Source: Candidatus Omnitrophota bacterium
GTDB taxonomy: Bacteria > Omnitrophota > Gorgyraeia > Gygaellales > Profunditerraquicolaceae
Assembly: GCA_016867175.1 (NCBI GenBank)
Contig: VGKF01000001.1
Coordinates: 1-29,136 of the forward strand
Length of the DNA stretch: 29,136 nucleotides
Direction: 5' to 3'
Made by a program: the position numbers and the translations under genes. A model generated the notes under the pieces. It did not search any database and was not told the origin of the DNA. It saw only the letters and a list, made by a program, of their open reading frames with translations. Of this stretch, positions 1-29,136 are shown in pieces (within the stretch, counting starts at the first letter, position 1; each line of letters opens with the position of its first letter).

Positions 1-37
1 AACATATAATCAGCTTTAAGACAAACATAATAAGCTT

Positions 38-967
38 ATGTCAGAAGAACCCCTAGCGGCTAAAGAGAGAATTCTACGCCCTCCTTTTTATCTGGTAAGG
101 GCGCTCAGGCTTCCTTTTGTAAGCGCAAGCCTGCTGCCTTTCCTCCTGGGGTCCCTTATAAATAAAGATGTCTTCCATTTTTCTATCTTCTTTTTAGGCT
201 TAACCTCAGCAATCTCTACCCACCTGAGCGCAAACCTCTTAAATGACTACGCGGATTCAAAGTCAGGCGTAGATTGGCAGGAGAGGCAATTTTACGGTTT
301 TTTTGGAGGCTCAAAACTTATACAGCAGGGTATTTTTAGCGAAAGGTTCTACCTGTTGCTGGGGGGATTATTCCTTGCTATATCCGCTGGTTGCATTTTT
401 ATTTTAACCTTTTTGCTAAAAGACCTAAGGGTCGCAGGTTATTACAGCATTATTATATTCCTAGGGATTGCCTATTCCCATAAACCGCTGCAGCTGGCTT
501 ATCGTTATTTAGGAGAGCTGGTAATATTTCTCCTCTTTGGCCCGGCCCTGGTTATGGGAGGGTATTTTCTGCAGACAGGGATCTTTCCTGATATAAAAAG
601 CCTCTTGGTTTCGCTACCTATGGGGCTATTGGTCTCCGGCATACTCTTTGCCAATGAAATACCGGATTATCCTCAAGATAAAAAGTGCGGCAAAAATAAT
701 TTAGTATCCCTGCTTGGTCCAAAGCGTTCATACCTAATATACCTTTTAATAAATTTTGCTGCATTTTTTACTATAGCTTTAAATATTAACCGAGGTTATT
801 TCAGCCGCTGGGCATATCTTTCCTTTTTGTTTATACCTCTGGTTTTGCGGGCGGGATTTATTTTAAGGGAAACTCAAGAAAAGATAAGGCTAGTAGAATC
901 TTCTAAAATAGCCATCGCTACGCATATCTTTGTAAGTATCTTACTGATAGCAGATCTTTTACTATGA
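38..967 (+). CDS. menA: UbiA-family prenyltransferase, MenA-like (1,4-dihydroxy-2-naphthoate polyprenyltransferase)
   Basis: 309 aa, multiple TM segments. Asp-rich motifs NLLNDYADSKSGVD and NEIPDYPQDKKCGK; N-terminal RALRLPF and GGSKLIQ are typical of MenA. Confidence 0.85.
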   Translation: MSEEPLAAKERILRPPFYLVRALRLPFVSASLLPFLLGSLINKDVFHFSIFFLGLTSAISTHLSANLLNDYADSKSGVDWQERQFYGFFGGSKLIQQGIFSERFYLLLGGLFLAISAGCIFILTFLLKDLRVAGYYSIIIFLGIAYSHKPLQLAYRYLGELVIFLLFGPALVMGGYFLQTGIFPDIKSLLVSLPMGLLVSGILFANEIPDYPQDKKCGKNNLVSLLGPKRSYLIYLLINFAAFFTIALNINRGYFSRWAYLSFLFIPLVLRAGFILRETQEKIRLVESSKIAIATHIFVSILLIADLLL

Positions 968-2091
968 AAAAAATATTGATTATAGGGGCTGGCTTTGCCG
1001 GCCTTGCCGCTTGCAGGATATTGAAGCGCATAAAAAAAGAAGCGCAGCTGGTAATAATCGATAAAAACAGCTATTCTAATTTCCTACCCCTGCTTCCTGA
1101 TGTGTTTGGCCGAAGAATTAACCCTGATTTTTTAGTTTGGCCCTTAGATAGGCTGGAGAAAGGAGGAGTCAGTTTTATAAACGAAGAGGTGCTAGCCTTG
1201 AATCTGGCTAATAAGGAGGCCTCTACTGTTAATAACAGGATAAGCTATGATTATCTGTTGCTAGCCTGCGGCTCAGAGACTAATTTCTATGGCAATGATA
1301 TGATCAGGCAGCGCGCGCTTAAGCTCGATGATGCCCATAATGCGCAGGAAATAACCGCTGCCCTTAAAAATAAAAATTTTGGCTCCTGCCTTGTTGCCGG
1401 AGGCGGATATACCGGCATAGAGATATCCTGCGGCCTGAGGGCGTATTTTGATAGCAGGGGAATGGATAAAAAAATAATTATTGTGGAGCGTGCCCCGCAA
1501 ATACTAGGGCCCCTGCCTTCATGGATGCGGGATTATGTATTGGAAAACCTAAGCAAATTAAATATCCGAGTATTGAGCGGAGTTTTTATCGATAGCGCGG
1601 AGAAAGATTCCATCCGCTTATCCTCCGGAGAGATTTTAGAAAGACCTCTCTTTATCTGGGCTGCCGGGGTTAAGGCCCCGGGCTTTATCCAGAATTTAAA
1701 TATAGAAAAAACCACTCAGGGCAGGATTAAGGTAGACGAACATCTCTCTTTTGCCCAGGGTTGCTTTGCAGCCGGAGATGTAGCGAATTTTTCTTATAAA
1801 GATAATTTTTTAAGGATGGCAGTGCAATTTGCCATAACCGAGGGGGAATTGGCTGCGCATAATATCAACAGCTCTATAAGGGGCCGGCCGCTTAAGAAAT
1901 ACAGGCCGCTAGATTTAGGATATGTCATACCTATGGCTAATAACCGTTCCTGCGGCAGGGTCATGGGTTTTGAGGTTAGGGGTTTCCTTGCTACATTCTT
2001 ACATTACTCTATGTGCATTTACCGTTCCTTAGGCTTTAAGAATAAATTTGGCCTATTAGCTGAATTACTAAAAGGAGGTGGCCGATGTTAA
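964..2091 (+). CDS. FAD-dependent pyridine nucleotide-disulfide oxidoreductase, type II NADH dehydrogenase-like
   Basis: Two Rossmann motifs (IIGAGFAGLAA, VAGGGYTGIE), IWAAGV and FAAGD motifs; 4-nt overlap with menA. Confidence 0.8.
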   Translation: MKKILIIGAGFAGLAACRILKRIKKEAQLVIIDKNSYSNFLPLLPDVFGRRINPDFLVWPLDRLEKGGVSFINEEVLALNLANKEASTVNNRISYDYLLLACGSETNFYGNDMIRQRALKLDDAHNAQEITAALKNKNFGSCLVAGGGYTGIEISCGLRAYFDSRGMDKKIIIVERAPQILGPLPSWMRDYVLENLSKLNIRVLSGVFIDSAEKDSIRLSSGEILERPLFIWAAGVKAPGFIQNLNIEKTTQGRIKVDEHLSFAQGCFAAGDVANFSYKDNFLRMAVQFAITEGELAAHNINSSIRGRPLKKYRPLDLGYVIPMANNRSCGRVMGFEVRGFLATFLHYSMCIYRSLGFKNKFGLLAELLKGGGRC

Positions 2092-2480
2092 ATCTAGGCA
2101 TCTTGATTCTCAGGCTTGGTTTAGGTATAATGTTCTTTGCCCATGGGATACAGCATGCTTTTGGTAAGCTCGGAGGCTCAGGGCTAGAGGGGTTCTCTAA
2201 GATGCTTTCCGGCCTGGGGTTCTCTCCGGCAATATTATGGGCCTACTTGGCAGCATACACTGCTTTTATCGGTGGGTTATGCCTGATCGCAGGTTTATTC
2301 ACCAGGGCTGCCAGCCTTGCCTTGCTTATCTTTATTATAGTGGCGGCAGTTAAGGTGCATCTAGCCAAGGGATTTTTTATCATGTCAGGCGGCTTTGAGT
2401 ATAACTTTGTGATAGCCTGCGGATGTCTGGCGCTTATATTTTTAGGAGCGGGTAAATTTAGCATTCTGGATAAATTTTAG
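2085..2480 (+). CDS. DoxX family membrane protein
   Basis: 131 aa, about 4 TM segments. LILRLGLGIMFFAHG, GLFTR and GGFEYN motifs. Confidence 0.85.
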   Translation: MLNLGILILRLGLGIMFFAHGIQHAFGKLGGSGLEGFSKMLSGLGFSPAILWAYLAAYTAFIGGLCLIAGLFTRAASLALLIFIIVAAVKVHLAKGFFIMSGGFEYNFVIACGCLALIFLGAGKFSILDKF

Positions 2481-2483
2481 AGA

Positions 2484-2840
2484 GTGGGAAAAAGGCTCAT
2501 TTTAATCTCGCTTATATTTATTATTACCTTTTACTTATCAGCCCAGGCGCAGGAAGATAAGAAAGAAGAGGCCCTGCCTTCTGGTATGGAGAAGATGAAA
2601 GTCGGACGCACAACTGAGCTGGTTGTGCCGGTAGGTACAAAGACATATAAGAAGGGAGACCTGGTAGTTTTAGAGAGCGCTGGCGAATATGTAGCCAGAA
2701 GATTTGCAGAGATGGAGGAGCGGCTGCTCAGGATCGAGGCAAGAGAAGAAGAGCTTGCAGAGAAGATAGAGAAAATAGATGCAATGTTTATTCAGATTCA
2801 GCAGGAACTTTTAAATTCGACAAAAGAACAGGAGGAGTAG
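2484..2840 (+). CDS. Hypothetical exported protein with C-terminal coiled coil
   Basis: Signal-peptide-like N-terminus (…SAQA|QED), Glu-rich heptad C-terminus, GTG start, tight operon spacing. Confidence 0.7.
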   Translation: MGKRLILISLIFIITFYLSAQAQEDKKEEALPSGMEKMKVGRTTELVVPVGTKTYKKGDLVVLESAGEYVARRFAEMEERLLRIEAREEELAEKIEKIDAMFIQIQQELLNSTKEQEE

Positions 2841-3310
2841 TGGGCGAGGTATATTTAACCAAGGCGGGTTATCAGAAGCTATCGGAAGAGTTGGAGTATC
2901 TTAAGACTACCAAGCGCAGGCAGCTGGCCAAGGCAGTGGGTGAGGCCAGGGCACACGGAGATATCAGCGAGAACGCCGAATACGATGCTGCTAAAGATGC
3001 GCAGGGGATGAATGAGAAAAGAATATTCGAACTCCAGGAAAAACTTGCCAACGCGCGCATCCTAGAAGACGATATGCCAAGCGATGAAGTGCTGGTAGGT
3101 GCCAAGGTCAAGCTCCTAGACCTGGACTCCGAAGAAGAGCTAGAGTATACGATAGTTTCTGAATTAGAGGCTGATTATACCCAGAACAAAATCTCTGTTA
3201 CTTCTCCTGTAGGCCAAGGCCTGTTGAACCATAAGGAGAATGAAAGCGTAGAAATAAAGATACCTGCCGGGATCTTAAAGTATAAGATATTAAAAATATC
3301 CAGGGAATAA
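2840..3310 (+). CDS. greA: Transcription elongation factor GreA
   Basis: YLTKAGYQKLSEEL, ARAHGDISENAEYDAAK and ISVTSPVG motifs. Confidence 0.97.
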   Translation: MGEVYLTKAGYQKLSEELEYLKTTKRRQLAKAVGEARAHGDISENAEYDAAKDAQGMNEKRIFELQEKLANARILEDDMPSDEVLVGAKVKLLDLDSEEELEYTIVSELEADYTQNKISVTSPVGQGLLNHKENESVEIKIPAGILKYKILKISRE

Positions 3311-3398
3311 GGCTTACCGCTGGAGAGCAGAGATTGTTCTACCTTCCGTGGCTGGCGGGGGACAATCAGCTATTTTGCTGTTTTCCAGCGGCCCTTAT
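3307..3398 (+). other. Long imperfect intergenic hairpin (about 92 nt)
   Basis: Pairings 3307-3312/3393-3398, 3317-3330/3378-3391 (14 bp, 2 GU) and 3332-3340/3359-3367. Confidence 0.6.
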
Positions 3399-3415
3399 AT
3401 AAAAGAAGGAAACTA

Positions 3416-3814
3416 GTGTACCGCAAATACTCAGGGCAGGATAGAAGGAAATATCAGCGCCTGGATCTAAATATCATACTAATCTACCGCGTCAACGAGC
3501 CTATCTTTGTGCGCATGCAGGTAGGGGATCGAGAGATCGAGGCGACCATGATTAACTTGAGTGAAGGCGGGATGGGCTTCCTGAACGATTATAATATACC
3601 CTTAGGGACTGAGCTTTTTATAAAATTTACCCTCTCTAAGATGGATAAAGAAGGCCATATTACCTTTCATGGACCTATGCAGATTATCGCAGAGGTGCGC
3701 TCTAATGTAGCGCAGGAGAAGGGTGAATACCGTCTAGGGGTTTGTTTTACCAAGATAAAATTACAGGACAAGGGCGGAATAACCGATTTTGTAAAGACTG
3801 CCCTGGGTCTTTAA
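3416..3814 (+). CDS. PilZ domain protein (c-di-GMP binding)
   Basis: RRKYQR (RxxxR) and NLSEGG ((D/N)xSxxG) motifs, YRLGVCF ending. Confidence 0.88.
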   Translation: MYRKYSGQDRRKYQRLDLNIILIYRVNEPIFVRMQVGDREIEATMINLSEGGMGFLNDYNIPLGTELFIKFTLSKMDKEGHITFHGPMQIIAEVRSNVAQEKGEYRLGVCFTKIKLQDKGGITDFVKTALGL

Positions 3815-3830
3815 GCAAGGAGGAGACATC

Positions 3831-4667
3831 ATGCGCTTGAAGTATATGGGCTGGCTGTGGTTAATCCTATTGTTTTTGGCGCCGGCAGCGTATGCCCAGA
3901 TAGAATCAGAGTCCTACATAAGATATCTCCCGGAACGCTCAGCAGAGACTATCTCCGGTAAGGTGGGGATTACCCAGGCAGAGAGCGAGTGCGCTTACGA
4001 ATATAAGGCCTTTGATAAGTTGCCGGTTAAATTCTCGCTGGGTACGCAGTATATCGGGATTAAAAATACTACCGCTGTTAAGTTGCCGGCGCGCTTAATC
4101 GGGCTGACTACAGACGTAGAAACTACGCTCCCTTTCTTTAGATTTGATAAGACCTATCTACGCCTAGGGATAAGCCCTTCTTTCTACGCGGATGACTGGG
4201 ATTTTCCTGCCTCTGCTTTTCGTATCCCGCTACGCTCGTTTTTAATATATCTACCCAATCCTCAATGGACATTTTTGGCCGGCCTGGCAGTCTATCCTGA
4301 TTTCGAAAGAAAGGTTCTGCCGCTCCTGGGCTTTATCTATAAACCCAACGGAAAACTCAGCTTTAATATCATACCTAAACGGCCGAATATAAATTATTCC
4401 CTGAATGAGAAACTCGCTCTTTTTATAGAAGGGGGAGCGGCAAGCAGTGAATTCGAGGTAGATAAGGGCGATGCTAAGAATACGGTACTGCTCTATAAAG
4501 AGAACCGCCTAGGCTTAGGGGCAAAATTCACTCCCCGGCCTAATATAGAGAGCTGTTTTTCGCTGGGAGGGGTATTTAACCGCACTATTAAATATAAAGA
4601 CAGCCTGGGTAAGGTTAATATTAAGGATGGAATGTATATAGAGCTAAGGATAGGGATTAAGCTCTAA
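3831..4667 (+). CDS. Outer-membrane beta-barrel protein (DUF6268-like)
   Basis: Signal peptide, alternating amphipathic strands, C-terminal ELRIGIKL, strong SD (AAGGAGG). Confidence 0.65.
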   Translation: MRLKYMGWLWLILLFLAPAAYAQIESESYIRYLPERSAETISGKVGITQAESECAYEYKAFDKLPVKFSLGTQYIGIKNTTAVKLPARLIGLTTDVETTLPFFRFDKTYLRLGISPSFYADDWDFPASAFRIPLRSFLIYLPNPQWTFLAGLAVYPDFERKVLPLLGFIYKPNGKLSFNIIPKRPNINYSLNEKLALFIEGGAASSEFEVDKGDAKNTVLLYKENRLGLGAKFTPRPNIESCFSLGGVFNRTIKYKDSLGKVNIKDGMYIELRIGIKL

Positions 4668-4675
4668 GATTCCTC

Positions 4676-4704
4676 TTGCCCCGTAAACAATTTTATGCTA
4701 ATTT
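4676..4704 (+). promoter_or_regulatory. Possible sigma70 promoter
   Basis: TTGCCC-17 nt-TAATTT with a TGn extension. Confidence 0.35.
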
Positions 4705-4733
4705 ATGAACATCTTTATTAAGAAGGAGTTATT

Positions 4734-4975
4734 ATGCGCGAGCATTTGGGGTTTTTAAAGATATCCAGCTTAGTGGTAAAGATAGCAGCCTGGGTCTTTT
4801 TGTCCCTTGGCCTTATAGGAGGAGTTTCGGTGATGCTCGGACTGGTCCCTGGAAATCCCCGCTGGATGGGCGGACTTGTGCTAGCTATGTATGTCTTCTT
4901 TTTTTCTTCTTCTATCTTATCGCGAATATTGCCGACCTGCTTATCAAAATTATCAACGAGATAAAAAAGGAATAG
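4734..4975 (+). CDS. Small 2-TM membrane protein interrupted by a 1-nt frameshift at T7 (4899-4905)
   Basis: SD AAGGAG. The called ORF ends at 4964; adding one T gives …FFFFFYLIANIADLLIKIINEIKKE* (80 aa, stop 4973-4975), which completes the TM helix. Confidence 0.65.
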
Positions 4976-4994
4976 CTAGAGGTTCCCAAAGGAT

Positions 4995-5633
4995 ATGGAA
5001 AAGACACGTAAGAAATATTCCCAGATTATCTTAATCGCCCTTTTGGCGGGAGTGACTTGCTTTAGCCTCTTTAAGTATTTTTATACCTTAAAAGAGAAAT
5101 ACGAACTTTCTAACACCCTAAACCAGATAAAAGAGCAGGTAGCGGCCTTGGAGGTCCAGAAGCAGGAGATTCTGCAGGGGCTAGAGAAAGAAAAGCAGCT
5201 AAACCTAGAGATAGCCCAGGAGAACGCAGGCCTTAAAGAGAATATAAAGGCTGCCCAGGATAAGATCTATCAGCTTAGCGCTGACATTGCCTATACCCAG
5301 AAGATTTTTGAAGACCTTAAAGCAGAGGTCTCTGTTTTGAAGGCGGAGAATATGGCGGTAAGTGAGGAGAATGTCAATCTGACCTCTAAATTAAGCCAAG
5401 TCTCGCAGGAGAAGGATGCGCTGGCCATGCGGTTGAGTTCTATCGCGGAATTAAAGAAGGCAATACGGGAACTAAAGAAGCAGATGCGCAAGGTCAGCTC
5501 AGAGATAAGCTACAAAGAGGCGGTTCGAGAAAAAGTCCTTGAGGGTAATCGCGGTTTCCTGCTTAAGAACGGCAAGCCTACTTATCCTACTAAGGTCAAG
5601 ATAGAAGTAAAATCTCTTCCCCTAAAAGAATAA
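4995..5633 (+). CDS. Membrane-anchored long coiled-coil protein
   Basis: One N-terminal TM segment followed by about 140 aa of heptad-rich E/K/Q/L sequence. Confidence 0.75.
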   Translation: MEKTRKKYSQIILIALLAGVTCFSLFKYFYTLKEKYELSNTLNQIKEQVAALEVQKQEILQGLEKEKQLNLEIAQENAGLKENIKAAQDKIYQLSADIAYTQKIFEDLKAEVSVLKAENMAVSEENVNLTSKLSQVSQEKDALAMRLSSIAELKKAIRELKKQMRKVSSEISYKEAVREKVLEGNRGFLLKNGKPTYPTKVKIEVKSLPLKE

Positions 5634-6079
5634 TGGATAATATATTAATCGATATAATAAAAAACAAGATCTTCATGACTACGCTCTCTGCCTGGGTAAT
5701 CGCCCAGAGTATTAAAGTCAGCATCGGAATTATAAATCAGAAGAGGTTTGATTTCCGTTGGTTTGTGGGAACCGGTGGGATGCCTTCAAGCCACGCTGCG
5801 GGTGCCTCCTGTCTTGCTACTGCGATAGGCATGGATTATGGCTTCGGCAGTGTTTATTTTGCCCTGGCTGCTTCCTTTGCCATTGTAGTTATGTTTGATG
5901 CGCAGGGCGTGCGGCGTTCAAGCGGCCGGCAGGCCAGGATCCTAAATAAGATAATGGATGATATCTATTGGAAGGGGAAGATGCACGAGGGTAGGCTGCG
6001 CGAGCTTATCGGCCATACCCCTATCGAGGTAATAGTAGGTTTTTTATTAGGCATAACTATCGCTTTAATAGCAAGATAA
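5633..6079 (+). CDS. Divergent PAP2 family protein (DUF212)
   Basis: GGMPSSH, VMFDAQGVRR and GHTPIEV motifs. Confidence 0.92.
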   Translation: MDNILIDIIKNKIFMTTLSAWVIAQSIKVSIGIINQKRFDFRWFVGTGGMPSSHAAGASCLATAIGMDYGFGSVYFALAASFAIVVMFDAQGVRRSSGRQARILNKIMDDIYWKGKMHEGRLRELIGHTPIEVIVGFLLGITIALIAR

Positions 6080-6091
6080 AAAGGGGGAAGA

Positions 6092-6910
6092 GTGAGTAAG
6101 AAATTAATATCTATCATTGCCGTAATTATTGCAATACTGCTGGTTGCTTTTTACGTATTCAATGCCAAAAAGATAAAGCTGCCTATGCAGTTAAAATCCG
6201 CTGGAGGAGTTTCCGTATCTGCGCTTATGAGTAAGGCCGTTGAGCTTGAAGCAGACGGTAACCTGATTGAGGCAAAGGTTATTTATCAAAAGCTTACTAA
6301 TGACTTTCCCGGCTCTAAAGATGTGATGAGCTGGCAGAAGAAGGCAGAAGATTTAAACATAAAGATACTCTTTTCTCCCGTAGTCACGGCCAAGTGTATC
6401 GTCTATACCATTAAGCCCGGAGATAGCCTGGCCAAGATAGCCAAGGAGTTTAAAACTACCCCGGAGTTAATTATGAAAAGCAATAATATCTCCGGAGAAA
6501 AAATCTTTGCAGGAAGAAAGATAAAGGTCTACAATGCCCCTTTTAGCATACTGGTAGATAAATCGCAGAATATCCTTATCTTAAAGAGCGACGAAGAGAT
6601 TATCAAGAGCTATATCGTATCAACCGGTGCCAATAACTCTACGCCAATAGGTACTTTTAAAATCGTCAACAAGCTTCCGAATCCTACCTGGTTTAAGGCA
6701 GGGGCAGTAGTTGCTTCGGGGAGTCCCCAGAACATACTAGGCTCGCGCTGGCTGGGGCTTAATCTTGCTGGTTACGGCATCCACGGGACTACCGAGCCGC
6801 AAAATTTAGGCAAACAAGCTACTCAGGGCTGCGTGCGCATGTCAAACCCGGAAGTCGAAGAGTTATATGCTATAGTCCCGGAGGGCACAGAGGTTATTGT
6901 GATAGATTAG
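6092..6910 (+). CDS. L,D-transpeptidase (YkuD family) with LysM domain
   Basis: N-terminal TM; LysM (YTIKPGDSLAKIAKEF); catalytic YGIHGT…TQGCVRM. Confidence 0.93.
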   Translation: MSKKLISIIAVIIAILLVAFYVFNAKKIKLPMQLKSAGGVSVSALMSKAVELEADGNLIEAKVIYQKLTNDFPGSKDVMSWQKKAEDLNIKILFSPVVTAKCIVYTIKPGDSLAKIAKEFKTTPELIMKSNNISGEKIFAGRKIKVYNAPFSILVDKSQNILILKSDEEIIKSYIVSTGANNSTPIGTFKIVNKLPNPTWFKAGAVVASGSPQNILGSRWLGLNLAGYGIHGTTEPQNLGKQATQGCVRMSNPEVEELYAIVPEGTEVIVID

Positions 6911-7861
6911 ATGAACGGACTAGATTTTGAAAAACCGGTTACAGAGTTAGAAAAGAAGATTCAGGAGCTGAGGTCATTTATCTCCGAGAAAAAGATAGAT
7001 CTTTCCTCTGAGGTAAGGCGCCTGGAAGAAAAGCTCGAGCACCTGAAGAAAGACACCTACGGTAATTTGACTGCCTGGCAGAGGGTACAGATCGCCCGCC
7101 ACCCCAAGAGGCCATACACCCTTGATTATGTCGGCGTAATCATGAAAGATTTCCTGGAGCTGCACGGAGATAGGGGCTTTGCTGACGATAAGGCCCTGAT
7201 TGCTGGTCTTGCAAGGATAGATGACCAGAAAGTCCTGGTTATCGGCCACCAGAAAGGAAGGGATACCAAAGAAAACCTGAAGCGTAACTTTGGCTGTGCG
7301 CATCCAGAGGGCTACCGTAAGGCCTTGCGCTTTATGCAAATGGCTGAAAAGTTTGATTTTCCTATAGTGATATTTATCGATACCCCAGGGGCCTATCCGG
7401 GGATAGGCGCAGAGGAGCGCGGCCAGGCTCAGGCGATCGCCCTTAATTTGAGGGAGATGGTTAGCATCACAGTCCCAATCGTAGCCATAGTAATAGGCGA
7501 AGGAGGATCAGGCGGAGCCCTGGGGATAGGAGTGGCTGACAGGGTCTGTGTTTTAGAGAATGCGTATTACTCTGTCATCTCTCCGGAAGGTTGCGCCGCA
7601 ATATTATGGAAAGACGGTTCTCGCGCCCCTGATGCTGCTGAAGTATTGAAATTGACAGCCGCAGACCTGTTAAAGATGGGCATAATTGACGAGGTAATCC
7701 CTGAGCCATTGGGCGGGGCTCATCATGACCCGCAGCAGATGTCCGCAACTCTTAAAACCGCAATACAAAAACATCTTAAAGGCTTGAAGGCCCTTAAAAA
7801 AGAAGAGCTCCTGGAATCAAGATATAAAAAGTTTAGAAGCATGGGCGTGGTGCAGGAATGA
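6911..7861 (+). CDS. accA: Acetyl-CoA carboxylase carboxyltransferase subunit alpha
   Basis: LDFEKP, ARHPKRPYTLDY, HPEGYRKALR, GEGGSGGA and YSVISPEGCAAILW motifs. Confidence 0.97.
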   Translation: MNGLDFEKPVTELEKKIQELRSFISEKKIDLSSEVRRLEEKLEHLKKDTYGNLTAWQRVQIARHPKRPYTLDYVGVIMKDFLELHGDRGFADDKALIAGLARIDDQKVLVIGHQKGRDTKENLKRNFGCAHPEGYRKALRFMQMAEKFDFPIVIFIDTPGAYPGIGAEERGQAQAIALNLREMVSITVPIVAIVIGEGGSGGALGIGVADRVCVLENAYYSVISPEGCAAILWKDGSRAPDAAEVLKLTAADLLKMGIIDEVIPEPLGGAHHDPQQMSATLKTAIQKHLKGLKALKKEELLESRYKKFRSMGVVQE

Positions 7862-8373
7862 TCGGAAACGAATTAGTGCTCCTGGGGTTATTGAAAGAGA
7901 GCCCCAAGCATGGTTATGAGATAAAAAAGAAGATTAAGGATATACTCTCTTTATTTGCGGGGATAGATCTAAAGTCCGTATATTACCCTTTAAGGATATT
8001 AGAGAAAAAAGGCCTGGTAGAAAAACATGCAAGTAAAGAAGGCAGAAGACCCAAGCGTTTTGTCTACGCCCTCACCCCTAAAGGCCAAAATCATTTCCAG
8101 GAGCTCCTCAATAAAAGTTTCCTTAATTTTAACCGGCCGCAGTTCAGCCTGGACTCAAGCCTTTATTTTTTAGAATATATAAAGCCTGCGATCGCCAAGC
8201 GCAGATTACGCGCGCGCACCCAAGTCCTAAAAACCCTCTCTGCTACACTTGCCAAGACTATAACCTCGTTAAGAGCAAAAAGGTCTTTTTCTTTGGTACG
8301 CATCCTGGAGCACGACCTGCAGATGATAGAGGCAGAATCCAGGTTTCTTTCCTCGCTGATCAAAACCCTTTAA
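7858..8373 (+). CDS. PadR family transcriptional regulator
   Basis: LLGLLKESPKHGYEI, SVYYPL and VYALTPKG motifs; ATGA overlap with accA. Confidence 0.9.
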   Translation: MIGNELVLLGLLKESPKHGYEIKKKIKDILSLFAGIDLKSVYYPLRILEKKGLVEKHASKEGRRPKRFVYALTPKGQNHFQELLNKSFLNFNRPQFSLDSSLYFLEYIKPAIAKRRLRARTQVLKTLSATLAKTITSLRAKRSFSLVRILEHDLQMIEAESRFLSSLIKTL

Positions 8374-8387
8374 GTTAGAAAAGAGGC

Positions 8388-8416
8388 TTGACATTTGCTT
8401 TTACGCAGGATATACT
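8388..8416 (+). promoter_or_regulatory. Sigma70 promoter of the marR-tolC-RND operon
   Basis: TTGACA (8388-8393), 17-nt spacer, TATACT (8411-8416). Confidence 0.8.
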
Positions 8417-8441
8417 TAATTATATTAATAATTAAGTATAT
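8410..8441. promoter_or_regulatory. Inverted-repeat operator, probably bound by MarR
   Basis: ATATACTTAATTAT-atta-ATAATTAAGTATAT, a perfect 14-bp inverted repeat overlapping the -10 element. Confidence 0.7.
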
Positions 8442-8465
8442 TGAATATTAGGGAGATTAAATATA

Positions 8466-8918
8466 ATGTCGGTTTCTCTGGTTGACTTTGCGGATAAATT
8501 GCATGAAGTGATGCCGGTGGTGATGCGGGAGTTCACCCACAGGCAGGTAGATGAGCTGCGTAGCGGAAAGATCACCCTTTCTCAGTTCCTCATCCTGGAC
8601 TTCCTGCAGCGATACAGCGCAGCACGCATGACTGATTTAGCTCGCTTTATGCAGGTGAGCACAGCTGCGATGACCGGGCTTGTTGAGAGGCTGGTTAATT
8701 ACGGCTATGCGGCCAGAGTTTTAAATCCTAATGACCGGCGTATCGTTAAAGTGCAGCTGACCCCTAAAGGTACTGAGATAGTTAAGAAGATATATCAGAG
8801 CAGGCGCAAGATGATTATGGATATCTTTGGAAAAATAACCCACCGGGAGCGTCAGGAGTATTTGAACGTTTTGCTGCATATAAAGGAAATTATTACAGAG
8901 GATAAAGGCAAAAAGTAA
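8466..8918 (+). CDS. MarR family transcriptional regulator
   Basis: ITLSQFLIL, AAMTGLVERLVNYG and DRRIVKVQLTPKG winged-helix motifs. Confidence 0.93.
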   Translation: MSVSLVDFADKLHEVMPVVMREFTHRQVDELRSGKITLSQFLILDFLQRYSAARMTDLARFMQVSTAAMTGLVERLVNYGYAARVLNPNDRRIVKVQLTPKGTEIVKKIYQSRRKMIMDIFGKITHRERQEYLNVLLHIKEIITEDKGKK

Positions 8919-10180
8919 TGAGGCGCTCAGCAGTATTAATGGTGCTTATTTTTTTTATTGGGCTTCTGCCGGCAGCTGCCCAGGAGATTCCTTTGACGTT
9001 AGATGAAGCCTTGAGTATAGCCATGCGCGACAACCGCGACGTATTGCTAAAAACAGAGGATGTAAGGAGGGCCAAGGCCCAGATTGCCGAGAGTAATGCT
9101 GCGCTTTTACCGAGCCTAAATTTTACCGCAAGCCTAACAGATACGCGAGGACTTTATTCTAAAGACCTCACGCAAACTACTGCCCAGGCAACCTTAAAAC
9201 AATATATCTACAAAGGCGCAAAAACTATAAATACAATAGAGCAGGGCAAGCATAAAAAAGAGGTAACGCAAGCGCTTTTGGATAAAACAAAATTAGAATT
9301 GGGTTTAAGCGTATATAAGGCTTTCTATACCCTGTTATTATCCCAAGATTTGTCTACTCTTAATAAAGATATAGTAGATAATACCCAAGGGCACCTATCT
9401 TCTATTAAAGAACGCTATAAAAATGGAGAGGTTTCGGAATCCGAAGTCCTGAATATGGAAAATTCGCTAGCCGTTGTGAAACAGGCTAGCGAATCATCGG
9501 TCAATCAGGCAGAGGCAGCAGGGTCCCTGCTAAATAACTTATTATATTTGGATAAGGACGCTAAAATAAAACCCGCAGTTCAATTTAACTACCTGGCAAG
9601 CGATATCGCCTATGACCAGGCGTTTTTAAAGAGTATGCAGGCCAGGCCTGAGATAAAACAATATGAGGCCCAGCTTAAAGCAGATAAAAGGGCAGTCCAG
9701 ATCGCCAAGGCCGATACCCGGCCGAGCATCTATGCCTCTTGGGATTACTATAGCCGTTCGCACGCCAGTTCTTCCACCAACCGCAACTGGAATGATTATA
9801 ATGTGATTGGCCTGGTCTTTTCCTGGCCAATATTTGACGGCTGGGCTACCAGAAGCAAGGTAGAGCAGGCGCTGGCAGATTTAAAAGAGACAGAATTAAC
9901 CGAGCAGAAGGTCAGAGGCGATATTGCCCTGGAATTAAAGGAGGCCTATCTTTCTTTAAAAGACGCCATTGCTAAGCTCCAGGCGAGCGAAACCGACCTG
10001 AAGGTTTACGCGGATAATCTTTCGGGGGCAAGGGAAAAATATAACCAGGGGATTATTAGCCTCTTGGGGATGAATGACGCTAATTTAAAGTACGAAATCT
10101 CCGCCTTTAATAGAAAGCAGGCGATCTATGATTATATGCTGGCAAAGGCGAGTTTCGATAAGGCAACAGGAGGTTTTTGA
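8918..10180 (+). CDS. TolC family outer membrane efflux protein
   Basis: Signal peptide, LTLDEALSIAMRDN, duplicated helical repeats, FSWPIFDG, KYNQG motif. Confidence 0.92.
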   Translation: MRRSAVLMVLIFFIGLLPAAAQEIPLTLDEALSIAMRDNRDVLLKTEDVRRAKAQIAESNAALLPSLNFTASLTDTRGLYSKDLTQTTAQATLKQYIYKGAKTINTIEQGKHKKEVTQALLDKTKLELGLSVYKAFYTLLLSQDLSTLNKDIVDNTQGHLSSIKERYKNGEVSESEVLNMENSLAVVKQASESSVNQAEAAGSLLNNLLYLDKDAKIKPAVQFNYLASDIAYDQAFLKSMQARPEIKQYEAQLKADKRAVQIAKADTRPSIYASWDYYSRSHASSSTNRNWNDYNVIGLVFSWPIFDGWATRSKVEQALADLKETELTEQKVRGDIALELKEAYLSLKDAIAKLQASETDLKVYADNLSGAREKYNQGIISLLGMNDANLKYEISAFNRKQAIYDYMLAKASFDKATGGF

Positions 10181-11067
10181 TGCGCACGCTTATTTTATTA
10201 ACTTCAATCTTTATGTTATTCGGTTGTCAACAGCAACAGGCTAAGAAGGGCGCGGCCAGTGAAGCGATTCCGGTTAAAGTGATTAAGGTAGGGCTTCGCG
10301 AACTCAACCAGACCTTAGAATACGCGGGTGATATCAAGGCCCAGGATGAGGTGAAGGCATATCCTAAAGTGAGCGGTAAGATTATTGAGAAGATTAAGGA
10401 AGAAGGGGCCGCAGTCGATAAAGGCGATGTAGTCGCCTACATTGACCGCGACGAGGTAGGGTTAAAATTCCAGAAGGCCCCGGTAGAGAGCCCTGTTTCA
10501 GGGGTGGTGGGCAGGATTTACGTGGGTATAGGCACCAATGTTACCCCGCAGACCCCCATAGCCTTGGTAGTGAAGATGGATAAGGTAAAGATTAATCTCG
10601 ATATCCCGGAGATTTATCTAGCCAAGATATACCTGGGCCAAGAGGCAAATATAGAAGTAGATTCCTATGCGCAAGAAAGTTTTTTAGGCAGGGTTACCAA
10701 GATCAGCCCGGTGTTAAATTTAGAAAACCGCGCAGCTCCGGTCGAGATAACTATCGATAACCCGCAGTATCATTTAAAATCAGGGATGTTTGCCAAGGTC
10801 TCGCTGGCATTAGAAAAACGCATTGGGGTACCGGTTATTTTAAAAGAGGCAATTATAGGCAAAGCCCCTGATGCATACGTGTATTTGATCCAGAATAATA
10901 AAGCTGCGATACGCAAAATTGAGTTGGGTATACATGACGGGCCTTTCTATGAAGTAACACAGGGGTTAGGGGCAGGGGATCTGGTGGTGATCATGGGCCA
11001 GCAGCGGCTTTATGAAAATGCTCAGGTGGCCGTTGAGATAGGTGATAGCCAGGGAGGCCGGGAATGA
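10180..11067 (+). CDS. RND periplasmic adaptor (MFP) lipoprotein lacking the alpha-helical hairpin
   Basis: Lipobox LFGC; lipoyl halves PKVSGKI and SPVSGVV; GMFAKV and GLGAGDLVVIMG motifs. ATG 10180 is preferred over TTG 10177 (SD AGGAGG 6 nt upstream). Confidence 0.9.
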   Translation: MRTLILLTSIFMLFGCQQQQAKKGAASEAIPVKVIKVGLRELNQTLEYAGDIKAQDEVKAYPKVSGKIIEKIKEEGAAVDKGDVVAYIDRDEVGLKFQKAPVESPVSGVVGRIYVGIGTNVTPQTPIALVVKMDKVKINLDIPEIYLAKIYLGQEANIEVDSYAQESFLGRVTKISPVLNLENRAAPVEITIDNPQYHLKSGMFAKVSLALEKRIGVPVILKEAIIGKAPDAYVYLIQNNKAAIRKIELGIHDGPFYEVTQGLGAGDLVVIMGQQRLYENAQVAVEIGDSQGGRE

Positions 11068-14000
11068 GGCTACCGGAATTCGGCGTTAAAAAACCAGTCA
11101 CCAATTTAATGATATTTTCATCCATCATTATTATTGCGATGTACAGCCTTACGCGTATCGGTATTGATAGCATGCCTAAGATTGAACCGCCGGTTATTAC
11201 CGTAGTCTCTATTTATCCGGGCGCAAGCCCGGAGGATGTAGAGGCCAAGGTTACTGAGCCGCTGGAGAACCAGCTGGCTACTGCGCCTGGGATTGAGAAG
11301 ATCACTTCGCGTTCCTATGAAGGGGCTTCCTCCATCTCTCTTAAATTTATATGGGGGACGAATCTGGATGCTGCTACAAATGACATACGCGACCGCATTG
11401 AGCTAGCCAAGAGGTCCTTACCGGATATACCCGATGAGATGGATAACCCGTTTATCTTTAAATTCAATACCGCCAATATCCCCATACTCTTTTTGGGGAT
11501 TACCGCAAAAGAATCTTACCCCGGTCTGTATGACCTTGTCGACAAGAAGGTAGGGGATGCCCTGCGTCAGCTGCCCGGGGTAGGCACAGTTGAACTTATC
11601 GGAGGGATGGAGCGGCAGGTTAATGTTTGGCTGGAGAGGCAGCGCTTGGAAGGTTATGATTTTTCTATATTGGATATCCAAAATGCCATTAAGCAGGAGA
11701 ATGTCTCTCAGCCGGTGGGTGAGCTAAAGAGCGGGTTGACAAACTATCTGCTTCGTCTACCGGGAGAATTCGCAGCTCCCGACGAGATTAAGTCGGTTAT
11801 TCTGGGTAAGCGCCAGGGCAAGGTAGTATATTTAAAAGATGTGGCCAGGGTAGAGGATGGCTTTAAAGAAACCACGCTTAATGTACGCATAAACCAAAAC
11901 CAGGGCTTGCTATTGATGATTCAAAAACAGACTGATACCAATACTGTGGAAGTGGCTAGGTTAATCAAGAAAAAACTAAAAGAACTGGAGAGGGTATTGC
12001 CTACAGATGTTAAGATGCATACCATCTTTGATAGCTCCCAGGATATCCTTGATTCGCTAAATTCTCTTAAATCCTCGGTATATCTAGGCATTATATTGGT
12101 AGTACTGGTAGTATGGTTTTTCCTGCGGCAATTTTTACCTAGCCTGATCATTGTCCTGACTATACCATTTTCTCTGCTCATTGCTTTTATCTATCTTTTC
12201 CTAAGCGGCCGCACAATAAACGCGATCAGCCTTTCTTCTCTGGCGATTGCCTGCGGTATGGTAGTGGATAACGCAATAGTAGTAGCGGATAACATATACC
12301 GTAAACTAGAGAGGGGGGTCCGTCCGACAGAGGCGGCGATTTTCGGGACGCAGGAGATATTTTTAGCAATTGCGGCGTCTACCTTCACTACGGTTGCGGT
12401 ATTCTTGCCGATGTTTTTTATACCCGGAGTAATCGGGATCTTCTTTAGCGAGCTGGCCGTGATCGTCACAGTCACGCTTTTAGGCTCGTTATTTACCGCA
12501 GCAACCTTTAGCCCGATGCTCTGTTCTCAGTGGATGAAGGCCGCCTATACTACGGAAAAGAAGTCAAAACTGTTTTCTAAATTCTATAATCTTTCTGAAA
12601 ATATGTTTAAATCCTGGGAGGCCTTTTATGCGCGCACCCTGGGATTCTGCTTGCATCATAAGAAGCTGGTGCTCGTCGGTTTTGCCGCAGTTTTTTTTGC
12701 CGCTATGCTCGTGCTTCCCTTTGTAGAAAACGAATTTGCTCCGGAAGAAGATACGGGAGACGTACGCTTGACCATAGAGATGCCTTTAGGTACCCGTTTT
12801 GAAGAAACTGACAAGGTTGCAAGGAGGATTGAGGAGCTGCTTAAGGCAGGGGTTCCGGAGGCACAATTCTATTATGCCCGCACCGGGCAGGTCCAGGGCA
12901 GGTCCAGGGCTATGGGCCAGACCTCCGGTGAAAATATTATTACTGTCGGAGCAAAGCTTGTGTCTAAAACAGAGCGTAAGCGTTCGGTTTGGGATGTGGC
13001 GCAGGCCTTGCGTAATAAGATCAAGCAGATACCCGGAGTATTAAAGATCGATATCCAAACCGGTAGTCCTATTGGCCGTATGATCACCGGCATGGGCGGA
13101 AAGGCAGTGCAGGTTGAGATTGTAGGTAACTCTTTTGAAGAGACGGATGCGCTTGCGCAAAAGATGAAGGGGGTTATTGAAAAAATCCCGGGGACAGTCG
13201 ATGTCTCTATTTCCAGGGAATTGCGACTACCTGAATTAAGGATAGCTATTAACAGGGAAAAAGCAGCCAGTCTTGGCTTAAGCATGAATATCATCGCCAG
13301 CAGTCTTAAGGCCTATATCCAGGGTTCCGTTGCCTCTAAATACCGCGAAAAAGGAGAGACCTATGATATTTATCTAAGGCTCCAGGAGTCTTCACGCGAG
13401 AAGATAGAAGACATTGAGAACTTATTTATAGTCTCTCCTGTTACCAGGAGCCAGGTAAGACTCTCTAATATAGCCAGTATTTATGAAGCGGCAGGCCCTA
13501 GGGTAATTGAGCGCCAGAACCGCGAGCGGGTAGTTAGGTTAGAGTGTAATACCTATAAGCGTTCTTCGGGCAAGGTAGTAGAAGATATCAAAAGGGAAAT
13601 AAAAAATATGGTCTTTCCTTCGAATATAATGCTTAATATAGGAGGAGAGGCAGAAGAACAAAAAAAGGCATTTAGAGACCTAGCGCTCTTATTGATGCTG
13701 GGAATTATTCTGGTATATATGATTATGGCGGCGCAGTTTGAGTCGCTCCTAGACCCTTTTATCATCATGTTCGCCATACCCTTTACCTTTATCGGGGTAA
13801 TCCTGGGATTTCTTATAACTCATACTACATTAAATATCGTAAGTTACCTGGGCGCGATCATGCTTATAGGCATCGTGGTGAATAACGCCATTGTTTTAAT
13901 CAGCTATATCATTATCCTGCGTGCGCGCGGACAATCCATGCATGAAGCAGTAACCAATGCCGGGAAAGACAGGCTGCGTCCGGTGCTTATGACTACTATT

Positions 14001-14183
14001 ACCACGCTGGCGGGATTGCTTCCCCTGGCCATATCAAGCGGGGTGGGTTCTGAGACCTGGCGGCCTTTGGGCATCACCATGTTTGGCGGATTAACGGTAT
14101 CAACGCTGATTACTATGCTTTTTGTGCCGACCCTGTATGCGGTCTTCCACCGTAAATCCATAAAACCAAAAGCTCGAGCATAA
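11064..14183 (+). CDS. RND efflux permease (AcrB/AcrD/AcrF family)
   Basis: 1039 aa. GMVVDNAIVV, GIVVNNAIVL and RLRPVLMTT motifs; two periplasmic domains. Confidence 0.96.
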   Translation: MRLPEFGVKKPVTNLMIFSSIIIIAMYSLTRIGIDSMPKIEPPVITVVSIYPGASPEDVEAKVTEPLENQLATAPGIEKITSRSYEGASSISLKFIWGTNLDAATNDIRDRIELAKRSLPDIPDEMDNPFIFKFNTANIPILFLGITAKESYPGLYDLVDKKVGDALRQLPGVGTVELIGGMERQVNVWLERQRLEGYDFSILDIQNAIKQENVSQPVGELKSGLTNYLLRLPGEFAAPDEIKSVILGKRQGKVVYLKDVARVEDGFKETTLNVRINQNQGLLLMIQKQTDTNTVEVARLIKKKLKELERVLPTDVKMHTIFDSSQDILDSLNSLKSSVYLGIILVVLVVWFFLRQFLPSLIIVLTIPFSLLIAFIYLFLSGRTINAISLSSLAIACGMVVDNAIVVADNIYRKLERGVRPTEAAIFGTQEIFLAIAASTFTTVAVFLPMFFIPGVIGIFFSELAVIVTVTLLGSLFTAATFSPMLCSQWMKAAYTTEKKSKLFSKFYNLSENMFKSWEAFYARTLGFCLHHKKLVLVGFAAVFFAAMLVLPFVENEFAPEEDTGDVRLTIEMPLGTRFEETDKVARRIEELLKAGVPEAQFYYARTGQVQGRSRAMGQTSGENIITVGAKLVSKTERKRSVWDVAQALRNKIKQIPGVLKIDIQTGSPIGRMITGMGGKAVQVEIVGNSFEETDALAQKMKGVIEKIPGTVDVSISRELRLPELRIAINREKAASLGLSMNIIASSLKAYIQGSVASKYREKGETYDIYLRLQESSREKIEDIENLFIVSPVTRSQVRLSNIASIYEAAGPRVIERQNRERVVRLECNTYKRSSGKVVEDIKREIKNMVFPSNIMLNIGGEAEEQKKAFRDLALLLMLGIILVYMIMAAQFESLLDPFIIMFAIPFTFIGVILGFLITHTTLNIVSYLGAIMLIGIVVNNAIVLISYIIILRARGQSMHEAVTNAGKDRLRPVLMTTITTLAGLLPLAISSGVGSETWRPLGITMFGGLTVSTLITMLFVPTLYAVFHRKSIKPKARA

Positions 14184-14194
14184 CGGAGAAATAA

Positions 14195-14488
14195 ATGCTT
14201 AAGATGGTAATGATCGTTTATAATGAAGCCCTGGATTTGGATGTTATGGCGGTTCTGGGAGGGTGCGCCGTAAAGAACTACACGAAGGCTAACGCTGTGT
14301 ATGGCCGGGGCGAGGGTTCCGGTACGCATTTAGGCAATGATATCTGGCCGGGCAGAAACAATATCTTGTATGTGGCCTGCGATGAGAAACAGGCGCAGCA
14401 GATCTTAGCCTGCGTAAAAGAACTAAGGAAAAAGCTGGGCCATGAGGGCGTAAAGGCCTTTCTCCTGCCGCTGGAAGAGATGACCTGA
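14195..14488 (+). CDS. Small PII-like transporter-associated protein (PG0541-like)
   Basis: 97 aa. MVMIVYN, VYGRGEGSG-THLG-IWPGRN and KAFLLPLEE pattern; directly downstream of the RND gene. Confidence 0.7.
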   Translation: MLKMVMIVYNEALDLDVMAVLGGCAVKNYTKANAVYGRGEGSGTHLGNDIWPGRNNILYVACDEKQAQQILACVKELRKKLGHEGVKAFLLPLEEMT

Positions 14489-15468
14489 TGCCGATAAGAG
14501 TCATTAAAAAGCTGCTACTTGTTTTTCTAGCCATCTTTGTCGTAACCTTTCTTTCCCTGTTTTTCTTAAAAGACCGCCTGGTTAAATCAATAGTGAATGC
14601 CGGTTTATCTAAGGCCATCGGAGTGCCTATTCAATTAGAAGGCTTCTCCTGGGATATTCTAAATAGCGTTATAGAAATAAAAGGCTTAAAAATATACAAT
14701 CCGGATGGGTTTCCTAAGGAGGTAATGCTGGTTATGCCGAGCATAAAGGCCGAATACGACCTTTCCGCATTTCTGAAAAAGGAGCTGCATCTACCCTGGG
14801 CTGAACTTGATTTAAGGGAGGTTATTCTTTCCAGGGAGGCTGGCGGTAAGCTCAACCTCCAGGAGCTGAAAACAGGAGATAAAAAGGCGGCAGCGCAAAC
14901 CTCGCAAAAAGAACAAGAAGCCAAGGCCTGGCCATTACATATAGAATTATTCAAGCTTAAGTTAGGAAGGATCGTGTATAAAGACTTCAGCTCCGGAGGC
15001 AAGCCCATTATTCAGGCCTATGAGGTCAATATCAATAAGGCCTATAAAAATATATCCGGCCTTAAGCAGCTCTTGACCCTTATGCTTGCCGATTCTTTAA
15101 GGCCGACTGCCTTAAAAGGCGCGGCTATTTATGGTTTGGTGAGTCTTACTGGCGCACAATTGCTTCCTCCTGTGGGGGTGGCAGCGGTGTTGACCGGTAG
15201 AGACGGGGCAAAGGCAGGCTTTCCAACAGATACCCAAAAGGCCTTTACAGTCAGCTTAGAGGCGCTGGATGAAGTAGGAGATATAGTTAAGCATGACGAT
15301 AGGAGAGGCGTTATTAAAGGAAAGATTCACAGTATTGAAGTAATAATTAAGATTTCCCGTATTTTTGATAAAGAGGTAACTGTAGCTGTTTCAGCCAGAA
15401 AATATCTAATCCCCAAGCCCCATATCGCAGAGGGGCTGCTTTATCATATCTCAGAAAAACTCAAATAA
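14488..15468 (+). CDS. AsmA-like protein with an additional C-terminal domain
   Basis: N-terminal TM anchor; IEIKGLKIYNPDGF and GKLNLQEL AsmA-type pattern; second hydrophobic segment; alpha/beta C-terminal domain. Confidence 0.6.
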   Translation: MPIRVIKKLLLVFLAIFVVTFLSLFFLKDRLVKSIVNAGLSKAIGVPIQLEGFSWDILNSVIEIKGLKIYNPDGFPKEVMLVMPSIKAEYDLSAFLKKELHLPWAELDLREVILSREAGGKLNLQELKTGDKKAAAQTSQKEQEAKAWPLHIELFKLKLGRIVYKDFSSGGKPIIQAYEVNINKAYKNISGLKQLLTLMLADSLRPTALKGAAIYGLVSLTGAQLLPPVGVAAVLTGRDGAKAGFPTDTQKAFTVSLEALDEVGDIVKHDDRRGVIKGKIHSIEVIIKISRIFDKEVTVAVSARKYLIPKPHIAEGLLYHISEKLK

Positions 15469-15495
15469 TCCTTCCCTCGCCCCCCGTTTTTTTGC

Positions 15496-15525
15496 TTGAC
15501 AAAACCAAAAGATTTTCGTTATAAT
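15496..15525 (+). promoter_or_regulatory. Consensus sigma70 promoter of the acyl-CoA ligase/MMPL operon
   Basis: TTGACA (15496-15501), 18-nt spacer, TATAAT (15520-15525). Confidence 0.8.
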
Positions 15526-15539
15526 ATGGTGAAATTTAA

Positions 15540-15557
15540 ATAGTAAAATTTTACTAT
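15540..15557. promoter_or_regulatory. 18-bp perfect palindrome, putative operator
   Basis: ATAGTAAAATTTTACTAT lies between the predicted TSS and ATG 15560. Confidence 0.6.
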
Positions 15558-15559
15558 AT

Positions 15560-17071
15560 ATGAATATTGCCGATATCTTAGAGGTCAGGGTAAAAAATAC
15601 TCCGGATAAGCCCAGCCTTATTTTTAAAGGGAAAAATATAACCTTCCGTCAATTAAAAGACTCTTCTTTTAAGCTGGCCAATCAACTTATGGGCCTGGGG
15701 CTTCTAAAGTCGGAGAGGTTAGCCATATACCTTCCAAACTCTCCTGAGTATGCCTATAGTTATCTGGCGAGCTGGTGCGCAGGAGCCACTGCTGTGCCTC
15801 TTGACTTTATGCTTACCGAAGATGAGTTAGTATCCTGCCTCCTGCATTCCGAAGCTAAAATCCTGATTACCAAGCCAAAGCCGAGCCTAAATCTAGAAGC
15901 TCTTAAAACTAGGTGCCCAGAATTAAAAAAGATTATTGTCTGTGTAGATGACGCAGGGCCCTGCCTTTCTTTAGAGAAGCTGTTAAGCGAAGGCTCAGCC
16001 CGCAAGCCCCAGGTTGAAATCCAGGATAAAGACTACGCCATTATTTTTTATACCTCCGGCACTACCGGAAGGCCGAAGGGCGTACTTGTAAGCTACCTGC
16101 AGTTAGAAGCGCCCCCTAAGTCTATGGCGCATTTCGTAGATTTAAGCCAAAAAGATACCACGCTCTGCGCGGTTCCTTTATCCCATCTGGGGGGGTTGGT
16201 TTACCTGCAAAATAATATTTACCATGGCGTGACCGTAGTCCTTATGGAGCGTTTTATTCCCAAGGAGTTTCTGGAAAATATCCAAAACTATAAGGTGAGT
16301 TGTTTTTGGCTGGTCCCCTCCATGTATTACGCTATCCTGCAGCTAAAGGAGTTTGAAACCTATGACCTCTCTAGCCTGCGTTGGCTGGTTTCTTTCGGGG
16401 CCTCCAGCGCCCCAGATGCCTTACGCAGGTTCCATCAGTATTGCCCTAAGGCGCATTTTCTGAATGGCTGGGGCCTGACTGAAACCAATGCCCCTACCTC
16501 GGTTTTACCCATGGGCTCTACAAAGATAGAAAGTATAGGCAAGCCCGCTCCCTGGATCGAGATAAAGATATTTGACGAAGAAGATAAAGAAGTAGCCCAA
16601 GGAGGCGTGGGGGAAGTAGTGGTGCGCAGCTGGGTGGTTAGCGACGGCTACTATAAAGACCCTGAGGCAACTGCCCAGGCAATGCGTAACGGCTGGTTTC
16701 ACACCGGAGACCTGGGTAAGTTTGACGCCGAAGAATATCTTTACATTGTAGGCAGAAAAAAAGAGATGATCAAGGTGGGGGGAGAGATCGTCTTTGAGCC
16801 GGAGATAGAGTCGGTTATTTATAAAGAGCCGCGGATCCTTGAGGCGGCAGTTGTGGGCGTGTCAGACGGATTAAGAGGCGAGGTGCCTAAGGCATTCGTG
16901 GTTTTGAAGGAAGGCTCTCTCTTATCAGAAGAGGAGCTGCGTTATTTCTTGCGCCAGCATCTGGCGCATTTTAAGATACCGCATTATTTTGAATTCAGGC
17001 AGTCTCTTCCCAAGACCAGAAGCGGGAAAGTGGATAAGGAGATATTGAGGGGAGAGAAAATAAATGAATAA
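15560..17071 (+). CDS. Long-chain acyl-CoA synthetase / AMP-binding enzyme (FadD-like)
   Basis: YTSGTTGRPKG, GWGLTE, TGDLG, GRKKEMIKVGG and LPKTRSGKVDK motifs. Confidence 0.92.
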   Translation: MNIADILEVRVKNTPDKPSLIFKGKNITFRQLKDSSFKLANQLMGLGLLKSERLAIYLPNSPEYAYSYLASWCAGATAVPLDFMLTEDELVSCLLHSEAKILITKPKPSLNLEALKTRCPELKKIIVCVDDAGPCLSLEKLLSEGSARKPQVEIQDKDYAIIFYTSGTTGRPKGVLVSYLQLEAPPKSMAHFVDLSQKDTTLCAVPLSHLGGLVYLQNNIYHGVTVVLMERFIPKEFLENIQNYKVSCFWLVPSMYYAILQLKEFETYDLSSLRWLVSFGASSAPDALRRFHQYCPKAHFLNGWGLTETNAPTSVLPMGSTKIESIGKPAPWIEIKIFDEEDKEVAQGGVGEVVVRSWVVSDGYYKDPEATAQAMRNGWFHTGDLGKFDAEEYLYIVGRKKEMIKVGGEIVFEPEIESVIYKEPRILEAAVVGVSDGLRGEVPKAFVVLKEGSLLSEEELRYFLRQHLAHFKIPHYFEFRQSLPKTRSGKVDKEILRGEKINE

Positions 17072-19391
17072 GTTTGTTGCCTGGTTCAGCCATGGTTTAA
17101 TCCGTTACCGCTACGGGTTCCTGGCACTCTGCTTTATCACCAGCCTATTCTTCGGCTATCAGCTCAAAGGCCTTTCTTTTAAGACTAATATCGGAGATTT
17201 CTATCCTTTAAAGCACCCTTACCTTAAGATTCAAAATCGGCTTAATGAGGTTTTTGGCGGGCTAAACCAGGTCTCTATTGCCATAGCGGTTAAGAACGGG
17301 ACCATCCTGAATACTGTTACTACGGAAAAAATCTGGCAGATCACTAACCTTCTTTATCTAACCGAAGGGATAAATGCCGGCAGGGTAGTATCTCTCTCCG
17401 CCAGGAAGATCAAATATGTAGAGGCTGACCAGGAAGGGTTTGTCAGCGAGTGGATGATGCACGACCCTCCCAAAACCCCTGATGAGATAAATAGGCTTAA
17501 GGAAAAGATCTTAAAAACACCCCTGGCCTATGGGCCGCTGGTCTCCAAAGATTTTAAGTCCACGCTGATACAGGCTGACTTTGAGTCTAATGTTTCTTCC
17601 AGGAAGATCTTTGACGTGCTGCAGGGGCTTAAAAAACAATACGAAGACGAAAATCACGCTATTTATATCTCAGGCCAGCCGGTATTGCAGGGCTGGCTTG
17701 ATTTCTATCTGCCGCGCATCAGCAGGCTTTTTCTTCTGACGCTTTTGGCGATGTCCTTAGCTTTATTCTATGCCTTTAAATCTAAACGCGGGGTAATTTT
17801 ACCCCTAATCTCTGCTTCTATGGCTACACTATGGGGTTTAGGCCTGACCGCGCTCTTTGGCTATAAACTTACTCCTTCTACGGTGCTCGCGCCATTTCTG
17901 GTTTTTGCGCTTGGCGTGAGCCACTCCGTGCAGTTCATCAAGCGCTATTACGAATATATGAGCAGAGAGAAACGCAATTCCAAAGCCGCCGCTATCCAGA
18001 TTACCCGCTCTTTGTTTGTTCCCGCATTTACCGGATTACTCACCGACGGCATAGGCCCGCTTACTTTATTTACAGTCCCCCTGGGTATGGTCAGGAGCCT
18101 GGCGATTACTATCGGTTTTGGGGTATTAAGTATCTTTTTTACGACGGTTATTTTAGTGCCCAGCCTGCTTTCTTATTTGAAGCCGCCCAGGCGCCTTGAA
18201 GTAATCAAAGAAGAGAGGAGCTCGCTCACCAATAAGATCTTGGGATATTTTGCCAAACTCTCCGTAAATAGAAAATCACGCTGGGCAGTTATTATTACCT
18301 TTTTTATGCTGACTTTGATTGCTATGTTTGGCGCGGCTCAGCTGGTAGTAGGAGACAAAAGGCCGGGCACCTCGCTGCTTTACCCCTGGAGCCCCTATAA
18401 CCAGGCGGAGAAATTCATAGCCGAGGAGTTCTCTGCTACTGACCCCTATTATATCTTCGTAGAGGGCAAGTCCCAGGATGCCATGCTTAGCAGCGCCAAT
18501 CTTAAAGAGATGGATAGCCTGCAGCGCTATTTAGAAAAGGAGGTTAAGGGAGTAGGCCGCAGCCTTTCATTAGTGGAATATGTAAAAGGGATGAATATGG
18601 TGATGTTTTCCGGCGATAGAAAGGAATACCGTATACCGGATAACGACAAGACTATCGCGGAGTTCCTCTTTTTGTATTCCTTAACCGGCTTTCCGGGGGA
18701 CTTTGACCCCGTAGTCAATCAAAGCTATCAATATGCCAATATCAAGGTTGACCTCGCGGACCACAAGAGCGAAACCATAAACCAGGTAATAAAGAAGACC
18801 GACCAGTGGATTAAGGAGAACCATAGAGCTGAGGACCTGGATTTTTCTTACGCCGGAGGAAATATCGGGATGCTGGCTGCGGTAAATCAGATAGTGGTGA
18901 CCATGCTTCCGGTAAATTCCCTGCAGACCTCGTTTTTAGTTTTTGTCTGCCTTGTCTTTGCTTATGGTTCTTTAGTTTCTGGGTGGCTTTTAATCATACC
19001 GCTGGTCTTTCGCACTTTCCTGGTTTTCGGGATACTCGGGTTTATGAAGGTCGGGCTTACCGCAGAGATGATCCCCATGGTTGCCCTAGGGATTGGTTTC
19101 GGAGACGATTTTGGGATATATATCGTATCGCGTATCAAGGATGTTTTAAGGGAAGGAGGCGGGACATTAAAAGAGGCAGTGGTTGAGGCTATGTCTACGT
19201 CAGGAAAAGCGGTGTTTTTTACCGGGCTTACACTGACCATCGGCATAGCTACCTGGATGTTCTCCAGTATCCTTATGCAGGCAAGGTTAGGCGCGCTCCT
19301 GGGATTCTTTATCTTTTTTAATGCCATAGGCACGCTTATCGTCTTGCCCTCGATGATAATGACGGTGAAACCGAAGTTTCTCAATAAGTAA
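17064..19391 (+). CDS. MMPL/HpnN-type RND superfamily transporter
   Basis: 775 aa with two internal repeats; YISGQP, GVSHSVQF, YAGGNIG and GIGFGDDFGIY motifs. Confidence 0.88.
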   Translation: MNKFVAWFSHGLIRYRYGFLALCFITSLFFGYQLKGLSFKTNIGDFYPLKHPYLKIQNRLNEVFGGLNQVSIAIAVKNGTILNTVTTEKIWQITNLLYLTEGINAGRVVSLSARKIKYVEADQEGFVSEWMMHDPPKTPDEINRLKEKILKTPLAYGPLVSKDFKSTLIQADFESNVSSRKIFDVLQGLKKQYEDENHAIYISGQPVLQGWLDFYLPRISRLFLLTLLAMSLALFYAFKSKRGVILPLISASMATLWGLGLTALFGYKLTPSTVLAPFLVFALGVSHSVQFIKRYYEYMSREKRNSKAAAIQITRSLFVPAFTGLLTDGIGPLTLFTVPLGMVRSLAITIGFGVLSIFFTTVILVPSLLSYLKPPRRLEVIKEERSSLTNKILGYFAKLSVNRKSRWAVIITFFMLTLIAMFGAAQLVVGDKRPGTSLLYPWSPYNQAEKFIAEEFSATDPYYIFVEGKSQDAMLSSANLKEMDSLQRYLEKEVKGVGRSLSLVEYVKGMNMVMFSGDRKEYRIPDNDKTIAEFLFLYSLTGFPGDFDPVVNQSYQYANIKVDLADHKSETINQVIKKTDQWIKENHRAEDLDFSYAGGNIGMLAAVNQIVVTMLPVNSLQTSFLVFVCLVFAYGSLVSGWLLIIPLVFRTFLVFGILGFMKVGLTAEMIPMVALGIGFGDDFGIYIVSRIKDVLREGGGTLKEAVVEAMSTSGKAVFFTGLTLTIGIATWMFSSILMQARLGALLGFFIFFNAIGTLIVLPSMIMTVKPKFLNK

Positions 19392-19395
19392 AAAT

Positions 19396-19493
19396 ACCCC
19401 CGCTCTCCTGCTTCATAAAACGAAGCAGGAGAAGGCGCGGGGGTTAATTCTCCCGCCTCTTGCATTCTTTTAGAATGCAAGAATACGGCGGGA
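19396..19493. repeat. Two tandem bulged hairpins with the same geometry
   Basis: 19396-19444 and 19451-19493. Each has a 7-8 bp GC outer stem, an 11-bp inner stem and a 4-nt 3' bulge. Confidence 0.8.
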
Positions 19494-19510
19494 TCATTAA
19501 GGAGGTTGAA

Positions 19511-20392
19511 ATGAAAAAACTGTTTTTGCTCTTGGCAGCCTTAGCTCTTATCCCTGGCTATTGTCTTGCCGCAGGCCTGGAATACTTCCAGGTCTACACG
19601 CCCAAAGACGGGATGAGCGCGGATGAGATTATGCAGATCGAGTACTTTGTGAAATATACCAGGTTTGCGCACGATGTTAAGATGCTGGGCAAGTCTTATT
19701 TCGTGGATAAGGCCGGTGGTGTGCGCGAGAAGGCAACTTCCAGGACCAGGATTACCTTAGGCAGAAAGTCAGACGACATCGCTTATAAAGATCTAGTTAT
19801 CTTTACTACCCCTCAGGTCAGAGGCATGGGCACGCTTACCTGGACTTATATGAACCCCGCCAAGCAGCCTGATTCTTGGCTGTGGATTCCTTCTTTAAAG
19901 AAGATCAGAAAAATTTCAGCTTCTAACTCTGATGACTCATTCCTGGGTTCTGATTTTACGGTTGAGGATATACTTACCCGTAAGTTCGAAGATGAAACCT
20001 ATGTATTAAAGGGGAGTGAGAATTTTAAAGGCTATACCTGCGAGTTCAATAAAAAGACATACTTTGCGGGTGTGCCGTGTTTTGTAATCGAGGCAAGGCC
20101 TAAGAAATCACCCTGGTATTATTCCAAGAGGATGCTCTGGGTAGATAAGTCTACCGGCGGCGGCATCTACGAGGAGAAGTATGATGTAACAGGCCGCATC
20201 TATCAGACCATATTTAAGAACTTTGAGATATTTAATGTGAACAATAAGGCATACCCTACGCAGACACTGCTTGAGGTTAAAGATTTAAGGACCGGGCACC
20301 GCACGGTAATCACCAACGATAATATAAAATATGACCAGGGCTTGAAAGAGGATCTCTTTAGCGAGAGGTCCCTGATGCAGTCCAGATGGTAA
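19511..20392 (+). CDS. LolA-like outer membrane lipoprotein-sorting family protein (LolA_like/DUF1329-like)
   Basis: SD AAGGAGG before ATG 19511; signal peptide; WLWIPSLKKIRKI…SFLGSDFTVEDI; YSKRMLWVDK; LFSERSL. Confidence 0.8.
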   Translation: MKKLFLLLAALALIPGYCLAAGLEYFQVYTPKDGMSADEIMQIEYFVKYTRFAHDVKMLGKSYFVDKAGGVREKATSRTRITLGRKSDDIAYKDLVIFTTPQVRGMGTLTWTYMNPAKQPDSWLWIPSLKKIRKISASNSDDSFLGSDFTVEDILTRKFEDETYVLKGSENFKGYTCEFNKKTYFAGVPCFVIEARPKKSPWYYSKRMLWVDKSTGGGIYEEKYDVTGRIYQTIFKNFEIFNVNNKAYPTQTLLEVKDLRTGHRTVITNDNIKYDQGLKEDLFSERSLMQSRW

Positions 20393-20406
20393 AAAGGAGG
20401 CAGCAG

Positions 20407-21786
20407 ATGAAAAAGCTTGTATTGATTGTAGCGTTGCTTTTATGCTTTAGCCCTGCCTTCGCAGGAGACAGATTCACCTTGAGCGGTTACCTCAAGAATG
20501 AGCTATCTCTGCGTGCGGAGAGCTTAAACAGCGATTTGACCAAGTTTAAAAACATCATCCAGTTAGCAGGAGAATATAAAATCAAGGATGATGAATTGGT
20601 TTTTTTTACTAAGATGAGATACTGGTATGACGCAGCCTTTGACTGGCGGGATAAATATGACCAAGGCCAGGATGCTGCGGGCCATGTGCAGCGCACAGAT
20701 TGGCTAAGGGACTGCTATCTGGATTATAACAGGGATTCCTGGTTTTTGAGGCTAGGTAAACAGCAGGTAGCCTGGGGCCAGGCAGACGGCGTGGCTGTTT
20801 TAGACAGGGTTAATCCCTTTGACCTTACTGAATACTGGCTGCAGGATTTTGAGGACCTGCGCATTCCGCTATGGATGGCCAATATTAACTACGCGCCTAA
20901 ACTTAATTCCAACCTGCAGTTTTTAGTTATACCTGATTTTGAACAGTCAACATCCGCTCCTTTGTACGCGCCATTTACTACCTATTCCTATATACGCTAC
21001 GAGGACTGGAGGAAGGCGCAGGCAGGGGTAGACCAGCAGATCTATTTTCCGGCCCAGAAATTTGAAAATTCAACCTTCGCCTTTCAATGGTCGGACAGGA
21101 TAGGCGATTTGAATTACACCTTTAACTACTTGAATGGATTCTATTATTCTGCCAGGAACTTCACCATCTTAAAAACTGGGACAGGTGGCCCCAACTCTAC
21201 CTGGCAGGTGACCAGGACATTTAAGCGCTATGAGATTTACGGCAGCTCTTTTAATAAGAGCGTAACCAACCCCGGGCCTTTGCAGGGCTTTACCTTCAGG
21301 GGAGACTTCGGTTATTATAGGGATGAGCCAATCTATTACGGCGACCCTTTAATTGCCTCTTCCTCCGGCATTAAGCGCTGGGACAATATCATGTGGATAC
21401 TGGGAGCAGATAAGACAATATTCACTAAACTATCCTTAAGCGGGCAATTCGGCCAGTATATCCTGCAGCACTCAAAGCCCAATGGACCGACAGCCAGAAG
21501 GAACTTCATATTCAATCCTTATACCTACGGCAGCGCAGACCCGGTGGAGAATATCTTTACCTTTAAGGCCTCCACAAACTTCATGAATGACAGATTAAGG
21601 GCTGAAGTGCTCTGGAGCGGCACTGACGATCCGCAGGGGAGATTATCTCCTAAGGTTTCCTATGAACTTAAGGATAACCTTTTATTGACCTTAGGCCTAC
21701 ATTATTTCTACGGCAGCCTGATGGATTCTAACGGACAATACCGCGACCAGAGCCAGATTTACAGTAGCGTAAAGTATAGTTTCTAA
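20407..21786 (+). CDS. DUF1302-like outer membrane beta-barrel
   Basis: SD AGGAGG before ATG 20407; signal peptide; LRLGKQQVAWGQADG…NPFDL; C-terminal VKYSF. Confidence 0.75.
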   Translation: MKKLVLIVALLLCFSPAFAGDRFTLSGYLKNELSLRAESLNSDLTKFKNIIQLAGEYKIKDDELVFFTKMRYWYDAAFDWRDKYDQGQDAAGHVQRTDWLRDCYLDYNRDSWFLRLGKQQVAWGQADGVAVLDRVNPFDLTEYWLQDFEDLRIPLWMANINYAPKLNSNLQFLVIPDFEQSTSAPLYAPFTTYSYIRYEDWRKAQAGVDQQIYFPAQKFENSTFAFQWSDRIGDLNYTFNYLNGFYYSARNFTILKTGTGGPNSTWQVTRTFKRYEIYGSSFNKSVTNPGPLQGFTFRGDFGYYRDEPIYYGDPLIASSSGIKRWDNIMWILGADKTIFTKLSLSGQFGQYILQHSKPNGPTARRNFIFNPYTYGSADPVENIFTFKASTNFMNDRLRAEVLWSGTDDPQGRLSPKVSYELKDNLLLTLGLHYFYGSLMDSNGQYRDQSQIYSSVKYSF

Positions 21787-21805
21787 AACAATTGTTTCTT
21801 TAACT

Positions 21806-21845
21806 ATGGCGCCTTTCTCTTAACAGAGGAGGGCGCCATTTTTTT
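21806..21845 (+). terminator. Rho-independent terminator
   Basis: 15-bp stem ATGGCGCCTTTCTCT/AGAGGAGGGCGCCAT, 4-nt loop, T-run. Confidence 0.85.
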
Positions 21846-21846
21846 A

Positions 21847-21855
21847 TGGTATAAT
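21847..21855 (+). promoter_or_regulatory. Extended -10 promoter for rlmN
   Basis: TGgTATAAT ends 8 nt before ATG 21864. Confidence 0.55.
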
Positions 21856-21863
21856 ACTGGCCT

Positions 21864-22894
21864 ATGCAAGATATCAAGGAGTTAAATTTAGCAGAGCAAA
21901 AAAAGTACTAAAGGGCTGGCAAGAAGAGGGATTCCGTGCCGCACAGGTCTTCTCCTGGATTTATAAGAAAGGTAGCCAGGATTTTGAGGCTATGAGCGAT
22001 CTCTCTTCCGGGCTAAGGTTAAAATTAAAAGAGAATTTTTCTTTTGGATCGCTCAGGCTGATTAACAAGCGCCTCTCAGCTGACGGGACAGAAAAGTTCC
22101 TTTTTGCTCTTACGGATAAAGGCTCTGTAGAGGCAGTAAGTATTCCCACAGAAAATAGGGCCACCGGCTGTATTTCTACCCAGGTCGGCTGTAAGTTCGC
22201 CTGCAGCTTTTGCGCCAGCGGCCTACATGGTTTTAAAAGAAATCTTTCAGCTGCTGAGATTTTAGAGCAGGCCCTATTTCTTAAAGACGGCTCCAGGGTT
22301 CGGAAACTCACCCATCTGGTATTCATGGGTACAGGAGAGCCGTTGGATAATTATGACAACCTGCTTAAATCTATAAGGATTATCAATTCTAAAGAGGCCT
22401 TTAATATCGGGGCGCGCCGGATTACCATCTCAACCTGCGGGATTACCCCGGGAATTAAAAGGCTCTCCGGGGAAGGGTTGCAGATAGAGCTTTCCGTATC
22501 TTTACACGCAAGCGATGATAGGACCCGCTCAAGGATCATGCCGATAAATAAACGTTATCCCCTGGAGTCCTTACTTACGGCCTGTCGAGAGTATATTAAA
22601 AAGACTGATCGCCAGATAACCTTTGAGTATGTTTTAATCCAAGGGCTAAATTCTGATTTGCAAAGCTCAAGAGAATTGAGTAAAATATTAAAAGGCCTGA
22701 ATTGTAAGGTTAACCTCATCCCGGCTAATTTTGTAGCAGAGCTGGGTATAGAGCCGCCGGGAAAGCTAGAGATATTGATGTTTAGGGACTGCCTTTTAAA
22801 AGCAGGGATTGGCGTAACTTTAAGAAAGCCGCGCGGCCAGGATATAGAGGCTAGCTGCGGCCAGCTGAGATTAAAGCATGAAAATAGAATATAG
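21864..22894 (+). CDS. rlmN: 23S rRNA m2A2503/tRNA m2A37 methyltransferase RlmN, with a 1-nt frameshift at A7 (21898-21904)
   Basis: CxxxCxxC (GCKFACSFC), MGTGEP and IEASCGQL motifs. The canonical N-terminus (MQDIKELNLAE…FRAAQVFSWIYKK…DFEAMSDL) is split over two frames. Confidence 0.9.
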
Positions 22895-23528
22895 AAGATC
22901 GATTTATGCGCTTACTTTATTACTTGCGGTTTATTTATACGCAGGTTGTACCGGGAAAGAGATCGTTAACCTGCATTCTAAGGGGAAGAATATTATCTGT
23001 TTCGGAGATAGTATCAGTTTTGGTTACGGAGTCGATACCGGGGAGGATTATCCCGCTGTTCTTTCCAGGTTGGTCACTATCCCGGTTATCAATGCCGGAG
23101 TTGACGGCGATACTTCAAGAGACGGGTTAAGGCGTATAGATATTGACGTGCTGGATAAAAATCCGCTTTTGGTAATCGTAGAATTCGGAGGGAACGATTT
23201 TCTAAAAAAGCTCCCTAAGGCAGATACGCTGGAAAACGTCTCGCAGATGGTGGATAAAATTCATGCCAAAGGGGCGATGGTAGCGATTGCTGATATCAGC
23301 GCAGGTATGTTTTTCAGGGATTACCGCATTGCCCTGCGTAAGCTCGCCCGCGAAAAAGGGGCTATCTTTATACCCTCTATCTTGAAGGGTATAATCACCA
23401 CGCCTCAGCTAAAAAGCGATTTCCTGCATCCGAATGCAGACGGTTACGTTATTGTGGCCAAGAGGGTTTACCGAGCCATTCTTCCCTACCTGAAACAGAA
23501 CTCAGCTTTAAATAAACCTAAGAAATAA
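22878..23528 (+). CDS. SGNH/GDSL hydrolase (arylesterase/TesA-like)
   Basis: FGDSIS, NAGVDGDT, EFGGNDF and DFLHPN blocks; N-terminal signal with possible lipobox YAGC. Confidence 0.92.
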   Translation: MKIEYRRSIYALTLLLAVYLYAGCTGKEIVNLHSKGKNIICFGDSISFGYGVDTGEDYPAVLSRLVTIPVINAGVDGDTSRDGLRRIDIDVLDKNPLLVIVEFGGNDFLKKLPKADTLENVSQMVDKIHAKGAMVAIADISAGMFFRDYRIALRKLAREKGAIFIPSILKGIITTPQLKSDFLHPNADGYVIVAKRVYRAILPYLKQNSALNKPKK

Positions 23529-23558
23529 AAAAGCGGGCTTCGTAACAGGAAGCCCGCT
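23526..23558 (-). terminator. Rho-independent terminator for tRNA-Leu, possibly bidirectional
   Basis: 10-bp stem AGCGGGCTTC/GAAGCCCGCT; the A-run on its left reads as a U-tract on the minus strand. Confidence 0.8.
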
Positions 23559-23576
23559 GGATTATTAACTCATTTA

Positions 23577-23659
23577 TGCCGAGGGAGGGAGTTGAACCCT
23601 CACGAGTGTGACCTCACCAGTTTTTGAGACTGGCGTGTATGCCATTCCACCACCTCGGC
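23577..23659 (-). tRNA. tRNA-Leu(CAA), CCA not encoded
   Basis: GCCGAGG acceptor stem, CCAGT-CTCAAAA-ACTGG anticodon arm, long variable arm, GGTTCAACTCC T-arm. Confidence 0.95.
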
Positions 23660-23668
23660 AATAATTAG

Positions 23669-23697
23669 TTGACGTAGACTATTTTATATTCTAAAAT
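23669..23697 (+). promoter_or_regulatory. Sigma70 promoter for tRNA-Ala
   Basis: TTGACG-17 nt-TAAAAT. Confidence 0.7.
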
Positions 23698-23709
23698 AAC
23701 AACGGTCAA
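23681..23709 (-). promoter_or_regulatory. Sigma70 promoter for tRNA-Leu
   Basis: On the minus strand, TTGACC-17 nt-TAAAAT. Confidence 0.7.
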
Positions 23710-23727
23710 TATATAATTAAATTTTTT

Positions 23728-23799
23728 GGGGCTGTAGCTCAGAGGGAGAGCATTTGCATGGCATGCAAAGGGTCGAGGGTTCAAGTCCCTCCAGCTCCA
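23728..23799 (+). tRNA. tRNA-Ala(GGC), CCA not encoded
   Basis: GGGGCTG/CAGCTCC acceptor stem with G3:U70, TTTGC-ATGGCAT-GCAAA anticodon arm, GGTTCAAGTCC T-arm. Confidence 0.95.
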
Positions 23800-24479
23800 T
23801 TTTTTATTATTGTCTCGCCGATTGATTGTAATTCGAATTGAAGAGTAGTATCGTAATAAATCAGACGTCCTACCCCATAGTATTTTTTTCTTAGCGTCGG
23901 CTTACACCTAGTTCTTATATCCGGCTGGCTTTTTAAAAATTTTGATTTTGGGATTTTGATTAGCTTTGACCAGAAGGTTTTTAATTTCTGGTAATTTTGG
24001 TCATAACGATAACTGATACTAAATCTTAATTTATTTTCGTCAATATTATAATACCTTCTTAAGGAGCGGAGGAAGAAACAAACCATTTTGGGGTCGGAAT
24101 TCCCGAAATATAGGTACCTGGAACTCGGATATTTTGCTCCTTCACATAAATATAATAATCCGCATATTAATTTTCCACTCTCTGGATCTTTAGAGGCATA
24201 TTTCTCAAAATGTTTTACCTCTTCTCTTATGCCCGCTTTCCATTTCTCTATTTTTTCCCGGTTAACTTTTACAGCCAGAGGTCTGCCTATAACCCCAGAA
24301 GCGATTATTTTTTCTTTTATGCGTTGTTTTTGTATCTTGCTAAGTTGAATATCTTTCACCCAACCGGAAAGGGTATTTTTAGGGATATTCAGTTTTCTTT
24401 TAATCTCTTCTAGTGACCGGCCGCATTTCCTTAAATGACGCACCTCTTGTTTTATTATTCTTGGATATATTTTTCGCAT
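23781..24479 (-). CDS. HTH plus LAGLIDADG-like protein (putative free-standing homing endonuclease or derivative), convergent on and overlapping tRNA-Ala
   Basis: SD GGAGGAG; N-terminal HTH (LRKCGRSLEEIKRKLNIPKNTLSGW); LICGLLYLCEGAK helix; FGNSDPKMVCFF; the last codons are the antisense of the tRNA 3' end. Confidence 0.7.
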   Translation of the reverse strand: MRKIYPRIIKQEVRHLRKCGRSLEEIKRKLNIPKNTLSGWVKDIQLSKIQKQRIKEKIIASGVIGRPLAVKVNREKIEKWKAGIREEVKHFEKYASKDPESGKLICGLLYLCEGAKYPSSRYLYFGNSDPKMVCFFLRSLRRYYNIDENKLRFSISYRYDQNYQKLKTFWSKLIKIPKSKFLKSQPDIRTRCKPTLRKKYYGVGRLIYYDTTLQFELQSIGETIIKNGAGGT

Positions 24480-24539
24480 TTTTCTCCTCCCATATTAATA
24501 GACGCAGAACCTCAAGCCTTCTCACTAAAATTTCGGGTG

Positions 24540-24571
24540 CGGGCAAAATTTGGTGCGGAAAATTTTGCCCG
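24540..24571. repeat. Perfect 12-bp inverted repeat
   Basis: CGGGCAAAATTT-ggtgcgga-AAATTTTGCCCG. Confidence 0.8.
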
Positions 24572-24597
24572 TAGGTTTCAAAGCGTTGTTGTATATG

Positions 24598-24627
24598 AGG
24601 GGGCGGGATTTTAGTTCCGCCCCTTTT
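24598..24627 (+). terminator. Probable plus-strand rho-independent terminator
   Basis: GGGGCGGGA-ttttag-TTCCGCCCC followed by TTTT (short U-tract). Confidence 0.55.
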
Positions 24628-24646
24628 AGCTATATTAACTATAGCC

Positions 24647-24674
24647 TTGACCGCCTTGTTCTAGGGTGTATAAT
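24647..24674 (+). promoter_or_regulatory. Sigma70 promoter of the nfo-leuS operon
   Basis: TTGACC-16 nt-TATAAT. Confidence 0.6.
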
Positions 24675-24725
24675 AGGCGTAAATTATTATTAAAAATAAG
24701 TTTCTAGAAATCCATACCCGCTAAA

Positions 24726-25571
24726 ATGATCTTAGGCGTACATGTTTCCGGAACCGATAATGCCTACCAGGCGCTTGATGTGGCGCATAAGCTTGGGTGC
24801 AATACCATGCAGATCTTTGCGCGTAATCCACAGAGGTGGCGCGACAATTTTATAGGCCCTAAAGATATAGAAGAATTCAACCGCAGGCAGGAAAAGCTAA
24901 AGATCAGCCCGGTATTTATTCATATTTCCTATTTGATCAATCTAGCCTCTCCCAACCCCAGGCTATACGCCGGTTCGATAGATGCATATATAGAGGATAT
25001 CTTGGAGGCCCAGGCTATGAAAGCGGATTATATAGTCACGCATATGGGCAGCCATAAGGAGACCTCTGAAGAGGCAGGGATAGAAAGATTAATTGAAGCG
25101 CTTAACCAGATCTTAGAAAAGACCAAAAACTCTTCCGTTGGTATATTGCTCGAAAATACCTCCGGTTCCGGATCCTGGTTAGGTTATAAATTCAGCCACC
25201 ATAAAGAGATTATTAAGGGGATCAAGAATAAGGGAAGGATTGGCTTATGCCTGGATACTGCGCATGCGTATCTGGCAGGCTATAATCTGGCGGCCAAGGC
25301 AGGATTCGAGGGGTTGTTATCTGAGATAGATAAAATGGTAGGGATAGGCCTGATTAAGCTTATACACCTTAATGACGCCAAGGGAACGCTCGGTTCGCAT
25401 CAGGACCGGCATGAGCATATCGGTAAAGGCAGCATCGGTTTAGAAGGCATCAAAAGGATAGTCAATCATCCTAAATTAAGAAACCTGCCTTTTATTCTAG
25501 AAACTCCTAAAAAAACCGAGCAGGACGACGCCATGAATCTAAAAACAGTGAGAAGGTTAAGGCAGGAATAG
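24726..25571 (+). CDS. nfo: Endonuclease IV (AP endonuclease)
   Basis: LGVHVS, MQIFARNPQRW, HISYLINLAS, LLENTSG, CLDTAH, HLND, DRHEHIG and ILETP motifs. Confidence 0.96.
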   Translation: MILGVHVSGTDNAYQALDVAHKLGCNTMQIFARNPQRWRDNFIGPKDIEEFNRRQEKLKISPVFIHISYLINLASPNPRLYAGSIDAYIEDILEAQAMKADYIVTHMGSHKETSEEAGIERLIEALNQILEKTKNSSVGILLENTSGSGSWLGYKFSHHKEIIKGIKNKGRIGLCLDTAHAYLAGYNLAAKAGFEGLLSEIDKMVGIGLIKLIHLNDAKGTLGSHQDRHEHIGKGSIGLEGIKRIVNHPKLRNLPFILETPKKTEQDDAMNLKTVRRLRQE

Positions 25572-25574
25572 TTT

Positions 25575-27974
25575 ATGGGTTACCCCTTTAAAGAGATAGA
25601 GCAAAAATGGCAGATTAATTGGGAGAAAGAGAAGATTTTTTCTGCCCAGCCCTCCCAGGGGAAAAAGAAATATTATCTGCTGGAGATGTTCCCTTATCCT
25701 TCCGGGAAAATCCATATGGGCCATGTGCGTAATTATACCATCGGTGATGTAGCAGCGCGCTTCAAGATGATTATGGGTTTTAATGTGCTCCACCCCATGG
25801 GGTTTGATGCCTTTGGCCAGCCTGCCGAGAATGCCGCTATCAAGAACAAGACTAAGCCGGATATCTGGACGCATAAGTGCATCGGTTGGATGAGGCCGGA
25901 GTTAAAGAAGATGGGCTTTTCTTATGATTGGCAAAGAGAGCTCTCTACCTCTGACAGCAGCTATTATAAATGGAACCAGTGGGTATTCTTAAAAATGCTT
26001 GAGCGCGGCCTGGCCTATAAAAAGGCCTCTTCTGTAAACTGGTGCCCCAGCTGCGAGACTACCCTTGCCAATGAAGAGGTTGTCGAGGGGGGCTGTTGGA
26101 GGTGCCACAGTAAGGTAGAAGAGAAGCAGCTGGAACAGTGGTTTTTAAAGATCAGCGTCTATAAAGAGCGGCTCTTGGAAGACCTTGGCAAACTAACGGA
26201 ATGGCCAGAGAGGGTCTTGGCTATGCAGTCTAATTGGATAGGCAGGAGCCAGGGCCTCGAGATATATTTTCGCTTTAAAGGAAGCGATAGGGTCATACCG
26301 GTATTTACTACGCGGCCGGATACTATATTTGGCGCAACCTATATTGTGCTGGCCCCGGAGCATCCCCTGGTCAAGGAGATTATTAAGGGCAAGCCGCAGG
26401 AAAAAGAGGCCTTAAAATTTATTGCTAAGGCCAGCAAAGAGAGTAATGTAGTGCGCGCCTCTACAGATGTAAAAAAAGAAGGTATTTTTACCGGTAGTTT
26501 TGTAATTAACCCGGTGAATAACGAAGAAATACCTATTTGGATTGCCGACTATGTATTGATGGAATATGGCACAGGCGCGATTATGGCTGTGCCTACCCAT
26601 GATCAAAGGGACTTCCTTTTTGCCAAGGCGCATAAATTGCCGATGAGGGTGGTTATAGAAAATCCCAAATCCCAAATCCCAAATCCCAAAGAGATGAAAG
26701 AGGCCTATGAGGGCCAGGGCATACAGGTAAATTCCGCTCAGTTTGACGGACTTCCTAATGAAGAAGCGAAGATAAAAATTAGTCAATGGATGGAGAAGGA
26801 AGGGACGGCTAAAATCCAGACCCACTGGCGCCTGCGCGACTGGCTGATCTCCCGCCAGCGTTATTGGGGGACCCCCATTCCGGTTATATATTGCAAAAGA
26901 TGCGGCCTGGTGCCTGTTCCTTATGAAGAGCTGCCTGTCCAGTTACCTAAGGATGCGCCTTTCACCGGAGAGGGCGGAAGCCCTTTATGTAAAGTCAAGG
27001 AATTCCTAAATGCGCGCTGTCCTAAATGTAGTAGCCCTGCCCAGCGCGAAACAGATACCATGGCTACCTTCTTTGATTCCTCCTGGTATTTCTTGAGGTT
27101 CTGTTCTCCCGGATACGATAAAGGCCCCTTTGATAAAGAAGAGGCTGGCTACTGGATGCCGGTTGATCAGTATATCGGAGGGATTGAGCACGCGATCCTG
27201 CATTTATTATATTCGCGTTTCTTTACCAAGTTCTTCCAGGATTTAGGGTTAATAGATTTCTCAGAGCCGTTTATCCGCCTGCTCACGCAAGGGATGGTCT
27301 TAAAAGACGGGCAGGTTATGTCTAAGTCGCGCGGCAACATAGTTGACCCTGATTCTATCATCAAAAAATACGGTGCAGATACCCTGCGGCTTTTTATCCT
27401 CTTTGCCGCTCCGCCTGAAACTGAACTGGAATGGGATGAGCGCGGGATAGAAGGTGCCTCTAAGTTCTTAAACCGCGTCTGGCGCATTCAGGAGAATCTG
27501 AAGGATAGCGCGGACCATTTTCTTATCAGGGCCTTGCATAAAACCATCAAGAAGGTCAGCGAAGATTTCCAGGGGTTTAAGTTTAACACTGCCATAGCCA
27601 GTTTAATGGAGCTAACCAATGCTATCTATCAATCAGGGGCAAGCCAACAGGTTTTAGAAACCCTGGCTATAATGCTTAGCCCTATTGCCCCGCATTTTTG
27701 CGAAGAGCTCTGGCAGATCTTAGGAAATAAAGAAAGTATCTTTAAGGCAGGTTGGCCTAAATATGACCTCGCCTTTTTAAAGGAAGAGAAGATTACTATC
27801 GTGGTGCAGGTAAACGGTAAGCTGCGCGCCAAGATAGAGGTAGCTGCGGATATCTCCGAGAAAGAGCTCAAAGAAATGGTGCTAGCCGATGAAAAAATAA
27901 AGACCTGGCTGGAAAACAAACCCCCCAAGAACTTCATCCTTATCCCCCAGAAGCTGGTTAATATCGTGGTCTAA
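25575..27974 (+). CDS. leuS: Leucine--tRNA ligase
   Basis: MFPYPSGKIHMGH (HIGH), DWLISRQRYWG, YIGGIEHA and MSKSRGN (KMSKS) motifs. Confidence 0.98.
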   Translation: MGYPFKEIEQKWQINWEKEKIFSAQPSQGKKKYYLLEMFPYPSGKIHMGHVRNYTIGDVAARFKMIMGFNVLHPMGFDAFGQPAENAAIKNKTKPDIWTHKCIGWMRPELKKMGFSYDWQRELSTSDSSYYKWNQWVFLKMLERGLAYKKASSVNWCPSCETTLANEEVVEGGCWRCHSKVEEKQLEQWFLKISVYKERLLEDLGKLTEWPERVLAMQSNWIGRSQGLEIYFRFKGSDRVIPVFTTRPDTIFGATYIVLAPEHPLVKEIIKGKPQEKEALKFIAKASKESNVVRASTDVKKEGIFTGSFVINPVNNEEIPIWIADYVLMEYGTGAIMAVPTHDQRDFLFAKAHKLPMRVVIENPKSQIPNPKEMKEAYEGQGIQVNSAQFDGLPNEEAKIKISQWMEKEGTAKIQTHWRLRDWLISRQRYWGTPIPVIYCKRCGLVPVPYEELPVQLPKDAPFTGEGGSPLCKVKEFLNARCPKCSSPAQRETDTMATFFDSSWYFLRFCSPGYDKGPFDKEEAGYWMPVDQYIGGIEHAILHLLYSRFFTKFFQDLGLIDFSEPFIRLLTQGMVLKDGQVMSKSRGNIVDPDSIIKKYGADTLRLFILFAAPPETELEWDERGIEGASKFLNRVWRIQENLKDSADHFLIRALHKTIKKVSEDFQGFKFNTAIASLMELTNAIYQSGASQQVLETLAIMLSPIAPHFCEELWQILGNKESIFKAGWPKYDLAFLKEEKITIVVQVNGKLRAKIEVAADISEKELKEMVLADEKIKTWLENKPPKNFILIPQKLVNIVV
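26660..26690 (+). repeat. Heptamer tandem repeat (AAATCCC)x4 plus AAA inside leuS
   Basis: Read directly from the sequence; encodes NPKSQIPNPK. Confidence 0.95.
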
Positions 27975-28032
27975 AAAACAAGTTAGAACTCACCCTTTCT
28001 TACGTCAATTGATATGGAAAGGGGGAATTTTT

Positions 28033-28362
28033 ATGTTTTGCCTTACCCAGGAGGAGCGTGGGATTATTGTCTTTTTAGCCGGTATGGCTTTATTGGGCCT
28101 GCTGGTCGATTACTTATCTAAAAATAACCTCCCGCTTAAATCCTTGGTTACGCTTGATGAAAACTTAGGAAGGATTAACATTAATCAGGCGGATAAAGAG
28201 GCCTTGCTTGGCCTTCCCGGCATTGGCGAGAAATTAGCGCAGCGCATCCTGGATTACCGTAAGGAAAGCGGCGGCTTTAATGCCTTAGAGGACTTAAAAA
28301 ATATAAAGGGGATTACTGAATATAGATACCAGAAGTTAAAAGAGCTTATTTTTCTGCCATGA
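28033..28362 (+). CDS. comEA: ComEA family helix-hairpin-helix DNA-binding protein
   Basis: N-terminal TM; ININQADKEALLGLPGIGEKLAQRILDYRKESGGF; VKGI-like second HhH. ATG 28033 is preferred over 28009 (G-rich SD upstream). Confidence 0.9.
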   Translation: MFCLTQEERGIIVFLAGMALLGLLVDYLSKNNLPLKSLVTLDENLGRININQADKEALLGLPGIGEKLAQRILDYRKESGGFNALEDLKNIKGITEYRYQKLKELIFLP

Positions 28363-29136
28363 ATCTGCTGCCCCCCTTGGCTATCCTCTTTGCTTTAGGC
28401 ATATTCCTTGCCGATAAAATAAGAATTAATCCTATTCTGCCTGGGATTGTCGCAGTTATTTTCTTAACCTTAGCCTTGATCCTAGCCTTAGTTAAAAGAA
28501 AAATACTATTTGAGATTTTTTTATGCTGCCTGGTTTTCTCGATAGGAGCCTTCTCTTTAAAGAACTACCACCATCTGCCTAAATGCCATATAGCAAGGTA
28601 TACCTATTATAAGAGCAGCCAGCCCTATCTCATAAGGGGCTATGTGGATAGCCCCGCGGAGATAAAAGAAGGGAGGAGTTCTTTTATATTCCAGGCTCAG
28701 CAAATACAGCTGGGTGAGGCAAGTTATAATTGCTGCGGGAAAATTTTAACCTATCTAAAGGGCAAAAGGGAATTTTGTTATGGCCAGGGGTTGGTCTTAA
28801 GGGGCAGGCTATCAAAGCCTTTTGCTTTCGGAGGGGGGAGTTTTCGTAGTTACCTCTATAGGCAGGGGGTCTATGCCATATTACATGCGGACTCAGTAAG
28901 CCCTGGTATCGGACTTAAGAAAAATTACGTCTTAGCAGCTAAAATATTTGCCTTCTGGTTAAAGGATGGGATAGAGTCAGTAATCTTTAAATACCTCTCG
29001 CCTCTGCCGGGCAGTATTCTCGATGCCATGATATTAGGGGAGAAGAGGCATATTCCTCCATTGGTATATAGCTCTATGATTAAATCCGGGACCGTGCATA
29101 TCCTGGTGGTGAGCGGTTTCAATGTGGGGATAGTCG
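28359..29136 (+). CDS. comEC: ComEC/Rec2 competence protein, N-terminal part (runs off the window end)
   Basis: Manual translation gives an open frame from ATG 28359 (ATGA overlap with comEA): TM N-terminus, OB-fold-like region, AMILGEKR and GTVHILVVSGFNVG. It is missing from the ORF track because no stop falls inside the window. Confidence 0.9.
   Translation, partial: MNLLPPLAILFALGIFLADKIRINPILPGIVAVIFLTLALILALVKRKILFEIFLCCLVFSIGAFSLKNYHHLPKCHIARYTYYKSSQPYLIRGYVDSPAEIKEGRSSFIFQAQQIQLGEASYNCCGKILTYLKGKREFCYGQGLVLRGRLSKPFAFGGGSFRSYLYRQGVYAILHADSVSPGIGLKKNYVLAAKIFAFWLKDGIESVIFKYLSPLPGSILDAMILGEKRHIPPLVYSSMIKSGTVHILVVSGFNVGIV

What the first reader, a model, noticed from the sequence alone, without database searches (positions are those of the whole stretch)
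23781..24479. HTH-LAGLIDADG-like gene docked tail-to-tail on tRNA-Ala, with its stop codon inside the tRNA
Seen: this is the only credible minus-strand CDS in 29 kb, with a strong SD. Its final codons (NGAGGT*) are the antisense of the tRNA acceptor stem and T-arm. It has an N-terminal HTH and one LAGLIDADG-like helix (LICGLLYLCEG) with an acidic residue at the catalytic position; no integrase, intron or att duplication is visible. Known: single-motif LAGLIDADG enzymes are homodimers that cut pseudo-palindromes, and tRNA genes are conserved, palindrome-rich targets. From memory (unverified), similar proteins recur beside tRNA genes in Patescibacteria-like genomes. Inference: a family of free-standing, intron-less selfish endonuclease genes that home to tRNA 3' ends without disrupting them, or a domesticated tRNA-locus DNA-binding protein. 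This is the best candidate for an undescribed system in the window.
Basis: partly seen in the sequence, partly recalled or inferred. Interest (0 to 1): 0.78.

Follow-up and report, generated by a model that had tools for sequence, protein, structure and literature searches.

The report
Homing-endonuclease-like gene docked on tRNA-Ala
A small optional gene for a DNA-binding, LAGLIDADG-type nuclease-like protein has been inserted flush against the alanine tRNA(GGC) gene of this Omnitrophota bacterium. It belongs to a large unannotated family in which each branch sits beside one particular tRNA gene, which points to selfish nuclease genes that use tRNA genes as landing sites.

Summary
A 232-aa minus-strand ORF (23781-24479) with a GGGAGGAG ribosome-binding site runs 19 nt into the 3' end of tRNA-Ala(GGC) (23728-23799), and its TGA stop lies in the antisense T-loop.

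The protein is a Tc3/paired-type HTH, a helical linker and one divergent LAGLIDADG-like domain. The motif Glu-Gly is over 90% conserved family-wide.

The gene is optional. The rlmN-GDSL-tRNA-Leu-tRNA-Ala-nfo-leuS locus lacks it in 25 of 26 related loci I could assess, including a same-genus genome. It sits between the tRNA and the tRNA's old terminator, is AT-rich, is under purifying selection (dN/dS about 0.16), has decayed copies elsewhere, and is a recombinant mosaic with a breakpoint at the LAGLIDADG motif.

Of 80 family copies, 78 lie within 150 bp of a tRNA gene, against 2.8% of ordinary ORFs. Clades match tRNA isoacceptors with the minimum possible number of switches.

The overlap with the tRNA is a by-product of a flush junction. 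Docking at the 3' end in antisense is a derived state; most relatives sit just upstream of the tRNA 5' end.

Best reading: a free-standing homing endonuclease gene specific for tRNA-Ala(GGC). Cleavage and target site are inferred, not shown. I found no paper describing this. Earlier notes of this scan report the same theme on other genomes.

The parts
23728..23799 (+). tRNA-Ala(GGC) gene. It is intact, has the G3:U70 pair, and has no encoded CCA (A73 is followed by TTTTTT).
   Evidence: Rfam RF00005, 66.5 bits, model positions 1-71. Most tRNA genes of this genome also lack an encoded CCA, and a PF01743 CCA-adding-type gene is present.
23781..24479 (-). HTH-LAGLIDADG-like ORF, 232 aa: the optional gene.
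   Evidence: It is 100% identical to P0001 and 56-82% identical to about 120 Omnitrophota proteins annotated as hypothetical.
24345..24479 (-). Residues 1-45: three-helix HTH of the Tc3 / Sleeping Beauty PAI / Hin-resolvase type.
   Evidence: VIA-align gives Z 5.5 to 1tc3_C, 2r0q_C and 8b4h_A. A family profile matches the Sleeping Beauty PAI subdomain at E 4e-4. Pfam HTH_23 matches 21 of 56 homologues.
24192..24344 (-). Residues 46-96: long helical linker.
   Evidence: The AF2 model has helices at 48-61, 65-87 and 89-94.
23802..24191 (-). Residues 97-226: divergent single LAGLIDADG-like domain.
   Evidence: The domain model has pLDDT 94.9. All 9 PDB representatives with Z of 5 or more are LAGLIDADG proteins: WhiA 7.3, I-DmoI 7.1, E-DreI 6.8, and others. 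Pfam LAGLIDADG_3 matches 3 of 56 homologues, best E 3.2e-5.
24138..24173 (-). Motif KLICGLLYLCEG (K103-G114). E113-G114 lie at the C-terminal end of the first helix of the domain. This is also the recombination breakpoint.
   Evidence: E113 and G114 are invariant in the subfamily and at least 90% conserved across homologues of 28-67% identity. Nucleotide identity to the nearest relative drops from 95-100% to 63-75% at about 24138.
23781..23801 (-). Non-conserved tail N227-T232 plus the TGA stop, encoded by antisense tRNA acceptor stem and T-arm.
   Evidence: pLDDT is below 50 for residues 230-232. Tails differ among homologues.
24484..24491 (-). Shine-Dalgarno sequence GGGAGGAG.
   Evidence: Read from the sequence.
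24495..24528 (-). Two upstream boxes conserved among tail-to-tail copies (TTGTTAGAAA-like, about 15 nt, CGTCTATTAT). Candidate promoter or operator of the gene.
   Evidence: Comparison of 170 nt upstream of the start codon in about 15 loci. The consensus scan found no canonical sigma-70 promoter here.
24540..24571 (.). Perfect 12-bp inverted repeat with an 8-nt spacer, inside the inserted segment. Role unknown.
   Evidence: It folds at -19.9 kcal/mol with z -4.6.
24597..24626 (+). GC-rich terminator-like hairpin followed by UUUU. Probably the displaced terminator of tRNA-Ala, marking the far edge of the insertion.
   Evidence: -22 kcal/mol, z -3.8. Empty sites have the same kind of hairpin 2-12 nt after the CCA and just before the nfo promoter.
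24647..24674 (+). nfo promoter (TTGACC, 16 nt, TATAAT). Homology with the same-genus empty locus resumes at about 24638.
23577..23659 (-). tRNA-Leu(CAA), divergent partner of tRNA-Ala. The pair is conserved with or without the inserted gene.
   Evidence: Back-to-back promoter-like sites lie at 23669-23697 (+) and 23709-23681 (-).

Best explanation
This is a free-standing homing-endonuclease gene (HEG) of a clade specific for tRNA-Ala(GGC), with no intron and no intein. The protein has an N-terminal Tc3/paired-type HTH, a helical linker and one LAGLIDADG-like domain. SHOWN: (1) the fold and the conserved Glu-Gly at the end of the LAGLIDADG helix; (2) an insertion of about 800 bp (about 23800-24596) between position 73 of tRNA-Ala and the tRNA's former terminator, in a locus that is otherwise syntenic and empty in most relatives; (3) clades of the family are each locked to one tRNA isoacceptor; (4) purifying selection on intact copies alongside decayed copies; (5) recombination between divergent alleles. 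INFERRED: the protein dimerises through the LAGLIDADG helices. The HTH and the beta-sheet face read the end of the tRNA-Ala gene (acceptor stem with CCA, plus the adjoining flank). Alleles without the gene are cut at that boundary, and repair from an occupied allele copies the gene in. The very conserved tRNA would serve both as the recognisable half-site and as a homology arm, and the resident copy would be immune because the flank half is replaced by the gene's own 3' end. The stop codon inside the tRNA is a by-product of the spacer-free junction, not a functional device. Because the two acceptor-stem strands are complementary, both ends of the tRNA gene look alike from outside (|GGGGCYG at the 5' end, |GGAGCYG at the 3' end). 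That could explain why related genes dock with their 3' end against either the 5' end (ancestral) or the 3' end (as here) of the same tRNA.
For: FOLD. All PDB representatives with Z of 5 or more are LAGLIDADG proteins, for both the whole model and the domain model. LAGLIDADG_3 matches 3 of 56 homologues. E113-G114 are at least 90% conserved.

OPTIONAL INSERTION. Of the 26 other loci of the same taxonomic family that I could assess, 25 have tRNA-Ala followed directly by CCA, a hairpin, and nfo or leuS. This includes the same-genus genome G429. A terminator-like hairpin now lies on the far side of the gene. GC is 35-37% in the gene against 43-48% in the flanks.

PATCHY DISTRIBUTION. Any family member was found in 63 of 401 Omnitrophota genomes, and the Ala-type in 13. 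Several copies are riddled with stops, and others are split or reduced to remnants (L010, L017, L027, L029, L030, L034, L035).

tRNA LINKAGE. 78 of 80 copies lie within 150 bp of a tRNA, against 25 of 891 ORFs in the window's own genome. On the tree, 15 tRNA labels need only 14 changes, the minimum possible, against about 41 in shuffles. Six of six distant homologues (29-38% identity, in other genomic contexts) overlap or abut a tRNA 5' end: four Ala(GGC) and two Arg(GCG). The second paralogue in this genome lies 11 nt downstream of tRNA-Val(GAC).

ALLELE EXCHANGE. Nucleotide identity to the nearest relative is 95-100% over 23778-24137, 63-75% over 24138-24720, and 83-98% again in nfo. The N-terminal half is 98% identical to P0002 but the C-terminal half only 65%; the C-terminal half is 96% identical to P0003 but the N-terminal half only 64%.

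SELECTION. Median dN/dS is 0.16.

PRECEDENT. T4 SegB is a free-standing endonuclease in a tRNA gene cluster whose 27-bp site contains the T-psi-C stem-loop motif (PMC2330249).
Against: No cleavage, DNA binding or dimerisation has been shown. The target site is not identified. Some occupied loci keep the CCA and a terminator hairpin between the tRNA and the gene (L003, L007, L012, L040), so a site that spans the tRNA end would be intact there. Identity of the gene to the window's copy is never far above that of the flanking housekeeping genes, so no long-range horizontal transfer is demonstrated. The pattern fits vertical descent plus many losses plus local allele exchange. The fold match is modest (Z at most 7.3, about 85 of 135 residues aligned) and Foldseek gives no significant LAGLIDADG hit. 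The best structural match, WhiA, is a non-catalytic transcription factor. No canonical promoter was found. No relatives were found on viral contigs.
Confidence: 0.6

Rival explanations
1. A domesticated, WhiA-like DNA-binding protein. On this reading a former endonuclease now binds the tRNA-Ala locus, for example to regulate tRNA or neighbouring-gene transcription or to block other elements that integrate at tRNA ends, and it does not cut DNA.
For: WhiA is the top structural match (Z 7.0-7.3). Purifying selection is strong (dN/dS 0.16). The gene has stayed at one locus for a long time, and its divergence tracks that of the flanking genes. Conserved palindromic and boxed elements lie upstream.
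Against: The gene was not found in about 85% of the Omnitrophota genomes searched and is absent from the syntenic site of the same-genus genome whose locus I examined. Decayed copies are common. The catalytic-position Glu-Gly, which WhiA lacks, is retained across the whole family. Paralogous clades occur beside a dozen different tRNAs within single genomes, which is hard to reconcile with a housekeeping regulator.
Confidence: 0.2
2. An RNA-level role: a maturase-like or tRNA-binding protein acting on the neighbouring tRNA transcript, as LAGLIDADG maturases act on group I introns.
For: Most family members lie in the same orientation as the tRNA and within 50 nt of it, so they are probably co-transcribed with it. 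A group I intron occurs elsewhere in this genome in a tRNA cluster.
Against: tRNA-Ala here has no intron and looks fully canonical. Here the gene is antisense to the tRNA. The N-terminal domain is a DNA-binding HTH of the transposase type. Relatives whose locus lacks the gene (the empty sites) keep the same tRNA.
Confidence: 0.05
3. A remnant or cargo of an integrase-mediated island that integrated into the tRNA 3' end.
For: tRNA 3' ends are classical attachment sites, and the gene is AT-rich relative to its flanks.
Against: The insertion is only about 800 bp and carries one gene. There is no integrase and no direct repeat of the tRNA 3' end. The same gene family also docks at tRNA 5' ends.
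Confidence: 0.02

Closest known systems
Phage T4 SegB, a free-standing GIY-YIG homing endonuclease in the T4 tRNA gene cluster (PMC2330249)
   Same: Both are free-standing endonuclease genes lodged among or against tRNA genes, and both are optional between relatives. SegB's recognition site includes a conserved tRNA motif (the T-psi-C stem-loop), and it spreads by intronless homing with co-conversion of flanks.
   Different: The catalytic fold is different (GIY-YIG versus LAGLIDADG-like). SegB is phage-borne, whereas this gene sits in a bacterial chromosome. SegB is a single characterised gene, whereas here a whole family has clades each tied to one isoacceptor. Activity is proven for SegB and not for this protein.
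Homodimeric single-motif LAGLIDADG homing endonucleases (I-CreI, I-MsoI, I-CeuI) and the I-DmoI / LAGLIDADG_3 type
   Same: All share a LAGLIDADG-type core with the acidic residue followed by Gly at the end of the interface helix. A single domain implies a homodimer and a pseudo-palindromic site.
   Different: Those enzymes are encoded in introns or inteins and lack an extra DNA-binding domain. This protein has an N-terminal HTH and linker, is free-standing, and is structurally divergent (Z 4-7, about 85 residues aligned; Pfam does not recognise it).
WhiA / DUF199 (two degenerate LAGLIDADG domains plus a C-terminal HTH)
   Same: It is the best structural match, and it also combines a LAGLIDADG fold with an HTH in a bacterial chromosomal gene.
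   Different: WhiA has two LAGLIDADG domains, its HTH is C-terminal, it lacks the catalytic acidic residues, and it is a conserved core gene. Here there is one domain, the HTH is N-terminal, the Glu is conserved, and the distribution is patchy.
LAGLIDADG endonucleases in insertion sequences of rRNA genes of CPR bacteria (PMC11270868; I read only the title and abstract)
   Same: Both are LAGLIDADG endonuclease genes exploiting highly conserved RNA genes in bacterial lineages described as ultra-small.
   Different: Those lie inside the rRNA gene as intervening sequences. This one lies outside the RNA gene, flush with its end, and leaves it uninterrupted.

Membership tests
LAGLIDADG endonuclease superfamily | A LAGLIDADG-type alpha/beta core fold. 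| tested here: met
   All chains with Z of 5 or more among 48,161 PDB representatives are LAGLIDADG proteins. This holds for the full model and the domain model with pLDDT 94.9. The match is modest (Z at most 7.3, rmsd about 3 A, 84-89 residues), and Foldseek alone is not significant.
LAGLIDADG endonuclease superfamily | An interface helix ending in a conserved acidic residue followed by Gly. | tested here: met
   The helix spans residues 99-113 and ends in E113-G114. The pair is invariant in 32 subfamily members and at least 90% conserved in 56 homologues of 28-67% identity; the family consensus is L..LYLxEGxK.
LAGLIDADG endonuclease superfamily | Sequence-level match to a curated LAGLIDADG model. 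| tested here: inconclusive
   The window protein has no match. PF14528 LAGLIDADG_3 matches 3 of 56 homologues below or near threshold, best E 3.2e-5. A profile search of PDB sequences finds only the HTH.
LAGLIDADG endonuclease superfamily | Mg-dependent site-specific double-strand DNA cleavage. | not testable with these tools
   This needs purified protein and substrates.
Free-standing homing endonuclease genes (intronless homing) | Presence/absence polymorphism at a homologous site between relatives. | tested here: met
   25 of 26 assessable syntenic loci of the same family are empty, including a same-genus genome. The Ala-type gene occurs in 13 of 401 genomes of the phylum.
Free-standing homing endonuclease genes (intronless homing) | A life cycle of invasion, decay and loss, with exchange between lineages. 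| tested here: met
   Copies with multiple stops and remnants exist. Alleles are mosaic, with a sharp breakpoint. Intact copies are under purifying selection. Long-range transfer is not shown.
Free-standing homing endonuclease genes (intronless homing) | The enzyme cuts the allele that lacks the gene near the insertion point, and the resident allele is resistant. | not testable with these tools
   The target is only inferred from the junctions.
WhiA family | Two tandem degenerate LAGLIDADG domains followed by a C-terminal HTH, near-universal in the lineages that have it. | tested here: not met
   Here there is one domain, the HTH is N-terminal, and the distribution is patchy. Pfam HTH_WhiA matches only 2 of 56 homologues, weakly.
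tRNA-targeting integrase islands | An integrase plus a direct repeat of the tRNA 3' end bounding the insert. | tested here: not met
   There is no such repeat in 23720-24730, and I saw no integrase among the ORFs next to the gene. The insert holds one gene.

The most novel reading that the evidence does not exclude
The HTH-LAGLIDADG superfamily (more than 2,400 clusters at 50% identity, almost all unannotated) may be a general class of nucleases specific for tRNA gene ends, whose clades co-evolve with individual tRNA isoacceptors across bacterial phyla. By recognising the acceptor-stem end of the gene, which looks alike from both sides, they could dock at either end of a tRNA gene. They could then drive tRNA-locus change in small genomes: loss of the encoded CCA, displaced terminators, reshuffled tRNA neighbourhoods, and possibly replacement of the tRNA gene itself.
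Probability: 0.3. Interest if true: 0.8.

Novelty: new variant of a known kind. Interest (0 to 1): 0.68.

Why it matters
Free-standing homing endonucleases are known mainly from phages and organelles. The one well-studied link to tRNA genes is T4 SegB. Here a very large, unannotated bacterial protein family shows a near-absolute, isoacceptor-specific linkage to tRNA genes in chromosomes of bacteria with genomes of about 1-2.6 Mb. If the proteins are active, three things follow. They would be a natural collection of nucleases that read different tRNA gene sequences. They would explain some odd features of tRNA loci in these genomes. And they would show that tRNA genes serve as landing sites for homing endonucleases as well as for integrases. 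For annotation, the result gives a name and a likely role to thousands of 'hypothetical proteins'.

Tried and rejected
HOMODIMER PREDICTION. The LAGLIDADG domain (residues 95-229, two copies) scored 0.38 against a mark of 0.42, so there is no verdict. This counts neither for nor against dimerisation.

FOLDSEEK AGAINST PDB. With the whole model and the domain model there was no significant hit. The top rows were OmpA-like/YfiB domains at E about 0.02 with poor TM-scores. I rejected these as a generic alpha/beta resemblance.

ALANYL-tRNA SYNTHETASE RESEMBLANCE. One orthologue (P0057) matches Pfam tRNA-synt_2c at E 1.3e-5, below the cut-off. P0158 matches the same profile region at E 0.22. Foldseek lists an AlaRS fragment at E 0.47. 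This was tempting for a tRNA-Ala-linked protein. However, a profile comparison of the family domain with this genome's own AlaRS N-terminus gives a probability of 0.4%, and BLASTP gives E 0.55-1.7. I rejected it as a local helix-strand-helix resemblance.

VIRAL CONTIGS. No relative of the Ala-type subfamily was found in IMG/VR. The wider alignment was too diverse to scan.

att-LIKE DUPLICATION. No duplicate of the tRNA end was found.

SPLIT-PALINDROME IDEA. I considered whether the gene split a palindromic trailer hairpin that starts in the CCA of empty sites. A possible right arm (AAATTTGGTG at about 24545-24554, and CCACCA upstream of the gene in L006) is no more than chance would give, so I did not pursue it.

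FASTER tRNA DIVERGENCE AT OCCUPIED LOCI. tRNA-Ala genes at occupied loci look more divergent than those at empty loci. I did not use this, because the empty loci were fetched by similarity to the window's own tRNA, which biases the comparison.

LITERATURE. Five searches found no description of tRNA-docked HTH-LAGLIDADG genes.
Full report
OBSERVATION. The ORF 23781-24479 on the minus strand encodes 232 aa. It is preceded by GGGAGGAG four bases before the ATG. Rfam places tRNA-Ala(GGC) at 23728-23799 on the plus strand with a full-length 66.5-bit match. tRNA-Leu(CAA) lies at 23577-23659 on the minus strand; ARAGORN's coordinates for both are one base off. The ORF and tRNA-Ala converge and share 19 bases. 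Codons 228-232 and the TGA stop are antisense to the acceptor stem and T-arm. All other minus-strand ORFs of 110 aa or more lie inside plus-strand genes. The tRNA has no intron, and no repeat of the tRNA end flanks the gene.

THE PROTEIN. Pfam and NCBIfam give only sub-threshold HTH hits. An AF2 model built on 32 orthologues (pLDDT 86) shows three parts: a three-helix HTH (residues 7-40), long linker helices (48-94) and an alpha/beta domain (97-229). An exhaustive structural comparison against 48,161 PDB representatives matches residues 97-229 to LAGLIDADG domains and residues 1-45 to Tc3, Hin, resolvase and IstA-type HTHs. I then modelled the domain alone on 56 diverse homologues (pLDDT 94.9). 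With that model all nine chains with Z of 5 or more are LAGLIDADG proteins: WhiA 7.3, I-DmoI 7.1, E-DreI 6.8, the TliVMA intein endonuclease 6.7, I-Tsp061I 5.9, and others. I-MsoI, PI-SceI, I-CeuI, PI-PfuI and I-CreI follow further down the list. The match is modest (about 85 of 135 residues aligned, rmsd about 3 A), and Foldseek alone is not significant. The domain is therefore a divergent LAGLIDADG fold. At the sequence level, PF14528 LAGLIDADG_3 matches 3 of 56 homologues, best E 3.2e-5. The first helix of the domain ends in E113-G114. These residues are invariant in the subfamily and at least 90% conserved across homologues of 28-67% identity, where the consensus reads L..LYLxEGxK. A family profile matches the Sleeping Beauty PAI subdomain through the HTH, E 4e-4.

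THE FAMILY AND ITS LINK TO tRNA GENES. The protein has about 240 close relatives, those with names all from Omnitrophota and all annotated as hypothetical. An exhaustive phmmer search finds 2,406 clusters at E of 1e-3 or better, mostly about 225 aa long. In 36 loci from species-representative genomes, nearly every copy abuts tRNA-Ala(GGC). I then fetched 60 further copies found by a phylum-wide search. Of 80 copies with a tRNA in the fetched stretch, 63 lie within 50 bp and 78 within 150 bp of a tRNA gene. In the window's own genome the figures for ORFs of 150 aa or more are 16 and 25 of 891. On a maximum-likelihood tree of 84 copies the nearest-tRNA label has 15 states: Ala GGC, Val TAC, Glu CTC, Lys CTT, Arg CCT, Arg TCT, Pro TGG, Pro CGG, Tyr GTA/Thr TGT, and others. 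These labels need only 14 changes, which is the minimum possible, against 40-43 changes in the ten label shuffles printed out of 200 run. I looked up six distant homologues (29-38% identity) on metagenome contigs with other neighbours, and all six overlap or abut the 5' end of a tRNA. Four are Ala(GGC) and two are Arg(GCG). The window's genome holds a second, distant paralogue 11 nt downstream of tRNA-Val(GAC). The partner that persists across contexts is therefore the tRNA gene and not any protein-coding neighbour.

THE GENE IS AN OPTIONAL INSERTION. The order rlmN, GDSL, tRNA-Leu(CAA), tRNA-Ala(GGC), nfo, leuS is conserved across the taxonomic family. In 24 of 25 other loci that could be assessed, tRNA-Ala is followed directly by CCA, a short A-rich spacer, a terminator hairpin, and nfo or leuS. 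The same-genus genome G429 also lacks the gene; there nfo is 87% and leuS 83% identical to the window's. In the window a strong terminator-like hairpin (24597-24626, -22 kcal/mol) sits just before the nfo promoter (24647-24674). This is exactly where empty sites have the tRNA's terminator, but here it lies on the far side of the gene. The inserted segment is thus about 23800-24596. It is AT-rich, 35-37% GC against 43-48% in the flanks. Phylum-wide, any family member was found in 63 of 401 genomes and the Ala-type in 13. Several copies carry many stop codons, and others are split or reduced to remnants beside the tRNA.

THE JUNCTION. In tail-to-tail copies the conserved coding sequence ends at ...LQFELQSIGETIIK, 0-4 nt from the tRNA 3' end. 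Deep branches keep the encoded CCA (L016, L022, L028, L046). The window's lineage has lost it. A few copies have a hairpin between the tRNA and the gene (L003, L007, L012, L040). The C-terminal tails differ with wherever a stop happens to fall. The overlap is therefore a by-product of a spacer-free junction. The loss of CCA is unlikely to disable the tRNA, because most tRNA genes of this genome lack an encoded CCA and a PF01743 nucleotidyltransferase gene is present. A nested Omnitrophota clade, the distant homologues and most other subfamilies have the gene in the same orientation as the tRNA, ending 5-50 nt before or overlapping its 5' end. The 3'-end antisense docking seen here is therefore derived. 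In both arrangements the gene's 3' end faces the acceptor-stem end of the tRNA gene.

MODE OF INHERITANCE. Identity of the gene to the window's copy falls roughly in step with that of leuS, nfo, GDSL and rlmN on the same contigs. I therefore see no long-range transfer; vertical descent with frequent loss explains much of the pattern. Alleles are exchanged, however. Against the closest relative (L001; nfo 95%, leuS 91% amino-acid identity), nucleotide identity is 95-100% over 23778-24137. It drops to 63-75% with indels over 24138-24720 and returns to 83-98% in nfo. At protein level the window's N-terminal half is 98% identical to P0002 while its C-terminal half is only 65% identical. Conversely, its C-terminal half is 96% identical to P0003 while its N-terminal half is only 64% identical. 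P0002 lies in a different upstream context. The breakpoint falls at the LAGLIDADG motif. Intact copies are under purifying selection, with median dN/dS 0.16 over 31 pairs.

INTERPRETATION. A LAGLIDADG fold with a retained catalytic-position Glu, an extra DNA-binding domain, optional presence at a fixed site, decay and allele exchange together fit a free-standing homing endonuclease gene best. The strict clade-to-isoacceptor linkage points to the end of the tRNA gene as its recognised site. The closest characterised precedent is T4 SegB, whose 27-bp site contains the T-psi-C stem-loop motif of tRNA genes. Nuclease activity, the dimer, the target and the immunity of the resident allele are all inferences. 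Occupied loci that keep the CCA and a hairpin argue that the site cannot simply be the tRNA end plus its immediate flank in all lineages. The main rival is a domesticated WhiA-like DNA-binding protein. That reading is favoured by the purifying selection and the long residence at one locus, but disfavoured by the patchy distribution, the pseudogenes and the conserved Glu. One consequence is worth testing: tRNA-Ala has lost its nearby terminator, so read-through from its promoter would produce an antisense RNA across the whole gene.

WHAT IS KNOWN. Five full-text searches found SegB, LAGLIDADG genes in CPR rRNA insertions, and organellar or phage cases. None described tRNA-docked HTH-LAGLIDADG genes. 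Earlier AI notes of this scan describe the same theme in Patescibacteria, DPANN and Omnitrophota windows. I treated these as leads only. The clade-per-tRNA claim and the presence/absence claim were tested independently here.

Noticed in passing
G000 contig C23, L038:1285-1848 (+): A second, distant paralogue in the same genome (187 aa, HTH plus the motif LAGLMLYWAEG). It starts 11 nt after tRNA-Val(GAC), in a Cys-Leu-Val tRNA cluster upstream of thrS.
   Followed up: partly
G000 contig C43, L135:322-611 (+): A group I intron (Rfam RF00028, 102.6 bits, E 2e-27) lies between tRNA-Thr(TGT) and tRNA-Gly(TCC), where tRNA-Tyr usually sits. ARAGORN finds no tRNA-Tyr anywhere in this 89%-complete genome, so tRNA-Tyr may be intron-split. 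No family member is next to it.
   Followed up: partly
L100, L106, L111, L112, L114, L125 (empty tRNA-Ala sites), first ~40 nt after the tRNA: The trailers form AT-rich palindromic hairpins whose left arm begins in the CCA end, for example CCACCAAATTTTTCT-GACAA-AGAAAAATTTGGTGG. The arms differ between genomes but stay complementary. L106, L111 and L112 then share GGCACTAAAGCGAGCG. Function unknown.
   Followed up: no
L009, L014, L016, L019, L021, L028-L030, L043, L044, L047-L049, L051, L053: A second, very different form of tRNA-Ala(GGC), with D-arm GTGAAGCGGGATCAC and anticodon stem CGACAATGGCATTGTCG. In my biased sample it occurs only at loci occupied by the gene. One example is L030, whose flanks resemble those of family-f1 genomes that otherwise carry the canonical form.
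   Followed up: no
window 24540-24571: A perfect 12-bp inverted repeat (CGGGCAAAATTT, 8 nt, AAATTTTGCCCG) lies 61-92 nt upstream of the gene's start, inside the inserted segment.
   Followed up: partly
window 24495-24528 and the equivalent positions in L002-L017: Two conserved boxes lie upstream of tail-to-tail copies: TTGTTAGAAA-like, about 15 nt, then CGTCTATTAT, 8-10 nt before the Shine-Dalgarno sequence. The spacing does not fit a standard -35/-10 pair.
   Followed up: no
L139:1552-1625 and L140:753-825: Two distant family members abut a tRNA that ARAGORN calls Arg with anticodon GCG, which I believe is unusual for bacteria (not checked).
   Followed up: no
G075:C49:102-788 and G181:C3:79684-80349: Two otherwise full-length Ala-type copies each carry a single in-frame TGA. 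The L010 copy is likewise interrupted by one in-frame stop codon, whose identity I did not check. I did not determine whether these are early decay, sequencing error or read-through.
   Followed up: no
L129:75-1230 (same-genus genome G429): At the site where the window has the endonuclease-like gene, the same-genus genome has a different insert of about 1.1 kb with an unrelated ORF between tRNA-Ala and nfo. The tRNA-Ala 3' flank therefore appears to be a hot spot for insertions.
   Followed up: no
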